Virus record (IMG/VR): IMGVR_UViG_3300046724_000152
Location: 11,508 to 75,507 of that record
Direction: 5' to 3' (one strand)
DNA length: 64,000 nucleotides
Source of the DNA: a virus
Below the pieces are notes generated by a model. That model was not told the DNA's origin, ran no database searches, and saw nothing but the letters and a program-made list of their open reading frames with translations. Shown in pieces: positions 1 through 64,000 of this stretch. Positions within the stretch are counted from its first letter, which is position 1; every line of letters starts with the position of its first letter. The position numbers and the translations under genes are program-made.

Positions 1-5
1 ATCAA

Positions 6-2732
6 ATGGGCGGTCTTTGTCAACCCAAGCCACAAGTTACCGCTACTAACCAAACGCAGACCTATACGCCAGCCCCGCAGATAGGAGCCGCTGGCACTCA
101 AGCCCTCAATATGGCGCAGGGGGCGGCGCAGCAGCCGTTCCAGATGCCAGCAGCGCCGGTCGCTGGCTTCAATCCATTCCAGACTCAATCGTTCAATCAG
201 ATCCTGGGCATGCAGGGCAGCCTGAATAACACCGCCGGAGCCAATCTCCAGACGGCACAGGCTCCGATTACGCAGGACGACATCAACCAGAATATGAATC
301 CGTATGCGGATCAGACCGAAGCCGACATCAAGAAGTACATCTTCGATCCGCAGCGGGTTCAGACCATGGGGCAGTCCACCGCCATGGCCGGTGGTGTCGG
401 TGCTGATCGTCTTGGCTTGGTCAGCGGCAACCTAGACAAGACACAAGGCGATATCCTGGCCCAGGCCCGATCCGGCTTCTATGGACAAGCGCTGTCGGCG
501 GCTCAGCAAGCCAAGCAGCAGGCTCTTCAATCCGCTCAAGGCTGGCAGAACCTGCAAACCGGCAATCTGCAAGCCACCAACGCCCTGGGCATGGTTGGCA
601 CTCAGCAACAGCAGCAGACCCAAGCCGAGCTGATGAGCCCGTATCAGCAGATCCTGGCTCAGATCGCCTATCCCTATCAGCAAGCTCAGTTCCTGGCTGG
701 CATTACCGGAGGTCTGGCCGGTGCCATGGGTGGCACCACAACGGGTGTTGGAAACACGTCCACAACACCAGCCCAACCCAGCCTGTTTAATCAGATTACC
801 GGTCTAGGTGTCGCCGGGGCTGGTATTGCCGGTGCAGCCGGTGCCTTTGACGGCAGTGGCGGTTCGACCAGCACACCAAACAGCCCTAATGCCTCGATGT
901 ATACCGGCCCTGCAAACGAAGCCGGATTTGGTCCGACCTATTACCGATCCGGTGGTCCTGTTCATTATGCCAGCGGTGGGAGTGACGATGAAGAACCATC
1001 ACTGTCGCCTTACGGGGATCTGAATCCCATCCCCCGCATCCCGCTGCACATGACATCGGGGCAATCGCACAACAATCTCAACCTGAATCCGCCGAGCCAG
1101 AGCGGTGGGTCTAGCTCCTCCGGCGGCATTGGCGATATAGCAAAGATGGCCTCCGCCGTCATACCGTTTCTCCTCAAACGAGGCGGTACGGTTGCCGGTG
1201 GTGGCGCTGTCAGTCCCTATGATGCTGGTATGGGTTTTGCCGGAGGCGGTGAGACTGAGGGATTGAGCCCTATTCCGTACATCCCGATGCAAGACACGTC
1301 AGGCCAGTCTCATAACAATCTCAATCTGAACCCTCCCACTAGTAGCGGAGGATCAAGCTCAAGCGGCATGGGCGACATGGCGAAGATGGCATCAGCCGTG
1401 CTGCCGCTCCTTATGATGAAGCGAGGCGGCAAGGCTCCTCATGGCTATGCCACAGACGGCGGCGTGGACGTAGAGGAATACTCGCCTGATGACTTCAATC
1501 CGATAGATGCCGCTGCCCCAGCAGAGCCAGATTACAGCCGTCCTATAGAGCGCGAAGCCCCGAACCTTGGCATGTGGCCATTCAATCGCGGCCAAGCTGA
1601 CTACAAGGGCGATGTGACGATGTTTCCGCATACTGCGGCTCCGGCAACGGCTGGAGCAGCCCAAGCCACGCCTTCACCGGCAAACGCGCCGGTTGGTGAC
1701 CAAGCCGAGATACTGCGTCAGGCTGGTCTTCTCCGTGATCCGCTGAGAAGGGAAGAGGCCGCTAATGCTCCAGGACCGTTCGATACTTCAGCTCTCAAGG
1801 GGCCATACAATCAGGCCGCGTTAGGCTCTCCAGCACGGGGTCCTGTATCCACGGATACAACCCCGAGAACGGCTCCGCCTCCGGCCCCATCTCAGCCCGA
1901 CGTTCAGGTGGCCAGCGGCGCAGACCGCACTGGCGGCTATCCCAATCGCAGCCGATTGGCTGGACTCAATTCCGATATGAAGCTCAGCGATTTCAGTATG
2001 CCAAGAAGTGCCCAGCCCTATCCGGATGCCTTGAGCCGTGACTTTGGCCAGCGAGCAACGCGGTCGCCATGGATGGCATTGGTTCAGGCCGGTTTGAAGA
2101 TGGCGCAAAGCACCAAGCCCGGTGTTGCTGGCTTGGCTGAGGGTGCCGAGTCCGGTGTTGCCTATCTCGACAAGCAGCGTGGCGAGCTTCGCAGCGAGCA
2201 GCAGATCAACCAGAAGGCGGAAGAGCTATTCCGTCATGCCCAGGGTGAACTGAACAAATACACTCGCACGACTCCGCACGAAGCGAGGATGGAGGCTTAC
2301 CAGAGTCGTCTTCTTGATCAGGGCAAGTATCAGTTTCTGAACTACACCGACCCAGTAACTAACGAGGTAAAGGTTGGTCGCGCCAATACCAAGACCGGAG
2401 TCATTACCGATCCTGCAACTGGTGAACCAGTAAAGACTGGCCGATTGCTGGGCCGCGCATCCAGCCAGGGCGGCCTGCCTCCGAGCAGCATCGTGTCTAT
2501 CCAGAATGCGGTTAACAACGATCCGACTATTCCAAGAGACAAGAAAATTGCGGAGGTCAACAGGCGAGTGCAGGAAGCCACTTCGTTCGTTGAAGCGCAA
2601 CGTCAGCGTGGTGTAGCGCCGCCTCCAGACGGAGCCCTTGAGTTTCTCAAAAACAACAAGGATAACCCAGCCATAAGGGCTCAGTTCGAGGCAAAATACC
2701 CAGGATGGGCGGCCAAGCTGCTTGGTGAGTAA
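6..2732 (+). CDS. Internal virion / DNA ejection (pilot-like) protein, Gln/Gly/Ala-rich
   Basis: 908-aa ORF, low-complexity Q/A/G N-terminus, repeated xxGG motifs, internal duplication, directly upstream of another large virion-type gene; typical of podovirus ejection proteins. Confidence 0.6.
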   Translation: MGGLCQPKPQVTATNQTQTYTPAPQIGAAGTQALNMAQGAAQQPFQMPAAPVAGFNPFQTQSFNQILGMQGSLNNTAGANLQTAQAPITQDDINQNMNPYADQTEADIKKYIFDPQRVQTMGQSTAMAGGVGADRLGLVSGNLDKTQGDILAQARSGFYGQALSAAQQAKQQALQSAQGWQNLQTGNLQATNALGMVGTQQQQQTQAELMSPYQQILAQIAYPYQQAQFLAGITGGLAGAMGGTTTGVGNTSTTPAQPSLFNQITGLGVAGAGIAGAAGAFDGSGGSTSTPNSPNASMYTGPANEAGFGPTYYRSGGPVHYASGGSDDEEPSLSPYGDLNPIPRIPLHMTSGQSHNNLNLNPPSQSGGSSSSGGIGDIAKMASAVIPFLLKRGGTVAGGGAVSPYDAGMGFAGGGETEGLSPIPYIPMQDTSGQSHNNLNLNPPTSSGGSSSSGMGDMAKMASAVLPLLMMKRGGKAPHGYATDGGVDVEEYSPDDFNPIDAAAPAEPDYSRPIEREAPNLGMWPFNRGQADYKGDVTMFPHTAAPATAGAAQATPSPANAPVGDQAEILRQAGLLRDPLRREEAANAPGPFDTSALKGPYNQAALGSPARGPVSTDTTPRTAPPPAPSQPDVQVASGADRTGGYPNRSRLAGLNSDMKLSDFSMPRSAQPYPDALSRDFGQRATRSPWMALVQAGLKMAQSTKPGVAGLAEGAESGVAYLDKQRGELRSEQQINQKAEELFRHAQGELNKYTRTTPHEARMEAYQSRLLDQGKYQFLNYTDPVTNEVKVGRANTKTGVITDPATGEPVKTGRLLGRASSQGGLPPSSIVSIQNAVNNDPTIPRDKKIAEVNRRVQEATSFVEAQRQRGVAPPPDGALEFLKNNKDNPAIRAQFEAKYPGWAAKLLGE

Positions 2733-5700
2733 TGGCCAACGTCTTCGACCAGTTCGATTCGCCAGCACCTCAGCCCGCACCTGTGGCAGCAGCACCTACC
2801 GGTGCCGCGCAGTCTAAGAATATCTTCGATCAGTTCGATAAGACTCCAGCCCCAGAGGCTCCAGCTACGCCAGAGCCGGAACCCATCATGCCAGGAATTC
2901 TGGAGGCGGGAGCCCAAGGTCTTGGTCATGCCTTTACCGGCCTGGGACAGGGTGCCGGGATGGTGGCCGGTGTTACTCCGGAGGCCGAGAAGCCCAGTCC
3001 AGCAGCCGCTCCATTGAAATGGAGCGATGTGCTGTCGCCACAGGCCAAGCTTGCTCCAAAACTGGCCTATCAGTTTGCCGAAGGAGCCCCGGTTATTGCC
3101 GGTGGGTTGCTTGGTGCTGGCGCTGGAGCCCTGACCCCGGTGCCGGGTGGAGCTATCATGGGCGGCATGGGTGGCGCTGCCTTGGCCGAAGCCGCCAAGA
3201 CCATCGGCCCTGCCTACGCCGAGGAGCTTAAGGCTCATCCTGGCGACAAGGAGGGGGCCTGGACCAGGGCTTTGCAAAAGACCGGGGTTTCTAGCGCTGC
3301 TTCTGGCCTAGGCTGGGGCCTGTTTGGCTTGGGATCCAAGGCCCTGGAGCCGCTCAAGCATCTGCTGTTTCAGTCCGTGGCTGTCCAGCCTGGAGTCTCG
3401 GTGGGTGCCAAAGCCGCAACCAATGTCATAGAAGGCAAGCCTGTCACCGAGGATCTCGGCCAAGCCTATGCCCAAGGTGTGGTTGGCACTGCCATTCCGG
3501 CGGCAGGGCACAAGCTGGCCAAGGGGGTCCTGGCCGATAACCGGGTCTCACCAACCGGCCTCAATGCCGAGCAGATGCGGAATGTCGTGGAGATGAACGA
3601 TGGCATGCTGCCTCGCCTTGAGGCTAACGCTAACGATCCATGGCATCCGGAAGAAACCAGAGCCCACTATGCGGAACAAGCCCGCTTGATGCGGGATCAG
3701 AATGCCGAATACACCCAGATCCTTGCAGGACCACGCAGTCCGGTGGTGGCCAAGCTCAAGCAATGGATGGATGGCTCTCTGGGCGACATCGTCAACGACG
3801 CCCAGATGAAGCTGACGCCGATGGCGGCCAGGAGCGGCTCCAACGAAGCCAGAGCCATTGCCAGGGACTTTGCCGACAGCAAGCGGTCATCGCGCTGGCA
3901 GTGGGCCAGAGTCGATACGATCATCAAGAAGAACTTCACCGAAGAGCAGCAAAAGCGGATGTGGGAGGCTGGCGACGAGGAAAGCGTCATCCAGGAGATG
4001 GGCAATGCCGACTTTGTTGCACAGCAACATGCCGAAGGCCGGGGGCTGGCTCAGCTTACCCCTGCCGAAAGATCGGCTATGGAGGGACTTCAGGCAGAGT
4101 CTCGTCAGTCCTGGGATGCTGCCGTCGACGCCGGGATCGTCAGTGGCGAGGGCCGGAAATACTATGCCCCGAGAGAGTTTCTGCGGGTTGCCTCCGGCTC
4201 TGAAGGCCCTCCCACGCCCCGCCCCAAGGTCTCCAGTGGCACCGATGCACCACCCAATTCCTTAACGAAGATCGGCACTAATCTCAGGACCACCTCGCCA
4301 AGCACTAAGCGCAGAAAATACCTGTTTGCCGAGGAAACCGAAGCGGCTGGCAAGAAGATCCTGGGCGAGGATGCCGAGCTTGCCAGGAATATCCGTGCCC
4401 TGCCATTGGCTTCAGCCCGCCTGAGAGATGCCGTGGCGGGCCGGACTCTGATCAACAAGATCAAGGAGGCTGGTGCCAGGACCGGCGAGGAAACCGTTCA
4501 CGAGGGGGCGGTGCCATCCGACAGTCCCTACAAGTGGTTCACCGTCGATCATCCCGCCTTCACGACCTGGAAGCCCAAGCTTGCTCCTGATCCGGCAACC
4601 GGCAGACTCTCTGCGGTCAAGGACGAGAACGGCAACGTCGTCTTCGAGAAGAAGCCGCTCTATGTCAGGTCCGATTTCGAGGGTCCGCTGCGGTCGGTCT
4701 TAGCCAAGGATCAGGGGCAAATCTACAATGGCCTGATGAATCTCAAGGCCAAGACCATGTCGGTCATCATGTACTCGCCGCTGATCCATAACGCGGTGGA
4801 GTGGGGCCGTGCCTTACCGGCGATGCCGGGTAAGGTTCTGACCTTCAGGATCTATTTCGATGGCGACCGGGCTCTGAAGAACATCCCGCTCATGCAGGAT
4901 GCCGTCAGGAATGGCCTTGTTCCGATTGGAGGCCGCGCTGGCAGGCAAGACATCACCTCGATGATGGAAGCGCCAACCTTGGGACCACGCAAATCCTGGA
5001 CCGGTGAGACCCTGGCGGCAATTCCCGACCTGTTCAGCAAGGCGGCTGGCAATACAGTCAGGCGCAGGATCGAGACCCTTGGCGACTTCTGGCACAACAC
5101 CCTGCTGTGGGATCAGGTCGCCCGCCTTCAGATGGGTCTCTACACGAACTTCAGGGAGAGCCTGATTGCCAAGGGGCATGACGAGCAGACCGCTGGCCGT
5201 GCTGCGGCGCACCTAGCTAACCGCTATGCCGGTGCCTTGCCAGCGGAGTCGATGTCTGAGAATGCCAGGAAGTTCGCCAATCTGGCCCTGTTCTCCAGGA
5301 CCTTCACGCTTGGCAACATCGGTGCCATGAAGGATATGTTTGTCGGTCTGCCGAGGGATGTTCAGGCTCAGATCGGCAGAGACGCCGGTCCAGAAGCCCT
5401 GAAGAAGATCCGGAGCTATGCCAAGCGCAAGGCAACGATGACCGTCGCTCTCGATCTTGGCCTTATGTATGCCGGTAACTCTTTGCTTCAGGATATTTCT
5501 GACAGGTTACGCGGCGATAAGTCCCTTGGCGAGATCGGCATGGGCTATGTCGATAGGATTGCAGCCCTGTTGAAGAAGACCAAGGAGCATCCGTTCGAGG
5601 TTCTGGCTCATCCGTTTGACTCCGTCGAGAGTCTTACGTCCACATCGGAGAACGAACCGGGCAAGAAGGATCGTGTCCTGGTCGGCTATCAGCAGGATGG

Positions 5701-6337
5701 CTCCGCCATCTATATGCGGAACCCGACCGGCAAGATCGGTGAAGAAGTCCTTGGCTGGTCTACATCGCCATTCGACATGGTGAAGCGCAAGCTTGGCACT
5801 ATGGTCAGACCGGCATGGCAACTGGCCTCAAACGACATCGGCTTTGGCCGCAAGCTCTACAATCCAGATCCGCATTCCACCACGGAAATGGTGCAGAATG
5901 CTGGCAACATCGCCACGGCCTTCATGTCGGCCCAGGTGCCGGTTTCTCAGTTCGAATCCATGGGAGAACTGGCCAGAGGCGAGGGTGAGACCAAGACCAA
6001 CCTGCTTAAGCTGTTTGGCCCTCTGATGGGTCTGACGTTCTCCAAGGGGGCCCCTGGCGGCCCTGCCATGGGCGAGCTTTACAAGTTCGAGGAACGTCAG
6101 AAATACAAACTATCTCAGGCACTTCCGGAGATCCGCAAGCAGATCCAGAGGGGCAATATCGATGGTGCCGTGGACAAGATGACGGAGATTGGAGTGCCTA
6201 AGGGGCTCCAGACTTACTACATCAAGACCACGCTCAATCCATCGGCGCGTCTAACCAAGCGGAAAGAGGCAAACTTTAATGCCTCGGCAACCGAAGAAGA
6301 GAAAGAGCGTTTCTACCGGCTGCTGAACCACCCCTAA
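2732..6337 (+). CDS. Large internal virion / ejection protein
   Basis: 1201 aa; N-terminal NVFDQFD/NIFDQFD repeats and a Gly/Ala-rich hydrophobic segment as in podovirus core proteins; TAATG overlap with the upstream gene. Confidence 0.55.
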   Translation: MANVFDQFDSPAPQPAPVAAAPTGAAQSKNIFDQFDKTPAPEAPATPEPEPIMPGILEAGAQGLGHAFTGLGQGAGMVAGVTPEAEKPSPAAAPLKWSDVLSPQAKLAPKLAYQFAEGAPVIAGGLLGAGAGALTPVPGGAIMGGMGGAALAEAAKTIGPAYAEELKAHPGDKEGAWTRALQKTGVSSAASGLGWGLFGLGSKALEPLKHLLFQSVAVQPGVSVGAKAATNVIEGKPVTEDLGQAYAQGVVGTAIPAAGHKLAKGVLADNRVSPTGLNAEQMRNVVEMNDGMLPRLEANANDPWHPEETRAHYAEQARLMRDQNAEYTQILAGPRSPVVAKLKQWMDGSLGDIVNDAQMKLTPMAARSGSNEARAIARDFADSKRSSRWQWARVDTIIKKNFTEEQQKRMWEAGDEESVIQEMGNADFVAQQHAEGRGLAQLTPAERSAMEGLQAESRQSWDAAVDAGIVSGEGRKYYAPREFLRVASGSEGPPTPRPKVSSGTDAPPNSLTKIGTNLRTTSPSTKRRKYLFAEETEAAGKKILGEDAELARNIRALPLASARLRDAVAGRTLINKIKEAGARTGEETVHEGAVPSDSPYKWFTVDHPAFTTWKPKLAPDPATGRLSAVKDENGNVVFEKKPLYVRSDFEGPLRSVLAKDQGQIYNGLMNLKAKTMSVIMYSPLIHNAVEWGRALPAMPGKVLTFRIYFDGDRALKNIPLMQDAVRNGLVPIGGRAGRQDITSMMEAPTLGPRKSWTGETLAAIPDLFSKAAGNTVRRRIETLGDFWHNTLLWDQVARLQMGLYTNFRESLIAKGHDEQTAGRAAAHLANRYAGALPAESMSENARKFANLALFSRTFTLGNIGAMKDMFVGLPRDVQAQIGRDAGPEALKKIRSYAKRKATMTVALDLGLMYAGNSLLQDISDRLRGDKSLGEIGMGYVDRIAALLKKTKEHPFEVLAHPFDSVESLTSTSENEPGKKDRVLVGYQQDGSAIYMRNPTGKIGEEVLGWSTSPFDMVKRKLGTMVRPAWQLASNDIGFGRKLYNPDPHSTTEMVQNAGNIATAFMSAQVPVSQFESMGELARGEGETKTNLLKLFGPLMGLTFSKGAPGGPAMGELYKFEERQKYKLSQALPEIRKQIQRGNIDGAVDKMTEIGVPKGLQTYYIKTTLNPSARLTKRKEANFNASATEEEKERFYRLLNHP

Positions 6338-6597
6338 TGCTCGACTCCAAGCAAGCGTATGATGCCGTGATTGGAAACGATCTTGTTCGGCTCAATGTCC
6401 TTGTTGATGCCGTGGATCGCAGTCCGCAGCGATGCCTCCGCCTTGGATCCCGGGAATAGCTTGGCGAAGGCTTCCTTTCTGGAAACACCCTTGAGTCCGG
6501 CATCGGCGATGAAATTGTAGATTGCCCTGCGCTTTGGCGATAAGACCTCGTCCGGTCCAGGACCTTCCATCCTGGATCCGCAGTATGGACACTTCAT
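6334..6597 (-). CDS. Small Zn-ribbon/winged-helix DNA-binding protein
   Basis: CPYC N-terminus followed by a basic wHTH-like pattern (LSPKRRAIYNFI...SLRTAIHGINK). Confidence 0.45.
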   Translation of the reverse strand: MKCPYCGSRMEGPGPDEVLSPKRRAIYNFIADAGLKGVSRKEAFAKLFPGSKAEASLRTAIHGINKDIEPNKIVSNHGIIRLLGVEH

Positions 6598-6914
6598 TAG
6601 AGTTTCATCTCCGCTCTGACGTTAGCTTCTCTGGACTGATTCTCATAGAACCGCATTTTTTTATGCTCCGCTCTGACTTTGGCTAGGTTGGCATCTCTCC
6701 TGGCATCGACAATGGATACGACATAGTCCCACCAGCCAGGAGAGGCCTTGATGGTTTGCTCTGCCTTGTTGACAGCCATTTCGCCAAGCGCAGCCTGACG
6801 CTGTGCCATGACAAGCGTCTTGGTGTCCTCAAGGAGCTGGGCGGCATACTCCTTATCCACCCACTCCTCGTTGGCCTTCAGACACTCGTCGCTGAATGAA
6901 AACTCATTGCTCAT
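6597..6914 (-). CDS. Helical phage protein, possibly UvsY-like recombination mediator
   Basis: 105-aa all-helical ORF, translationally coupled behind the SSB-like gene; function inferred from context only. Confidence 0.35.
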   Translation of the reverse strand: MSNEFSFSDECLKANEEWVDKEYAAQLLEDTKTLVMAQRQAALGEMAVNKAEQTIKASPGWWDYVVSIVDARRDANLAKVRAEHKKMRFYENQSREANVRAEMKL

Positions 6915-7456
6915 TGAGCAAGATCCGGTAACTCATCGTTCATATCGTCGGCTTGTTGAAACTTTCCGAACGTGTTTCGCCAAGCCTGCTTGGCCTTGTT
7001 GACCATGGCAATCATCTCAACGAGGGTAAGCTCGACAGGATTGACGTTGGCATTAGCCATTGAATTGTTCATGATGCCGCAGACGAAGATCATCTCGTCC
7101 TTGACTGTCAGTTGCACCTTTGGTGTAGGACCGGGCCAAGCCTGTGGCGCTTGGCTTGGCATGGTCTGATGCCCTGGCTGATTAGGAACGTATTGTGCGT
7201 TAGGTGGCCGCTGCAATGGCAGTGTCGACTGCTGCGATAATGAGTTCGTTGGATTGGCGGTGCTGATGAGATTAAAGTTATGATTGTTGAACTCTTTGAT
7301 TTCGTACTGAATTTCATAGGAAACCCCCATGCGGTAGTTCTGGAGCTTGTCGCCCCAGACATTCCATGAGCCTCCATTGGTATCGATGATCTTGCCCTGT
7401 TTCTTGCCAGGGGCCGGAGGCGTAATGCCAGCAACGGTGATGACTGTCTGTTCCAT
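6911..7456 (-). CDS. Putative single-stranded DNA-binding protein
   Basis: Beta-rich OB-like N-terminus, Q/P-rich linker, acidic tail DDMNDELP. Confidence 0.5.
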   Translation of the reverse strand: MEQTVITVAGITPPAPGKKQGKIIDTNGGSWNVWGDKLQNYRMGVSYEIQYEIKEFNNHNFNLISTANPTNSLSQQSTLPLQRPPNAQYVPNQPGHQTMPSQAPQAWPGPTPKVQLTVKDEMIFVCGIMNNSMANANVNPVELTLVEMIAMVNKAKQAWRNTFGKFQQADDMNDELPDLAQ

Positions 7457-7761
7457 TAGTCTTTCCTTGGATTAACGATTGGCGGGACTGCTTTATTCAG
7501 GCTGAAGTATTTGCATGATGGCGTGTCGAACGGAATTTTAGATCCATCCTTCTCCATCATGGTCGCGTATTTCTCACACTTACCGTTCTTCAGTGTACCT
7601 CCTCGATGAGTGCCCCGATTGCTCTTGTAGCCATTGAATTCGTAATGCTCGCACTCACGACAGGTTGTCCTCTTCGGCCCTGTTCCAGCCCAGAAGGCCA
7701 TTCCAGGCGGAGTCTTGTCGCGTAAGTCATCGACTGATTTATCGACTACCGTTAGTTTCAT
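7456..7761 (-). CDS. Hypothetical Cys-containing protein
   Basis: CRECEH...C...C pattern; coupled within the operon. Confidence 0.5.
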   Translation of the reverse strand: MKLTVVDKSVDDLRDKTPPGMAFWAGTGPKRTTCRECEHYEFNGYKSNRGTHRGGTLKNGKCEKYATMMEKDGSKIPFDTPSCKYFSLNKAVPPIVNPRKD

Positions 7762-8495
7762 ATTTCTTCCCTGTATGACGCTTCGACTCCAGGAGGAAGG
7801 TCTCCGGTTGCACGGCGATACTCTCGTGCCAGCTTCAGGATGGCTTCCTTGATTTCGTCGTTGGCTCCCATTTCTTGGAGTGCGGCTTGTGCGTCAACGA
7901 CAACGAGCGTTTCTTTGGTCTTGAGGCTGACCGCTCGTGAGAAGCCGCCGGTAATTTTGACGTGGGTTTCTTTCTCCGTGAGGGCTGCTGCTCTTTGGGA
8001 TTTCTCGAAGTCACGGAAGGCAATATCGGCATCTGCGACATGAGCCGCAACATCAACTCCAAGTTCTCCGTGATTAGCTGACTCAATTGCTTCACGTTCG
8101 AGACGCTCAGCTTCACGCGCTTTGATCTCGGCTTCTCTAGCAAGTCCAGCAGCAACTCGATTTGCTTCTTCTCTAATGCGTCTTTCTTCTTTAATAAAAG
8201 CCGTGAGTCGATCCGATAGCGTATCAACGACTTTAGAAATTCTTGCGGCGACTGGTCGGTATGAATTGTTGATTTCTTTGACTTCGTCATTAAGTGGTCC
8301 AACTCTTTTTTTGCGCTCATCTTCCATATCCTGGATAGCTAATTTTCCTCTATCGAGGAAAAGCTTGGCTTCTTTAGAAGATTCACTATTGATAACTGGA
8401 TTTTCTGCCATCCAAGCAGAAATATCTTTCATCGTTTGATCAGTAATTTCGATCATTCCTGGTGGAGAATTATGCCCGATAGCTGCATCGTTCAT
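7758..8495 (-). CDS. Coiled-coil phage protein (IGHN N-terminus), recombination-module associated
   Basis: 245-aa ORF with GGTGAGGT RBS and a long charged helical region. Confidence 0.6.
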   Translation of the reverse strand: MNDAAIGHNSPPGMIEITDQTMKDISAWMAENPVINSESSKEAKLFLDRGKLAIQDMEDERKKRVGPLNDEVKEINNSYRPVAARISKVVDTLSDRLTAFIKEERRIREEANRVAAGLAREAEIKAREAERLEREAIESANHGELGVDVAAHVADADIAFRDFEKSQRAAALTEKETHVKITGGFSRAVSLKTKETLVVVDAQAALQEMGANDEIKEAILKLAREYRRATGDLPPGVEASYREEI

Positions 8496-8500
8496 TTATT

Positions 8501-9138
8501 GGACCTCACCATGCCATGCCATGCCTAGCCCCGCCCAACCGGGCCTCTCCATTCCGCACCCTGTATCGCCGCGCCATGCCTCTCCTGGCCGGACCACACC
8601 TCACCCAGCCATGCCTCGCCCCAGATCGCCATGCCTTGCCACACCGCACCCGACCCGGCCTTGCCCTACCTTGCCAGATGTCGCCTCACCCAACCATTCC
8701 ACGCCTGACCTGACCTCACCCAGCCATGCCGCTCCTCGCCACAGATCGCCAGACCTAGCCGTGCCTCACCGCACCTAACCATCCCAGACCACGCCAGACC
8801 ACGCCCTGCCCGAGGCCAAGCCACACCTCACCACACCTCGCCTGTCCCTACCCAACCTAGCCCTATGCAGACATGCCTCGCCCAACCTCGCCATGCCTTA
8901 CCTAGCCAAGCCTTGCCAGATATCGCCATGCCGCACCCTTCCAAAGATCGCCATGCCTCACCAATCCGCACCTCACCAAGCCAATCCCAGCCTTGCCTTG
9001 CCGAACCAAATATCGCCATGCCCTACCTAACCCCGCCATGCCTTGCCGCGCCGCACCTTGCCCGATGTCGCCATGCCATGCCCAACCTTGCCAAAACAAG
9101 CCAGTCCTAACCCTACCGCGCCAGAACATGCCAGAGCC
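8501..9138 (-). repeat. Phased pentanucleotide array (GGY-NN)n, candidate non-coding guide-RNA array
   Basis: Hand count: ~125 consecutive 5-mers, ~113 starting GG on the minus strand (~102 GGY, 10 GGA, 1 GGG), last two bases variable; one 2-nt phase slip at 8811-8817; fills the gap between two co-oriented genes. Confidence 0.9.
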
Positions 9139-9141
9139 TTA

Positions 9142-9175
9142 ACCTAGACCGCTCCATTTCTGGAACGGTCTAGGT
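9142..9175 (-). ncRNA. 15-bp hairpin leader between the Cas7-like gene and the array
   Basis: Minus-strand RNA ACCUAGACCGUUCCA-GAAA-UGGAGCGGUCUAGGU; the GNRA loop and a G-U pair work only on the minus strand. Confidence 0.75.
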
Positions 9176-9187
9176 AAAGCATTGAGA

Positions 9188-9805
9188 TTACTCGTAATTA
9201 ACGATGCCAAATCGGCCAAATGTTGGTCGATGATCACCGATTCCCACTAATCTACCAGCACTTTCAATAGTTTCTCGCAAAATATTTCGATCAATATATT
9301 CCGGCAACAAAACCATCAGCTCGATAGTCGCCTTCCAGCCAGCCCTGAAGGCTGGACGGACTCTGTTGATGCCCTGACGTTGGACAGTGACCCGGCACTT
9401 ATCGAGGTAATCCCACTCCTTGGTACCCATGCTGGCAAGGTGTGTGGTTGCGACGATACCGGCCTTGTAGAGATCCATCGCACTCTTTCGTGGCGAGCGT
9501 GGATCCTGCCGGAATTTTGCAGCGTTGATGATCGAGCCGCGAAGATACAAACCAGGAAGGCAGATGTAGCCTTCCTCATTACGGTAGACATAGCTCTCGA
9601 CGTTGTCGGTTTTCTTCGCCTTGGAGTTCTTGGCTGCTGCGCCTTTTGCATCAACCTCTTCGGCATTCCAGCGATGGAAGATCAGATCCGCTGCTCCCTC
9701 GATGGTCACCTCTACCGAGTATGGCTCGCTGAAGGAAATCGGCTCCTCGCCGCCATTGGTCGGCTCCTTGATAACAATAACCTTAGCTGTGCCTTGTTTA
9801 GCCAT
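9188..9805 (-). CDS. Solitary Cas7/RAMP-fold-like RNA-binding protein
   Basis: RAMP-like motif order: VEVTIEG..LIFH strand, YICLPGLYLRGSIINAAK, RVRPAF..W.ATIEL, C-terminal Gly-rich loop AGRLVGIGDHRPTFGRF; 205 aa. Confidence 0.75.
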   Translation of the reverse strand: MAKQGTAKVIVIKEPTNGGEEPISFSEPYSVEVTIEGAADLIFHRWNAEEVDAKGAAAKNSKAKKTDNVESYVYRNEEGYICLPGLYLRGSIINAAKFRQDPRSPRKSAMDLYKAGIVATTHLASMGTKEWDYLDKCRVTVQRQGINRVRPAFRAGWKATIELMVLLPEYIDRNILRETIESAGRLVGIGDHRPTFGRFGIVNYE

Positions 9806-9824
9806 AAGACTTCAATCTCCGTTG

Positions 9825-10076
9825 TTAAGTTACTTTCTCTTTCTCAGCATAGTTTCTCAGTGCTTTTCTTATTGCATCAGCAGCTTCTTGTACCTCCTTC
9901 TGAGCTTGCTCAAGTTGACCGATAGCTTCTGTTGGAAAGTCAGGAGCTACAGGCATCATAGTGACCCAACTGACAATCTGTTTTGCGTCACTCTGAATGT
10001 GCTTGGCACGAATGCCGATGACCGAGAGATACGGTGCAACAAGCCGATCCCATTCCGTCAATGTTTGATGTTTCAC
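9825..10076 (-). CDS. Hypothetical protein
   Basis: 83-aa ORF in operon upstream of the Cas7-like gene. Confidence 0.5.
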   Translation of the reverse strand: MKHQTLTEWDRLVAPYLSVIGIRAKHIQSDAKQIVSWVTMMPVAPDFPTEAIGQLEQAQKEVQEAADAIRKALRNYAEKEKVT

Positions 10077-10327
10077 TTAACCCTCCAGCAACGAAAGCCT
10101 TCAGGGGTCTTGCGGATTGAGAATTTGGTGCCTTCATTGCGACGGCAGAAGTAAGAAGCAGCGCCTCGGCAACGAGCGGTCAACCTCATATCTTCGCCAA
10201 CCAGGAAACTGTCACCAACCTTCATGTTAGCAAACGGCCAACTAAGCCAACTGGCCAAGCCAGGAGGTGGTGTAGGAACGTCGCTCTCGATCTTAAAAGC
10301 CTGCTTGATCAGTCGCGGTCGTTTCAT
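10073..10327 (-). CDS. Small putative DNA-binding protein
   Basis: KIESDVP.P...WPFANMKVGDSF...RCWR pattern common in phage small DNA-binding proteins; GGAGA RBS supports ATG at 10327. Confidence 0.55.
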   Translation of the reverse strand: MKRPRLIKQAFKIESDVPTPPPGLASWLSWPFANMKVGDSFLVGEDMRLTARCRGAASYFCRRNEGTKFSIRKTPEGFRCWRVK

Positions 10328-10404
10328 GTGGTCTCCGTTGTTGAATTGTTCATATCCCAAATTGGGTGTTGCAGTCAAGCCCGGAATGGGCTACCAGGAA
10401 GTCC

Positions 10405-10590
10405 ATGACACTTGAAACATTTCTGATAATACGCGGGATCAGCACAGCGCAGTTTGCCAAAACGTCAGGCTATCCCTTCGCCACCGTGGCCAAGTGGCGG
10501 CAACGGATCAGGATTCCACGTCCTGCCGCCATGCTGAAGATTCAGAAACTCACAAAAGGAAAAGTGAAGCCTCATGACTGGTACCGGTGA
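10405..10590 (+). CDS. Cro-like HTH regulator
   Basis: TAQFAKTSG...TVAKWRQRIRIP...IQKLTKGKVKPHDW; sits at the divergence point. Confidence 0.75.
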   Translation: MTLETFLIIRGISTAQFAKTSGYPFATVAKWRQRIRIPRPAAMLKIQKLTKGKVKPHDWYR

Positions 10591-10999
10591 ATGGCGGTTC
10601 TGGACCGCTGATAAAGTCGAGAAAGTTAAGACGATGTGGGCGGACGGGTATTCCGCCTCACGGATTTCCGAGGAGATCCCCGGTTCGACTAAGAACTCCA
10701 TTATTGGTAAGGTGCATAGGCTGCACCTGCCGGAGCGAAAGAAGCGAAAAAATCCAAGTCACTTCAAGCGGGAGAAGGTCAGGGCCATGGTCATGGTCAA
10801 GCCCAAGCCAAAGCCAGCCCCGAAACCCAGGCCCAAGGATGGCATCCCATTCCTGGAGGCCGATTCCACCACCTGCCGGTCGGTCCAAGGGCGGGATCCC
10901 AACGGAATCCTGGTTTGGTTCTGTCCCAAGCCCAAGGCGGCCAATCAGTCGTTCTGCCCCCACCATCTGGGCATCTATTACACCGGGAGCCGCCGATGA
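10574..10999 (+). CDS. gcrA: GcrA-family cell-cycle regulator
   Basis: WT.DKVEKVKTMWADGYSASRIS...TKNSIIGKVHRL N-terminus and C-terminal C..FC..FCPHH motif. Confidence 0.85.
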   Translation: MTGTGEWRFWTADKVEKVKTMWADGYSASRISEEIPGSTKNSIIGKVHRLHLPERKKRKNPSHFKREKVRAMVMVKPKPKPAPKPRPKDGIPFLEADSTTCRSVQGRDPNGILVWFCPKPKAANQSFCPHHLGIYYTGSRR

Positions 11000-11550
11000 C
11001 GATCAAGGAGATCACCGAGAATGCCAAGCAGATCAGGGACCGGCTCAGACACCCGCCGAATGCGGTTCATGACACTGGTATTGACCTAACCAAGAAATCC
11101 AGCTCGCATCGTGGTGACGAGCCCAATCCGGATCCACCGATCAAGAAGATGCTTGAGATGCTTCCGGAGCCACCCAGAAAGCGCTATCAGTTCGCGCCTT
11201 CCAGGAAGTGCCTGATCTTTGATGATATTCTAGAGGCCGTCTCGACGCACTATGGAGTCTCGATAGAGGCCATCAGGGGTCCAAGCAGGCGGACCCACAC
11301 TGGTTTTGCCCGCTTTGTCGTGGTTCACCTTGCCATCAAGCTGTCCAAGAAGCCCTCGCTCTCCGCCATAGGCAGGAACCTGAACAAGGACCATACTTCG
11401 ATCCTTCATGCCAGGAACCGCATCAAAGCAATCATTGCTGGCAATGCCCAGGTAGCAGCCGAGGTCAAGATGCTGGAGACGTACCTTGAAAGACTCCATC
11501 ACTATCGATCTTCCATTCCCTCCGAGCGTCAATTCTATTTGGAGGGGTAG
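10996..11550 (+). CDS. Protein with DnaA C-terminal (domain IV) HTH
   Basis: ILEAVSTHYGVS..AIRGPSR...AR...SLSAIGRNLNKDHTSILHA; ATGA overlap with gcrA. Confidence 0.8.
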   Translation: MTIKEITENAKQIRDRLRHPPNAVHDTGIDLTKKSSSHRGDEPNPDPPIKKMLEMLPEPPRKRYQFAPSRKCLIFDDILEAVSTHYGVSIEAIRGPSRRTHTGFARFVVVHLAIKLSKKPSLSAIGRNLNKDHTSILHARNRIKAIIAGNAQVAAEVKMLETYLERLHHYRSSIPSERQFYLEG

Positions 11551-11872
11551 TGGCAAGAGGGTCTACCGGACCAAGGAGTACATCTCCTGGCTCACCAACG
11601 CCAATGGCCACTGGCTGCTCCAGCGAAGCTCCATGCCGGTCAGATCCATCCCAGAGCATTATTCGCTCAAACTGATCTTGCATGCCCCTGACAAGCTGAT
11701 CAGGGATGTCGGCAACTACGAGAAGGTGTCATCCGACTTCCTGCAAATGGCGAGGATCGTCCGAAACGACTGTCTGTGCCTCGATCTTCATGTCGTCTGG
11801 GGCAGCTCCGCAGATGCCCCTCACGGGGCCAGAATGATCGTAAGTCCGATGGAATTGGAGGGTACCTACTAG
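11486..11872 (+). CDS. rusA: RusA-like Holliday junction resolvase
   Basis: IDLPFPPSVNSIWR N-terminus and RDVGNYEK...D...ND motif. Confidence 0.75.
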   Translation: MKDSITIDLPFPPSVNSIWRGSGKRVYRTKEYISWLTNANGHWLLQRSSMPVRSIPEHYSLKLILHAPDKLIRDVGNYEKVSSDFLQMARIVRNDCLCLDLHVVWGSSADAPHGARMIVSPMELEGTY

Positions 11873-12346
11873 ATGTAGTAGGTCGAGGACTCGAATATGC
11901 TTCTGGCAGCGCATTGACGAAGGAATAGGACAAGCCTACAAAAGAAAGACCCCCCGCGAGGTGGAGACCTCCGGGGGGCGTGATCGGTGTACTTGGAATG
12001 TTGGAGCACCCAAACCGATGGGCCTTACTTACCCATCTCTTTAGCCCCCGGCAACCCCAAAAACACCGCTCACTCGGAAAATCCTGTGCTTTCCACAGAA
12101 AGCATTGGTCGATTTACGGTTGAGCTGTTGGGTGTCGCCCGGTGGTCCCGCCCCATAGAAGCCAATCGTAGGCGTAATCCCCCTCCGCTGGGAAAGTGGC
12201 TGCGTGGCCATGCGCGTTGTCCCCATTTAGCGCGCGGATTAAACCCTTGAAGGTTACTTCCCTCTGAGCTGCTCCACACCAAGGGAGCTGCATCGGTATC
12301 AAGGGAAGGAAAGGGGAAAGTATGACTTTTTGAGGAGATACAGAGA

Positions 12347-12538
12347 ATGTCGAAAATAGATTGGAATAAAGCCCGAAAATTCAAAGAATCTGAGGAAAAA
12401 TATACACCAGGAGCGGTGTTGAGTAATGGGAGAGTGATCAGGGATGCTCCGCGAGATGGCCTCGATGCAAGAGCGAGGCTTGCAGAACAGAGGTGGATGG
12501 CAACGCTTAGTGAGAGAGCTAAAAAATGCCTGAAATAG
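12347..12538 (+). CDS. Hypothetical protein
   Basis: 63-aa ORF with GAGGAG RBS. Confidence 0.5.
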   Translation: MSKIDWNKARKFKESEEKYTPGAVLSNGRVIRDAPRDGLDARARLAEQRWMATLSERAKKCLK

Positions 12539-12939
12539 ACGATTTTGAGCTTTTCTGGAATTCCTACCCTCCACGCAAAGGTGACAAAGCCAAGCAACCG
12601 GCAAAGGTTCTATTCGAGAAGGCAGTGAAGTCAGGAATTCCGCCTAAGGATCTCATCGAGGCTGCAAAAAAATACGCGGCCTCCGAGACTGCAAACCACA
12701 ACACCCCGTTCATCATGCAAGCCCAGCGCTGGCTCAGAAACAAACGCTGGCTGGACTATCAGTATGAGCCCACCCAGGCCGCCAGGGATGGCGTGACCCA
12801 GATCTTCATCAGCGAGGAGACACCGAACTGGACCGCTTGGCAGGAGTACCTCCGCAGGACAACGGGGAAGGGGTCGCCATGCGTTAATTTCGGCTGGTGG
12901 TTCCCATCCTCCTGGCCACCCGTGGAATCGCACCCATGA
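12526..12939 (+). CDS. Phage replication-initiator C-terminal-like domain protein
   Basis: FELFWNSYPPRK...AK..F...FIMQAQRWLRNKRW.D pattern. Confidence 0.6.
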   Translation: MPEIDDFELFWNSYPPRKGDKAKQPAKVLFEKAVKSGIPPKDLIEAAKKYAASETANHNTPFIMQAQRWLRNKRWLDYQYEPTQAARDGVTQIFISEETPNWTAWQEYLRRTTGKGSPCVNFGWWFPSSWPPVESHP

Positions 12940-13127
12940 CGACCACCAAGGTTTTCCGCGCCGAGACCTGGGGTAAGCGCCGGGGTCGGCTCTGGACCCA
13001 GGAGGAGGAGGCCAGGGCGGTCCTTATGCGGTTCTTCAAGCAGAGCGACGAGGAGATCGCCAAGGCTCTTGGCCGGACCCGGAAGGCCATCGAAGGCAAG
13101 ATCGGCTACTGGAAGAAAAGACGGTAA
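12936..13127 (+). CDS. Small HTH protein (Myb/GcrA-N-like)
   Basis: WTQEEE...SDEEIAKALGRTRKAI. Confidence 0.55.
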   Translation: MTTTKVFRAETWGKRRGRLWTQEEEARAVLMRFFKQSDEEIAKALGRTRKAIEGKIGYWKKRR

Positions 13128-13172
13128 CTTTTAGGCAGCCACTGTGTTATGAGTGACACATAGGAGGCCAAC

Positions 13173-13391
13173 ATGGTTGCGATGGCAATTTCAGTGCTTT
13201 GGTTTCTAATAGGCCTGATTGTTCTGTGTGGCATCATCTATCTGGCAATATGGGTCATTGAGAGCTTCGTTACTGCAATCCCGGAGCAAGTCAAAAAGGG
13301 CGTCTGGGTGATCGTCTTGCTGCTTGCATTGATTGCACTGCTATCAGTGCTGGTAGGAGGCGGCAGCTTTCACTTTCCCTCGGTCCGATGA
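13173..13391 (+). CDS. Small two-TM membrane protein
   Basis: Two hydrophobic helices; AGGAGG RBS. Confidence 0.65.
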   Translation: MVAMAISVLWFLIGLIVLCGIIYLAIWVIESFVTAIPEQVKKGVWVIVLLLALIALLSVLVGGGSFHFPSVR

Positions 13392-13466
13392 AAGCTCGGT
13401 GCCGCCATTACCGCCATATCCGCCCAGGCCACCCGACATCTGCCGGAACTGCTGAGGAGTTATTCC

Positions 13467-13925
13467 ATGTATGACAAGGCCAAGCCTCCAGCAGGAGAAC
13501 ATAGCCCACTGGACCGGGAAGTGGTGACTGAGACCGTCCACGATTGGATCAACACTGATTGCCCGCTGGCCGGTAAGGATGCAATTCACGACGCTCTGGT
13601 GACTTGTCTGGTCGATAGGATCATGGCCATCAAGCCAGGGAACGTCCCAGACAACGATATTTTTCCCATCAAGAAACCTGAACCGCCGATTGAGAAGCCA
13701 GAGCCACCGAAGCCTCCGGATCTGATACAACCTAAACCGCCAGATCTGATCAAACCCCCGGAGAAACCACCGGAGAGGCCCATCGTGAAGCCCCCGGATC
13801 TTCCCATTGCCAAGCCCACACCTAAACGAGGTATGGAGTCTAAGACCAATCATGCAATCAAACGATCAAAGCCAAAAGCCAAAGCAGCTAAACCCACTCA
13901 CAAGAAACCAAGCAAGCACAAGTGA
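13467..13925 (+). CDS. Pro/Lys-rich protein with WINTDCP domain
   Basis: GAGGAG RBS; PPKPPDLI-type repeats; basic tail. Confidence 0.6.
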   Translation: MYDKAKPPAGEHSPLDREVVTETVHDWINTDCPLAGKDAIHDALVTCLVDRIMAIKPGNVPDNDIFPIKKPEPPIEKPEPPKPPDLIQPKPPDLIKPPEKPPERPIVKPPDLPIAKPTPKRGMESKTNHAIKRSKPKAKAAKPTHKKPSKHK

Positions 13926-14217
13926 CGCTCCGGAAACTAAAGTCCGGATTAAAAGGTCTGACGTATTCCTGGCTGTAGAGCTTTGGCTCAATTACGATTG
14001 TCCTATCGCCGGACGAAAGCAGATCGCCGATCAGCTCGAAAGCAGCTTGGTCGACCGGGTGGCAGCCCTTGGCTCAAGCCCGGTTATTGATTCTGATGTC
14101 TACAACGCAATAGATCTCTGGATAAATTATGACTGTCCTCCTGTAGGAAAAACAGCAGTAACTCAAAGTCTGAAGACTCTTCTTCTCGGTCGTATATCGA
14201 CGGCTATCAATGGCTAA
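13852..14217 (+). CDS. Protein with two W(L/I)NYDCP repeats (start uncertain)
   Basis: Two copies of the motif also present in the upstream gene. Confidence 0.5.
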   Translation: MQSNDQSQKPKQLNPLTRNQASTSDAPETKVRIKRSDVFLAVELWLNYDCPIAGRKQIADQLESSLVDRVAALGSSPVIDSDVYNAIDLWINYDCPPVGKTAVTQSLKTLLLGRISTAING

Positions 14218-14419
14218 CATCGAGGAGATTTCTTGCATCCTCGATGACTTCTATCCTCGGAACATTAAGGTCATCATAGTTGTCTATGATGGCTATGAGT
14301 GCGGATCGTAGCCGCTCGATCTCGGTAATGGCTTCGGGAATGACTGTAGTTTTTGGTTCTGTTATAGCTCGATCCCAATAATTCCAAAGCCATGCAAGCC
14401 GCTCAACGATGTCGGTCAT
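14207..14419 (-). CDS. MTDIVERL-leader small protein
   Basis: MTDIVERL...EAITEIERLR. Confidence 0.6.
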   Translation of the reverse strand: MTDIVERLAWLWNYWDRAITEPKTTVIPEAITEIERLRSALIAIIDNYDDLNVPRIEVIEDARNLLDVSH

Positions 14420-14595
14420 GTCTTATCCACGCTTGAAAGATCAGCTTCAATTTGCAGCAAGATCGACGAAAGCTCGTGGTCACGCTGTGCGAGATCGGCC
14501 CGCAGTCGCTCGATAACGTCGGCGGCGTCGGCAAAGATCGGAACTCCGTTAGCTGTAGTTGCAAGCTTGCGCAGCCGTTCAACGATGTCGGTCAT
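14416..14595 (-). CDS. MTDIVERL-leader small protein (59 aa, not in ORF track)
   Basis: Hand translation MTDIVERLRKLA...DAADVIERLR; ATGA overlaps at both ends. Confidence 0.65.
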   Translation of the reverse strand: MTDIVERLRKLATTANGVPIFADAADVIERLRADLAQRDHELSSILLQIEADLSSVDKT

Positions 14596-14861
14596 GATCC
14601 CCTCACCATAGCAACTGCCTCGGCATGTTCTATCTCAGCCTCGTCCCAGGTCGAGCATCGCCTCTGGTATCCATTGTATTTGCCACCGAAGATCATTGTC
14701 TCAAAGAAAACTTGGTTCACTCCGACAAAAACTGTGCTGACCTGGACCTTGCCAATATCGGTTTTAGCCAAGATCCGGTTAGCGTCATGAAGCCATTCCC
14801 CCCAAGTGTCCATATCTACACGAACCGGGGTCCTATTCTCAAGAATGTACGTTTCAATCAT
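14592..14861 (-). CDS. Hypothetical phage protein
   Basis: VSTVF...FETMIFGG...WDEA pattern; AGGA RBS. Confidence 0.6.
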   Translation of the reverse strand: MIETYILENRTPVRVDMDTWGEWLHDANRILAKTDIGKVQVSTVFVGVNQVFFETMIFGGKYNGYQRRCSTWDEAEIEHAEAVAMVRGS

Positions 14862-14883
14862 GTTTCCTTCTTAGCTTTGTGCT

Positions 14884-15177
14884 ATGTTCGATACCATGAT
14901 GACGATGGCCCAGTCATGGATCAAAGAGAACTCGACTCTGGTCTATTTCCTGATCGCCCAAGCCATTGCGCTGTCAACCGGTGCGGCTTATGGCCTGTCT
15001 TACATGGTTAGGCTTGAAACACGCGTGAACACCCTGGAGGTGCGTGGCTCGCCGCATCTAGGCGATATCAACAACCGCCTGACAGTGCTGGAATCGACCA
15101 CCAAGGACAACAAGCAACGGTTGGATAACGTCATCAGCATCATGACAAAGGAACTTCATATTTCACCAGCGAGGTAG
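14884..15177 (+). CDS. Single-TM plus coiled-coil protein, holin-like candidate
   Basis: One TM helix, immediately upstream of the endolysin. Confidence 0.45.
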   Translation: MFDTMMTMAQSWIKENSTLVYFLIAQAIALSTGAAYGLSYMVRLETRVNTLEVRGSPHLGDINNRLTVLESTTKDNKQRLDNVISIMTKELHISPAR

Positions 15178-15179
15178 CC

Positions 15180-15737
15180 ATGAACGAGGAACTGTCGCTA
15201 TCAAAGGCTGGAGCAAATCTCGTCAAGCATTTCGAGTCCTGTCTGCATCCTTGTGGCCCTGACCGCTTCGAATCCTACCTATGCCCAGCCCATGTCTGGA
15301 CTATCGGGTGGGGAACAACGACCGAAAATGGGCACAAGATCAAACCAGGAATGGTCTGGTCACAACGTCAGTGCGATGCAGCATTCCTGGTCGACATGAA
15401 GAAATTCGAAGGCGACGTTAGACGTTCAGTCAAGGTGCAGCTAACCCAGTGGCAGTTCGATGCACTGACAAGTTTCACCTACAACTGTGGCTCAGGGGCC
15501 CTGGCAAGCTCGACTCTGCTGAAGAAGGTCAATGCCAAGGATTTCGACGGTGCTGCCTTGGAATTCCACAAATGGAATCGTGGCGGCGGCAAGGTGTTAC
15601 CAGGACTGGTGCGTCGTAGAGCAAGCGAGAGTTTGTTGTTTCAGAATATTGCCGACAATAATTATGATGGACGAGCAGACGTTATCCAGCCGCTTGGTGA
15701 TGCTATGCCGCAAGACGTTGACGCACCGAAGGCCTAG
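15180..15737 (+). CDS. Endolysin, GH24 phage lysozyme
   Basis: HFE...YLCPAHVWTIGWGTT, QFDALTSFTYNCG, STLLKKVN, GLVRRRASE. Confidence 0.92.
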   Translation: MNEELSLSKAGANLVKHFESCLHPCGPDRFESYLCPAHVWTIGWGTTTENGHKIKPGMVWSQRQCDAAFLVDMKKFEGDVRRSVKVQLTQWQFDALTSFTYNCGSGALASSTLLKKVNAKDFDGAALEFHKWNRGGGKVLPGLVRRRASESLLFQNIADNNYDGRADVIQPLGDAMPQDVDAPKA

Positions 15738-16395
15738 CCAGCCCCCACCAAGCCAACAGCCCCAGGAGCAATCCTGGCAAGCCGCTTCCTACAATCGGAC
15801 CTGGGACAGCAACGCTGTCATTGGTGATGACAAGTGTATCGGGATGAAGATAACCAGAGACTCCGCCATAGCTGAAATACCCGCCAGTGTTGACGGTATT
15901 GATGAGATTACCAGGCAGCATGTTGTAGGTATGAGTCCCAGGAGCATTAAGATCCCCAGGACCATTTCCATTGAAGGTATAGATGAGCCCACCCATGGCT
16001 ACATTGCCGGGTGAGACGGTCGTATCGATGCTAAAGTAATCAAAGGGCACAGCAATGGATTTATCGATCAATCCATGTCCTCCACCTATAGCATTGTAGT
16101 TATTGCCGCTGCTGATGGTGACGGTCGTATTGTTGATTGTCAGAAGAGCCAAAGAGACAAGATCGTATCTCCCTGCGAATGTATTGACCGTCCATACCTG
16201 ACTGTAGGAATCGCCAAACAGATTCTGGCCTGGAGTGCCAAAGGTGCCATTGTCGATCAATGGATTTGAGGTGTAGTGGCTGCCATCCCAAGTGTAAGGC
16301 GCAACCGTTCCGGTGAATGTGAGGGTAACTATATCGGCAGATGCTGATGTAACAAGACATATCAATGCGGCAGCACCCAGTAGCTTTGCTTTCAT
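15703..16395 (-). CDS. Secreted protein with PEP-CTERM-like (VPGP) sorting tail
   Basis: Signal peptide; T/G/N-rich body; VPGPIVGSGLPGLLLGLLAWW followed by basic residues. Confidence 0.75.
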   Translation of the reverse strand: MKAKLLGAAALICLVTSASADIVTLTFTGTVAPYTWDGSHYTSNPLIDNGTFGTPGQNLFGDSYSQVWTVNTFAGRYDLVSLALLTINNTTVTISSGNNYNAIGGGHGLIDKSIAVPFDYFSIDTTVSPGNVAMGGLIYTFNGNGPGDLNAPGTHTYNMLPGNLINTVNTGGYFSYGGVSGYLHPDTLVITNDSVAVPGPIVGSGLPGLLLGLLAWWGLARPSVRQRLAA

Positions 16396-16659
16396 TCATT
16401 TCTCCATTGTTGAACTGCTGTCAGTAAGGGCGACTCTAGCCATTTCTCTAGCGTGTCCCAGTAGCGCAGAGCGTAGCCGCTCATCTTGCTCGCGAGTAAT
16501 CGCAATCTCCTGGCCCTGTTCCTTGGCAAGCTTCCGCAGCCGCTCAATCTCGTCGGCGGCTTCATGCATAATTGGCCGCGCCGTATTGGCGTCAAGCCAA
16601 TACCCGGCCACATCAACTTTAGTATGCTGATAACGCAGCCGCTCAACGATGTCGGTCAT
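16396..16659 (-). CDS. MTDIVERL-leader small protein
   Basis: MTDIVERLR...EAADEIERLR. Confidence 0.65.
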   Translation of the reverse strand: MTDIVERLRYQHTKVDVAGYWLDANTARPIMHEAADEIERLRKLAKEQGQEIAITREQDERLRSALLGHAREMARVALTDSSSTMEK

Positions 16660-16886
16660 GTCTTGATACCAAGCAGCTTGCGAAAATAATCATCGATGCA
16701 GGTCTCGCAGGCCTCATAACCGAAGGCACCGTGTGGACACTTGTCGCCCTTACTCACGGCTGGGCCATAGTCGCCGTTCAGATAATCTTGGATACCCTTT
16801 TGCAGCCGCTCGATTTCGTCGGCGGCCTCACGACACAGGTCAACCGAGAATGAACCATCGCGCAGCCGCTCAACGATGTCGGTCAT
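16656..16886 (-). CDS. MTDIVERL-leader small protein with Cys cluster
   Basis: MTDIVERLR...EAADEIERL...CPHG...CETC. Confidence 0.65.
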   Translation of the reverse strand: MTDIVERLRDGSFSVDLCREAADEIERLQKGIQDYLNGDYGPAVSKGDKCPHGAFGYEACETCIDDYFRKLLGIKT

Positions 16887-16904
16887 GGCTTCTCCTAGTG
16901 CGGG

Positions 16905-17186
16905 CTAGTGTTTCGGGATTGCTTTAACGATGTCGCGCAGCAAGTCCACCGTTTGCGCGTTATCGTTGCCCCGACGATTGAAGTCATCCATCAGATCATT
17001 TAGTAGCGCGTGGAGGCGAGGATACCGGCCATTCGAGCCTATATCGCTGATAAGGTCACGCATAGCGGCTCCCGCTGAGCGGCCCGGATAATACGCACGT
17101 CGCGCCCACCACTCGACTGGCGGTTCTGTCTGCTCAGGTTCCACGGGCTCTATATCGTGCGCCGTCTCTTCTGCATCAGTGTTCAT
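16905..17186 (-). CDS. Hypothetical protein whose MTDIVERL leader is frameshifted
   Basis: Would be in frame with the ATG at 17233 without a 17-nt duplication. Confidence 0.5.
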   Translation of the reverse strand: MNTDAEETAHDIEPVEPEQTEPPVEWWARRAYYPGRSAGAAMRDLISDIGSNGRYPRLHALLNDLMDDFNRRGNDNAQTVDLLRDIVKAIPKH

Positions 17187-17949
17187 GGAGCGCAGCCGTT
17201 CAACGATGTCAGCCGCTCAACGATGTCGGTCATGAAACCACAACTCGATTGCTTCTTGGATGGCCCCCGCCAACTCGTTACAATTAGCGGGGCTGTCTAG
17301 TTCTGGCTCATCGGACAGGAAATGAACCGCTAAGTCCCAGCATTTCTTGTCGTAGGTCTTGGCCATCTGTCTCACTTTCGACGCGCGTTGATAATCAGAC
17401 ACTTGTCTCTCCTTCGGAGTGCTGTGTAGCAACCTGAAATCGTAATACGGATCCATTAGTGCCACGGCTGTCCACATGATGGACAACGCGGGCGACGATC
17501 AGCGCAGTCCAGAAGGAATGCCAGCGCAACCAAACATCCTGCCAATACGAATGGTGCAAAGCCCGCAGCAATGATTAGCCAATGGAAGAAGTCCCAGACC
17601 CAATCCGGTGGAAGATCGTTGTAGCCCGGTCCCATGCTCTCTCCTCAATAATGCTTGATGGGTCGATTAAAGTGACTACCTCTAACACTATCAATGCATC
17701 CGTTCGGATTATGGATCCCGTAGCATAATGCTCTTTGGTCTTTTTCAAATTGCTCGCAGACGATGCCTTGCATCCACGAGCATTGCGTCGGACTACTGAC
17801 AAAAAATCCGCCCCGGCAATCGTCATCCTTGCTAGGGACACAGACGCCCCAGCCGCCGATCTCACCTCCAGCTCCTGCTGGCAGCCTCAAAATGAGAGTT
17901 ATGAGGCTCACCAGAATGAGTACGAACAGGAACCAGAAGATCTTGATGA

Positions 17950-18303
17950 TCATCCCTTGAACTCGATTTGATGGTGCCACTCATCGAGTGTTTTGTTCAG
18001 GGTTACAGCCGCCTGGAAGGCTCCATTGGAGATATGAACATGACGATCAATCTCAGCGTGGAGACGCTCTTCGTTGTCGGCTAGATAGCCGTCCATCTTG
18101 GTCAGGGCCTCGAACAGGCTATGCAATTTCGAGCGGCTATCGGTTGTAGTACGGCTGATGATGGCCTTGGTATGCACGGCAATGGCATGAGCGACACGAT
18201 CCGGCGTTACGTCATTGTTGACGCGAGTCACTAGCTCGGTGACTGCCGCCTCGACGTTCTTGATAAGCTCATCGGTCTTGAGTTCTTCAATCTTTTCCAT
18301 CAC
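17950..18303 (-). CDS. Hypothetical helical protein
   Basis: 117-aa ORF in a run of minus-strand genes. Confidence 0.5.
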   Translation of the reverse strand: MMEKIEELKTDELIKNVEAAVTELVTRVNNDVTPDRVAHAIAVHTKAIISRTTTDSRSKLHSLFEALTKMDGYLADNEERLHAEIDRHVHISNGAFQAAVTLNKTLDEWHHQIEFKG

Positions 18304-18522
18304 TCAGTTCTCCATGGGTTCGAAGTTGTCATCGAAATACTTCTTTGCGATCAGCCACTTATCGTCGTGGTTTTTTGGATTCCTGGCGATCATATCCCCT
18401 TCCACGGGAGATCCAGCCAATCTATCGACAACGGACACGTTGACGCCGGTCATGTCGTCACCCTTCTGCCATGGCCTTAGCTCAGCGATCTGCTTGCGGC
18501 GATAGAGTTTGAATTTGCTCAT
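18304..18522 (-). CDS. Hypothetical phage protein
   Basis: GDMIARNPKNHDDKWLIAKKYF pattern; abuts the next gene. Confidence 0.55.
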   Translation of the reverse strand: MSKFKLYRRKQIAELRPWQKGDDMTGVNVSVVDRLAGSPVEGDMIARNPKNHDDKWLIAKKYFDDNFEPMEN

Positions 18523-18580
18523 ATTCTTATCTCATCCACTTGCATGAAGTGGCCGGGGCTTTTACACCCCGGCCTATTGC

Positions 18581-19357
18581 TTAGGCCGCTAACTGCTTAC
18601 GCCGACGCTTGGCGAAACCAATCAACATGCCACACGCTGCAATCAAGCCAGGGATACCGGCACCGGCAATTGGGCCGGGGACGGCAACGGCTTGACCCGG
18701 CTCGATGAAGAAGCTGTCCGGCCCATCGTTCAATCCCGACATGCGGGCGGCGAACAGGATCTCGTCGCCGGGATTGATGCCATTCAGCGTCAGGCCAGTC
18801 AGCGTGTAGTCCGGAAAGCCGGTGCCGTTGTTGAGTGACGGCACGTTGCCGGTCGTCCCGCCGGTAAACGATGCGAGCAGAGTATGCGTTGTCAGGTCCA
18901 GTAGGAAGAAACTGTTCAACGTCTGTGCCACGTTGGTGTCGTTAACATCGACGCCAATGGTGAAGCTTAGGTTAGCGTTGCTGCCGCCGTTGGCGAGCAG
19001 GAAAGCCTTGAGCAGCGAGCCATCGCCGATCTGATAGCCACCGGTTGTAGTATTGTTGAACGTGTTGTCGAGCAGCGAATTCCTGCCACCGTTGCCTTGG
19101 TCGGAGAAGGCGGTGATCGAAGTCACGTTGCCGTTGTTGGAGTAGTCATTATAACCGAAGCCTGAAGGCTGCCCCGGCTGGTTCTCGCCGCAGATGACGC
19201 ACGGTGCGTTGTTCGGCTGGTTGCCACCTGGAACGACGGCGTTGAGCTGGAGAGTGGTGCCGGTGCCGGTCCAGGTCTGGCCACCGAGAATGACATCGGC
19301 CTGGGCTGGTAGGGACAGGGCAGCTAGCATTGTCCCTGCCATTAAAAGTTTTCTCAT
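18581..19357 (-). CDS. Secreted protein with PEP-CTERM-like (VPGP) sorting tail
   Basis: GAGGAG RBS; signal peptide MRKLLMAG..AQA; tail VPGPIAGAGIPGLIAACGMLIGFAKRRRK. Confidence 0.8.
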   Translation of the reverse strand: MRKLLMAGTMLAALSLPAQADVILGGQTWTGTGTTLQLNAVVPGGNQPNNAPCVICGENQPGQPSGFGYNDYSNNGNVTSITAFSDQGNGGRNSLLDNTFNNTTTGGYQIGDGSLLKAFLLANGGSNANLSFTIGVDVNDTNVAQTLNSFFLLDLTTHTLLASFTGGTTGNVPSLNNGTGFPDYTLTGLTLNGINPGDEILFAARMSGLNDGPDSFFIEPGQAVAVPGPIAGAGIPGLIAACGMLIGFAKRRRKQLAA

Positions 19358-19424
19358 ATTTACTCCTCTGAGTCCCCGATAGAATGACCATCCGGTGCTG
19401 GGGCGGATCACCGGCTGGTAGAAA

Positions 19425-19790
19425 TTAACAACCAAATTTTCTCTTAGGCCATCGATATTTTTTAGATTGCGATATTGGCTTGGAATGCAGCTTAGCACTG
19501 AATTCTGCCCATTTCTTCTCGATCCTTCGGGACTTAGCAACAATGGCCGTGTCTTTCTTGGATTTCTGCCGATGCTCATGGATCAGCCTTGGCGTTAAAT
19601 TCCAAGGCTCATCAATGGGTTCGGTGGCATGAAGAATTCCGTGGTCAAACTGATAAAGCGAGATGATTTGCTCAGCGGACATCCCTTTCGATTCCTCGTA
19701 AGGGATGTCCTTGAGCATAAGCAAAGCGGATGCCAGCTTGGTCTTAAGACCGATGTGTTTCCTGGATGGCATAGAGATCGTCCCAGACAT
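19425..19790 (-). CDS. HNH-like endonuclease (divergent)
   Basis: FDH...WNL...EHRQKSKKD..IVAK; lacks the Cys ligands. Confidence 0.5.
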   Translation of the reverse strand: MSGTISMPSRKHIGLKTKLASALLMLKDIPYEESKGMSAEQIISLYQFDHGILHATEPIDEPWNLTPRLIHEHRQKSKKDTAIVAKSRRIEKKWAEFSAKLHSKPISQSKKYRWPKRKFGC

Positions 19791-20088
19791 TGAGATACGT
19801 TCCGGCTCGTTCTGGGAATTTCTCGGTGATGGCTGGTTTCGTTTTACCGTAATCTATTTCACTGACAAGGTGGCCAATCAACTTCATAACATCGGCTCTA
19901 TAAGCCTTTATGCGGAATCTGTAGTCAGCCTTGTCAGATTCTTCTATTGCATTAGAGATGACGGGGATTCGTCCCATGACATATTCAAGGTCAGCTCTTG
20001 ATCGTGCTTTGATGGTAAGAATTTCATCGTTTTCATCACTGTCTTGTTGGATGATATTAAAAAATCCGATCTTGGTAACAATCCACAT
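19744..20088 (-). CDS. Hypothetical phage protein
   Basis: MWIVTKIGFF...IKARS..DL...DYRFRI; GGAGG RBS. Confidence 0.6.
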   Translation of the reverse strand: MWIVTKIGFFNIIQQDSDENDEILTIKARSRADLEYVMGRIPVISNAIEESDKADYRFRIKAYRADVMKLIGHLVSEIDYGKTKPAITEKFPERAGTYLNVWDDLYAIQETHRS

Positions 20089-20256
20089 TATTTGGCAACC
20101 TCCATTACGGTTAAGTCATTGGAATATATGACGGAACTAAGATATCTGCCATCAGGTGCAAGCTCCGGAATTGTCGCGCTGACATGGTGGAATTGACGCT
20201 GGAGGCCTTCTATGACCTCCAGCACACCATCCCTAGTGGATGCTTCGATAAGGGCT

Positions 20257-20727
20257 CTACCGCTTGTCATCGTCGCTCTTATCCGGCGGACCAAAGACCG
20301 GAGTGTTCGAGATCCTGAATCCCTTGATCCCAGGCATGATCTCGACGTTATCCTCTTCCTTGGTCGTAAAGCCCTGGACACTCAATTCGGTGAAGCTGAC
20401 CTTTCGCTTCACCTCATCCATGTCGAGGGTGCAGCTAACGGTATCGCCCTCTTCGTTGAAGCCAAGGATCAACCCACGGTTCGCCAAGGGCTGTGCATAA
20501 CCCTCCCACACAAAGAAATAGCGGGGATGGTTCAGCAGCCCTTCGTCGTCAACGTAGATGCAGTTTCTACGGTCCACGTTGACTGCGGTGAAGGTGCTGG
20601 CCTTGATGAACTCATAGATCTGCTTGAAGTTGCCGTTGTGCCAGACCTCCTCGATGGTTCTGGCTTCCGGATCAATCAGAATCCCTCTGATGACGGGGAC
20701 GTTCTCTCTGATGTTTTTGGGTCTCAT
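20257..20727 (-). CDS. DUF3846-like phage protein
   Basis: ILIDP...IYVDDEGL...G.ILG motif. Confidence 0.55.
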   Translation of the reverse strand: MRPKNIRENVPVIRGILIDPEARTIEEVWHNGNFKQIYEFIKASTFTAVNVDRRNCIYVDDEGLLNHPRYFFVWEGYAQPLANRGLILGFNEEGDTVSCTLDMDEVKRKVSFTELSVQGFTTKEEDNVEIMPGIKGFRISNTPVFGPPDKSDDDKR

Positions 20728-20945
20728 CAGCTCACCGTGACTTCGAAGGTCAGATTGCTGATAGCATCTGATACGAGACTATCGATCCCATCAATGCTGT
20801 CGGCTGATACCGTAAAGTCTCCAAGCCTTTCGTCAACGATATCGCCAACAACGTCACGGATCTTGGCCTCGATATACTCCTCCAGCTTCTCCTTGAAGTC
20901 GGCAGCCAGTGGGTCCATGGACTCTAGAATTCTTGATGCATTCAT
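20727..20945 (-). CDS. Hypothetical acidic protein
   Basis: Coupled ORF. Confidence 0.5.
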   Translation of the reverse strand: MNASRILESMDPLAADFKEKLEEYIEAKIRDVVGDIVDERLGDFTVSADSIDGIDSLVSDAISNLTFEVTVS

Positions 20946-21175
20946 TGCAGTTCTCCGTTGCTCTTGAGGATGGCATACTCGATACAGTAAGCGAGATATT
21001 TAGGGTCATTTTCTTGTCCGGATATCTTATTGATCCGATCCAGCACCGGGCTGATGATCTCATCGGCACAGCGTTTGGCAAATTGGTACGACTCGCAGTG
21101 CTTGTAGAGCCTTATGGCCTTCGTCATTTCAGCCGGTGTCAAGATCTGACCGATAGACAGTGTCTTAACCTGCAT
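20942..21175 (-). CDS. Hypothetical protein
   Basis: GGAGGA RBS; ATGA coupling. Confidence 0.55.
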   Translation of the reverse strand: MQVKTLSIGQILTPAEMTKAIRLYKHCESYQFAKRCADEIISPVLDRINKISGQENDPKYLAYCIEYAILKSNGELQ

Positions 21176-21201
21176 TGTCCCTCCAGTTAAATGGACAAAT
21201 G

Positions 21202-21229
21202 AAAAAGCGGGAAGCATTTGCGCTTCCCG
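21202..21229 (-). terminator. Intrinsic terminator
   Basis: CGGGAAGC/GCTTCCCG stem followed by TTTTT on the minus strand, just after the stop at 21237. Confidence 0.7.
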
Positions 21230-21236
21230 AAGCTAA

Positions 21237-21659
21237 TTATTTACGCCCCATCGGACGAACACCCAAGGTTAAATGATACTGGGCTCGTTTCTTGCCTCTT
21301 GGCTTGTTGCGTTTATCCCTCGATGGATCGTTCTTTCTGGAGGGCTGCATTTTATCCAGGAGATATTCCCCAGGCATGAAAGTTCCGCCACGGTCGAAGG
21401 CAACAACCTCGGATCGAAGCGGCTTGGACGTTAGATAACGCTCCCAATGATTGTTGTAGCGTAAATAGGTCCGCCCGAGATGAACCCTGGCTTCGGTTGC
21501 TCCCAGCATTCGTCTACAGGCTACCGCAGCAGCACACTCTGACGGGCTCTTGATCTTGGATTTCTTGATATCGCCAGTCGTTATCACGATCATAATCGAC
21601 TTGCTGCCGTCTTTAACCGGCAAGCCCTCGATCTTCATATCTTTGTTAGGATGTCTCAT
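21237..21659 (-). CDS. Hypothetical basic protein
   Basis: 140-aa ORF with GGAG RBS. Confidence 0.6.
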   Translation of the reverse strand: MRHPNKDMKIEGLPVKDGSKSIMIVITTGDIKKSKIKSPSECAAAVACRRMLGATEARVHLGRTYLRYNNHWERYLTSKPLRSEVVAFDRGGTFMPGEYLLDKMQPSRKNDPSRDKRNKPRGKKRAQYHLTLGVRPMGRK

Positions 21660-21758
21660 GTTTTCTCCATGGTTACGCTCCGCCCTTATCGCCCCTGGGG
21701 TTATTTCCCCAGGGGCTTAAGGGGAATGGACGGTGACAAGCCATCCACTCCACGGAGA

Positions 21759-23261
21759 CTAGTTGACGGTGTTGTTGATCTCGTTGACGGTTTCCTTGAT
21801 ATCGAGGGTGCGATCATTCACAATATCGACCATGGCATAAACGCTATTGACCTTCTCGGCCAAAACGCTGCCGCCCCTTTGACCAACAACCTCTTGCAGA
21901 CTGGTCGCCAGCCGTTCAGCGGCAGTCGTTTTCTTGTTGTCCCGATTGAGCAGATTCAGATGATTCTTCATCGTCTTGGCTGCTATCACGAGATCGATTT
22001 CCAGCAAGGTCTTGTCGCCACGGCTGACCATACCAAGCTTGGCCCGTTCCACACATTCACGAATGGAAGCTGGGATTTGACCGGCAAGCTCCTGGCCAGC
22101 CCTGGTTACCGATTGCATGTCGGTCAGCAGATAACCGGCATAATATCGGATCAGACGCTCAGCAGTTTCGGCGCTTGGAGCCCGCAGCGAAATCACGGCA
22201 TCGAGACGGCCAGGACGGAGGATCACTTGATCGAGCTTCTCCGCAAAGTTGGTCGTCAAGATCGTCATGATCTCGGCTCGCTTGGACAAAACGCCATCGA
22301 TGGTATTGATCAGATCGTTGGCGCTTTCATCACGGTTCTCGGCAATCCGGTCGATATCCTCGGCAAACACTACTGCCGGGGAATAACGATTGGCGAACTC
22401 CAGAGCGGCTCGAAGGCCCTGGACCTTATCCAGCAACACAAAGGTCCAGCCGTTCTGGGCGCAGACCGCTGCGGTCATCCTTGAAGTCAACGACTTGCCG
22501 GTTCCGTAGGGGCCTTCCAGTAAAATCCCGCGCTTCAGCGGAATCTTGTGAGCCCTGCATTCGTCGGTCTTTCTGATCGGGGTCAGGATCGAAGTCTCGA
22601 TCTGCTCCATGATATCGGCATCGAGCAACACCGAGTCGGTGGTGGTGTCGGAGGCATCAAAGAATCCCGGAGGGTTATCCAGGTCCAGGTTGCCTTCCAT
22701 ATCGACGCCAAGCCGGATCGACTTGCCGCGATAGATCGACTCATCCTTCACAATGCGACGGGCTTCGGTCACAAGCTCAAGGATGACGTGGCGATCCTTT
22801 TTCTTGATCACACCATGAACCAGGAAGCGGATCTTGCCTTTCTCCGAATAGAACATGGTGTTGATCGGGCTTTCGATACCCGGCAGAGCAAACGATCCAA
22901 GCGGACACTGGATCACGTCGTCGTCCCGAATGCCGGTCTTGACCGAGACCATCTGCGGCGGCTTTGGACCAAACATGGTCATCACCGATTGGGGCGAGGC
23001 CCAGCCATAGAGCTTGGTCATGGCCTTGACGAAAGCCACGGCAGCATCGTGGGGATAACCCTCGATAAACTCCCTGACCTGGAAGTCCTGGTCTTCGTCT
23101 CGAACCAGACGAGTCAGGGCTTCGATGGCCTTGCGTGGCGGCATCTTGCCGGGATCGCCAGGAAGCGTAATGGCGCGGCCCTCATACTTGATCTCGGGAT
23201 TGAGGGAGTCCCAGTTCAGCTTCTTGCTGGCAATCGCCACGTTAATGTCTTCTGTAGGCAT
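21759..23261 (-). CDS. AAA+ ATPase
   Basis: Walker A GPYGTGKS, Walker B VVFAEDID, TTN and RPGRLD second region of homology. Confidence 0.9.
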   Translation of the reverse strand: MPTEDINVAIASKKLNWDSLNPEIKYEGRAITLPGDPGKMPPRKAIEALTRLVRDEDQDFQVREFIEGYPHDAAVAFVKAMTKLYGWASPQSVMTMFGPKPPQMVSVKTGIRDDDVIQCPLGSFALPGIESPINTMFYSEKGKIRFLVHGVIKKKDRHVILELVTEARRIVKDESIYRGKSIRLGVDMEGNLDLDNPPGFFDASDTTTDSVLLDADIMEQIETSILTPIRKTDECRAHKIPLKRGILLEGPYGTGKSLTSRMTAAVCAQNGWTFVLLDKVQGLRAALEFANRYSPAVVFAEDIDRIAENRDESANDLINTIDGVLSKRAEIMTILTTNFAEKLDQVILRPGRLDAVISLRAPSAETAERLIRYYAGYLLTDMQSVTRAGQELAGQIPASIRECVERAKLGMVSRGDKTLLEIDLVIAAKTMKNHLNLLNRDNKKTTAAERLATSLQEVVGQRGGSVLAEKVNSVYAMVDIVNDRTLDIKETVNEINNTVN

Positions 23262-23360
23262 ATGTTTCTCCGTGTTAGCGGATAGATTTCCGCTCCATTG
23301 CCCCACTGGAGTTAACCAATGGGGCAACAGGCCGAAAACCTAGGTACAGGGGACCAGAAC

Positions 23361-23894
23361 CTAGTTCAGCGAACTCGATGACGGCGGAGCCGTCTTGCGC
23401 CGCTCGATAAAGGCTTCGAGAACCTCTTTGCCCATGACGCTGGCAACTCGGCCAGCCTCGGCAATTCCAGGCATGATGAAGTCATCGGCCTGTTTGCCGG
23501 TCAGCTTCTCGAAGGCTTCCATCGCCTCCCAGTAGGTGATGGCACTCATGGCCGAGTCGGACGACTCGTTCTTGTGGTTATAATCCGGCGTGATCTTGTT
23601 GGTGAGCAACGCCGAAAACAACAAGGTGTCGGCTGTAATGCCAAGGCAGGGATCGAAATCCTCGATGTTCTGCGTCTTGGTGGCCTTGGGATTGTATTTC
23701 TTCTGGTCGGCCACGCACATCGCTATGGTCTTCATGATGCCAGCTACATAGGCCGACAGCACATAGATGGTATCCGGCATGCTGCCACCTAAATTCTTGG
23801 CTGCAATCGTCAGTTTCTGGGCGGTTCGCTCGCCGTGACCATAAGCATCGCCGCCGAGATCTTCCAGTTTCTTGTCGGCTCTACGAAATTCCAT
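23361..23894 (-). CDS. Hypothetical protein
   Basis: 177-aa ORF with CGGAGACTGAC leader. Confidence 0.6.
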   Translation of the reverse strand: MEFRRADKKLEDLGGDAYGHGERTAQKLTIAAKNLGGSMPDTIYVLSAYVAGIMKTIAMCVADQKKYNPKATKTQNIEDFDPCLGITADTLLFSALLTNKITPDYNHKNESSDSAMSAITYWEAMEAFEKLTGKQADDFIMPGIAEAGRVASVMGKEVLEAFIERRKTAPPSSSSLN

Positions 23895-23986
23895 TTGTCA
23901 GTCTCCGTGTTGGTGGGGTCGTTTAGTTTCTCTTCTCTTCCTCCCTCGAAGAGGGAGGGAGGAAGAGAAGAGGTTTTGCGGTGTTG

Positions 23987-24241
23987 TTATTCGTCGTTCT
24001 TTGCCATGACGGCAAAGGCCTTTCGCGAGGTATGGCTGGCAACGTAACGGTCGATATCCTCTCTTGAGAGTTGCTGGGTGCCTCTGATCTTGGCCATGAA
24101 TAAGCCGATTCCGGCTCCCATCCTGAAGGCCAGCTCCATCAGGGCCATAGGCTTGAACATGGTGAATAGCTCTGGATGCTGAACAAACGGACTGGTTTCC
24201 CAGGCCCTGTCGACTTGATTAGCAAAATCTTCCATATCCAT
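23987..24241 (-). CDS. Hypothetical protein
   Basis: CGGAGACTGAC leader before ATG. Confidence 0.55.
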   Translation of the reverse strand: MDMEDFANQVDRAWETSPFVQHPELFTMFKPMALMELAFRMGAGIGLFMAKIRGTQQLSREDIDRYVASHTSRKAFAVMAKNDE

Positions 24242-24300
24242 GTCAGTCTCCGCGCGTTGAAACGAAAAAGGCGGGAGCATTGCTGCCCCCGCCCTGTAGC

Positions 24301-24651
24301 TTAGTTGACCTTGGTCAGACTCTCGGTCTGCGCCAGATGGAACAACGCCATGCCCTTCGGGGTCCGCAGCGCCTTCTGACCCTTCATGACCCGGCGGCCA
24401 GCCTCGATCCACTTATCGTAGGTCCGGATGGTCTCATGAGCCACGCAGTTCTCGTAGCCAGCCTCCTGGAAGAGCTTAACCGCGACATCGGCATTGACCA
24501 GAGCATTGGCCGCCTTTTGCTCATCGGTGAGCTTCTGGCGGGGTTGGCTCTTGGCTTTGCCTTTGCCACGGCCCTTACGAACCGGCTGAGCTGCTGAAGC
24601 GGCAACTGCACTGGCAACCAACTGAGCAAGCTGTTCGGCAGAGAAGTTCAT
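24301..24651 (-). CDS. ArdC-N-like ssDNA-binding domain protein
   Basis: TYDKWIEAGRRVMKGQKA...LFH..QT. Confidence 0.55.
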   Translation of the reverse strand: MNFSAEQLAQLVASAVAASAAQPVRKGRGKGKAKSQPRQKLTDEQKAANALVNADVAVKLFQEAGYENCVAHETIRTYDKWIEAGRRVMKGQKALRTPKGMALFHLAQTESLTKVN

Positions 24652-25811
24652 TGTAGTCTCCATGGTTGGTGGTGGGGTGGTTTGTGGTGTGTCTCTCTCT
24701 TCTTACGAAAGTAAGAAGAAGAGAGAGACACAAGAGAAGGTTAACGGGACTGCGGATGGTCTGGGCCATAAGTAGCGGCACAGCTTTTCTTGGTTATCTC
24801 GTCAATTTTCTTTTTGACGATTTTTACATAAGCTTCGACGCCGTATTTCTTTATTCGGTTTCTAACTCCACTTAATTGCAGGGGATACGGTGCATCTTGC
24901 AGAAGCTTCTTAAGTTCCGGTGGCAGCCTGTCGTAATAATTCCAGGACAGGGGTTTTTTGGCTCTGGCTTTGATTTTGCCATTCTGGTTTTTCACCCAGC
25001 GGCCTCCTTCTCAAGATTAACCTCGATGATTTCCATGCCACTGGAAACCAGGGTTAATTCATAGGCTCGCTTGCTGGTGGGACGGCACTGAATGGCCGCT
25101 TCGCATTCGGCAATAGTTTCCATCATGGACTCTATGATTTCATCGTGAGTCATTCTGGATTTTGTCATGTCGTTCTCCGTGGTGGCAGCGATGAGAGGGG
25201 CTTTCGAAGCCTCTCAAGCGAAGCAAGAGGCAGAGAAGGGAGAGAAGATTAGATGCGTGGGACTCCGCCGGTCGTGTTCTTCAAAGTGTTCTGGGCAGCG
25301 GTGATAACCTCGATTATTCCGCTGATTTCCGATGCATCGATCTTGGTTGGGTCCAAGGCATCGACCATGGTCTCCATGACTGCGCTTAATTCCTTGACGA
25401 CCCTGATCAGCTCCAGGATCTCGCCTTGCAGCTTGTAGGTTTCCATTATTTCTCCTCTCGGTTCCGGTAAATCAGCGCCAGTCTGGCAGGAATTACCTTG
25501 GTGCCGTTGCAGTTATCGCAGCAGCGATCCTCTGCTATCTTGGTTACCGGCCAAGGATTATTGCCAAATCCCAGGAATGTGTCAGAGCAAATTGAGCATA
25601 CGAACAGCTTTCTTAGCTCGGGGCTTTTTGTATTCATAATTGTCGTCCTTTCGAAGCGTGTCCCAGGTTTCTCGTTTGATCCTGACGCCACGCTCAGCGC
25701 CAGGAGTCTTGATGCGAACCCATTTGTAACCGATCTGGGCTAGAACGGGCCGCCAGCCAGCACCGATCCTTGGTGCCTCGTCTTGGAAATAAACGTGGAG
25801 TCGTTGGGTCT

Positions 25812-26159
25812 TCATTTAAAAACCTTTCCTGGGATGTTTGCCTTCTTGAGCCTCCTGACCATATCGGCGGTGCCTGGACCGCCAGGAAAGGCGACGTAGT
25901 AATCCGGCTTGCCTTCATCGATCATTCGCTGATTGCGAATGGGACCGGCCATTTTGCCCCAGTTGTCCCAGTCCGCTTCGAAGCTGGCGTGGTCTTTAAG
26001 GCCGCGCTGACGAGACCAGCAGCCGGACAAATAGTCAGCGCCGCCAGCGCCGCCTTCGATGATGCAAGTAATTGGAAAAATCTCGTGGATTTTATCCAAC
26101 TCCTGCCGCAGGAACTTGATGTCCGCAAACTTGCGGCCTCCGCAGACTAAAACTCTCAT
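25812..26159 (-). CDS. DUF2493/YspA-like SLOG-family protein
   Basis: MRVLVCGGR...IIEGGAGGAD...ADW..GK.AGPIRNQ.M...AFPGGPGT. Confidence 0.85.
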   Translation of the reverse strand: MRVLVCGGRKFADIKFLRQELDKIHEIFPITCIIEGGAGGADYLSGCWSRQRGLKDHASFEADWDNWGKMAGPIRNQRMIDEGKPDYYVAFPGGPGTADMVRRLKKANIPGKVFK

Positions 26160-26249
26160 GGTGGCTCCTTCCTTCTCTACTTCTGTCCTCGAAGAGGACG
26201 GACAGAAGTAGAGAGTTTGCAGTGCATTTTCAGTGTGATAGAATGGGCT

Positions 26250-26810
26250 ATGGGACGAATGCTGAAGAATCCGCGCCAAGAGCGTTTCGTAAAGCTGTAC
26301 CTGATGGAAATGGCCAACGGTGGCAGTGCCACGGCGGCCTATCGCAAGGTTTATACCAATGCCACGGGCTTCAATTGTGCTTCTGCTTCAGCACATCAGT
26401 TGCTGAAGCTGCCGCACATCAAAAGCCGGATCATGGAAATGCGAATGGACATCAAGCGCAAGGCCGACATCACTTACGAGAAGATCCTGACTAACTATGA
26501 GGAAGCTCTCAAGCTGGCCAAGGAAAAGGGCGATCCAGCCAATATTATTGCTGCGGCCAGAGAACAGGCCAAGCTCGTTGGCCTGATCATTGATCGCAAG
26601 GAGGTTGGTGGTGCCGGTGATTTCGAGAACATGGAGAATATCTCGGAAATCCTCGAAGCGGTTGCCCAGCAGGTTGGTCCGGAGGCCGCTTTGGCTTTGT
26701 CCCAAGCCTTCAAACTGGTAAGCCCGACTGTGGTAACGGTAAAAGCCCCCGCTTCTGATGAAGCGGAGGCTCTATTCAAGGCCGAGACGCCAACAGACTC
26801 GGTTAATTAG
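26250..26810 (+). CDS. terS: Terminase small subunit-like protein
   Basis: LKNPRQERFVKLYL...ATAAYRKVY...AHQLLK.P.IK.RI HTH pattern. Confidence 0.65.
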   Translation: MGRMLKNPRQERFVKLYLMEMANGGSATAAYRKVYTNATGFNCASASAHQLLKLPHIKSRIMEMRMDIKRKADITYEKILTNYEEALKLAKEKGDPANIIAAAREQAKLVGLIIDRKEVGGAGDFENMENISEILEAVAQQVGPEAALALSQAFKLVSPTVVTVKAPASDEAEALFKAETPTDSVN

Positions 26811-26812
26811 AT

Positions 26813-27016
26813 TTACTCGTCCTCCTCTGGAAACGTCGCATCCCATTCCTCCGGACTAATGCCGGTTAGAATGAACTCACGCTGGCTTGGGGTTAAATGC
26901 GGAAAGGCATCCTGGATCATGGCTCCCCGGTTGTAATTGCCGATTTGCTCGGCGGTGATCGGCAAGTCCATTTCATGGGACTTGCCGGTGAGCGGTGATT
27001 TGCGTTTGACCTTCAT
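26813..27016 (-). CDS. Small phage protein
   Basis: SPLTG...IQDAFPHLT..QREFILTGI..EEWD. Confidence 0.6.
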   Translation of the reverse strand: MKVKRKSPLTGKSHEMDLPITAEQIGNYNRGAMIQDAFPHLTPSQREFILTGISPEEWDATFPEEDE

Positions 27017-27585
27017 GTGATTATCCCCAGAGGAAAGCCGCTATGAAGATCACAGCGGCTATATTGAAGGTGGTGGCGACGATGAACAGCATGTTGTCGT
27101 ATTTCGATGGCATTTAATCCTCCCCGTCTTTGATTTTGGTACGTTCCAGCATGGCCCAAGCCATAGCGATAACTCCATCGACATGGGCCATTTGCTTATT
27201 GGATAAGATCATTGGATGGGTATCCGCAGCTATTGCCAGAGCCGTCAGCATAACCACGAGTTCATCGTAGGTTGGTTTCATGCTAGCCTCCTGTTTTGCT
27301 GGATACTTGCGATTGAACTCTCGAACAAACGCTTGGATTTCAGGACCGCTTGGTTTTAAGGCCATCGTTGTTCTCCATTTGGTGGTGGTGGTGAGTTCGT
27401 AAGAACTCACTCACCAACACCACCAGTTTGTGGTGGATTGAGAGTTGTTTGAACTGGTGATTTGTGTTATCCCTCAATGGGATAGGCCTTCAGAAGTAGT
27501 AGGACAGCACCAGGATGAGGATGAACACCATCAGGGTGTAAGTGACGAAGTAGATCATGCGGGTCTCCATTGGTTACCAAACGGC

Positions 27586-27615
27586 AAAAGGCCCCGGAGC
27601 AAAAGCTCCGAGGCC
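27586..27615 (-). terminator. Intrinsic terminator
   Basis: GGCCTCGGAGC-TTTT-GCTCCGGGGCC followed by TTTT on the minus strand. Confidence 0.6.
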
Positions 27616-27884
27616 TACGGTTGACAGTCTGATTAAGCCGCGAAGCGGCGATCCGCCCAGCGGTCAAGAGCAAGGAGGCCACTAGCCTCCTCATCGTCCC
27701 AACAGTCTGGCTCAATGGCAGCCCGCCTTTGGGCCTTCAGATCGTTCAAGAAGGAGTAAACTTGGTCGGACAATAGTTCACCAATCTCAGCTTGTGTCAT
27801 GATCGCGTCTTTCTTAGTGAATGAAGATCGTCTGATGGATGGAGAAGAAGCGAGGAGCTTTCGCTCCCCGCCATTTAGTTGCCC

Positions 27885-28280
27885 TTAGGCAACAGCTTGG
27901 ACAACGGGCTGTCCAGTAACGAGGCTGATGGGCTGATCTTTCTTAACCTGACCACTGTGAAACAGTGTGCCAACACCCTTAACGAAGATGCCACGCTGTC
28001 CAGCTTGGACTCGCATACCCTTCGACAACCAGCCCTTGTAGGTAAGGCAATCAACCCGAGGAGTGACCAGAAAGCCCTGCTTTTTAAAGGCTTTCGCAAC
28101 AGCAACGTCATTCTTAAGCTGACGATCACTGAAGCCACTGGTATTGCCCTTGGCAATGAACTTGGAAGCTGGCTTGTAGGTCGATACTGCCTTGTGAGTG
28201 GTCTGCTTCTTTGAGTTCAAAGCAGTAGCAACTGCGATTGCAATGGCAGTGGAAAGGGCTTGGATTTGGGCGTTTGTCAT
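27885..28280 (-). CDS. ArdC-N-like ssDNA-binding domain protein, first gene of the leftward block
   Basis: TYKGWLSKGMRVQAGQRG...LFH..QV; paralogue of 24301-24651. Confidence 0.55.
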   Translation of the reverse strand: MTNAQIQALSTAIAIAVATALNSKKQTTHKAVSTYKPASKFIAKGNTSGFSDRQLKNDVAVAKAFKKQGFLVTPRVDCLTYKGWLSKGMRVQAGQRGIFVKGVGTLFHSGQVKKDQPISLVTGQPVVQAVA

Positions 28281-28289
28281 TGTCAGTCT

Positions 28290-28745
28290 CCGTTTCGGTT
28301 GGCGAGCAGCTTAGCTCTCTGAGTAAGCTCTCAAAGCGAAGCAGAACGGAACGAAGTGAAGTGTAGAGCTTACGAAGAGAGCGAAGCGAGATGAGTGAAG
28401 ACTAGATGCGCGAGGCATTTCAATCACTTAGCTCAACACCTCTGGTGTTGCACACTTGCCACACTGGGGGCTGCTGCCTCGCATCTCTCTTCATTGATTG
28501 AGTTTAAGACGCGACCTGCCAAGCCATTGTAATCACTAGGCTACTTAGCCTAGTGAGGGCTGGCAGCGGCTGTTGGTCCTTAGCTTCTTTGTAAGGCAAA
28601 GCCTTACTGTAAGGGGAGCCGTACTAGGGGGTAGGGGGCTATTAGGAGGGGCGGCGGGTGCGATTTATATTTGTGTGCAGACAATCTTATGAGCAAAAAA
28701 TCCATAGAAACAGTTAGACTAACAGACGGCCTCATGTTAGACTAA
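28290..28745. other. Non-coding strand-switch region, candidate genome terminus or control region
   Basis: No ORF; purine-rich GAAG repeats, inverted repeats, G-runs, two GTTAGACTAAC palindromes. Confidence 0.45.
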
Positions 28746-30033
28746 CGCCATGTTAGATCCGCTTTGCAGGGACTGTAAGACTCGGCACCGATTGGGGGCT
28801 GAGTATTGTCCTTTGTATAAGGCTGAGAAGAAAACTGCGGAGAAAAAAATCAAGGAGAAGGCATGCTTGCCGAGTACGGCTTCTGTTTCAGGTTCCCCTG
28901 TCCTTGGTGCCAGGGAGAGCGATTCAGGATCAAGCGACCCGGTCTCCTCGTCCTTGTCAAGTGTCTTGAGTGCGGTGCGGTCCAAACGTGCTTCTACGGA
29001 GAGTTTCGACCGCAATGCATATCAGAGGGAGTACATGAGGAAGTACCGCAAACGTCAGAAGCAACCCTAGGAAGGCAATCATGTCCAGCGAAGAAGAAGA
29101 GGCCGGAGCTACCCCTCATGAAAAACTTGGAGAGGATTTCTTCTATGCCGCCTGTGTCTGTGGCGGCACCACGTTCAGGATCAAGCTCTACCCACCCCAC
29201 AACAACAAGTACAGAGCCCACTGTATCACCTGCGGCAACGACTGGTCACAGTCGCCCGAGGCTGGAAGACCGTCTCAGAGCCACTAGGAGCGGTCATGAA
29301 CCTTGAGGGAAGGCCTTATTTTTATGGCATTGGAATGCTGCCGGATGAAGGCTTTGGGTATGCCGCTGTGATTATAGCGGTGCTTTGTTATGCTCTGTTG
29401 GAGGCAGCCAGGGGAGCCATTGGCAAGCCTCCGCTCTGGTATCCGGTCTATCTCTGGTGGCGGAGCAGGCGTCGTGTCTAGGCCTTCGGTTCCCGAGGTG
29501 ATCCAGTTCTATCTGCCCCGGACCCCGGAGGAGCGGTCGAGGTGGTCCGATCCCGGCAGGAAGGCCGAGGCCACCCTGCTGACCTGGATCCACCGGATGC
29601 CCGACAACTTTGTCCTGGGTGCCGATGGCTACTGGTACTTCTATCCCGACATCGGGTTTCACATGAAACATCGAGCTGGAAAGAAAGGGTCCCATCCCAA
29701 TGGAGAAAAGGACGGGACCCCAGGCTGCTGAACTTAGGAGAATCAGCCCGCCTAATGTAGCAAAACCCGTGGCTGCTGGCTAGGCCGTTGTTCCCACAGG
29801 CCGAATTGTCTCCGACCTTGTAGTCGCTGATTCGCCCGAGGGTCTCCGAATGCACGGGATTGCACGGTGTCACCGTGCATTCCCGGTGATTGCAGGAAGC
29901 CGCATAACATGGGCCTTGCAGCGATTTCCGTGGATGGCGGTTTATGTTCGCTTGACCGCGATGTCTTTTCGGGACAGCTTCCATGGTGCTGCCGAATCAG
30001 AGCAGCGGACATGAACTTAGGAGACGTGGTAAA

Positions 30034-30483
30034 ATGGATATTATTGAGAAGGCTCAGGCGTTGCAGAATCTGGTGGCGGTTTATCGTGACCTTGGCGACA
30101 TGGAGGCTTTGGATGCCATGTTGGCTGCGGTCAGGAAGGCCACCAGTGCAGAGCAGGAGGAGCAGGAGGAGCAGGCGGTTTCACGCGGGAGGCGGACTGG
30201 CATCAAGCGTGGACCTTACAAGACCAGCGGGATGCGGATGGCGCTGATGGGTTCCGGCGTGATCACGCTGGAGGACTTGGTGCCGCTGGTCGAGCAGCAT
30301 CAGCATGTCCCGGGCCGCACTGTGGAGGCCAAGGGCGGCTGGCTGGCTGGCCAGATGCGCAAGAGCAAGCATGTCTACCGGGAGTGGCCGGATGGCCGCT
30401 GGAGTCTGCGCAACGACAACTCTCCAGGACCGAAGGAAGTCCAGAAGGACGGACCCAACGGTTCGGCCCCGACCGGGAAGTAA
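30034..30483 (+). CDS. Hypothetical protein
   Basis: AGGAG RBS; ends at a convergent hairpin. Confidence 0.5.
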   Translation: MDIIEKAQALQNLVAVYRDLGDMEALDAMLAAVRKATSAEQEEQEEQAVSRGRRTGIKRGPYKTSGMRMALMGSGVITLEDLVPLVEQHQHVPGRTVEAKGGWLAGQMRKSKHVYREWPDGRWSLRNDNSPGPKEVQKDGPNGSAPTGK

Positions 30484-30488
30484 CTGAC

Positions 30489-30530
30489 AAAAAACAGGGT
30501 CCCTGCCCACGGAGACAAGCAGGGACCCTG
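30489..30530 (-). terminator. Intrinsic terminator for the leftward sugar operon
   Basis: CAGGGTCCCTGC/GCAGGGACCCTG stem with a T6 tract on the minus strand. Confidence 0.65.
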
Positions 30531-30579
30531 ATGAGGATGCGTAGAGGGACGTTCAATCCAGCGAAGAGTCCGGATCGTA

Positions 30580-30885
30580 TCAGCACTCGGACTTGTTGGA
30601 TACCCCCTGGGTCAGAACCCGGTTGATAACCTGACCGCCCTCGAAGCTGTCGAGATAGACGAACTTCTCGCCGTCATAGATCTTTCTGACAACTCTGGTG
30701 TCAGTCATTGGATTGGCGTTATTCCGGTAGAGGTCCAGGGCGGTTTCCAAGGTGTCCATAATCTGCCCCAGGATGAACTTTGGCGGAGCCTCCGCTAGGG
30801 TAGTAGCTGCCACTTGTGCAGGTTTGGCAGCACTGGCGGCGACCGGAGCCCCGAGGATCAGGCCCAGCAGAGATCTGCGGTTCAT
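30580..30885 (-). CDS. Protein with Tat-like signal
   Basis: MNRRSLLGLILGAPVAASAA. Confidence 0.5.
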   Translation of the reverse strand: MNRRSLLGLILGAPVAASAAKPAQVAATTLAEAPPKFILGQIMDTLETALDLYRNNANPMTDTRVVRKIYDGEKFVYLDSFEGGQVINRVLTQGVSNKSEC

Positions 30886-31189
30886 GACGGCGTCACCGTT
30901 GTGACCGGCTTGTCCGGTGGCGGTAAGGGATAGGCCGCCGCTCGCTGAGCGAGGGCATCGACCTGGATCATGAACTGCTGGTCCATGTAGGCGCTGCTTT
31001 GCAGCGAGACCCTGGGAACCCAGGCCGTCATCGGTGCTTGTTTGTTTCTCCAGACTTTCAGCATCAGCGTGTCGAATGGATTGTCGACCTTGATATCGGC
31101 AAGGAGGCTGAACTTGGCCGCCTCGGCGGTGACAATGGGCAGCAGGATCGCTTGGATCTGTTCGAGGCTCTGGCCTGGATCGAATGGGT

Positions 31190-32194
31190 TCATTTCAGTG
31201 CATCTCCCCTGCGGTACTTCATCCCGGCCTTGCGGCCTATCAAGCTGGGCAACAGCTTGCATGGTAACCCATAGCCCGGTCGGATCGAACCGATATTCTC
31301 CAGCGAGAACTTCTCGCCCTTCTTGATGTCCTGGATGGCATAGAGACTCCGCCTGACCTGCCGGGTCGGATTGCTGTCCATCTTGGTCGGCTGCATGGCG
31401 GCATAGGTCTGCCTGACCTGATTAACCATGTGGGCAAAATCCCGTGGTCCCATCGAGAACTCGTCGTCCTCGGACACCACGTCCGGCAGATGGCCGAAGT
31501 GCTTCTCGATGATGCAGGCCCCGACCGCTACTGCTGCAATTGGCGCAAGGCTTCCTTCAGAATGGTCCGACAGTCCGACAACAGATCGTGGAAGCAGTCG
31601 CTGCAAGTGTCGGATCCCGCCAAGGTTAGATGTTTCGATGGTTCCAGGATATTCCGACATACAGTGCAGAAACGCGGCTTTGCCTCCGGAAGCCTGATCC
31701 GCGTCTTTGATCTCCTGGTCATTGCCCATCCCTGTAGAAATGATCATCGGTTTGCCGGTCGAGGCGGCATATTCAATCAATGGAATATCCACCAGTTCCA
31801 TCGAGGCGATCTTGTAAGCCGGACAGTTCAACTTTTCCAAATGATCGATAGCCGACATATCGAACACCGAACTGAAGATGGTAATCCCGGAATCCTTGGC
31901 CACCCGGTACAGATCCGGATGCCAGTCGAATGGGGTATGCGCCTTCTTGTATAGCTCCCACAGGGTCCGGCCCTTCCACAGCCCCTCCTGCACGATGAAG
32001 TCAGGCTTGTTCAGTTCGAGCGTAATGGTCTGCGGCTCATAGCACTGGGTCTTGATCGCCGAGGCCTTGGCTAATTTGGCCATCCGGATGATCTTCTTGG
32101 CGTTATCCAATGAGCCGCCATGGTTGCAGCTCATCTCGGCAATCACATAGGGCGGAAACTTCGGCCCGATATTGACCTTGTCGATCTTCATCAA
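31190..32194 (-). CDS. pseI: Pseudaminic acid synthase (NeuB family)
   Basis: PYVIAEMSCNHGGS, YKIASMEL.DIPLI, GLSDHS, IIEKHF, C-terminal SAF domain RRSLY...RPGYGL. Confidence 0.88.
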   Translation of the reverse strand: MMKIDKVNIGPKFPPYVIAEMSCNHGGSLDNAKKIIRMAKLAKASAIKTQCYEPQTITLELNKPDFIVQEGLWKGRTLWELYKKAHTPFDWHPDLYRVAKDSGITIFSSVFDMSAIDHLEKLNCPAYKIASMELVDIPLIEYAASTGKPMIISTGMGNDQEIKDADQASGGKAAFLHCMSEYPGTIETSNLGGIRHLQRLLPRSVVGLSDHSEGSLAPIAAVAVGACIIEKHFGHLPDVVSEDDEFSMGPRDFAHMVNQVRQTYAAMQPTKMDSNPTRQVRRSLYAIQDIKKGEKFSLENIGSIRPGYGLPCKLLPSLIGRKAGMKYRRGDALK

Positions 32195-32379
32195 TTCCCC
32201 TTCGGGTCATCTCTGAGCTTTATCAACTCGGCGATCACCGTATCGAGACTGCCTCGTGGAAGGACAATCTGTTTGACGAAGCAGTCGTCCTCGTCATAGG
32301 CGGCAAAGTGAATGCCGTCGCACTCATCGCAGGTGAAAATCTGGACACGAACACAGTCCTCATCGATTTGCAGGATCAT
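32191..32379 (-). CDS. Small CxxC-H protein
   Basis: CDECDGIH; paralogue of the adjacent gene. Confidence 0.55.
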   Translation of the reverse strand: MILQIDEDCVRVQIFTCDECDGIHFAAYDEDDCFVKQIVLPRGSLDTVIAELIKLRDDPKGN

Positions 32380-32580
32380 TCAATCCTCCTTTAGATTCAA
32401 TTGATCCCGGATCTTCATCATCTCGACAATGACAGCGTTAAGATCGTCCCGTCGAATCAAGGCCTGTCCTCGCAGGGTCTCATCCGGTGCATACATGGCG
32501 ACGTGGATATCGGCGCAACTGTCGCACAGGAATACCGTGATATGACAGTCGTTGGCTTTAGCTTTGAATGGAATGTCCAT
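32380..32580 (-). CDS. Small CxxC-H protein
   Basis: CDSCADIH; paralogue of the adjacent gene. Confidence 0.55.
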   Translation of the reverse strand: MDIPFKAKANDCHITVFLCDSCADIHVAMYAPDETLRGQALIRRDDLNAVIVEMMKIRDQLNLKED

Positions 32581-32634
32581 CAGCCCTCCTTCAGCGCGGC
32601 ATCGATCATGTCCATCCACCGCTCCGCCGTCATG

Positions 32635-33321
32635 TCATGCTCGTAGGTGTCGTTGCCCGCCAGCAGCATCTCTTCGGTTGGCACCCGCATCTCGAACAGG
32701 CAGGCCCTGGCGATCATCTTGACCCGGCCCTGGTCCAGGAAGTCCAGTTCTTCGTATCTGGGTGCCCCCTCCGGAGCGTTGACCTTCCAGATGGCCATTG
32801 CCACCCGCTCGATCATGGTCGGTTCCACTGGTTCGTCCATCTTTCCTCCAGTCATCGATGTTGAACTTGCTCATGCCGATCAGCCGTTCCTGCGGCACCC
32901 ACCAGCCCGACGAGTCGTTCTTCTTGTCGTAGGTCCAGAACTCGTGGCGCATGGTATCCTTCAGCATCATCCACCCGGCGATGACGAAGGTAAAACCGCG
33001 CCGTGGCGTGATCACCAGGACATAGGGCCGCTCCATGTCGGTATCGCTGGGATTGGTGATCAGATGGCCGCTTGCCACGGGCGTCGAGCGGATCTGCACC
33101 CCGAGAACATCCGGAGCCTTGTAGCTGCCGTTGGTCGGCTGCCAATAGACGCCATACTGCTTGGCCAGCATCTGCTCGGCATTAGCTCCGTCGATGTCAC
33201 AGGACCAGTCGGACTTGGCGGCTTCGAGCCGGTTTGGCGAGCCACGCTCCAGCGAAGCGATACGGCGGTCAACACCACAGATGGCTCCGATCCGCAGTTC
33301 TGTCGGTGTGGCATCGATCAT
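32635..33321 (-). CDS. Putative PD-(D/E)XK-like nuclease
   Basis: GANAE...PDV..VQIRST...YVLV; the 3' end overlaps another ORF, so extent is uncertain. Confidence 0.35.
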   Translation of the reverse strand: MIDATPTELRIGAICGVDRRIASLERGSPNRLEAAKSDWSCDIDGANAEQMLAKQYGVYWQPTNGSYKAPDVLGVQIRSTPVASGHLITNPSDTDMERPYVLVITPRRGFTFVIAGWMMLKDTMRHEFWTYDKKNDSSGWWVPQERLIGMSKFNIDDWRKDGRTSGTDHDRAGGNGHLEGQRSGGGTQIRRTGLPGPGPGQDDRQGLPVRDAGANRRDAAGGQRHLRA

Positions 33322-33335
33322 GATCCTGTCTTCGG

Positions 33336-34466
33336 TCACTGGAGCGAGTCCCCTACTTCCTTGAAGATCTGACGCATGATCTTTCGCTGCTTCCTGTTGG
33401 GCGAATACGAGCAGACCTCGAAGGTCATCAGGTCGCAATCCTCCAGCGTTTCCGCTATTGGATGCACATCTGGCATGTTGAACACCCGATGTAGTGGCGG
33501 TGCGTAGCCCTCACGCAACGGCAGACCGAAGCTGTTGATGCGGGCAACGAACTGCCGACGATCCCAATGCCAGATCTTGGCGGCCCAGATGTAATAGACA
33601 TGATGGCAACCGTCCCGCTCGACCGGCGGATGGATGTTCGGATAGTCGAACACCATGTCGGTCAGCTCTAACGCCAGCTCCCTGCGATTCTCGATGATAC
33701 CCGGACCTTTGCTCAACTGCGCCGAGGCCAGAGCCGCAATCGGCTCCGTCATTCTGAGGTTCAGACCCATGATCCCAGGCCGCAGCTCGCCGTGATTGAC
33801 GGCATCTCTTACCTTGAGGGCGAGGTCGTCGTCGTCGCTGACGACGATTCCTCCTTCCCCAGTCTGGAGATGTTTATGAATGTTAAGGCTAAACACACCA
33901 AGATGGCCGACAGTGCCAGCGTAATGATCACCGACTTTGGCAAACGGACTCTGCGCATTGTCTTCGATCATCCAGACTTTGTTGTGGTCACACCAACGTC
34001 TTATCTCTTCGAGATAAGCCGGATGACCGAACAGGTTGGTGACGATAACAGCTTTTGGCTTTCCCTTCGAACCGCCGATCTGCTTAAGATCCATGGAGAA
34101 TGTAACAGGCTCGATATCGATGAATTCTACATTTGCTCCAAGGATTTTAGCGCAGGATGCCGTGGCACTCATGGTGGTGGCAGGGCACCAGACCCTATCT
34201 CCGGGCCCAATGCCGACCGCCATGCATGCCGCCATCAACCCCGATGTGGCAGAATTACAGGGCACGGCATGTCGTACACCGAACGTAGATTGCCACTCGT
34301 CTGCGAGGCGCTGAACCCAATAGCCACCAGCATGATGACCACCAAGATAACCACTAAAAGGACGGCCCAAGGTCGATAGTACATAGCTCCTCTCCAGCCA
34401 GTTGCGGGTCTCGAACGGCTTCAGCACCCCAAGCTTGCTCTTCAACTTCGGCCCTAGTTTGTGCAT
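33336..34466 (-). CDS. DegT/DnrJ/EryC1/StrS sugar aminotransferase (PseC-like)
   Basis: CNSATSGL, MIEDNAQS, FSLNIHKHLQTGEGG, GLNLRM; the longer ORF-track N-terminus is an overlap artefact. Confidence 0.88.
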   Translation of the reverse strand: MHKLGPKLKSKLGVLKPFETRNWLERSYVLSTLGRPFSGYLGGHHAGGYWVQRLADEWQSTFGVRHAVPCNSATSGLMAACMAVGIGPGDRVWCPATTMSATASCAKILGANVEFIDIEPVTFSMDLKQIGGSKGKPKAVIVTNLFGHPAYLEEIRRWCDHNKVWMIEDNAQSPFAKVGDHYAGTVGHLGVFSLNIHKHLQTGEGGIVVSDDDDLALKVRDAVNHGELRPGIMGLNLRMTEPIAALASAQLSKGPGIIENRRELALELTDMVFDYPNIHPPVERDGCHHVYYIWAAKIWHWDRRQFVARINSFGLPLREGYAPPLHRVFNMPDVHPIAETLEDCDLMTFEVCSYSPNRKQRKIMRQIFKEVGDSLQ

Positions 34467-35305
34467 CGTATGCTCTGGCACATCCTGGCGATGTCCTGCT
34501 CCATGTTCGGCAGGGTAAAGCCGAACTTGCTCTCGACCCTGGTCAGGTCCAGCCTTGTGTCGAGCGGACGTGGAATCCGCCCTGGGATACCGACCGACTC
34601 CACCGGTCGCAGCCCCTTCAGGCTGTGGCCGAGGCCGTTGGCCAACAGCGCGGCAAACTTGGCTTTCGACATGCCGCTGGAAGAACCGAGATTGAAGGTG
34701 CCGGTTCGTGGCGTGTTGGCCATGGCCACCAGCCGTTCCGCCAAGGTCTGAGCCCACAGCGGACTGAACATGGCATCGGTATAGACATTGAACTCGACGC
34801 CTGACTTCAGCTTGCCGATCATGAAATCGGCCAGACTGCTCCTGGCCGGTGATCGCGCTGACCCATAGAAATTGGTCCGCACGATCAGGTGGTTCTGCAC
34901 CTTGGCGGCGGCAAACTCGCCCATGAACTTGCTCATGCCGTACATATTGATGGGATTCTCGCTCTTGGAATGCTCGCGGTGCGGGCCGTTGCCGGAGTAC
35001 ACCATGTCGGTTGATATATAAATCAACCGGCAGTTCCCCGGCATGTGAGCAGCGATGTTCTCCACCATGCCGCAGTTGTAGAGTACCGCCTTGTTCGGAT
35101 CCTTCTCGCACTCATCGATGTCGGTCAGCGCCGCAGCATGAACGATCATCTGCGGCGCTGTTTTTGCCATCCACGTCCTGACGCTGTCCCAGTCGGTCAG
35201 ATCGCAACTGCTTCTGGCCAAGCCCTCGACAGTGCCAAGCCTGGAGAATGCCATCTTCAGGTACGGCCCCAGCAGCCCGGTGTCGCCCGTGACCAGGATC
35301 CTCAT
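34454..35305 (-). CDS. RmlD-like NAD(P)-dependent sugar reductase (SDR)
   Basis: ILVTGDTGLLG, HAAALTD.D.CE, YISTDMVYSG, YGMSK. Confidence 0.85.
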   Translation of the reverse strand: MRILVTGDTGLLGPYLKMAFSRLGTVEGLARSSCDLTDWDSVRTWMAKTAPQMIVHAAALTDIDECEKDPNKAVLYNCGMVENIAAHMPGNCRLIYISTDMVYSGNGPHREHSKSENPINMYGMSKFMGEFAAAKVQNHLIVRTNFYGSARSPARSSLADFMIGKLKSGVEFNVYTDAMFSPLWAQTLAERLVAMANTPRTGTFNLGSSSGMSKAKFAALLANGLGHSLKGLRPVESVGIPGRIPRPLDTRLDLTRVESKFGFTLPNMEQDIARMCQSIRCTN

Positions 35306-35322
35306 GTCCGTGTCAGCTCCTG

Positions 35323-35529
35323 TTACTTGGCGAGGTGGGTCCAGATCTTGCCGATCCGGTTGTCGTACTTCTGGATGTGGTTGATGACGCGACCGGATTC
35401 CCTGGGTGCCTCGCGAACGGCGATGGCCAACAGCTCCATCCACTTGTCGTTGTTCCTGACCCTGATCTTGGCCATCCGGTCGATCAGGCTGCGCTTGGTC
35501 TTCGGTAACTCTTTGCGCTTCGTTCTCAT
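35323..35529 (-). CDS. Small basic hypothetical protein
   Basis: Coupled between sugar genes. Confidence 0.5.
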   Translation of the reverse strand: MRTKRKELPKTKRSLIDRMAKIRVRNNDKWMELLAIAVREAPRESGRVINHIQKYDNRIGKIWTHLAK

Positions 35530-36479
35530 AACATCCCTCTCAGTTGTTCGATGGTTAACCAATCGACATTAGTGTCGCTGGTGTAGCGCCATCCTGGAGG
35601 CACACGATTCTCGTAGTCTCTTTTTTTATGTCCAGGCTGGTCGATGCAGTAGAAGTTTGCGAAATCGGTTGTGTTCAGGCTTTCGTCTTCGGTGATCAGT
35701 GTCTCGTGGATTTTTTCTCCAGGTCTGATGCCGGTGTTGAATTCCAGAAATCCGTAATCGTCGCAAACAGCAACTGCAAGATCTCTGATTCTAATCGATG
35801 GAATCTTCGGTATGAGAATCTTCGAGTGAATTCCGACACTAGCCAACTCCTCTGCGTAGAGGACCAGCTTAACGCTCTGATCCATGGTGATCCAGAACCG
35901 CGTCATTCTTTCATCGGTAACCTTGAGGACTTTGCCCTCCGCCTTTCGCTTCTTAAATAATGGAAGAACAGAACCCCGCGAACCGGCAACATTGCCATAT
36001 CGCACAACATTGTAATGGCACCCGCCAGCGGCCAAGGCATTCGCTGCGACAAATATCTTTTCCGCTGCAAGCTTCGATGCACCATAAAGGTTGATTGGAT
36101 TAACGGCCTTATCTGTCGATAGTGCGACAACTCGCTGGACCTTAGCTCTGAGCGAAGCCTTAACCACATTCTCAGCCCCTGTGACATTGGTGGCGATGCA
36201 TTCGGTTGGATTGTACTCGGCGGTCGGCACGATCTTCAGCGCGGCGGCATGGATCACGGTATCGATGCCACGCATTGCCATCTCCAGACGGTCGAGGTCG
36301 CGGACATCGCCAATGAAGAAGCGCAATCGCTCGTCGTTGAAGCTATGCGCCATCTCCTCCTGGGTATGTTCGCCCCTGGAGTAGATTGCGATTCGCTCGA
36401 CACTCGGATCCTTGAGTATCCGACTGGCGAAGGCTTGGCCGAACGAGCCTGAGCCGCCAGTGATCAGGACGGATTTCAT
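35526..36479 (-). CDS. pseB: UDP-N-acetylglucosamine 4,6-dehydratase (inverting)
   Basis: LITGGSGSFG, FFIGDVRD, HAAALKIVPTAEYNP, LSTDKAVNPINLYGASK, RYGNV.GSRGSV, MTRFWIT. Confidence 0.92.
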   Translation of the reverse strand: MKSVLITGGSGSFGQAFASRILKDPSVERIAIYSRGEHTQEEMAHSFNDERLRFFIGDVRDLDRLEMAMRGIDTVIHAAALKIVPTAEYNPTECIATNVTGAENVVKASLRAKVQRVVALSTDKAVNPINLYGASKLAAEKIFVAANALAAGGCHYNVVRYGNVAGSRGSVLPLFKKRKAEGKVLKVTDERMTRFWITMDQSVKLVLYAEELASVGIHSKILIPKIPSIRIRDLAVAVCDDYGFLEFNTGIRPGEKIHETLITEDESLNTTDFANFYCIDQPGHKKRDYENRVPPGWRYTSDTNVDWLTIEQLRGML

Positions 36480-38512
36480 GCGGACTTTCTTAAGGATTGA
36501 CCGGCGATAGTACCTTTGAGGCGACTCGACATGATGCCTTGCTGCAAGACATCATTGATTACATCCATGGTATGTTTATAGGCTCGACGGATGATCTCGA
36601 TCTCTGGATCTTTAATGGCGTAAGATACGCAATTAGCATTCAGGATCAGCACACCCATCCGCGCCATTTCCTGGGTGAACAGAGCCTGGATCTGTTCCTT
36701 GGTTGCGCCAAGGAAATCATGAACGTCCAGTTTCAGGAGCGGTGGCGAGCCACGAAACGCAATTGGACCAGAATAGTGTGATGTTCTTTCAAGTAGCGGT
36801 GCTTCAGATCGGATCTTCAATCCAACAGAGTATAGATGATCAAGGACGTTCTCCCGTTCCATCTTCTTGATAGTGGCGAGTGCAGCAGCCATCGACAGAG
36901 TGTCACCAAAGAAGGTGCCGGAGAAGAACACGCCGAGGTGGCCGTTCAGCATCTTCATGATCCCGGCATCACCGACCAGAGCCGAGATCGGCATTCCGTT
37001 GGCCATCGACTTGCCGAAGCAAGCAAGATCGGGTGTGACACCAAAATACTCCTGACCACCGCCCATGGCGTAACGGAAGCCAGTCTGGATCTCATCGAAG
37101 ATCAGAATGATTTCGTTCCTGGTACACCATGACCGTAATGCCTGGAGGTATTCCCTGTCGTGGGTTGGCTCGACAATGACGGCGGCGACATCGCTCCAGT
37201 CTTCGCCCCAGTCTCTTAATTCATCGAGATCACCGTATTCGATCTTGTGTGACAGATTGGTTACGGATTCTGGAATTCCTTTGTTCTTTCCTTCCAGTGT
37301 TGAGGCTGACCAATCAGCCCAGCCATGGTAGGATCCGATTAGAATATGATCCCGTTCGGTGTAGGCCCTGGCCAGCCTGACTGCCGCCGATGTCACATCG
37401 GTACCGGACTTGCCGAACTGGACCTTATCGGCACAAGGAATCAGGTCGCACAGCTTCTCGCTTAACTCACATTCAAGCTTGGTGGCCAGACTGAAGCTCA
37501 TGCCGCAGTTCAGTTGCCGCCGCACCGCCTCATCAACGTCAGGATCGCGGTAACCTAGGACAACAGGAAGTAGAGCATTAACAAGATCAACATAGTCGTT
37601 CCCATCAACATCAAAAATCCTCGCACCATCGCCATGAGAGGCGAATAGTGGAGCCCCGCCCCTGGGATACCAAAGAGCAGACTTCGAGTATGTTTGGGAC
37701 CCAAGGGGAATTGTCCTGGTGGCTCGTACCAGCAGCTCATCTGACCGTTGATATGTTCGTTCTGGTAATCGTTCTCCAGCGAGGTCCTGGTAGAACCGCT
37801 CATTTCGAATGGCTCCAGCATTGATTTGCCTCAGGTGTGGGTTGTCATCGAGGATCCGCATGATATGCATGCATGTCGGCGGGAAAGCCAGCGGCAGTTG
37901 CTTGGCGATTTCCTTGCACAGCTCGTAGTCTTCCTTGGTGTCGAGGACCCATCGCTCCTTGTGTGCCCCAGGAAACGGGCAAATCAGGTATTCCTGGGAG
38001 AACCGATCCCGGTTGCGGATGATCCACTGTGTCACACAGTCCCGATCTGTCTTCCTGGTGGTCTCTCTCCAGGCTGTTTCCAGCGCATCGAAGGTGAGAC
38101 ACTCGACATCCAATCCGTCTGGCCATGTCGGCTGGTTGGAACAGTACGAAGCACCCGTCGTCTTTTGTAGTTGGACGACCTGTCCGACCACATAAGGGTC
38201 GAGGAACGGACAATCACAGGTGATTCGCAGGATAATGTCGGCTTTATAGTCTTTCGCACATTGATAATAGCGGTTCAGCACATCCTTTTCTGAGCCACGG
38301 AAGCAATCGATGCGGTTCTGTCTGCAATCCTTGGCTAGAACATCATCGGATTCCAGCGTGGTGGTGGCGATCACCACCTGATTGACTCCTGGAGAGTTGA
38401 CTAACGCCCGCCAGACCCAGCGATACACCGGCATGCCTCCGAGTGGAGCCATCACCTTGCCAGGGAACCGCGTCGAGCCCATCCTAGCCTGGGCAATCGC
38501 AACGACTTTCAT
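36476..38512 (-). CDS. SpsF/PseF-like cytidylyltransferase fused to class III aminotransferase
   Basis: N-terminal QARMGSTRFPGKV...RITCDCP; C-terminal FDVDGN.Y.D, FDEIQTGFR, PDLACFGKSMANG. Confidence 0.88.
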   Translation of the reverse strand: MKVVAIAQARMGSTRFPGKVMAPLGGMPVYRWVWRALVNSPGVNQVVIATTTLESDDVLAKDCRQNRIDCFRGSEKDVLNRYYQCAKDYKADIILRITCDCPFLDPYVVGQVVQLQKTTGASYCSNQPTWPDGLDVECLTFDALETAWRETTRKTDRDCVTQWIIRNRDRFSQEYLICPFPGAHKERWVLDTKEDYELCKEIAKQLPLAFPPTCMHIMRILDDNPHLRQINAGAIRNERFYQDLAGERLPERTYQRSDELLVRATRTIPLGSQTYSKSALWYPRGGAPLFASHGDGARIFDVDGNDYVDLVNALLPVVLGYRDPDVDEAVRRQLNCGMSFSLATKLECELSEKLCDLIPCADKVQFGKSGTDVTSAAVRLARAYTERDHILIGSYHGWADWSASTLEGKNKGIPESVTNLSHKIEYGDLDELRDWGEDWSDVAAVIVEPTHDREYLQALRSWCTRNEIILIFDEIQTGFRYAMGGGQEYFGVTPDLACFGKSMANGMPISALVGDAGIMKMLNGHLGVFFSGTFFGDTLSMAAALATIKKMERENVLDHLYSVGLKIRSEAPLLERTSHYSGPIAFRGSPPLLKLDVHDFLGATKEQIQALFTQEMARMGVLILNANCVSYAIKDPEIEIIRRAYKHTMDVINDVLQQGIMSSRLKGTIAGQSLRKSA

Positions 38513-39408
38513 TCCAGTCCCGCCTGTTTACGAACCTCAAGACAGATTTTGAGAACCTCAAGACCTTCTTCACCGGTACAGCCGATGGTTTCTTTGCCAT
38601 CGATGCGGTCCAGGAATGCCTGCATTTCTTCAACATAATTTTCGTTCCAGGTGTCGAAGCCTTGATAACTATCAATAGGTCGCTCAATACCGAAGACGGC
38701 ACCATTCCTATTCACAAGGTCACAGGAGATGCGACCATTATCACCAATGATGGTGAAGAACCTTAATTCCGGTCTTGTAACGTAATCCAGATGAACCGTA
38801 GTTCGACATCCTATGTCATGCGTTAAGAGAATATCCGATATATCGTCCTTGCCATTAGTGAGGCAAGTCGATGAGCCAGCAACGATAGCAGGGCCAAGAA
38901 GGTAAAGAGCAAGATCCAACTCATGGCTCCAATTGAGAATAACACCATCGCGTAGATAATGAGGTCGGTCGTTGTATTGACCGAGTGTAAAATTGGCCCA
39001 GATTGGCTTTCCAATAATCCCAGCACCTAACCACTCCTTGGCTTTCTTGACGCAGCTATGGTAGCGGAGATTGTAGCCAACCATTGCTCTTTGGTTAAAC
39101 GAGCTTGGCTCAACTATCGCCGGTAGAAGTATGTCGTATTCTTGTTGTGTGGTGGCGATTGGTTTCTCAATTAATATCGGTTTTGGATGTGTCACTATAA
39201 TATGTTTATAGTGCTGATCTGTCGGGCTGGCGATGACGAATGCATCCAAATTTATCAGCCTTGATTCCGGCCATAGCCTCCAGAAGGAAGGGAAATCCTC
39301 TGCGGCCACCTCGGGATCAAAACCAACAACATTATGGCCCATAGCCATGAGATTCTTGGCATGCCTCATGCCGATACTGCCAAGCCCAATCACACCGACT
39401 GTTTTCAT
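38509..39408 (-). CDS. Gfo/Idh/MocA-family oxidoreductase
   Basis: VIGLGSIGMRH, IEKP, VGYNLRYH, SHELD. Confidence 0.88.
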   Translation of the reverse strand: MKTVGVIGLGSIGMRHAKNLMAMGHNVVGFDPEVAAEDFPSFWRLWPESRLINLDAFVIASPTDQHYKHIIVTHPKPILIEKPIATTQQEYDILLPAIVEPSSFNQRAMVGYNLRYHSCVKKAKEWLGAGIIGKPIWANFTLGQYNDRPHYLRDGVILNWSHELDLALYLLGPAIVAGSSTCLTNGKDDISDILLTHDIGCRTTVHLDYVTRPELRFFTIIGDNGRISCDLVNRNGAVFGIERPIDSYQGFDTWNENYVEEMQAFLDRIDGKETIGCTGEEGLEVLKICLEVRKQAGLE

Positions 39409-39553
39409 TTAGGCACACAATAGAGGTATTTCCATTTATCTTTATGAAGAGTCTCCATTGCGGCGCGACATGATTGCTCCGAATTAAACTCAATAGAGTA
39501 AGGTACATATCCGCTATAAACAGCAACAAACATTATCAAGATCCATGGTGTCA

Positions 39554-40159
39554 TCATTTCTTCTCCGGGAATGCGTTTTTGAGATCCTTCTTGAGGATCG
39601 TAACGCTGGTTTCGTTTTGAATGGTTCGCCCATAGAGCGAATAGCCGGGATGGCTGAGCCACAGATTGGCAAAGTCGTAGTGATACGAGAACAGCCCAGG
39701 CTTATGCTTGTAGGGGACTCGGTGTGCAGCGGCTGGCGTGAAGTCATGGACGATGAGAAATCCACCATCCTGTAGAACCTGATCTCCCTCGAATGCGATT
39801 TCGAAATAGTCCTCGGGGTCACAGAGATAGAGACACCATCCGTAGATCAGAAGATCTGCCAAGTTTGGTGAGAAATGATGCGAGAGCTTGTCTGCGGTGC
39901 CAGCCCAGACCTGGACCTTGGATTGTCCTCTGGTCGAGATATAACACGGATCAATCCCCTCGACCTCACAGTCGTATCTCTGTTCGATGATGGCGAGCCG
40001 CCAGCCATTGGAACAGCCAATCTCAACCGCTCTCTTTGGTTTGATGTTGTATACCTCAAGCGCTTGCAGGACCGGATCGTTCTTTCCGGTCAGCTTGGCT
40101 TCATTGCGCTTCAGCCATTCGGCTCCCTCGCCAAGGGCGAAGACTCTAGATTGCTTCAT
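39554..40159 (-). CDS. Class I SAM-dependent methyltransferase
   Basis: VEIGCSNG motif I; GIDP; GGFLIVHDF. Confidence 0.8.
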   Translation of the reverse strand: MKQSRVFALGEGAEWLKRNEAKLTGKNDPVLQALEVYNIKPKRAVEIGCSNGWRLAIIEQRYDCEVEGIDPCYISTRGQSKVQVWAGTADKLSHHFSPNLADLLIYGWCLYLCDPEDYFEIAFEGDQVLQDGGFLIVHDFTPAAAHRVPYKHKPGLFSYHYDFANLWLSHPGYSLYGRTIQNETSVTILKKDLKNAFPEKK

Positions 40160-40671
40160 GGTGCGAATTTTCCAAAGGTCCACATGCTCATCGGCTGACC
40201 GTCAAACAGGAAATGACCGGGAACGACTGCCTCTTGGCTCATTCCATACTCGGTGCAAATTTTGATCATTTTGACGTTTGCTACCATGCAGCCCGCCTCG
40301 ATTTTTCTGATTTGCTTTCTGGCAAACAGATAATCACAGACCGCCTTCCAGGCTTCGTAGCCATAGCCGTTGCCCCACTGGGTCCTGTCTCCGATCATGA
40401 TGGCGACATTGGCGAGGTTGTTTTTGTCGTCCACATTGACTGATATCGATCCAATCGCGGCATAGGATGTCAGCAACCGAATCGTATTGGTGCTGTTAGG
40501 TTCCACGGTCGCGGCGGAGTACCAATAATCAAGTTGGGTGTCCGCTGAGTGGGTGTAGTGCCGGTGTTCCGAGTATTTGACGACCTCTGGATCGTTCAGC
40601 CATTCCGCAAATTGCGGTGCATCCGAAGTGTGGACCGGACCAATCTCTAGACGTGGAGATTTCAGAATCAT
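40156..40671 (-). CDS. GNAT N-acetyltransferase (RimL/PseH-like)
   Basis: WLNDPEVVKYS, IMIGD..WGNGYGYEA, KIEAGC...N. Confidence 0.85.
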   Translation of the reverse strand: MILKSPRLEIGPVHTSDAPQFAEWLNDPEVVKYSEHRHYTHSADTQLDYWYSAATVEPNSTNTIRLLTSYAAIGSISVNVDDKNNLANVAIMIGDRTQWGNGYGYEAWKAVCDYLFARKQIRKIEAGCMVANVKMIKICTEYGMSQEAVVPGHFLFDGQPMSMWTFGKFAP

Positions 40672-40925
40672 TTCTTTTTTACCGTTGCTTTGATGTGTCT
40701 GACCACCTCCAGAAGCTGCTGTGCCAGGAACAGGATCTCCGGAGACTCGGCGGAGCGGCCACCCCAGCGGGTGAGGTAATCCACCTTGTTTGTTAGTTGT
40801 CTCTCAAGCTCGATGGCCTCGTCCTTGGTCATGGTACCTCCTCGATCATGGGTAGCCCAATTTGGGTTTGATTGCCCACAACTATCTCGCACCCTATAGT
40901 TCGCTATCCACAGGTCCGTGCTTTC

Positions 40926-42518
40926 ATGATCCTCAACAAGATGGCCAAGGCTGCTACGCAGATTGCCAAGTTGAAGGAGCGTGATGTCTATGAAGGCACC
41001 CTGATCGAGTTTGCCGAATACGTCTGGCCGGTGGTGGAACCTGCGATTCCCTTCATCCGTGGCTGGGCCATCGAGGCGATTGCCGAGCATCTCCAGGCTG
41101 TTACCGATGGCTACATCAAGCGGCTGTTGATGAACGTGCCGCCGGGATTCACCAAGTCCCTGATGACCGATGTGTTCTGGCCCGCCTACGAGTGGGGTCC
41201 CAAGAACATGCCGTGGCTGCGGTATGTCTGCGCTTCCTACTCCAACCACCTGACCGAACGAGACAACATGCGATGCCGCAACATCGTGATCTCGGATCGC
41301 TATCAGCGGATGTGGGGCTCCCGGTTCAAGATCTCCAACGAGCAGTTCACCAAGATCAAGTTCGCCAACGACCATACCGGGTGGAAGCTGGCGACCTCGG
41401 TGGGCGGCATCGGCGTCGGCGAGCGGGGGGATCGGTTCATCATTGACGACCCGAACAACACCATGGACATGGAGTCCGAACAGGTCCGGGACACCACCAA
41501 CCTGTGGTTTACCGAGGTCGTTCCCGACCGCCTGAACAACCCCCAGGAAAGCGCAATTGTCATTATACAACAAAGGCTTCATGAGGATGATGTGAGCGGA
41601 ATCGCGCTGTCTCGGGAGATGGGATACACCCACCTGATGATCCCGATGGAGCATGACACATCAAGGCATTGTGTGACTGTTTTGGGGCTAAATGATGATA
41701 ATAGCCCCAAGACCTGGGAGGATCCACGGAAAGAAGACGGCGAGCTGGCTTGGCCGGAGCGGTTTACCCAGAAGGTTTGCGAAGATCTGGAGCGGGATAA
41801 GGGTCCCCACGCCTGGGCCGGTCAGTACATGCAGAGCCCGGAACCCCGTGGCGGGTCGATCATCAAGCGGGATTTCTGGCAGTTGTGGGAGGAAGACAAG
41901 TTTCCGGAGTTTGAGTACATCCTGGGGTCGGTGGACACCGCCTATACGGACAAAGAAGAGAACGATCCCAGTGCCTTGACCATCTGGGGTGTGTTCCGCG
42001 ACATCAACAAGAACCCCAAGATGATGCTGATGTATGCTTGGCAGGAAAGATTACAGTTTCACGAGCTGCTTCAGAAGCTTATCGCCACCTGCACCATCGG
42101 CATCGGACCCAAGAAGGGCCCCCAGTTCCGGGTGGACCGGCTGCTGATCGAGTCCAAGGCCAGCGGGCTGTCGGTTGTCCAGGAACTGCATCGCCTGATC
42201 CAGGCCACCGGCAAGATGGGTGTCGAGTCGAATTCTGTCAAAGGCGACAAATACGCCCGACTGCAATCGGTTCAGCATCTATTCTCCGATGGCATGATCT
42301 ATGCGCCTGACCGCTCCTTTGCCGACATGGTGATCGATCAGTGTGCGGTGTTTCCCAAGGGATCACGCGACGACTTGGTCGACTCGACCTCTCAGGCGCT
42401 GAAGTATCTGCGTGACACCGGCTTTGCATTGCGGCGCGAGGAATACTCTGTAGAAGCTCATGAGGAAATGCTGTACCGTGGTCCATCTTATAACGCTCCG
42501 ATTTACGGTAATTATTGA
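40926..42518 (+). CDS. terL: Terminase large subunit
   Basis: NVPPGFTKS Walker A, IIDDP Walker B, QRLHEDD, SVDTA...D.SA, DDLVDS nuclease residues. Confidence 0.93.
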   Translation: MILNKMAKAATQIAKLKERDVYEGTLIEFAEYVWPVVEPAIPFIRGWAIEAIAEHLQAVTDGYIKRLLMNVPPGFTKSLMTDVFWPAYEWGPKNMPWLRYVCASYSNHLTERDNMRCRNIVISDRYQRMWGSRFKISNEQFTKIKFANDHTGWKLATSVGGIGVGERGDRFIIDDPNNTMDMESEQVRDTTNLWFTEVVPDRLNNPQESAIVIIQQRLHEDDVSGIALSREMGYTHLMIPMEHDTSRHCVTVLGLNDDNSPKTWEDPRKEDGELAWPERFTQKVCEDLERDKGPHAWAGQYMQSPEPRGGSIIKRDFWQLWEEDKFPEFEYILGSVDTAYTDKEENDPSALTIWGVFRDINKNPKMMLMYAWQERLQFHELLQKLIATCTIGIGPKKGPQFRVDRLLIESKASGLSVVQELHRLIQATGKMGVESNSVKGDKYARLQSVQHLFSDGMIYAPDRSFADMVIDQCAVFPKGSRDDLVDSTSQALKYLRDTGFALRREEYSVEAHEEMLYRGPSYNAPIYGNY

Positions 42519-45055
42519 TGGCTCCTCGCACCAACTCGATGCGGTTGGACGATCCCTATCCTGAGGTTGTGCCGCCAGCATTGACCTTGGTGAAAGGCGA
42601 GAGCGATGAGATGGGGCCGGACTCCACCTCGTTCGAGGACGGTGCCCTCAAGATCGAGCATCCTGATGGATCGGTCACCATCGATCTGAATCCTCCGGAT
42701 GAGAAGGATGATGGCCCAGAGACCACCGAGTTCGACCGCAATCTCGCGCTTAAGATGTCCGATGATGAACTCAGCAGCATCGCCTCGACGCTGATCGAAG
42801 GCATCGACAGAGACAATCAATCCCGCTCGAAATGGTTAGAGACCAGGGCTCTTGGCATCAGTCTGTTGGGGCTGGAGCTTGAAAAGCCGAGAGCCGGAGC
42901 CGGATCCGAGTCGGCCCCCATCGAGGGCATATCAACAGTCCGCCATCCTATTCTTCTGGAGGCCACTGTTTCCTTCCAGGCCACCGCCAGGGCCGAGCTT
43001 CTCCCCGCATCTGGGCCGGTTAAGGTCCGCAACGATGCTCCATCTCCGCCAAAGGAAGTCGTTCAGCAAACCTCCGCCCAGCAACAGCTCATCGAGAGCA
43101 TGCAGTCGCAGGATGAATTGGCTCAGGCGCTGGAGAAAGATCTCAATCACTATCTGACTGTGACAGCCACCGAGTATGTCCCCGACACCGACCGCATGCT
43201 GTTCTACGTTGGCTTCGGCGGCGACGGATTCAAGAAGGTCTACAACTGTCCACTGAGACGAAGGCCGGTATCCGAGTCCATCGATGCGGAAGACCTGATC
43301 ATCTCTAACACCACGACGGATATCCAGAACTCAGGCCGCATTACCCATCGCATCAAGATGCGGCCTTCGGTTCTGAAGCGCATGCAGATCATGGGGGTTT
43401 ACCGGGATGTGGACCTAAGTCCCCCGGCAATAACAACGACAAGCCCCGTCGACAAGAAGATGGAGGCGATCTCCGGTGTGACCGAGGCCAACAAGCTGCC
43501 GGAAGATCGTGACTATGAAGTCTACGAGACCTACTGCGAACTTGATCTCGATGAGTTCGCCCCGAAGGGACTCAAGGGCAAGGGGCTTCCCCTGCCATAC
43601 CGCGTAACTATCGAGAAAGACTCCAGGAAGATCCTCGATCTTCGTCGCAACTGGCAGGAAGACGATGAGCAGGCGCTTGCCAAGCAATTCTTCGTACAGT
43701 TTCCGTTCATTCGCGGACTGGGCTTCTACGGTATCGGCTTCATCCACCTCCTCGGCAACACCGCCAACGCCCTTACCGCCGGATGGCGCGAAGCCCTCGA
43801 CGCTGGAATGTTCGCCAACTTCCCTGGCTTTATCTACAGCAAAGGCCTTGGCCGACAACTCTCCAATCAATTCCGTATCCCTCCTGGCGGCGGGATAGGT
43901 CTCGATGTCGGGCCGGGTCAGAGAATCCAGGATTCGGTCATGCCGGTCCCTTATAAAGAAGCCGGTGCTGGCTTCATCAGTCTTCTTACTCACATCGAAG
44001 AGACCGGCAGACGCCTTGCCTCCACCGCCGAAGTCAGTGTTGGCGAGGGCAAGCAAGACGCCCCCGTGGGCACGACCTTGGCTCTTATCGAGCAGGCATC
44101 GAAGGTCATGGATTCGGCCCACAAGCGTTTACACGCCTCCCAGGCCGAAGAGTTCAAGCTCCTGAAGTGCCGGTTCAAGGAAGATCCAGAAGCACTCTGG
44201 CGGCATAACAAGAAGACCACCATCAAGTGGAAGAAGGATCAGTTCATCCAGGCCCTGGACGACTGCGAGCTGGTCCCGGTGGCCGATCCGAACAACCCGA
44301 CCAGCCTGCATCGCTTGGCCAAGGGTGCCATCATCAAGCAGCTTCAGGCCGCCAATCCGGCGCTTTATGACGAAGTTGCCGTCGATATGCGGGTGATGCG
44401 GATCTCCGACATCGATCCTGCTGGCCTGTTCAAGGCCTCCCCGACTCCACCCCCGCCAGATCCACGCATGGTAGCGATCCAGGAGAAGGCCAAGGCGCAA
44501 GGCCAGATGAGCCAGATCCAGCTTCTGGAGACCAGGATCAAGGCCGCGACGGCGGCTCAGGCCATCCAGGACAAGGCCCAGGATCGCGCCTCCCGCGAGA
44601 AGATCGAGGGGATGAAAATCCAGCTTGAGGGTCTCAAGATCAAGGAAGAGCAACTCATTCATGCCCATGACGCCGAGAAGGACATCATCTCCAAGATGCA
44701 TGAGATGAACATGGAGCATCAGGCCCATCAGCTAGAGCTTCATAAGGGTGTGGTTGAGAAGGCTCAGGAACTACAGCACAGCGATCTGGATAAATCCCAG
44801 GAGCTGCATCACAACGATATGGCCAAGGCCCAGGAGTTGCGTCACAGCCAGATCGATACGATGCACAGTGCTGCAACCAACCAAGCCCAGTCCGATCATG
44901 ACCGCCAACTGTCCAGACAGAAGCATGATGCCGAGATGTCTCGTGCCAATGCCAAGCACGAACAGGATATGGCCCACGCCAGGGAGATGCATGCTGCGAA
45001 GCTTGAAGCTGCCAAGCAGATGGCGAAAGTTAAACCCAAAGCCAAGAAGACATGA
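42515..45055 (+). CDS. Portal protein
   Basis: Follows terL; P22-like size; GFYG.G..HL.G and PVGTTLALIE motifs; long C-terminal helical barrel. Confidence 0.85.
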   Translation: MMAPRTNSMRLDDPYPEVVPPALTLVKGESDEMGPDSTSFEDGALKIEHPDGSVTIDLNPPDEKDDGPETTEFDRNLALKMSDDELSSIASTLIEGIDRDNQSRSKWLETRALGISLLGLELEKPRAGAGSESAPIEGISTVRHPILLEATVSFQATARAELLPASGPVKVRNDAPSPPKEVVQQTSAQQQLIESMQSQDELAQALEKDLNHYLTVTATEYVPDTDRMLFYVGFGGDGFKKVYNCPLRRRPVSESIDAEDLIISNTTTDIQNSGRITHRIKMRPSVLKRMQIMGVYRDVDLSPPAITTTSPVDKKMEAISGVTEANKLPEDRDYEVYETYCELDLDEFAPKGLKGKGLPLPYRVTIEKDSRKILDLRRNWQEDDEQALAKQFFVQFPFIRGLGFYGIGFIHLLGNTANALTAGWREALDAGMFANFPGFIYSKGLGRQLSNQFRIPPGGGIGLDVGPGQRIQDSVMPVPYKEAGAGFISLLTHIEETGRRLASTAEVSVGEGKQDAPVGTTLALIEQASKVMDSAHKRLHASQAEEFKLLKCRFKEDPEALWRHNKKTTIKWKKDQFIQALDDCELVPVADPNNPTSLHRLAKGAIIKQLQAANPALYDEVAVDMRVMRISDIDPAGLFKASPTPPPPDPRMVAIQEKAKAQGQMSQIQLLETRIKAATAAQAIQDKAQDRASREKIEGMKIQLEGLKIKEEQLIHAHDAEKDIISKMHEMNMEHQAHQLELHKGVVEKAQELQHSDLDKSQELHHNDMAKAQELRHSQIDTMHSAATNQAQSDHDRQLSRQKHDAEMSRANAKHEQDMAHAREMHAAKLEAAKQMAKVKPKAKKT

Positions 45056-45457
45056 CCATGGCTCAGAACACATCTAAGTGGGGTAGAGACACCGCGCAAA
45101 AGAGATATGCCGCTGGTGGCACTGTTGATCGAGACGAACCCAAGCAGGCTGAGCAGGCTAGAGAGGCTGCTGCTAAAAGAGTGAGAAATACCAGAGCGAT
45201 GCCAGATGCCTTCCCAGTCGGCGGCGAACCAAAGGAATAACCATGGCCAAGGAACCAGAAGAAGGTCTCATCGAGCAAGCCAATGTCCCACAGACGAGTC
45301 CTGAGTATCAGAAGCCTCAGGCCCAGGAGGACAGACACGAATCCAACTACGACAATGATGTGCCAAACAACTGGCTTCGTGGTATGGGGAAGGGCGAAGC
45401 TTGCGGTAAACCCGGCTTCGATCACGGCCCCTCAGGGAGCAGGTACGGAAAATAGCC

Positions 45458-46000
45458 ATGGCAAATCCATTTGGATCTAAGGTTAGAAGCTCCAGCGCCG
45501 CCAAGTACAAGGCAATCACCGGCAAGCCCTCGGGCGGCCAGACCTTTGCCGGTGGCTCCCAGGACTCCAGGGCCAAGGCCGCCGCCAGCGGCAAGGAGTC
45601 GAGGGAGTATAAGGTCGGGGGCAAGGTATCGCCGCCGAGCTTTGCCCGTGGTGGCCGATCCAAAGGCAAGGGCAAGGGTGGCCACAAGACTCACATCAAT
45701 ATCGCCGTGGTCGCACCCCATAAGGGTGACGATGCCGGTGCTGCTGGACTGCCTCCAGGACTTCCACCGGGAGGGCCTCCAGGTTTGCCCCCAGGAGGCC
45801 CGCCCATGGCACCACCTCCTGGAATGGGACCACCGGGCATGCCTCCGCCTCCACCCGGACCGCCGGGTATGCCCCCCATGAAGCGGGGTGGTGCCGCCTA
45901 TGCCAAGGGCGGCAAAGTTGGAATGAAGTCAGGTGCTGAGTCTGGCCCAGGGAGGCTTGAGAAGATTCGTGCCTATGGAGGCAATGCCAGGAAGGGCTGA
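45458..46000 (+). CDS. Pro/Gly-rich basic protein with xxGG motifs
   Basis: YKVGG, FARGG, MKRGG, YAKGG; PPG repeats. Confidence 0.6.
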   Translation: MANPFGSKVRSSSAAKYKAITGKPSGGQTFAGGSQDSRAKAAASGKESREYKVGGKVSPPSFARGGRSKGKGKGGHKTHINIAVVAPHKGDDAGAAGLPPGLPPGGPPGLPPGGPPMAPPPGMGPPGMPPPPPGPPGMPPMKRGGAAYAKGGKVGMKSGAESGPGRLEKIRAYGGNARKG

Positions 46001-46184
46001 TGGTTAAAACTCGATTCCACGCTCAGCTTGAGGCGAGAATAAAGGAGGCCGTGGAAAATAGGACTGTCTCGATAGCTACTGGAGGAGCCACTGACTATGC
46101 TCATTACCGGGAGAATGTAGGTTATATCCATGGCCTACAGGATGCTCTCAAGCTCTGTGATGACATAGAAGCGGAATCTCAATA

Positions 46185-46598
46185 ATGCCCATCGTATCGT
46201 CTACGCGCGTCATCGAACTGATCTCGAACTCCAAGAATCCAAAGATGGATATCTTGAAGCATATCGGGGATCTCTCCGGCGCTAAGGTCCACTTCAATCT
46301 GGTCTTGGTGGCGACTTACATCCGCCCAGCCAAGACTTCCGGTGGCATTATCAGGCCAGACTCGAATGTTGGCGAGGACGAATGGCAGGGCAAGGTGGGC
46401 CTTGTTCTCAAACTTGGCTCCAGGGCATTCAAGGATGATAACGATTTTGAGTTCGGCGAGGACCGCGTTTCGGTGGGCGAGTGGGTGGTTTACAAGGTTG
46501 GTGATGCCACGCCCGTCATCCTCAACGGCTATCCCTGCCGGTGGGTCAAGGACTCCAGTATCAAGATGACCGTCAAAGATCCAAACATGGTATTTTGA
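46185..46598 (+). CDS. GroES-like co-chaperonin
   Basis: VLV...KTSGGIIRPD...G.VLKLG..AF...VGEWVVY. Confidence 0.75.
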   Translation: MPIVSSTRVIELISNSKNPKMDILKHIGDLSGAKVHFNLVLVATYIRPAKTSGGIIRPDSNVGEDEWQGKVGLVLKLGSRAFKDDNDFEFGEDRVSVGEWVVYKVGDATPVILNGYPCRWVKDSSIKMTVKDPNMVF

Positions 46599-46606
46599 GG
46601 AATCAC

Positions 46607-47560
46607 ATGGCTAAGGAACCAGTAGCGAAGGATCCCAAGCAGGGCGATCTGATCGACAAGATCGAGCTTACTGCTCCGTCCGATGCAGCGGAGATTCCAA
46701 CCCCACCGGAGCCGGAGACCCCAGAGGTCGATGAACCGGAGGCTGAAGATGCCTCTGCTGCACTGCAAAAGCAGATCGAGGCGCTGCGTAAGTCCGAAGG
46801 CATCCAGAAGGACCGGGCCGACCGTTACAGGCAGGAGGCCGAGCAGCATCAGCGGCTTGCCAACGAGCGTGGCCTTGAGGTCGAGAAATCCCGCAAGGAA
46901 AAGCTAGAGGCCGACCTGGGCACGGTCAGCACCGCTCTGAAGGCCGCGCAAGATGCGGCTGAGGCCGCCGAGCGAGACATCAGGACCGCCGAGAATAACG
47001 GCGATGTCGATCTCAAGATCGATGCTTTTAAGCGGCTCACCAAGGCCGAAAACGCTATTTATCAATATGAAAGCGGTAAGCTCGACATCGAGGAGAAGAT
47101 CAAGAGCCCGCCGAAGACCGAACAACCCGTCCAGCAACAGCAGCCAGTGTTGCCGCAACGGGTGCAGAATTGGATAGCCAAGAACAAAGACCGGATCGAT
47201 GAAGAGATCTGGAACGACATGAAGGCCTATCATCCGAAGATAATCAGGGCTGGCTATGCTTTTGATTCGGATGAGTATCTTGCGGACATGGAAGTCAGAT
47301 TGGGATGGCGGGAACGGGAGTCCAAAGATGAGCCGGTTGTTCAGCAGCCCCAGCAAAGGACCTCCATTGTGAGTGCTCCAGTCAGCCGTGAAGCTCCATC
47401 GACCCCGAACAACGACAGGAGCAGCAGTCAGGTTAAGCTGACTCCGGCCCAGCGGGAATATGCCAAGATTGCCGGGGTGTCCGAGAAGGTCTATGCCGAG
47501 CAACTGCAAAAGATCAACAAGATGAAGGCCAACGGCTCTTACGAGCTTAAGGGAGGCTGA
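46607..47560 (+). CDS. Capsid scaffolding protein
   Basis: Acidic N-terminus, coiled coil, C-terminal VKLTPAQREYAKIAGVS...YA. Confidence 0.7.
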   Translation: MAKEPVAKDPKQGDLIDKIELTAPSDAAEIPTPPEPETPEVDEPEAEDASAALQKQIEALRKSEGIQKDRADRYRQEAEQHQRLANERGLEVEKSRKEKLEADLGTVSTALKAAQDAAEAAERDIRTAENNGDVDLKIDAFKRLTKAENAIYQYESGKLDIEEKIKSPPKTEQPVQQQQPVLPQRVQNWIAKNKDRIDEEIWNDMKAYHPKIIRAGYAFDSDEYLADMEVRLGWRERESKDEPVVQQPQQRTSIVSAPVSREAPSTPNNDRSSSQVKLTPAQREYAKIAGVSEKVYAEQLQKINKMKANGSYELKGG

Positions 47561-47562
47561 CC

Positions 47563-48135
47563 ATGGATGAGACCGAAGCCCCAGCCCCGGTGGAGAAGCG
47601 CCGTCCCGGACGACCGAAGAAGCAGCCTGTTGTCGAGCGAGAGCCGCTCCGTGAGCCAACCAAGTACAAGATGAGGGCTGCTCCCAACTGGGAGTCGGTA
47701 GACCCGAATGCCTCGGATTCTCCGGATCGGCTGAAGATCGACCCATCTTTGATCCCCGAGGGCATGTCGGCCATGTGGGTCACCGATACTGTCCTAGGGC
47801 AGGGTGTCCCTCAGCATCGCTCCAAATTCGAGCAGGGCGGCTGGACTCCAATCCATCAGTCCGACTTTGATGGCCAATTCAATGGCATGTTCATGCCCAG
47901 AGATGCCGAAGGCGAGATCAACGTCGAGGGTCTTGTCCTGATGATGCGGCCCAAAGAACTGACGGCCAGGGCCGAGAAGGCCGACAGGCGCAGGGCTCAG
48001 GAGCAGGTTGCCATCAAGGAACAGGCTCTGACTGGTGGCGACATGCCGGGTGTCAGCCTGGATGCTCGTCATCAGAGTGCGACCAATACAAATCGTATTC
48101 GTCGCTCTGTCGAAAGAATTGAGGTCCCGGAATAG
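47563..48135 (+). CDS. Head-module protein
   Basis: Lies between scaffold and capsid genes; GGAGG RBS. Confidence 0.6.
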   Translation: MDETEAPAPVEKRRPGRPKKQPVVEREPLREPTKYKMRAAPNWESVDPNASDSPDRLKIDPSLIPEGMSAMWVTDTVLGQGVPQHRSKFEQGGWTPIHQSDFDGQFNGMFMPRDAEGEINVEGLVLMMRPKELTARAEKADRRRAQEQVAIKEQALTGGDMPGVSLDARHQSATNTNRIRRSVERIEVPE

Positions 48136-48283
48136 CGCCTCTATTGACGAGAGGCGTTATTACCCTGTAAGGCTGTTAACTCGCCTGTATAGGCGAACGG
48201 GGGCGATCCCCAAAATCTACACCTCACGCGCTGTGTGGCTTTTCCGTAGCCGGTCGATTGTGATCGTCTTAGAGGAGGCTGCA

Positions 48284-48967
48284 TTGGCCAACACCAACAA
48301 CCCATTCGGATTCCGGCAGTACGGGCAGCGTGAAGGTTCCGCGCCAACCGCCGGTATGGAACGAGCTTGGATTTCTTCGGCTTACACCAACCCGGTGTTT
48401 ACCGGAGATGCGGTGGTGCGAAGCACCACGCCGAACGGGGCTCAGTATCTGGTGTCGGGCGGCAGCTCGCAGGGTACCGGAGCCACCACCCTTGGTGCAT
48501 CGGTGGCCGTCAACCAGGGCATCTTCCTGGGCTGCAAGTATTACAATTCGAACGTGGGCCGCACCGTCTGGAACAGCTATTGGCCGGGGTCTGGCGCATC
48601 GGGTGACGTAGAAGTCTACGTCTGCACCAACCCGGAACAGCTTTATACGGTGCAGAGCACTTCCGGTGCGGTTCTCGGCTCTTCCAACATTGGCATGATT
48701 CTTCCGCAGTCCACGCTGCTTTCGAGCCAAGGCAATACGCTCACCGGCATCAGCAATATGACGGTCACTTCCAGTCTCGTCACCGGCCTGTCATCTGGCG
48801 GCCAGTGGATGATCGTGGATGTGTATTCCAACGTCGCACCTCCTGGCGTCAACGGCACCTCAACGACTGCCGAGGGCCTTCAGATCGTCGTGGTGCAGCC
48901 GAACAGTGCCATGCGCCGCACTCTGTACGGTGTCGGTGGCGGCTTGGGTGTTGCTTACTCAAGCTAA
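48284..48967 (+). CDS. Capsid decoration / minor head protein (TTG start)
   Basis: GAGGAGG RBS before TTG; ANTNNPFGFR N-terminus; precedes the MCP. Confidence 0.65.
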   Translation: MANTNNPFGFRQYGQREGSAPTAGMERAWISSAYTNPVFTGDAVVRSTTPNGAQYLVSGGSSQGTGATTLGASVAVNQGIFLGCKYYNSNVGRTVWNSYWPGSGASGDVEVYVCTNPEQLYTVQSTSGAVLGSSNIGMILPQSTLLSSQGNTLTGISNMTVTSSLVTGLSSGGQWMIVDVYSNVAPPGVNGTSTTAEGLQIVVVQPNSAMRRTLYGVGGGLGVAYSS

Positions 48968-49059
48968 TAGGTTTCTTGCGACCCTTCTGGGTCTTAACGC
49001 CGGTCGGCAGGAAGCCGACCATACCCAGGAGGTGAGGTTAGGGATAAGGATGTACGGCG

Positions 49060-49974
49060 ATGCCCGTCGCACTTGGACAGATTCGTGACCTTCTGCTTCC
49101 TGGCCTCTGGGGTATCAGCGGCAAATACAACATGATCGAGCGTCAGTGGCCGAAGATCTTCCGGCAGACTGACTCCAACATGGCCCTGGAACGTCGCGCC
49201 GCGATGCGCTTCCTGGGCTTTGCTCAGCTCAAGACGGAAGGTGCCCCGACCGCATTCGACAACGGTGCCGGTCAGCGCTTCGTCTATAACGCCGAGCACT
49301 TCGAGATCGGCCTGGGTTATGCGATCACCCGCAAGGCCATTGACGACAACCTCTACAAATCAGAGTTCGGCCCGTCCAATGACGGACTCATGGAGTCCTT
49401 CAAGGAGACCGAAGAGATCTATGCCGCCAACATCTTCAACACCGGATCCACCTTCAATACTTCGGTGCAGGGTGACGGCGTGGCCTTGTTCAGCTCCTCG
49501 CATCCGACCGATGCCGGTCTGATCTCCAACCGGCCATCTCCAGATGTGGACCTGAACGAAACCTCTCTGCTCAACGCCTTGATCACCATTCGCACCACCT
49601 GGACCGACAACGCCGGTCTGAAGATCCATGCCAGGGGCCGCAAGGTCCTGATCCCACCGAACCTGGAGCCGATTGCGCTTCGGTTGTTCCGTTCCGAGCT
49701 TCGTCCGGGGACGACCACCAACGACGTGAATGCCATCCTGGGTATGAACGATTCCTTGAAGGAAGGGTTCATGGTGTTCGACTATCTGACCTCCGGGTTT
49801 GGCTGGTTCATCCTGACTAACCATGACGGCCTGATCTTCTTCAACCGCAAGCCGTTCGAGATGGATATGTCGGTCGAGTTCACCACCGACAACCTCCTGG
49901 TCAAGGGCTACCAGCGGTATGTGCCATCGTACTATGACTGGCGAGCCGTCTGGGGCACCTACCCGACAAGCTGA
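49060..49974 (+). CDS. Major capsid protein
   Basis: LLPGL, K.EG, LGYAITRKAIDDNLY, GDGVALFSSSHP, R.V...DWR pattern; position in head module. Confidence 0.85.
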   Translation: MPVALGQIRDLLLPGLWGISGKYNMIERQWPKIFRQTDSNMALERRAAMRFLGFAQLKTEGAPTAFDNGAGQRFVYNAEHFEIGLGYAITRKAIDDNLYKSEFGPSNDGLMESFKETEEIYAANIFNTGSTFNTSVQGDGVALFSSSHPTDAGLISNRPSPDVDLNETSLLNALITIRTTWTDNAGLKIHARGRKVLIPPNLEPIALRLFRSELRPGTTTNDVNAILGMNDSLKEGFMVFDYLTSGFGWFILTNHDGLIFFNRKPFEMDMSVEFTTDNLLVKGYQRYVPSYYDWRAVWGTYPTS

Positions 49975-50102
49975 GGAAGTCATGATCTACAATACGTTTC
50001 CGTTCAGGGTCTACAGCGCGGTTCAAGGTGTAACCTTCAATTGCATCTTTGTGCCGTTCGGGACCCAGGCAATAGTGACTCCGCTCTGAGAAGGAACAGA
50101 CC

Positions 50103-50435
50103 ATGGCCCAATCCGTAACACTTGCGTCGTCAGCCGGGACGGCTGCGATAGTTCTGAACCCGGTGGCCAGGACAACCACGGTGATGTTGAGCCAGAGCGT
50201 GGCGACATCGACTGGAGTCATTCAGATCGACGTATCTCTTGACGATCCGTCGATTCCTGGCGGCCCCGCTACCACTTGGGCGTTGCTGAGTTCGGCAGCC
50301 GCGATGACTTCATCGACGGTCGGGTCTCTGATCTATACCGTCCTGACGCCGATTGCTCAGGTCAGGCTCAACTCGACGGCCAACAACACGGCCAACACCT
50401 TCACGCTCAAAGCCCTGCAATCAGTCTCGGCATAA
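50103..50435 (+). CDS. Small beta-rich virion protein
   Basis: Similar to 50914-51282 (VTL.S...LN...TT...LDD...SSA). Confidence 0.55.
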   Translation: MAQSVTLASSAGTAAIVLNPVARTTTVMLSQSVATSTGVIQIDVSLDDPSIPGGPATTWALLSSAAAMTSSTVGSLIYTVLTPIAQVRLNSTANNTANTFTLKALQSVSA

Positions 50436-50447
50436 CAGGAGAGATTT

Positions 50448-50705
50448 ATGGCCAATCGTCACAAGGCCCAGGCTTTTGCCAGGGGCGGCAAGCCAGCCCT
50501 CTCCTATGGCAACAAGGATGTTTCCGCCGCCGCCATGAAGGGCGGCACCAATCCCGGTATCACGCCGATCCAGAAGAAGGAGGGCGGCAAGGTCGAAGGC
50601 AAGGCCTCCGGTGGCCGGTTGGACAAGCGGGCCAGGGGCGGCAAGATCGGCAAGTTCGCCCGTGGTGGCTCGCCGTTCTCATCGGCCTCCAAAGTAAAGG
50701 GGTAG
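50448..50705 (+). CDS. Small basic xxGG-repeat protein, candidate -1 frameshift extension to 50905
   Basis: Six xxGG motifs; A AAG GGG immediately before the stop. Confidence 0.65.
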   Translation: MANRHKAQAFARGGKPALSYGNKDVSAAAMKGGTNPGITPIQKKEGGKVEGKASGGRLDKRARGGKIGKFARGGSPFSSASKVKG

Positions 50706-50913
50706 GTGGTCCCGACAGCTACGCATCCGGTGGCGGGACCGATCACTGGATGCAACATGCTGTGAAGCACAAGGGAGCCTTACGCCAAGCTGCTCATCGG
50801 GCCGGTGAAAGCACAAGCGAGTTTGCCGAGAAGCACAAGAATTCACCTGGGGTAACTGGCCGGAGGGCGAGACTGGCTCTGACCTTTGCGAAATTCCGCC
50901 ACTGAGGTAGCAG

Positions 50914-51282
50914 ATGCCCTACGCGACAGTCACTCTGACCTCAGCCTCGACCAACACCTCCCCGGTAGCCAACCTCAACTGGATTGGCGGCAAGCCCACA
51001 ACGGCTACGGTCCTGGCGACTTCGGTGTCGAGTGGTGCATTCACTCTCCAGTATACGCTGGACGATTTACAGCGGGTTCCATCTACCTTAGTGGCTTGGT
51101 TTGGTGTCAGCAGCGCGATTGGGCAGATCGGCACGATCTTTAGCGCTTCCGGTGCTTATCCAGACGGGGTGACTTATACATTCCCCGGTCCGATTGCTGG
51201 GCTCAGGCTTTTCTCAAGCGCGGCGAATAATGTCAACAATGGCCCGATCTCCCTGAAGGTCCTACAGGGTGAGGGCTGGTGA
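50914..51282 (+). CDS. Small beta-rich virion protein
   Basis: GAGG RBS; paralogue of 50103-50435. Confidence 0.55.
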   Translation: MPYATVTLTSASTNTSPVANLNWIGGKPTTATVLATSVSSGAFTLQYTLDDLQRVPSTLVAWFGVSSAIGQIGTIFSASGAYPDGVTYTFPGPIAGLRLFSSAANNVNNGPISLKVLQGEGW

Positions 51283-51286
51283 GCCG

Positions 51287-51664
51287 ATGTCGGTTATCTA
51301 TAGTCCAACCATCATCGATGCGCGTCTACAAGGCGTTGTAACTGGGTTAGGGAATGCATCGCACTTACTTCTAAATGCAGGTGGAACCACGGTGTCTACG
51401 ATTCAAATGGGCAATCCAGCCGGTACCGTCAGTGGCGGTGTCCTGACCTTTGGCGGAACACTGCTGGATACGTCCGCCGCTGGCACCGGCAATGTAGACA
51501 GCGCCGTCATCAACGATTCCCTGGGAAACTTGGCTATCTCCGGTCTAACGGTGGGGATACCGGGCGGCTCCCAGGACATAATCATTAGCAATGGGCTGAA
51601 TTCCACGTTAATTACTGCGGGGCAAATCGTTGCATTGCTCTCAGCACAAATAACGGGATCCTGA
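51287..51664 (+). CDS. Putative virion structural protein
   Basis: G/T/S-rich beta protein in the structural operon. Confidence 0.55.
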   Translation: MSVIYSPTIIDARLQGVVTGLGNASHLLLNAGGTTVSTIQMGNPAGTVSGGVLTFGGTLLDTSAAGTGNVDSAVINDSLGNLAISGLTVGIPGGSQDIIISNGLNSTLITAGQIVALLSAQITGS

Positions 51665-51667
51665 TTC

Positions 51668-52624
51668 ATGCCCAAGCTCACCGAAACCACCAACGACCAG
51701 CTTCACAAGCGCGGCCCTGGACGGCCTCCGAAGGCCCAAGCCGAAGGCAACGGCAGCTTCCATCTGACTCCTCCACATGAGCCTCTCCCTGGAGAGTCGT
51801 TCGAGATTCCAACCGTGACCTATTCTCCACAGGTCAATTTTACTCAGATCAATACCGTACCAGTTTCATCCGAGGAACCGGCAGCCGCTCCAGCCCCGGC
51901 GCTGAAGATCGCCTTGATTGGCACCGCACCCTCCAGCCGGATGCTGGCCCCCTTCAATGATCCGACTTGGCAGATCTGGTCCTGTTCGCCTGGAAACATG
52001 GGCATCGTGCCGCGTTACGATGCATGGTTCGAGATCCATGGCAGCCTCTTATGGCCCGAGAACAAGCACTATGGCGAGCCCTACATCAAATTCCTCAGCG
52101 AGCAGAAGTGCCCGGTCTACATGCAGGACCAGCGCTATTGCAGGAATGCTTTGACCTACCCGATGCGGGAGATGGTCCAGGAGTTTGGACCGTATTTCTT
52201 CACCTCGTCGTTTTCCTGGATGATTGCCCTGGCGATCAGCAAGGGAGCCACCGAGATTGGCCTCTACGGCATCGATATGGCGAGCCGCGACGAGTACATC
52301 CTGCAACGCCCAGGCATCTATCATTTCTTTAATGAGGCCAAGAAACGTGGTATCAAGGTCTTCGCTCCTTATGAGAGCGACATCATGCAGCCTCCGGGTC
52401 TGTATGGATATTCTGAAGTGACGCCGTATGGCCGAAAGATGATCGCCAGAGCCATGGAGTTGAAAGCAAGACGCGACGAAATGGTGAAGCAGCGTGATGC
52501 TCTGATCCAGAACATCACCTACATCGACGGCGCTATCGAGGACAACGACTACAACCAATCGATCCACGGCGGGATTCAGAACAATACTCACCCGGACTTG
52601 ATGCCGACAGAAGGCAGAACATAA
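51668..52624 (+). CDS. Maf/DUF115/sialyltransferase-like protein
   Basis: KIALIGTAPS...W.IW...FTSSFSWMIALAISKGATEIGLYGIDM motif order. Confidence 0.6.
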   Translation: MPKLTETTNDQLHKRGPGRPPKAQAEGNGSFHLTPPHEPLPGESFEIPTVTYSPQVNFTQINTVPVSSEEPAAAPAPALKIALIGTAPSSRMLAPFNDPTWQIWSCSPGNMGIVPRYDAWFEIHGSLLWPENKHYGEPYIKFLSEQKCPVYMQDQRYCRNALTYPMREMVQEFGPYFFTSSFSWMIALAISKGATEIGLYGIDMASRDEYILQRPGIYHFFNEAKKRGIKVFAPYESDIMQPPGLYGYSEVTPYGRKMIARAMELKARRDEMVKQRDALIQNITYIDGAIEDNDYNQSIHGGIQNNTHPDLMPTEGRT

Positions 52625-52634
52625 GGAGACCGAG

Positions 52635-53153
52635 ATGGCTAACTATGGCGTGACCAATTCTACCAATAACGGTGCCGCTCAGGTTGCCGTTGCGGCTACT
52701 GACATTACGCTGGTGGCGTTGTTTGCCAGCACTATTGCTCCGGCACCGACGATTCAGCTTCGCCGTGGCAAGATGTATGATCTTCTGGTTGGTGCCAACG
52801 GTACCCCGGCGGATAACTCTTTGTCCTGGATTATTCAGAGAGCGACCACTGGTTCGACTCTAACCGGAGCCGGAATGGCATCTAGCAATGCTCTTGGTCT
52901 CGATCAGGCTGATAGCACACCAGCGTCTTATGTCTGTGCTAACTCATCGGTAGAGACTGCTTATACCGTCGTGACAACCAACGTCCCTTGGTATGTGGCA
53001 GTTAACCAACGCGCTTCGTACCGTTGGGTAGCGGCTCCAGGCTCCGAGATTGTTTGGCCAGCCACTAGCTGTTCCGGGATTATTGCTCGTGTCAAATCGG
53101 TCCCATCCGGTTACACCGGAACCGCCACCGCATCGATCATGTGGTCGGAGTAA
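52635..53153 (+). CDS. Putative virion structural protein
   Basis: AGGAG RBS; beta-rich composition. Confidence 0.55.
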   Translation: MANYGVTNSTNNGAAQVAVAATDITLVALFASTIAPAPTIQLRRGKMYDLLVGANGTPADNSLSWIIQRATTGSTLTGAGMASSNALGLDQADSTPASYVCANSSVETAYTVVTTNVPWYVAVNQRASYRWVAAPGSEIVWPATSCSGIIARVKSVPSGYTGTATASIMWSE

Positions 53154-53156
53154 CTA

Positions 53157-53459
53157 ATGCGGAATCCAGGCGGATACGCCACGATAGTTTCCCCGGCGGG
53201 GTCTGTTGCTAACTTTGACAGATTCCGCTGCGAGACCATATCCGCCGGGACCTACGAGACCGATACCGCGACTTGCGGCCATTGTAACAGTGTCCGCCAC
53301 ATCAAGGCGATGCGGCCTATGGACGAGTTCGGCAGCTTCTGCCGAAACTGCATGAAGTACACCTGCCCAACCTGCGCTGATGGCCCCTGTATTCCGTTCG
53401 AGAAGAAGATCGAGGCCATGGAAAACAGAGACCGGATACGCCGATCCTATGGTCTCTAG
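53157..53459 (+). CDS. Cys-rich Zn-binding protein
   Basis: CGHC, CRNC, CPTC. Confidence 0.6.
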   Translation: MRNPGGYATIVSPAGSVANFDRFRCETISAGTYETDTATCGHCNSVRHIKAMRPMDEFGSFCRNCMKYTCPTCADGPCIPFEKKIEAMENRDRIRRSYGL

Positions 53460-54314
53460 ATGGCCAGGACAGTCTTTGCCGAGAGTGTAACCCCGGCATT
53501 CTTCGTGCCGCCACCGGCTGTGGTAGTGCCAACTTATCAAGGCCCTGGCGACATTCTCCCAGGGGCTCTCGCGTGGTATGGACTGCGTGGCTACGCCGCC
53601 ACTTATTCAGGTAAATGCATAGATATCTCAGATGCATCCGGTAGCAATTTTCAGACGATCAATATCGTAGCTAATCGCTTAGATGTAGCATCAGTTGCTT
53701 TTTGGTCCGGTATTTTTGGACAGCCATATATAAACGTCTGGTGGGACCAGACCGGCAATAATGTCCGTCTAGATCCCTTTACGCCATCAGGTTCTCATCG
53801 TCCTATGTTGGTCTTGAATGTTTTGAGCGGATACCCTGTCGCTCGGTTTTCATCCGCTAACAACACGGCACTGACCAACTCTACTGGCTTTACCCAAGCC
53901 CAGCCGTTCTTTGTTTCGTGGGTGGCGCTGAAAACCGGCAGCAATCCTTTTAGCTATGTGGTGACAGATAGCAGCCTCGCTGTGGTCTCGGGTTTTGGCT
54001 TTAGCCTGAATCATATCATTATGTATGCAGGCAGCGCAGCGTCAGTCAGCGCGACCGACAATACTTTCTATGCTGTCCAGCAGAATTTCAACGGCAATAC
54101 AACATCAGATATGATGATCGATGGAGCGTTATCGTCAGGGCTTAGCCCAAGCACCAGTGGAATGTCTGGGCAAATTTATGTTGGAACTGGCGACCCTGTA
54201 ACCGATACTTTCGACGGCGATATCTTGGAGCTTGGCATCTGGGCTGGCAATCAATCCGCCAACGAGGCAGCGCTGAATTCCAATCAACACGGCACCAACG
54301 GGTATAACTTCTAA
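53460..54314 (+). CDS. Concanavalin-like (arabinofuranosidase-B-catalytic-like) fibre/adhesin domain
   Basis: GPGDI..A.AWYGLR...YSG...WWDQTGN...FDGDILELGIW. Confidence 0.6.
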   Translation: MARTVFAESVTPAFFVPPPAVVVPTYQGPGDILPGALAWYGLRGYAATYSGKCIDISDASGSNFQTINIVANRLDVASVAFWSGIFGQPYINVWWDQTGNNVRLDPFTPSGSHRPMLVLNVLSGYPVARFSSANNTALTNSTGFTQAQPFFVSWVALKTGSNPFSYVVTDSSLAVVSGFGFSLNHIIMYAGSAASVSATDNTFYAVQQNFNGNTTSDMMIDGALSSGLSPSTSGMSGQIYVGTGDPVTDTFDGDILELGIWAGNQSANEAALNSNQHGTNGYNF

Positions 54315-54961
54315 TGAGACGCAAACTGTTTGTTCAGAGTGTAGTACCAGCGGTCTTCGTGCAGTCCACGGCTGTCGCGCAATGGAGTACCATTAACAAG
54401 AACATCGACAATTCAATTTTCATGACGACCACAACCAACGACACTATGGAGCCGATTGTCGGTGGTTCCAACTCAGTAGGTGGTATCGGCGCAGTCGCCA
54501 TGAGTGGCACTCAAAAAGTCTATCTGCGGTTTCACGTTGTTATGCCAGGTTTCAAAACTTGTGTTGGAGCAGCCAACCTCACCTACGCTCCATATAACGG
54601 TGATCTTGGTGGCGCTATCGGCTTCAGCATTCTAGCAACAAACACAACTGGATTGTACCGGAATCCTGGAAGTGCCCAGGACAACACGAGCATCTGTTCT
54701 CCAGGCCCCTCCAAAAACTTCATTGTCAACATGGCCTACGATCAATTCGCTGGCCTTGTTTGGTTTGACCAGGGGTCTGGGTGGAACGACCTCATGACTC
54801 CACCGCAAAATCCAAATGGTGGTCTAGGCGGTGCTGCGGTCGCAGGTGGACCGTGGAATTACATCGCGGCAAATTCTTTCAGTAATACTGACTACATTCA
54901 AGGCCTATTCACCGATACGACCGGTATGCCAAGCGGCTACTCACTCCCACCAGCGGTCTGA
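54314..54961 (+). CDS. SPRY/lectin-like beta-sandwich virion protein
   Basis: MAYD...LVWF...W...P.GYS pattern. Confidence 0.45.
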   Translation: MRRKLFVQSVVPAVFVQSTAVAQWSTINKNIDNSIFMTTTTNDTMEPIVGGSNSVGGIGAVAMSGTQKVYLRFHVVMPGFKTCVGAANLTYAPYNGDLGGAIGFSILATNTTGLYRNPGSAQDNTSICSPGPSKNFIVNMAYDQFAGLVWFDQGSGWNDLMTPPQNPNGGLGGAAVAGGPWNYIAANSFSNTDYIQGLFTDTTGMPSGYSLPPAV

Positions 54962-54964
54962 TCC

Positions 54965-57805
54965 ATGACGATTCCAATCGAACAGATGGCAGTGAAGTGG
55001 TCTGGTCGTCCGACGCTCCTTACGCCTAGGACGTTGAATAACACCATCAGCGATATGTCCTTCAACGTGAAGGACTTCGGCGCAAAGGGCGATACGACAA
55101 ATTTTCTAGATGGGACCGATGACACCGCTGCTATTCAGTTGGCGGTCAATGCTGCCGGTAATACCGGTACAGCATCCGCAGCCGGTGCAGAGGTGTACTT
55201 CCCTGCTGGGATGTATAAGGTATCGGGACCGATCAACTTTATAAAAGGGGCACAAGTCTGTCTCCGTGGCATGCCTCTTCTGGGTACTGCTATCGGTGGC
55301 TTTTTCCCCGACTACATCATTAACAATCCGCTGACGGGAAATACTGGCCTTGACGGCAATGGCTCAACCTTCGTCTCAGGAGCTGGACTTGGTTCGATCT
55401 CGAATATCAGTTTTTCAAACGCTTACATCAACTATCTAACGAGCTGCACTTATACGAGCCCATCCGGCACCGCGTCATGCTTGACTGCCACCTGTACCGG
55501 GACGACGCTGACGCTTCACGACCACCCCGGGTCATGCACGAATGCTACCATTGCGGACGTAGGGACCTCTCCGGTAGTCCATACACTAACTCTTACTGGT
55601 GGCGTCATCACAGGCTCGTTTGTTGTTGGGCAGTTAGTCACAGGAGTTGGTGTTACAGCAGGTAGCATCATTACTGGTGTTCTTTCTGGTAGCGGAGGCG
55701 CGGGATCGACTTACTCACTAAGTGCGGCATCCACTGTCTCCGGCATTACCGTTAATACAACCGGCATCATCGGCACCTTCGGCATTGGCCAGAGGGTGGT
55801 TGGAACCGGTTTTCAACCCAACACGATCATCTGCGTGGTTCTTTCCGGTTCTGGCGGTGCCAACTCGACCTACCAGATCAATCTGGGTGCCACCGTCTCG
55901 GTCGAGACGCCGATCTCGTCCATAGAAAGTGGTGTGGTTACGTTCGGAATTACGAACTCGCCATACGTTGGACACACCATCCAGATTGGCGACTACTTCC
56001 ACGTCTTTGGCACCTATCCCAGACCGTACAACAGTCGCTATGTTGCCTGCACCGGAACAACAGGAACCACCCTCGTCGGCGGCGGTGGCATTGTCTCAAG
56101 CAATAACTTTGCCGGTGGCGATCCTGGAACGGTCACTATGCTTGGCTGCGTTGGAGGAGGCTGCGTAAGAACGGATTATTGTGTTCATACCTTTATCGAG
56201 AAATGCAATTTCAGTGGCGTTAATGGCCTGCATGCCGGAGGCGGTACCGGCTACGGTATTATCGGCAACGGTGCCTACAACTGCTTTGGTCTTTCGGTCC
56301 GGGACACCGGATTCACCTCGGGTTTCTCGAATGGAGAGTACGGAACAGTTGGGGCATTCTGCGGCGAGGCTGATTTCTACAATTGCTCAGTGTTCAGCTA
56401 TGACAAAGGCATTGTCCAAAGCGGCAACGGCTTTGGATTTTCTTACGGTCAGATCGAGACCGACAACTGTGGCATCGTTCTAGGATTGGACGATCAGCTA
56501 TTCCCGGCGACTGCCGGTGCTTCGGTCATCATGGCCAATCATACCGAAGATGTTGACATCGCCGTCGACATTGTCGGATGCAACAATCTGCTCATGGTGT
56601 CCAACCAGTGGGCATCAAATTGCGCTGGTAGAGGAGGTCACGTCCCCTTCTATATTAATGGCACCACCACCTCCGGCAGCGCTACAATCACCGCTATTCC
56701 TACAATCGTTATAACCGGTGACACAACGATACACTCACCGCGAATTACCAATCTCTCCGCCTCGGTGAGTGGTTATGAGGGAATGGCAATTTCGGGAGCT
56801 GGCATTCCAGCGGGTTCGGAAATTCTTACATCAGATGCTGGTGGAACTGGTTTGACGTTCATCAACACGGCGGGAGGAACCGGCAATTCATGGAATGGCG
56901 ATCCGCTTGGTGCGAGCGCTACGGGTAGCGGCATTACCATCACGCTTACTGTTAATGCCGGTATGAGAGTGGATCCTTTTTCCAAACAGAGTGGATCCAT
57001 CCCAGGCGCTACTGCTATTATAAGTACGACCACACCATCTGCCGGTGTTTACACCGCTTTGATGACCAATGCTGCCACGGCTTCAAATACAATCTCCATT
57101 GGTTATTTTACGGGTTGTACTTACACCGTTAGAGTAGGTGGCCTACAAAGCGGCGAATTCATCGGTAACAGTATAGGCGGTCCTAATAGGTATGCCGCTG
57201 TCGGCATCGGTCACTCGAACTGTAGCTATACCTGTTTCATCGGAAATCAGGCGTCTTCCAATGGCGGCAGCGGTGTCGATTGGGAGGTGGTGACGTATCC
57301 AAACTCCCAGTCGGCGGCGGGAATAACCTATATCGGTAATAACAACCCGGATATGTCGTTTGATTTTCAGTCCCTCCCCGGTCAGCCAGGGCAGACGCTG
57401 GGCCACGCTGACATGCAAGGAGACATGGAATTTTCCATTAGAGACTCCTCCAACACATCTACGATGCTGGCAATCACTGGACCTAGTGGCGTTACGCCGA
57501 CCGTTGGTTCGCATCGTAGAATACGATCAACGCCGAGACTTGCTTGTACCATCACTCGTTCCGGCAGCACTGCTACAGTGACAACTGCGGTTGCTCATGG
57601 GTTAACTGGAAATCAGGTTTTGACTATCACTGGGGCGCTTAATGACGACTATGGTAGCGTCAGTCGTCACTATAATGGATCCTATGTCTGCGATTGTACC
57701 GTTGCAGTCAATCAATTCAGCTATACCTGCTCGGTATCACCAACACCGCCACCAACGCCAGCGACCGGCAACATTACCTACGCCTATTGGATAGTGGTGG
57801 GATAA
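54965..57805 (+). CDS. Tailspike with pectate-lyase-like beta-helix
   Basis: FNVKDFGAKGD...DDTAAIQ.AVNAA...VYFPAGMYKV; G/T/S-rich inserted domains. Confidence 0.8.
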   Translation: MTIPIEQMAVKWSGRPTLLTPRTLNNTISDMSFNVKDFGAKGDTTNFLDGTDDTAAIQLAVNAAGNTGTASAAGAEVYFPAGMYKVSGPINFIKGAQVCLRGMPLLGTAIGGFFPDYIINNPLTGNTGLDGNGSTFVSGAGLGSISNISFSNAYINYLTSCTYTSPSGTASCLTATCTGTTLTLHDHPGSCTNATIADVGTSPVVHTLTLTGGVITGSFVVGQLVTGVGVTAGSIITGVLSGSGGAGSTYSLSAASTVSGITVNTTGIIGTFGIGQRVVGTGFQPNTIICVVLSGSGGANSTYQINLGATVSVETPISSIESGVVTFGITNSPYVGHTIQIGDYFHVFGTYPRPYNSRYVACTGTTGTTLVGGGGIVSSNNFAGGDPGTVTMLGCVGGGCVRTDYCVHTFIEKCNFSGVNGLHAGGGTGYGIIGNGAYNCFGLSVRDTGFTSGFSNGEYGTVGAFCGEADFYNCSVFSYDKGIVQSGNGFGFSYGQIETDNCGIVLGLDDQLFPATAGASVIMANHTEDVDIAVDIVGCNNLLMVSNQWASNCAGRGGHVPFYINGTTTSGSATITAIPTIVITGDTTIHSPRITNLSASVSGYEGMAISGAGIPAGSEILTSDAGGTGLTFINTAGGTGNSWNGDPLGASATGSGITITLTVNAGMRVDPFSKQSGSIPGATAIISTTTPSAGVYTALMTNAATASNTISIGYFTGCTYTVRVGGLQSGEFIGNSIGGPNRYAAVGIGHSNCSYTCFIGNQASSNGGSGVDWEVVTYPNSQSAAGITYIGNNNPDMSFDFQSLPGQPGQTLGHADMQGDMEFSIRDSSNTSTMLAITGPSGVTPTVGSHRRIRSTPRLACTITRSGSTATVTTAVAHGLTGNQVLTITGALNDDYGSVSRHYNGSYVCDCTVAVNQFSYTCSVSPTPPPTPATGNITYAYWIVVG

Positions 57806-58234
57806 ATGGCAGCTCGCCTTATCGATGAGAATGGAGTTGTCGATTTCATCGATCAGAACGGCGTGATGTGCTTTCTCGATGAGAGCGGCAACTACACATG
57901 CGATCCTGGCGGCGGGGGAGGCGGTGTAACTGGCAGCGACCTCAACATCGGTGTCCCTCTGTACGAGGATAATGTCATAAGAGTCAGGCGGGTAACTCGT
58001 GGGTACTAGGACTATGACTCATGAAAAGCCTTTCCATCGTTGCTGGGATCATAGACCGTGGAGGCGGTCTTCGAATCGTATTTGACGATCCTCGTGGGAT
58101 CCAAGGCCATGTTGGTGACGGCGAAAGACTGATCATCGTTCCTGGACTAGAGGTTGACGAGGACCACACCGGCTGGGACGACCAGTTATCTCTCGTAGAT
58201 AAGGTGATACGCTATATCAGGGACTTAAAATGAT

Positions 58235-59233
58235 ATGGCAAAAGTCTTCCTTGTCAACGGAGCTTCCACTCCCTGGTCCACTCCGAGGGATATGATCGTC
58301 AACACCAACTTCATCGTTGAGTTGGTCGGTTGCGGCGGTACCGGTGGAGTAGGCGCAACCGGCGTCGGATCTACTGCTGGAGGCGGTGGTGGTAGCGGTG
58401 CCTACGGTAAGTTCACCTATTCATCCGGCACCGTAACTCCAGGCACCACGACCTTTGCCTTCGTGGTTCCCGCCGGGGGCGGGGCTGCTTTAACCGTCTG
58501 GCAAACCTCCACCAACGGGCAGACCGCTGGAAATGGCGGTAACGCCACAACCACAGCCGGTACCGCTGGTACACTGGCGGCCAATGTTGGCGCTCCCACG
58601 ATTGTCTATACCGGCACCACTCTTAGGGCTGGCGCTGCCGGTGGTACCGGTGGCGGCTCAGCGACTCTCGGTGGCGGTGGTGGTGGCGGAGCTTCAGGCC
58701 CAGCAGCAGTAGGCGGCGCTGGAGGTACATCAACCGGGGCCGGTGGTAGCGGCGGTGGAGGCGGTAACGCCACCAATGCCGGTGGCAATGCCACAGCGAC
58801 GGCTGGCGCTGGTGGCAACGGGTCATCCGGTACCGGCGGCAACACCTCAGGTACTCCAATCGGAACCGCCGGGACAGGAAACTCCGGCGGCGGTGGCGTT
58901 AGTGGAGCAGCCTCCAACACCACTGGAGGTCGCGGTGGCAGCGGTACTGACTTCGATGGTGCCCACGGCCTCGGCGGTGGCGGCGGCGGCAGCGCCGGTC
59001 AAACTGCAAATAGTGCGACAACCAACACAGGAGGCGCTGGCGGCAATTATGGCGGTGGTGGGGGTGGTGCTGGCTGTGCCCGTAGCACCTCGGGTGTCGT
59101 TACCGGTGGTGCTGGTGGTGGCGCACTGATCGTTATCAGCTACGACACAATCTGGCGGATGCTCGACGTAGGCGATCAAACCGAAGCTCGTATTGTTGCC
59201 GAGGCGCGACGGGTTCTGGTGAGAAGTTATTGA
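58235..59233 (+). CDS. Glycine-rich fibre protein
   Basis: VELVGCGG.GG...GGGGGSGAY; poly-Gly repeats. Confidence 0.75.
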   Translation: MAKVFLVNGASTPWSTPRDMIVNTNFIVELVGCGGTGGVGATGVGSTAGGGGGSGAYGKFTYSSGTVTPGTTTFAFVVPAGGGAALTVWQTSTNGQTAGNGGNATTTAGTAGTLAANVGAPTIVYTGTTLRAGAAGGTGGGSATLGGGGGGGASGPAAVGGAGGTSTGAGGSGGGGGNATNAGGNATATAGAGGNGSSGTGGNTSGTPIGTAGTGNSGGGGVSGAASNTTGGRGGSGTDFDGAHGLGGGGGGSAGQTANSATTNTGGAGGNYGGGGGGAGCARSTSGVVTGGAGGGALIVISYDTIWRMLDVGDQTEARIVAEARRVLVRSY

Positions 59234-59234
59234 G

Positions 59235-61652
59235 ATGGCCTATAATTTCCAATATCAAGCCAAGACAGAGCCGGTTCTCTTAATCATTGCTTCGATGGCG
59301 ACGTGGTTCATGCCCCTGGCAGAACCGGTCCGCGATCAAGCGTTTGAAGTTGCCTCTGACATTTCTACATTCATTGTTCCTGTAACTGCTCCTGCTGCTG
59401 ATGTTTCAGTATCGAGTTGGAACCAACCTCTATCCGAACCGGTACGGCTCAAATCCGGTATTGCGGTTCAACAGAGCAATCAGTCTCCTACTGTATTTGT
59501 TGTTACGCCTCCGGTCTCTCTCGATTGGTATTTACCGCTTGTCGATCCAGTTAAGGAACAATCGTATAAGGTCTCGTCCAACGTCAGGACCTTTAGTGTC
59601 CCGTTCTATCCATTCCCGGACAAGTGGTTCATACCGCTATCCGAGCCGGTAAGACCTAAGCTTGCCAGACAGCAGCAGGATCTGGCTTACGGATATCTTG
59701 CTCCGTCCTCACAAGTCATTCCTATCGACTGGTCACAAGCACTCTACCAGCCGAGGCTGGAAGGGTTCGATGTTGTCAGCGACATCTCAACATTTGTAGT
59801 CCCGACTACTGCGGCTCCTACTGACACCAAGTGGATCTATCCTTGGTCTGAACCAGTCAGGCAAAAACCTGGACTTGGTGTTCAGCATCAGCAAGCGGCA
59901 TGGCTGGTTAAGGCCGCTCCATTCCCGGAGACCGTCACCGAGGATCGCTGGCATCAGCCGTGGTCTACGCCGACGCTTCGTAAACCATCAACTCCTCAGC
60001 AGGATCTCGCTTATGTAAAAGCACCGACCGAGATAATCACTCAGGATAAATGGTATCAGGCTTGGTCTACTCCGATATTCCGTAAGCCATCAACGACTCA
60101 GCAAACTCTTGCTTATGGGCCGGTTCCGATTGTCGCTGAGGATAAGTGGCATCAGCCGTGGTCGGTACCGACTCGGCGCAAGCCATCGACCACTCAGCAA
60201 GATCTGGCCTACGGCTATCTAGCTCCGACTGCACCTGTAACAGTCACGCCCATCGATTGGGCTCAAGAACTTTACCAGCCCCGACCTGAAGGCTTCGATG
60301 TCGTAAGCGATACTTCGGTATTTATCGTACCGACCACCGCTGCCGTTACCGACATCAAATGGCAACCGGTCTGGCCGGATCGAATCTCAGGTAAGACCTT
60401 CCAGGCGCATCAGCAGCAGTCGTTTACCGGTCCAATAGCACCTCCGGCTGTTACCCCAATTGACTGGGCACAGCAGCTTTTCCAGCCACGTCTGGAGAGC
60501 TTCGATGTCGTCAGCGATACCGCTGTTTTCATCGCTATATCGGCTGCGGCTCCAGCCGCTGCTGACATTAAGTGGCAGACTCGTTGGCCCGATAGGCTTT
60601 ATGCCAAGACTCTACCGACTGCGGCCTATCAAGTCAGCACTTACATCCCAGTCAAGACGCTGTTCCCATTCAGTGTCACTGCCCAAGGCCCTGTCTTTAC
60701 TCAGGTTACGCAGTATCAATCCAGGTCGTCTTTCGTTCCTATCGTTGCTCCGCCGCCTCCAGTCGTGCCCATCGACTGGTCGCAGGAACTCTACCAGCCG
60801 CTGCCGCAGAGCTACGATGTCGTCAGCGACACCTCCGTATTCGTTGCCATAGCCAATCCGCCGACTCCAGACCCCGGTGACATCAAGTGGCAATCGAGGT
60901 GGCCGGATCGGCTCTACTCCAAGTCGCTGCCGGTTTCGGCCTATCAAGTCTCGACCCACATCCCGGTCAAGACCTTCTATCCGTTCAGCGTAACGGCCCA
61001 AGGCCCGGTCTTTACTCAGATCACGCCATACCAGTCGGTGGCATTCCCGCCACCTATCGTTACGCCTCCGCCGGTCGTTACCGAGGATGAGTGGCACCAG
61101 CCGTGGTCGCTGCCTGTCCGCACCAAGCCGGGACTCAGAACCGGCGATCAGCCGTTCCTGGCTTACGGACATTTTACTCCGCCGATTTCTATCGGATGGC
61201 TGCCGCCATTATCTGAGCCTGCCAAGCCTAAGCGCAGTATTTTTACTGGATCTCAACAGGCGCTGGCCTACGGTTACTTCGTTCCACCGATCTCGATGGG
61301 CTGGCTGCCGCCGCTATCGGAGCCGTCGAAGCCTAAGACCAGCATCCGGACCTCAGCACAGCAGTTCCTGGCTGCGGTGCCATTCATTGAAGACAAGAAT
61401 ATCTATGCGAAGTGGGGCTTCCCATGGTCTGAGCCGGTGCGGGATCAGGCCTATGAGGTCTCCAGCAGCATCGTTGTCTACCCGTTTGAGTTTGTCCCGG
61501 CTCACGTCAACGTCACTCTGGCTGCTACGGAAACCAATGGCGACGTATTCTCCGGCCTGATCAAGACCTACGGTGTTCCGGTCCGGTGCCTTGTCTCGAT
61601 CAAGGAGATCCCGGTTCCAGCGCAGAACCTATCGTCCATTCATGAGACCTGA
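59235..61652 (+). CDS. Pro/Trp-rich repetitive virion-module protein
   Basis: Repeated W..P.SEPVR, PIDWxQxLYQP..FDVVSD, DIKWQ..WPDR and QQDLAY modules. Confidence 0.7.
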   Translation: MAYNFQYQAKTEPVLLIIASMATWFMPLAEPVRDQAFEVASDISTFIVPVTAPAADVSVSSWNQPLSEPVRLKSGIAVQQSNQSPTVFVVTPPVSLDWYLPLVDPVKEQSYKVSSNVRTFSVPFYPFPDKWFIPLSEPVRPKLARQQQDLAYGYLAPSSQVIPIDWSQALYQPRLEGFDVVSDISTFVVPTTAAPTDTKWIYPWSEPVRQKPGLGVQHQQAAWLVKAAPFPETVTEDRWHQPWSTPTLRKPSTPQQDLAYVKAPTEIITQDKWYQAWSTPIFRKPSTTQQTLAYGPVPIVAEDKWHQPWSVPTRRKPSTTQQDLAYGYLAPTAPVTVTPIDWAQELYQPRPEGFDVVSDTSVFIVPTTAAVTDIKWQPVWPDRISGKTFQAHQQQSFTGPIAPPAVTPIDWAQQLFQPRLESFDVVSDTAVFIAISAAAPAAADIKWQTRWPDRLYAKTLPTAAYQVSTYIPVKTLFPFSVTAQGPVFTQVTQYQSRSSFVPIVAPPPPVVPIDWSQELYQPLPQSYDVVSDTSVFVAIANPPTPDPGDIKWQSRWPDRLYSKSLPVSAYQVSTHIPVKTFYPFSVTAQGPVFTQITPYQSVAFPPPIVTPPPVVTEDEWHQPWSLPVRTKPGLRTGDQPFLAYGHFTPPISIGWLPPLSEPAKPKRSIFTGSQQALAYGYFVPPISMGWLPPLSEPSKPKTSIRTSAQQFLAAVPFIEDKNIYAKWGFPWSEPVRDQAYEVSSSIVVYPFEFVPAHVNVTLAATETNGDVFSGLIKTYGVPVRCLVSIKEIPVPAQNLSSIHET

Positions 61653-61661
61653 GGAAGCACC

Positions 61662-62441
61662 ATGCCCGGAAATGACGGTTTTGCAAGGCTGTTGATGCAC
61701 TTCGATGGAGCGAACGGATCTACAAGTTTTACCGATAGCACTAGCGCCAACACTAATAAGGGTGCTGCTACGGTTATTGCTCCAGCACAAGTATCAACCG
61801 CACAGAGCGTATTTGGTGGAGCATCCGCATTGTTTGACGGCGCTACTGCTGGTTTAACTTATCCAGACAACGCTGATTGGGAATTTGGTAGCGGAAACTT
61901 TACCATAGATTGTTGGATCAGACCTACCGCGTTTGGTACCGGAACAAATGGTGCAGCTATCGTCGTTCACAGTTCAGCGGATACCGTAAATGAATGGCGA
62001 TTATTTCTTTCTGATACAACCGGTAACGCTCAAACTTTGGCGTTTCATCAATTCGTTAATAACGGTGCTGGTGGTAGTAATTTTGTTGGTGGTCCGAATA
62101 GCGCAATTACACTTAATGTTTGGCAGCACGTTGCAATTGTTCGCAACGGTGATGTTCTGACGCTATATAGAGGTGGAATAAATATAAGTCAGTTAACACT
62201 TTCGGCTGGTTATTCGTTTCCTGATATCATAGGAACACTTGAAATTGGATCTATTATTACATCTACATGGTTTTATACAGGAAACATTGATGAGCTTCGT
62301 ATCAGCAAAGGTGTTGCTCGTTGGACTGCCAATTTCATTCCACCAACAGCGCCGTATAATGCTTACATTGGATTTGATAACGAAGACAACACTAAGGATT
62401 TTCCTGTTCTAAATATCAAACATAGAGTGGCGGAATATTAA
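61662..62441 (+). CDS. LamG/concanavalin-A-like domain protein
   Basis: LLMHFDGANGSTSFTD, FGGASALFDG, FTIDCW, WQHVAIVR, GNIDELRISKG. Confidence 0.85.
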   Translation: MPGNDGFARLLMHFDGANGSTSFTDSTSANTNKGAATVIAPAQVSTAQSVFGGASALFDGATAGLTYPDNADWEFGSGNFTIDCWIRPTAFGTGTNGAAIVVHSSADTVNEWRLFLSDTTGNAQTLAFHQFVNNGAGGSNFVGGPNSAITLNVWQHVAIVRNGDVLTLYRGGINISQLTLSAGYSFPDIIGTLEIGSIITSTWFYTGNIDELRISKGVARWTANFIPPTAPYNAYIGFDNEDNTKDFPVLNIKHRVAEY

Positions 62442-62777
62442 ATGCGCCACATCCCGCTCTTCCAGTATCAAGGAAAGACCGAGCCGCCGCCGTCTATACA
62501 GGCTCTGTTGTCTGTGACTCGTTTCGAAAGTGCTTGGCACCGGCCCTGGTCTGAGCCAATACGGCTAACCTTTAAGCGGTCGCTCAGGGCCTGTGAGCAG
62601 CCATATTTCTTTGCACCGTCTCGGTATCTGCCAACTCCGAACGTCACCGCGAGGATGTCTGCTGTGGATACAGACAACTACAACGACAAGATGTCAGCCT
62701 TCATCAATGTTTACGTTCCAAAGCCGGTGCCGGAGATATCTCTTTCTGGAGCCAATACATCGATAATCGAGGAATGA
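62442..62777 (+). CDS. Short paralogue of the Pro/Trp repeat protein
   Basis: FQYQGKTEP, WHRPWSEPIR and NVTA.MSA motifs shared with 59235-61652. Confidence 0.6.
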   Translation: MRHIPLFQYQGKTEPPPSIQALLSVTRFESAWHRPWSEPIRLTFKRSLRACEQPYFFAPSRYLPTPNVTARMSAVDTDNYNDKMSAFINVYVPKPVPEISLSGANTSIIEE

Positions 62778-62780
62778 ACG

Positions 62781-64000
62781 ATGATCATCCTCCCAGAAAA
62801 GGATCTCCCCAGGGGGAAGATTCTGATGCCGCAGAGGCGTTGCGAATGGCAGCAGAAGTCTCAGCGGTTCAACAAAATCAATCCAGATAATGTTACTCGC
62901 TTCAGACTGACGGCCTACTTGAACGATGGAGCCATTGCATGGCGCGGCTGGTTCGATGACCGGGAAGATGCCGATGAATTCCTGTTTGCCATGGCGACAG
63001 GAAGCCTGATCTATGAACACGAACTCTGGAGACTGCCGACGCCATTCTGGGAACCGCTTCCGGATGTAAGTTATGAGTTAACTGTCACTACTTTTCTGAC
63101 TACTACTTCCGCCTCTAATCAAACTGGGTTCGTTCCTGGAGACTGGAATAATTCTTTCAATTTTATCGAGGTAGTGGCTTCTGGCGGGGGTGGCGCGGGG
63201 GGTAGTTCCGCCAATATCCGGGGAGGAGGTGGCGGTGGTGCTGGCGGTTATTCTCTGGCAACGAATGTTACTTTAACTCCAGGAGCTAGTGTTACATTTC
63301 ATTTAGAGGCTGGCGGGACTGGTGGCCCAGGAGATACCAACGGCGGATCACCAGGAAACTGTTGGTATAACGGAGCAACCTTAGCTGCATCGTCAGTTGG
63401 ATCGATCAGTGGCACTGGCGGTCTGATCACCGGAACTGGTGGTGTTGGATCGACAACCGGATCGACTGGCTTTTCTTTTTTTGCTGGTGGTAACGGTGGA
63501 TTCACCGGAGGTTCATCGCCATCAAACGGTGGCGGAGGAGGAGGTGCTGCTGGTCCTGCTGGGGTCGGGAAAAACGGAGGTAGCAATCCAGGCAATCTAG
63601 GCGGTGGTGCTGGCGGCGGGGGTGGTGCCGATGGCGGCAGTTCTACGGCTGGTGTTGATAGCGCAGGCCTCCCTGTCAGTCCAGGAGGCAATGGCGGGAC
63701 AGGTCCAACTGGAACCGCTGGTGGCGCTGGCGGCGATATTTCCGGAACGGCTGCTCAAAACGGAGCGAATGGATCTGGCGGTGGCGGCGGCTCTTATACT
63801 AATACAGGAGGCCTTTCATCTCCGGGTGGTAACGGCGGTAACGGTACTGAGTGGGATTCTTCACATGGAAGCGGCGGTGGGGGTGGCGGTGGTGGTCTAG
63901 ATTTTTTTAGCGGTGTCCACGTTTATCCTGGTGGGGCTGGCGGTATTTACGGCGGAGGAGGAGGTGGTGGTGTTCGGCTTCCGCCTCTTTCGGCTGGCGG
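62781..64000 (+). CDS. Glycine-rich fibre protein, truncated by the window end (not in ORF track)
   Basis: Hand translation MIILPEKDLP...IEVVASGGGGAGG...; poly-Gly frame appears to run to 64000. Confidence 0.75.
   Translation, partial: MIILPEKDLPRGKILMPQRRCEWQQKSQRFNKINPDNVTRFRLTAYLNDGAIAWRGWFDDREDADEFLFAMATGSLIYEHELWRLPTPFWEPLPDVSYELTVTTFLTTTSASNQTGFVPGDWNNSFNFIEVVASGGGGAGGSSANIRGGGGGGAGGYSLATNVTLTPGASVTFHLEAGGTGGPGDTNGGSPGNCWYNGATLAASSVGSISGTGGLITGTGGVGSTTGSTGFSFFAGGNGGFTGGSSPSNGGGGGGAAGPAGVGKNGGSNPGNLGGGAGGGGGADGGSSTAGVDSAGLPVSPGGNGGTGPTGTAGGAGGDISGTAAQNGANGSGGGGGSYTNTGGLSSPGGNGGNGTEWDSSHGSGGGGGGGGLDFFSGVHVYPGGAGGIYGGGGGGGVRLPPLSAG

What the first reader, a model, noticed from the sequence alone, without database searches (positions are those of the whole stretch)
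8501..9805. Candidate RNA-guided system: solitary Cas7/RAMP-like protein plus a GGY-NN pentamer array
Seen: a 205-aa gene with RAMP/Cas7 motif order and a C-terminal Gly-rich loop (GIGDHRPTFGRF) is followed on the same strand by a hairpin and ~630 nt of phased pentamers. By hand count ~113 of ~125 begin GG and ~102 begin GGY, while positions 4-5 vary freely. It is neither a simple microsatellite nor a repeat-spacer CRISPR. Established: Cas7 proteins polymerise along guide RNA with a fixed nucleotide step. Inference: each subunit binds one constant GGY and displays the NN, so successive dinucleotides spell a discontinuous target code (about 20-24 informative nt per unit). No cas1/2/3/5/6/10 was recognised in the window, so the output may be binding or silencing (rival phage, host genes) or CRISPR interference rather than cleavage. 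From memory, a similar phage system has been reported recently under the name VIPR; I cannot verify that here, so novelty needs a literature check.
Basis: partly seen in the sequence, partly recalled or inferred. Interest (0 to 1): 0.97.

Follow-up and report, generated by a model that had tools for sequence, protein, structure and literature searches.

The report
Phage VIPR system: Vipr plus vrRNA array
A soil phage carries a small Cas7-like protein and a 632-base array of GGY-NN pentamers; this is a new, unusually compact example of the VIPR RNA-guided DNA-silencing systems published in 2026, not a new kind of system.

Summary
On the minus strand, a 205-aa gene (9805..9188) is followed by a strong hairpin and by 126 in-phase pentamers (9132..8501). 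Of these, 114 start GG and 103 start GGY.

- **Protein:** it is a Vipr homologue. A family profile matches the solved SUSP1 Vipr protein (E 1e-17). The AlphaFold model (pLDDT 93) matches Csm3/Cmr4/Cas7 (Z about 11). The residues that grip the two G's and the Y in SUSP1 Vipr are kept.
- **Co-occurrence:** 139 of 153 homologous loci have a same-strand GGYNN array within 1 kb of the gene.
- **Local features:** about 10 guide units lie head to tail in one register. They are separated only by GGCGA plus one non-GG pentamer (YMTNN), not by a roughly 40-nt tail. No accessory (vap) gene was recognised.
- **Not shown here:** no target was found and no RNA data exist for this phage, so function rests on homology.

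Earlier notes of this scan cover this same stretch of the same genome; none seen concerns other DNA.

Verdict: real, and a new member of a known kind.

The parts
9188..9805 (-). vipr gene: a 205-aa minimal RAMP (Cas7-like) protein. The G-loop GIGDHRPTFGRF lies at residues 188-199 and the thumb beta-hairpin at about 133-153.
   Evidence: The single sequence matches PDB 36pp_D 'SUSP1 Vipr protein' at E 1.9e-5, and the family profile matches it at E 1.1e-17 over residues 32-205. The AF2 model has pLDDT 93. Foldseek top hits are Csm3 and type VII Cas7, and VIA-align gives Z 11.2-9.3 to Cmr4, Csm3 and Cas7. It also matches phrog_4652 at E 3e-17 and has no Pfam hit.
9140..9176 (-). Hairpin with a GAAA loop between the vipr stop codon and the array.
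   Evidence: RNA fold -35.5 kcal/mol, z -6.6. No U-tract follows it, and the terminator scan did not call it. A strain variant in run X21 carries a different sequence at this place that is also self-complementary (CCTAGCCAGGA-CTAA-TCCTGGCTAGG), but this rests on one low-depth contig. The closest IMG/VR relatives parsed showed no comparable long hairpin on reading; none was folded.
8501..9132 (-). vrRNA array: 126 GGYNN pentamers in one register, with a 2-nt slip at 8812-8811.
   Evidence: The array is identical in contigs of four other soil and rhizosphere runs, except for one in-phase 10-nt insertion.
9063..9132 (-). Unit 1: 14 pentamers, two of them degenerate (GTTCT, GTTTT), ending in GGCGA-CATCG.
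9008..9062 (-). Unit 2: 10 GG repeats plus the boundary pentamer TATTT.
8943..9007 (-). Unit 3: 12 GG repeats plus the boundary pentamer TCTTT.
8918..8942 (-). Unit 4: a short unit of 4 GG repeats plus the boundary pentamer TATCT. It may be a remnant.
8863..8917 (-). Unit 5: 9 GG repeats plus a degenerate 10-nt boundary, GTCTG CATAG.
8741..8862 (-). Unit 6: 10 + 13 GG repeats joined across the 2-nt slip (possibly two guides), ending in GGCGA-TCTGT.
   Evidence: It contains the tandem GGCGT-GGTCT duplication, which has a third copy in run X21.
8676..8740 (-). Unit 7: 12 GG repeats plus the boundary pentamer CATCT.
8621..8675 (-). Unit 8: 10 GG repeats plus the boundary pentamer TCTGG.
8561..8620 (-). 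Unit 9: 11 GG repeats plus the boundary pentamer TACAG.
8501..8560 (-). Unit 10: 12 GG repeats, running up to 5 nt before the ATG (8495) of the next gene.

Best explanation
This is a VIPR (Viral Interference Programmable Repeat) system of a complete ~75.5-kb tailed phage from soil. The gene at 9805..9188 encodes a Vipr protein, a single-RRM RAMP related to Cas7. The 632-nt stretch downstream on the same strand encodes about ten vrRNAs.

The mechanism is inferred by homology to the studied SUSP1 and P. fulva systems:
1. The array is transcribed with the operon.
2. Vipr protomers polymerise along the RNA, one per pentamer.
3. Each GGY is flipped out and held between two neighbouring protomers. 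Here the contacts would be H44, R150, D191, H192 and R193.
4. Each NN is left exposed.
5. The exposed dinucleotides pair with double-stranded DNA while every third target base is skipped (NNxNNx...). This forms a gapped R-loop that blocks transcription of a competing phage, satellite or prophage.

What is specific to this locus is shown directly by the sequence. The guides lie head to tail in one pentamer register. Each is closed by GGCGA (usually GGCAT-GGCGA) followed by a single pentamer YMTNN that lacks the GG.

My inference is that this one unbound pentamer ends a filament and is where a host RNase cuts. The ~40-nt pseudoknot tail of type II vrRNAs would then be replaced by a 5-nt stop. 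This probably corresponds to the 'staggered array' architecture that the discovery paper mentions.
For: **Protein homology**
- The single sequence matches PDB 36pp_D (SUSP1 Vipr) at E 1.9e-5, with the G-loops aligned. A 73-sequence family profile matches it at E 1.1e-17 over nearly the full length.
- The AF2 model has pLDDT 93 and the order beta1, small helical insert, helix-1, beta-hairpin thumb, G-loop, beta4.
- All top structural matches are Cas7-family RAMPs.
- The SUSP1 residues shown by cryo-EM and mutagenesis to read G1, G2 and Y3 are H17, R138, D177, W178 and R179. They align to H44, R150, D191, H192 and R193.
- Across 73 diverse family members these positions are H in 59, R in 72, D in 67, aromatic F/Y/H in 58 and R in 71.

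**RNA**
- There are 126 in-phase pentamers, 114 GG and 103 GGY, with NN entropy about 1.9 bits. This is far above shuffles.
- Units hold 9-13 repeats, within the published 9-16.
- The array meets the published caller's criterion of at least 4 tandem GG[C/T]NN units.

**Co-occurrence**
- 139 of 153 homologous loci (73 from genomes, 80 from IMG/VR) have a same-strand array within 1 kb of the gene.
- Only 18 arrays lie in the remaining 2.5 Mb.

**Context**
- The record is a virus record with CheckV completeness 100%, and it encodes a large terminase and a portal.
- There is no Cas1, no Pfam RAMP match and no CRISPR-like repeat.
- No guide matches the phage's own genome better than shuffled guides do. 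The paper likewise reports no self-targeting for the guide sets it checked.
- The locus is kept without change in contigs of four further soil and rhizosphere runs.
Against: - No RNA data exist for this phage, so transcription, processing and RNP formation are untested.
[quoted passage not shown] - The skip rule itself could not be re-derived for this clade.
- The locus lacks two features of the studied type II systems. There is no long conserved 3' tail or pseudoknot, and no recognisable vap gene. None of the window's neighbouring genes recurs next to vipr in the 153 loci.
- Two contact positions differ from SUSP1: W178 is H192 here (F in most relatives) and E71 is L86 here (E in most relatives).
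- The published type (I-VII) could not be assigned.
Confidence: 0.88

Rival explanations
1. It is a VIPR-like RNP that acts on RNA, by binding or cleaving transcripts as type III Csm3/Cmr4 backbones do, rather than silencing double-stranded DNA.
For: The nearest solved folds are the RNA-targeting Csm3, Cmr4 and type VII Cas7. D40, in the beta1-alpha1 loop where I recall Csm3/Cmr4 carrying their catalytic Asp (my own knowledge, not aligned here), is invariant in the 33 closest relatives. DNA targeting has been shown only for type II systems.
Against: D40 is D in only 35 of 73 diverse members and P in 22, and it is P in SUSP1 Vipr. It is therefore not a family-wide catalytic residue. The direct sequence relative is the DNA-binding SUSP1 Vipr. 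The paper infers DNA targeting from sites found on both strands.
Confidence: 0.06
2. The system regulates the phage's own genes or host genes, with timing as in a CRISPRi-like circuit, and is not a weapon against rival mobile elements.
For: The locus sits inside the early recombination operon, and the array runs into the next gene's ribosome-binding site. No rival-element target was found.
Against: No guide matches the phage's own 75.5-kb genome better than shuffled guides; the fraction of controls reaching the observed score is 0.26-1.0. The host is unknown, so host targets could not be tested. Published natural targets are satellites, prophages and other VIPR loci.
Confidence: 0.04
3. The array is a decaying or non-functional pentamer satellite, or a G-rich structural element, left beside a RAMP gene.
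For: One unit has only 4 repeats, one boundary is degenerate, and there is a 2-nt slip and a slippage-type duplication. No expression data exist.
Against: The register is kept over 632 nt, and 8 of 8 clean boundaries follow GGCGA. The array is identical in four other runs. The protein keeps all its key residues. Gene and array co-occur in 139 of 153 loci.
Confidence: 0.02

Closest known systems
Type II VIPR of Escherichia phage SUSP1 and the P. fulva prophage (bioRxiv 10.64898/2026.04.26.720920; structures in 10.64898/2026.04.26.720927; PDB 36pp)
   Same: A homologous ~200-aa Vipr protein with the same G-loop motif (GxGD-aromatic-RPxFGRF) and the same thumb arginine. GGYNN repeats on the same strand next to the gene, with 9-13 repeats per guide. 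Phage-encoded. No cas genes. No self-targets.
   Different: The relationship is distant, at E 1.9e-5 for the single sequence. Here about ten guides are packed head to tail with 5-nt boundaries, instead of ~100-nt vrRNAs that each carry a ~40-nt pseudoknot tail. No vap1-like neighbour was recognised. W178 is H here and E71 is L here.
'Staggered vrRNA arrays' (Fig. S18 legend of the discovery paper)
   Same: [quoted passage not shown] This is what the single-pentamer boundaries here imply.
   Different: Only the legend is held, not the figure or the sequences. I cannot tell whether the boundary motif, the register or the Vipr clade are the same.
Cas7-family backbone subunits of class 1 CRISPR effectors (Csm3, Cmr4, type VII Cas7, Cas7-11 domains)
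   Same: RRM core, thumb hairpin and glycine-rich loop (Z 9-11). One protomer per fixed step of guide RNA, with periodic base flipping.
   Different: The step is 5 nt rather than 6, and three guide bases are flipped out per step. There is no repeat-spacer array, no Cas5, Cas6, Cas10 or Cas1, and no match to Pfam RAMPs. Sequence identity is 8-16%.
Phage DSL-LC04 (OR003939.1), the closest named record
   Same: It has a 205-aa homologue at 58.5% identity and GGYNN repeats in the 320-nt gap just upstream on the same strand.
   Different: Its array is upstream and short. The gene is annotated there as 'helix-turn-helix transcriptional regulator', and the array is not annotated.

Membership tests
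VIPR system | Vipr protein: sequence homology to an experimentally studied Vipr | tested here: met
   PDB 36pp_D SUSP1 Vipr: phmmer E 1.9e-5; family profile E 1.1e-17 over residues 32-205 against 5-189.
VIPR system | Minimal RAMP fold: a single RRM core, a thumb and a glycine-rich loop, about 20 kDa | tested here: met
   205 aa. AF2 pLDDT 93. Z 11.2 to Cmr4, 11.1 to Csm3 and 10.4 to type VII Cas7. Foldseek E 7e-7 to Csm3.
VIPR system | Residues that read G1, G2 and Y3 (SUSP1 H17, R138, D177, W178, R179) | tested here: met
   They align to H44, R150, D191, H192 and R193. They are conserved across 73 family members. W is replaced by H here and by F in most relatives, which keeps an aromatic residue.
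VIPR system | Tandem GGYNN (YNNGG) repeats, at least 4 and typically 9-16 per vrRNA, in non-coding DNA beside vipr | tested here: met
   126 pentamers, 103 of them GGY. Units hold 9-13 repeats. The array is on the same strand and starts 56 nt after the stop codon.
VIPR system | GGY constant and NN hypervariable | tested here: met
   Entropy by position is 0, 0, 1.37, 1.89 and 1.86 bits. 16 different NN occur.
VIPR system | Gene and array co-occur across homologues | tested here: met
   139 of 153 loci have a same-strand array within 1 kb.
VIPR system | Not associated with a CRISPR array or cas genes | tested here: met
   No Cas1 or Pfam RAMP match in the 75.5-kb genome. No CRISPR-like repeats.
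VIPR system | vrRNAs are expressed and bound by Vipr | not testable with these tools
   All 24 runs that hold the locus are DNA runs; no RNA holder is listed.
VIPR system | Targets obey the 1-nt-skip code (NNxNN...) and lie in competing mobile elements | tested here: inconclusive
   No match above shuffled-guide controls in 1.9 Mb of local sequence. Six collection scans gave only hits that look like chance.
VIPR system | Accessory vap gene next to vipr (present in six of the seven types, by my reading of 'six vap genes' for seven types) | tested here: inconclusive
   The neighbours (83-aa and 101-aa ORFs upstream, a 245-aa phrog_10477 protein downstream) recur in essentially none of the 153 loci: a single weak match, 5.7 kb from vipr, for the 101-aa ORF.
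VIPR type II (SUSP1 / P. fulva clade) | Each vrRNA ends in a conserved ~40-nt tail with a pseudoknot | tested here: not met
   The boundaries are one 5-nt pentamer after GGCGA. No Rfam structure was found.
VIPR type II (SUSP1 / P. fulva clade) | Close Vipr phylogeny with SUSP1 | tested here: not met
   The single sequence aligns only over its C-terminal 70 residues, at E 1.9e-5.
Class 1 CRISPR-Cas effector (Cas7) | Repeat-spacer CRISPR array plus Cas5, Cas6, a large subunit and adaptation genes | tested here: not met
   There are only three short tandem repeats elsewhere in the window, and none is CRISPR-like.

The most novel reading that the evidence does not exclude
The tail-less, register-keeping array may represent a distinct way of making guides. 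One long transcript would be coated by Vipr, and a single non-GG pentamer after GGCGA would act as the only stop and cut signal. Guide length would then be set by where the GG code lapses, not by a structured tail, a ribozyme or a dedicated nuclease. If so, the minimal vrRNA needs no handle at all. Alternatively, this clade is an unclassified VIPR type that lacks a vap gene and is tied to phage replication and recombination modules.
Probability: 0.25. Interest if true: 0.5.

Novelty: new member of a known kind. Interest (0 to 1): 0.3.

Why it matters
This locus shows that VIPR systems can be recognised from raw sequence, and it adds a complete soil-phage example from a very large clade. That clade has 6,743 clusters at 90% identity and 1,131 representatives at 50% identity with E <= 1e-3. 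It is far from the E. coli and Pseudomonas systems studied so far.

Its compact array has ten guides in 632 nt with 5-nt boundaries. If these guides are processed as proposed, it is a natural template for multiplexed, tail-less vrRNA arrays. It would also be a test case for what ends a Vipr filament.

The analysis also exposes an annotation error: the homologue in Phage DSL-LC04 is labelled an HTH regulator.

It does not change the picture of how VIPR works.

Tried and rejected
**Target searches by the published NNxNN rule, each with shuffled-guide controls**
- Own genome: nothing.
- 153 homologous loci plus the own genome, 1.5 Mb: nothing. The perfect 3-nt-skip 'hits' are the array matching itself.
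- Four whole related phage genomes, 339 kb: nothing.
- Five IMG/VR scans with 9 NN (18 fixed bases): two hits in total. One has its skip bases on codon position 2 and 3 of 6 extension matches. The other lies in an AT-rich 142-kb phage with 0 of 2 extension matches. Both are read as chance.
- One metagenome scan with 10 NN: four hits in contigs of 29-36% GC and one in a ~40-nt tandem satellite. All are read as chance.

**Other tests that gave nothing**
- A clade-wide test of skip 0, 1 and 2 with 122 guides against 1.5 Mb showed no difference from shuffled guides. The skip rule could therefore not be re-derived here.
- No RNA holder is listed among the sequencing runs.
- Rfam gave no hammerhead or any other family in or around the array.
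- The sigma-70 promoter scan found none in 7600-10600.

**Technical dead ends**
- The first AlphaFold run, on 33 close homologues, gave pLDDT 54 and was discarded. The second run, on 73 diverse sequences, was used.
- Single-sequence locus searches found nothing, so an alignment was needed.
- Assignment to types I-VII failed. No supplementary files are held, and the figures are not available.

**Readings considered and rejected**
- A coding reading of the array was rejected. The ORFs through it are 85 aa or shorter on both strands, and a 5-nt period does not fit codons.

Full report
**1. What is in the sequence**

All features lie on the minus strand.
- An ORF of 205 aa runs from 9805 to 9188.
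- Twelve bases after its stop codon comes a hairpin at 9176-9140 with a GAAA loop. It folds at -35.5 kcal/mol, z = -6.6.
- From 9132 to 8501 the sequence parses into 126 consecutive pentamers in one register, broken only by a 2-nt slip at 8812-8811.
- Of these pentamers, 114 begin GG and 103 begin GGY.
- Positions 4 and 5 carry 1.89 and 1.86 bits of entropy.
- GGYNNGG occurs 89 times, against 13 +/- 3 in dinucleotide-preserving shuffles.
- Nothing similar exists elsewhere in the window or in the whole 75.5-kb genome.

**2. Grammar of the array**

Twelve pentamers lack the GG.
- Eight of them (CATCG, TATTT, TCTTT, TATCT, TCTGT, CATCT, TCTGG, TACAG; consensus YMTNN) each follow a GGCGA repeat. 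Five of those eight GGCGA repeats are themselves preceded by GGCAT.
- Two (GTTCT, GTTTT) look like degenerate repeats.
- Two adjacent ones (GTCTG CATAG) form a degenerate boundary.

These boundaries cut the array into about ten units of 9-13 repeats. There is also one short unit of 4 repeats and one double unit of 10 + 13 repeats.

This explains why GA and AT are the commonest NN.

Related phages have a longer version of the same ending, GGCGA-GGATA-CTTTG followed by 10-15 more bases (L075, L082, L133). Across 153 related loci, the gaps between GG runs are strongly biased to multiples of five. In none of the 153 fetched relatives do the 5-nt interruptions form such a consistent boundary class; there they look like degenerate repeats (GCNNN, TGNNN).

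**3. The protein**

- Pfam finds nothing. PHROGs gives only phrog_4652, of unknown function.
- The sequence matches the solved 'SUSP1 Vipr protein' (PDB 36pp_D) at E 1.9e-5 through its C-terminal third, with GIGDHRPTFGRF aligned to GVGDWRPRFGRF.
- A profile of 73 diverse homologues matches the same chain at E 1.1e-17 over almost the full length.
- With that alignment, AlphaFold2 gives a confident model (pLDDT 93, pTM 0.83).
- Its order of elements is that of a RAMP: beta1, a small helical insert, helix-1, a long beta-hairpin (the thumb, 133-153), alpha2, a glycine-rich loop and beta4.
- Foldseek's top hits are all Csm3 or type VII Cas7 (E about 1e-6).
- The Foldseek-independent search gives Z 11.2-9.3 to Cmr4, Csm3, Cas7 and Cas7-11 domains.
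- The cryo-EM paper names the SUSP1 residues that hold the flipped bases:
  - H17 and D177 hold G1.
  - R138 and W178 hold G2.
  - R179 holds Y3.
- These align to H44, D191, R150, H192 and R193 here, and the positions are conserved across the family.

**4. Do homologues carry arrays?**

The family is large. It has 6,743 clusters at 90% identity and 1,131 representatives at 50% identity with E <= 1e-3.

I fetched 73 loci from prokaryotic assemblies and 80 from IMG/VR. In 139 of the 153, a GGYNN array lies within 1 kb of the gene on the same strand. It is upstream in 88, downstream in 91 and on both sides in 42. Only 18 arrays lie in the other 2.5 Mb.

**5. Literature**

The system is published as VIPR.
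- The discovery paper (10.64898/2026.04.26.720920) describes:
  - Vipr as a minimal RAMP;
  - vrRNAs of 9-16 YNNGG repeats with a 3' tail;
  - recognition of dsDNA by the NN with one target base skipped;
  - transcriptional silencing of rival phages and satellites;
  - seven types with varied arrays, including 'staggered' arrays in which one vrRNA ends where the next begins.
- The structural paper (10.64898/2026.04.26.720927) shows one protomer per repeat and the gapped R-loop triplex.
- A third paper (10.64898/2026.10.15.759431) shows phage-satellite competition. It also gives the vrRNA caller and target scorer that I reproduced.
- A fourth (10.64898/2026.10.21.760802) recovers 99 VIPR-like clusters from entropy periodicity.

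**6. Context**

- The genome is an IMG/VR virus record of 75,507 bp that CheckV rates complete. It encodes a large terminase and a portal.
- It occurs in at least 24 soil and rhizosphere DNA runs.
- In contigs of four of these runs the locus is identical apart from one in-phase 10-nt insertion.
- There is no Cas1, no Pfam RAMP match and no CRISPR-like repeat.
- The gene after the array (8495..7758) matches phrog_10477, annotated 'exonuclease', with a weak Mu Gam-like signal.
- None of the window's neighbours recurs beside vipr elsewhere, so I recognise no vap gene.
- In relatives the usual neighbours are AAA_24, DUF669, a ResIII/DEAD helicase and RusA. That is the phage replication and recombination module.

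**7. Targets**

I used the published NN?NN scoring with shuffled-guide nulls. No guide matches the phage's own genome. The paper likewise reports no self-targeting for the guide sets it checked. No guide matches the 153 loci or four whole related phage genomes. Six exact-pattern scans of IMG/VR and JGI metagenomes gave only hits that look like chance. The natural targets and the host remain unknown.

**8. Judgement**

Membership in VIPR is met on every feature that could be tested: protein homology, fold, contact residues, repeat code, co-occurrence, absence of CRISPR parts and viral host. Expression and targeting could not be tested or were inconclusive.

It is not a type II system, because it has no pseudoknot tail and only a distant relationship to SUSP1 Vipr. 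Its published type cannot be assigned, because the figures and tables are not held.

The compact array with 5-nt boundaries and no recognised vap gene is the only part that might go beyond the papers. I rate that at about one chance in four.

Noticed in passing
window 8496-8515 (minus strand): The last pentamers of the array (GGTGA GGTCC) supply a Shine-Dalgarno-like GAGG 8 nt before the ATG at 8495 of the next gene. The array and the downstream recombination gene are therefore directly abutted in one operon.
   Followed up: partly
window 8783 and 9182, runs X21 and X15: One soil run carries an in-phase 10-nt insertion, a third copy of GGCGT-GGTCT. A low-depth contig joins a near-identical vipr gene to a different but also self-complementary hairpin. 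Another contig diverges inside the array. Together these hint at strain-level turnover of guides.
   Followed up: partly
L161 (Phage DSL-LC04, OR003939.1) 2680-3618: The closest named homologue (58.5% identity) is annotated 'helix-turn-helix transcriptional regulator'. The 320-nt unannotated gap upstream holds GGYNN repeats. This is probably a mis-annotated VIPR locus.
   Followed up: partly
G001:C1:38637-39011 (the genome of L133): A second, distant vipr-like reading frame (33% identity, one in-frame TAG) lies in a 96-kb relative that already has a full vipr gene.
   Followed up: no
L067 6536-7350; L070 4671-9600; L104; L122: Some relatives have very long arrays: an uninterrupted run of 132 GG pentamers, most likely the L067 array (an Acidimicrobiales MAG; the run was not traced to its locus), and six arrays in L070 (a Bathyarchaeia MAG).
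   Followed up: no
related loci L020, L033, L141; window 11486-11872: In many relatives vipr sits between AAA_24, DUF669, a ResIII/DEAD helicase and RusA genes. The ORF at window 11486-11872, which reads as RusA-like to me (a PPSVN motif; it was not scanned against Pfam), has tblastn hits in 10 of the 153 loci. DUF669 was recently linked to repair after CRISPR cleavage (PMC13687109, title and abstract only).
   Followed up: partly
153 related loci: Gaps between GG-pentamer runs cluster at multiples of five (5, 10, 15, 20, 25, 30 nt). The tails therefore tend to keep the pentamer register across the clade.
   Followed up: partly
window 9686-9688 (residue D40): D40, in the beta1-alpha1 loop, is invariant in the 33 closest relatives but is P in SUSP1 Vipr and in 22 of 73 diverse members. 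From memory, this is the region where Csm3/Cmr4 carry their catalytic Asp; no residue-level alignment was made.
   Followed up: partly

What the first reader, a model, noticed from the sequence alone, without database searches (positions are those of the whole stretch)
8561..9072. The array has a grammar: GGCGA-YMY punctuation divides it into ~55-65-nt units
Seen: eight of the non-GG pentamers (8561, 8621, 8676, 8741, 8918, 8943, 9008, 9063) read TAC/TCT/CAT/TAT-NN on the minus strand. Each is immediately preceded by GGCGA, and five by GGCAT-GGCGA, with the 5-nt phase kept. Spacing is mostly 55-65 nt (one of 25). Example NN strings 5'-3': 9062-9013 AA GC GC AA AT GG TA AG AT GA; 9007-8948 TC AA AA TG TT TT GA GC TT GA AT GA; 8675-8626 AA AG AA CG CG GC GT AA AT GA. 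Inference: the motif is a processing site or filament boundary giving ~10-11 separate guides, i.e. a multiplexed array.
Basis: partly seen in the sequence, partly recalled or inferred. Interest (0 to 1): 0.82.

Follow-up and report, generated by a model that had tools for sequence, protein, structure and literature searches.

The report
Guide boundaries in phage VIPR array
The regularly spaced GGCGA-plus-odd-pentamer marks are real and most likely separate about eleven guide RNAs in the array of a soil phage's VIPR system, a CRISPR-related RNA-guided DNA silencer first described in 2026 preprints, so this is a good new example of a known kind.

Summary
On the minus strand, 9132-8501 is a 632-nt array of 114 GGNNN pentamers, 103 of them GGY. 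All eight named non-GG pentamers lie at the stated coordinates, in phase, each after GGCGA (p about 1e-6). GG runs between breaks are 10, 12, 4, 9, 10, 13, 12, 10, 11 and 12, far more regular than chance.

The system is already known. The 205-aa gene upstream (9188-9805) is a Vipr protein: its family profile matches the solved SUSP1 Vipr (E 4e-9) and its model has a Cas7 fold. The array is its vrRNA array (VIPR, bioRxiv 10.64898/2026.04.26.720920). Published vrRNAs carry 9-16 repeats, which fits these units.

The array has no structured 3' tail. It is closest to the paper's 'staggered' arrays, whose processing has not been confirmed experimentally.

Evidence for boundaries is statistical and comparative. 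Arrays of several of the closest relatives end in GGATA, GGATT or GGCGA followed by T-rich sequence. Two relatives show 8-13-unit punctuation with other break letters. The GGCGA-YMY motif itself is confined to this phage.

No RNA data exist and no convincing target was found, so processing remains unproven.

This scan has already followed up punctuated VIPR arrays on other DNA; a word search returned 35 related notes in at least 30 genomes.

The parts
9188..9805 (-). vipr gene: 205-aa stand-alone RAMP (Cas7-like) protein
   Evidence: It matches phrog_4652 at E 3e-17 and has no Pfam hit. The family profile matches PDB 36pp_D 'SUSP1 Vipr protein' at E 4.3e-9, including the G-loop (GIGDHRPTFGRF here, GVGDWRPRFGRF in SUSP1). 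The AF2 model has pLDDT 92.9. Foldseek's best matches are Cas7-type CRISPR backbone subunits of type III (Csm3) and type VII complexes, probability 1.0.
9136..9180 (-). Strong GAAA-loop hairpin between the vipr stop codon and the array
   Evidence: RNA fold of 9200-9085 gives -51.5 kcal/mol, z -6.5, with 0 of 200 shuffles as stable. No U-tract follows. Its role as a processing or stabilising element is inferred.
9093..9132 (-). Array leader: GGCAT gttct GGCGC GGTAG GGTTA GGACT GGCTT gtttt
   Evidence: Pentamer parse. It forms a terminator-like hairpin at 9127-9104 followed by TGGCTTGTTT. It is probably not a guide.
9063..9092 (-). Short unit a (5 repeats, NN = AA TG AT AT GA) plus break catcg
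9008..9062 (-). Unit b (10 repeats) ending GGCAT GGCGA, plus break tattt
8943..9007 (-). Unit c (12 repeats) ending GGCAT GGCGA, plus break tcttt
8918..8942 (-). Short unit d (4 repeats) ending GGCAT GGCGA, plus break tatct
   Evidence: It is too short for a published-size vrRNA and may be a remnant.
8863..8917 (-). Unit e (9 repeats) plus double break gtctg catag
8811..8862 (-). Unit f (10 repeats) plus the array's only phase slip ('cg', 8812-8811)
8741..8810 (-). Unit g (13 repeats, with the internal tandem GGCGT GGTCT GGCGT GGTCT) ending GGCGA, plus break tctgt
   Evidence: Parse. One contig of run X21 carries an extra in-phase 10 nt (two pentamers) behind 8783.
8676..8740 (-). Unit h (12 repeats) ending GGCGA, plus break catct
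8621..8675 (-). Unit i (10 repeats) ending GGCAT GGCGA, plus break tctgg
8561..8620 (-). Unit j (11 repeats) ending GGCGC GGCGA, plus break tacag
8501..8560 (-). Unit k (12 repeats). Its last pentamers, GGTGA GGTCC, lie just before the ATG (8495) of the next gene

Best explanation
The region is the guide-RNA (vrRNA) array of a phage VIPR system.

Shown for other VIPR systems in the literature: Vipr protomers bind an RNA of GGY-NN pentamers, one protomer per repeat. They hold each GGY and expose the NN pairs. The NN pairs read double-stranded DNA as NNxNNx and silence it.

Inferred here:
- The whole 632-nt tract is transcribed from the minus strand as one precursor downstream of vipr.
- About every 9-13 repeats there is a unit in which GG is replaced by TA, TC or CA, usually after a fixed GGCAU-GGCGA.
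- Such a unit cannot be gripped by the two guanine pockets of Vipr, so the protein filament stops and a new one starts on the next GG run.
- The exposed pentamer is then cut or trimmed by host RNases. This would yield about nine guide RNPs of 9-13 repeats, plus two short pieces.
- The conserved GGCAU-GGCGA-YMY would act as a minimal 3' end signal, in place of the roughly 40-nt structured tail of the studied type II vrRNAs.
For: 1. Vipr identity.
- The family profile matches the solved SUSP1 Vipr at E 4.3e-9.
- The model has a Cas7/Csm3 fold at probability 1.0.
- The GG-contact residues named in the structure paper align: D177-W178-R179 with D191-H192-R193, and R138 with R150. P. fulva Vipr has Y at the aromatic position.

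2. Array identity.
- There are 114 in-phase GG pentamers, 90% of them GGY, with 16 kinds of NN, co-oriented with and 55 nt downstream of vipr.
- 202 of 214 loci fetched around Vipr homologues carry co-oriented GG-pentamer arrays.

3. Punctuation.
- GGCGA precedes 8 of 12 breaks (p 1e-6).
- Spacing is regular (p 6e-4 and 4e-5).
- Unit sizes of 9-13 repeats fall within the published 9-16 repeats per vrRNA.
- The flanks are conserved while NN elsewhere vary.

4. Relatives.
- L201 has runs of 5-11-11-11-9 separated by single non-GG pentamers. L085 (76% identical Vipr) has breaks every 8-13 units over its first four units.
- Arrays of several of the closest relatives end in GGATA, GGATT or GGCGA followed by YTTT. 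This includes 'GGCGA TCTGG' in L004.

5. No sigma-70-like promoter lies inside the array, which is consistent with a single precursor.

6. [quoted passage not shown]
Against: - There is no RNA evidence. No run on record as RNA holds this phage.
- No target was found whose match is confined to one unit.
- In the family as a whole, non-GG pentamers are frequent at 2-4-unit spacing. The paper itself notes internal degeneracy of vrRNAs, so a missing GG does not have to end a guide.
- Some relatives have 42-100 repeats with almost no breaks (L044, L027, L051), so this clade must have another way to set guide ends, or can do without one.
- GGCGA-before-break is not enriched family-wide (ratio 1.26).
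- Units of 4 and 5 repeats are shorter than any published vrRNA.
Confidence: 0.62

Rival explanations
1. The non-GG pentamers are tolerated degenerate repeats inside longer guides, or inside one very long filament. They have no boundary role, and guide ends are set in some other way.
For: [quoted passage not shown]
- Across 352 related arrays, internal GG runs are mostly 2-4 units long.
- Relatives such as L044 have 100 repeats with about one break.
Against: - Here the breaks are regularly spaced (p 6e-4 or lower).
- They carry a conserved flank (p 1e-6).
- They are of a no-G type that makes up only about 5% of family breaks.
- The units they delimit match published guide sizes.
Confidence: 0.15
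2. The motif is a scar of how the array grew. Units of about 55-65 nt were duplicated together with their ends, so the repeated GGCAT-GGCGA-YMY reflects common descent and not a signal.
For: - Units h and j begin alike: tctgt GGCGA GGAGC GGCAT GGCTG GGTGA versus tctgg GGCGA GGCAT GGCTG GGTGA.
- Unit g holds a tandem 10-nt duplication that is polymorphic between samples.
Against: - The h/j similarity is not significant on its own: 719 of 2000 shuffles give a shared run of 3 pentamers.
- NN positions elsewhere have diverged completely while the boundary letters are kept. That pattern needs selection on the boundary.
- Duplication and function are not exclusive.
Confidence: 0.1
3. The boundary works through a sequence-specific host or phage endoribonuclease that recognises GGCGA|YMY, and not through a gap in the Vipr filament.
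For: - Conservation extends to the GG-containing units GGCAT and GGCGA. A simple 'no GG, no protomer' model does not require that.
- Several CRISPR systems rely on host RNases (general knowledge).
Against: - The motif is not shared by relatives' punctuated arrays: L201 and L085 use other letters.
- No candidate nuclease gene is conserved next to vipr. None of eight neighbouring ORFs has a homologue in more than one of 214 loci.
Confidence: 0.1
4. The punctuation acts at the DNA level, for example as internal promoters that give each guide its own transcript, or as recombination sites.
For: Sequences of the GATATT or GATATC kind at four breaks faintly resemble -10 hexamers (sequence).
Against: The scan found no sigma-70-type promoter on either strand of 8300-10500, against 1.2 expected in shuffles. 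No matching -35 elements are present.
Confidence: 0.03

Closest known systems
VIPR systems with 'staggered' vrRNA arrays (bioRxiv 10.64898/2026.04.26.720920, Results and fig. S18 legend)
   Same: Both have a stand-alone Vipr RAMP gene flanked by a long, continuous GGY-NN pentamer tract. [quoted passage not shown] Both are phage-borne.
   Different: [quoted passage not shown] Here the separator is a whole in-phase pentamer lacking GG, after a fixed GGCAT-GGCGA.
- The figure itself could not be seen, so identity of layout is not established.
- The paper states that, of the alternative layouts, only the hammerhead-interspersed and single-vrRNA ones were confirmed by small-RNA sequencing.
Type II VIPR (Escherichia phage SUSP1, Pseudomonas fulva prophage)
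   Same: Both share the Vipr fold and the G-loop residues that hold GG, GGY-NN repeats, and 9-16 repeats per guide. By inference they share the filament and the NNx reading of DNA.
   Different: - Type II vrRNAs each end in a conserved structured tail of about 40 nt (a pseudoknot in SUSP1) and are about 100 nt long. Here there is no tail, only 5 nt between units.
- Type II has a vap1 gene next to vipr; none is recognisable here.
- Sequence similarity to SUSP1 Vipr is remote (E 4e-9 with a profile).
Class 1 CRISPR crRNA arrays with Cas7 backbone filaments
   Same: Both have a RAMP protein polymerising on a guide RNA, thumb-induced base flipping at a fixed period, and a multiplexed array cut into unit guides.
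   Different: - The period is 5 nt with sequence-specific GGY anchors, not 6 nt without sequence specificity.
- There are no repeat hairpins, no Cas6, and no cas1/cas2.
- The guide information is non-contiguous.

Membership tests
VIPR system | Vipr protein: small stand-alone RAMP with RRM core, G-loop and thumb | tested here: met
   The family profile matches PDB 36pp_D 'SUSP1 Vipr protein' at E 4.3e-9. The model has pLDDT 92.9. Foldseek's best matches are Cas7-type CRISPR backbone subunits of type III (Csm3) and type VII complexes, probability 1.0.
VIPR system | Residues that hold G1, G2 and Y3 (SUSP1 R138, D177, W178, R179) | tested here: met
   In the alignment they correspond to R150, D191, H192 and R193. 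R150, D191 and R193 are invariant in 30 homologues. The aromatic position is F in most relatives, H here and Y in P. fulva. H17 was not covered by the alignment.
VIPR system | Adjacent, co-oriented tandem GGY-NN pentamer repeats with variable NN | tested here: met
   There are 114 in-phase GG pentamers, 103 of them GGY, with 16 NN types. No guide is shared with 214 related loci beyond short chance-level matches.
VIPR system | 9-16 repeats per vrRNA | tested here: inconclusive
   If the breaks are boundaries, the units hold 10, 12, 9, 10, 13, 12, 10, 11 and 12 repeats, plus two short ones of 5 and 4. The boundaries are inferred, not mapped.
VIPR system | vipr-accessory (vap) gene in the operon | tested here: not met
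   None of eight neighbouring ORFs has a homologue in more than one of 214 Vipr loci. Pfam finds nothing, and PHROGs only an 'exonuclease'-labelled family for the downstream 245-aa ORF. The paper says loci 'typically' have a vap, so this does not exclude membership.
VIPR system | Carried by a phage or provirus | tested here: met
   The record is a 75.5-kb virus record. It encodes a large terminase and a portal protein.
VIPR system | vrRNAs expressed and bound by Vipr | not testable with these tools
   No run on record as RNA holds the phage.
VIPR system | Natural targets readable by the NNx (1-nt skip) rule | tested here: inconclusive
   There is no hit in the phage's own genome or in 214 loci above chance. 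Six seed scans of IMG/VR and one scan of five related phage records gave no full-length match.
Type II VIPR (SUSP1 clade) | Conserved structured 3' tail of about 40 nt after each repeat tract | tested here: not met
   Units are separated by 5 nt (10 nt once, 2 nt once). No non-repeat stretch lies inside 9092-8501.
'Staggered' vrRNA array | vrRNAs abut, so the end of one is the start of the next (1-nt overlap) | tested here: inconclusive
   The tract is continuous with guide-sized punctuation. The figure defining the layout is not held, and no RNA ends are available.
CRISPR array | Direct repeats of 23-50 nt alternating with spacers; cas genes | tested here: not met
   Only a 5-nt period is present. 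Rfam finds nothing.

The most novel reading that the evidence does not exclude
A tail-less VIPR array may define its guides with nothing more than one GG-less repeat, plus a short fixed GGCAU-GGCGA end. Guide length would then be set by where the Vipr filament can and cannot sit, and maturation would be simple trimming of the unprotected pentamer. That would be the simplest maturation route proposed for a guide-RNA array: no dedicated nuclease, no hairpin and no ribozyme.
Probability: 0.3. Interest if true: 0.55.

Novelty: new member of a known kind. Interest (0 to 1): 0.33.

Why it matters
VIPR systems were described only in 2026. How vrRNAs are cut out of continuous, tail-less arrays has not been shown experimentally.

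This soil-phage array is an unusually clean case. It has eleven units, a single in-phase GG-less pentamer as separator, and a conserved two-repeat end. It would therefore be a convenient substrate for testing whether filament gaps alone define guide ends, and for designing compact multiplexed vrRNA arrays.

It does not change the picture of what VIPR is.

Tried and rejected
- **Coding reading.** Only short ORFs of 85 aa or less cross the array, and they are by-products of the repeat.
- **Rfam.** No family matched at E up to 1 in 7500-10500.
- **RNA evidence.** No RNA holder is listed among 24 soil and rhizosphere runs. Laying four DNA runs gave fragmented contigs. It showed one in-phase 10-nt insertion at 8783. 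It also showed one weakly supported 258-nt skip, on 1 contig with a 22-nt side, which I disregard.
- **Targets by the NNx rule, local scan.** A scan of the phage's own genome plus 214 loci gave only two chance-level 15/16 hits.
- **Targets by the NNx rule, IMG/VR seeds.** Exact 8-9-unit seeds were run for units g, h, j, i, k and c, and the hits were then extended.
  - Unit h matches a T7-like major capsid gene (L217, L218, L221) over 12 of 12 units, but only with a one-codon bulge and with the skipped base at codon position 1. I judge this doubtful.
  - Unit i reaches 19/20 in L247 and L249, which is not significant given the seeding.
  - Hits for unit k spell [IM]YPQGS[IM]A, but only one lies in a real gene in that frame.
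  - No other guide converges on any of these loci.
- **Related phage records.** Unit h against five related complete phage records, with up to 3 mismatches, gave no hit.
- **Guide sharing with relatives.** Nothing was found beyond a 27-nt match.
- **Unit h/j paralogy.** It is not significant by shuffling.
- **Closest relatives' contigs (84% and 82% Vipr identity).** The 82% relative found in the metagenome collection (L084) is cut off right after vipr.
- **Near-identical phage in GenBank.** None was found.

Full report
**What is there**

Read on the minus strand, the interval between the stop codon of a 205-aa ORF (9188-9805) and the ATG of the next ORF (8495) is almost entirely a 5-nt repeat. 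Parsing it in register gives 114 pentamers that begin with GG. Position 3 is C in 63, T in 40, A in 10 and G in 1. There are 12 non-GG pentamers and one 2-nt phase slip at 8812-8811. Positions 4-5 take all 16 dinucleotides.

Each is exactly 5 nt long, so the GG phase is kept. Each follows GGCGA, and five follow GGCAT-GGCGA. In all eight, position 3 is still a pyrimidine. Each is therefore a repeat unit in which only the GG has been replaced, by TA, TC or CA.

**Is it more than chance?**

Only 13 of 114 GG units are GGCGA, yet 8 of the 12 break events follow one. The hypergeometric p is 1e-6, and none of 100,000 pentamer shuffles reaches 8.

The GG runs between breaks are 1, 5, 5, 10, 12, 4, 9, 10, 13, 12, 10, 11 and 12. 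Random placement of 12 breaks gives so even a spacing in 56 of 100,000 trials. It gives nine runs of 9-13 in 4 of 100,000.

The double break gtctg-catag (8872-8863) and the 2-nt slip also fall at guide-sized spacing. The first 40 nt (9132-9093, with gttct and gtttt) look like a leader that can fold into a terminator-like hairpin. Five GGCGA units are internal, so the mark is GGCGA plus a GG-less unit, not GGCGA alone.

**What it is**

The upstream protein has no Pfam family and belongs to PHROG 4652, of unknown function. It has thousands of homologues in metagenomes.

A profile of 30 homologues matches the solved 'SUSP1 Vipr protein' (PDB 36pp) at E 4.3e-9. The match includes the glycine-rich loop. 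With a deeper alignment the AlphaFold model reaches pLDDT 92.9. Its best structural matches are Cas7-type CRISPR backbone subunits of type III (Csm3) and type VII complexes, at probability 1.0.

A literature search found the explanation. VIPR systems (Viral Interference Programmable Repeat) pair a roughly 20-kDa ancestral RAMP protein, Vipr, with vrRNAs made of 9-16 GGY-NN pentamers:
- One protomer binds each repeat.
- Each GGY is held by two neighbouring protomers.
- The exposed NN pairs read double-stranded DNA as NNxNNx.
- The complex silences competing phages and satellites.

The residues reported to hold the guanines (R138, D177, W178, R179 in SUSP1) align with R150, D191, H192 and R193 here. 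Three of these are invariant in the family. The aromatic position also varies in the published proteins; it is Y in P. fulva.

Of 214 loci fetched around homologues from viral, metagenomic and genomic collections, 202 carry co-oriented GG-pentamer arrays next to the gene. The window lies in a 75.5-kb virus record with a large terminase and a portal protein. Soil and rhizosphere metagenomes hold it. Membership in the VIPR kind is therefore secure.

**What the punctuation most likely does**

The studied type II vrRNAs each end in a structured tail of about 40 nt. This array has none. It is a continuous tract, as in the 'staggered arrays' that the paper mentions. [quoted passage not shown]

The units bounded by the breaks hold 10, 12, 9, 10, 13, 12, 10, 11 and 12 repeats, inside the published 9-16 range. 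There are also two short pieces of 5 and 4 repeats.

My reading is as follows. A GG-less unit cannot be gripped by Vipr's guanine pockets. One filament therefore ends there and the next begins, and the exposed pentamer is trimmed by host RNases. The conserved GGCAU-GGCGA-YMY would act as a minimal 3' end signal. No sigma-70-like promoter lies within the array, which fits a single precursor. These steps are inferred; none is shown.

**Comparative evidence**

This evidence is mixed, and both sides matter.

In favour:
- L201 has runs of 5-11-11-11-9 separated by single non-GG pentamers.
- L085, whose Vipr is 76% identical, has breaks every 8-13 units over its first four units.
- Arrays of several of the closest relatives end in GGATA, GGATT or GGCGA followed by T-rich sequence. 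One array in L004 ends 'GGCGA TCTGG', the same letters as the break at 8625.

Against:
- Across 352 distinct arrays, non-GG pentamers are common at 2-4-unit spacing and mostly keep one G (GC, GA, GT). This agrees with the paper's remark on internal degeneracy.
- GGCGA is not enriched before breaks family-wide (ratio 1.26).
- Some relatives have 42-100 repeats with hardly any break.

The GGCGA-YMY motif is thus specific to this phage or its near kin. A missing GG is not by itself proof of a boundary.

**Targets and RNA**

A target whose match stopped at a break would have settled the matter. None was found.
- The phage's own genome and the 214 loci hold only chance-level matches. That agrees with the reported absence of self-targeting.
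- Six exact-seed scans of IMG/VR, followed by extension, gave no convincing full-length match.
- The best case was unit h against a T7-like capsid gene. It needs a one-codon bulge and puts the skipped base on codon position 1, not on the wobble position. I treat it as doubtful.
- Five related complete phage records hold no match to unit h.

No RNA run holds the phage. One DNA sample carries an extra, in-phase 10 nt inside unit g, which shows that the array changes by whole pentamers.

**Verdict**

The interpretation, a multiplexed guide array with the motif at unit boundaries, is the best reading. It agrees with what is published for VIPR, but it rests on spacing, conservation and analogy, not on RNA ends or targets.

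The system is a new member of a kind described in 2026. This scan has already followed up several punctuated VIPR arrays on other DNA, with other forms of punctuation such as 6-nt units, 1-nt slips and hairpins; a word search returned 35 related notes in at least 30 genomes. What is particular here is the form of the comma: a single in-phase GG-less pentamer after a fixed GGCAT-GGCGA.

Noticed in passing
window 9136-9180 (minus strand): A long, near-perfect hairpin with a GAAA loop lies between the vipr stop codon and the array (z -6.5 against shuffles). No U-tract follows it. It may stabilise or release the array transcript.
   Followed up: partly
window 9093-9132 (minus strand): The first seven 'pentamers' of the array can fold into a terminator-like hairpin (9127-9104) followed by UGGCUUGUUUU. 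They may be a leader or attenuator and not a guide.
   Followed up: partly
window 8783 (unit g): One contig of a 2020 rhizosphere run has 10 extra bases here, a third copy of the GGCGT-GGTCT pair. The array is therefore polymorphic by whole pentamers between samples.
   Followed up: partly
window 8495-8512: The last pentamers of the array (GGTGA GGTCC) sit just upstream of the ATG of the next gene (7758-8495), where a ribosome-binding site would be. Vipr loading could therefore affect its translation.
   Followed up: no
L044:3119-3629; L027:2427-2903; L051:2237-2975: Relatives carry tracts of 93-142 GGY-NN repeats with only one to five breaks. How guide ends are set in these arrays is unexplained.
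   Followed up: partly
L025 (arrays ending about 2390 and 2842): In L025, arrays end in GGGGA GGCGA followed by AAGCCTCCCC, which forms a GGGGAGGC-GAAA-GCCTCCCC tetraloop hairpin. This is a short structured tail built partly from the last two repeats. L174-L186 (Phycisphaerae-type MAG loci and others) also end in GGCGA followed by a conserved AAGCCGCGTCGG, but I did not check whether that folds.
   Followed up: no
L004, L012, L081, L118, L132 (arrays next to vipr): In several relatives, repeat tracts end in GGATA or GGTTT and are separated by AU-rich spacers of about 15-17 nt (such as CTTTATCAATTTT). This looks like a longer form of the separator seen in the window.
   Followed up: partly
window 9232 (codon for H192 of Vipr): The aromatic residue that stacks on the second guanine is H in this protein and in its two closest homologues. 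It is F in the other 27 aligned relatives, W in SUSP1 and Y in P. fulva.
   Followed up: partly
window 33336-38512 (minus strand): Two large ORFs (591 and 678 aa) match PHROG 'aminotransferase' families. This is unusual cargo for a phage and may relate to sugar or surface modification.
   Followed up: no
G001:C1:77766-81599; G002:C1:60966-63761: The large-terminase homologues of two related phages match in separate pieces inside open frames of 1771 and 1006 aa. This suggests inserted elements such as inteins.
   Followed up: no
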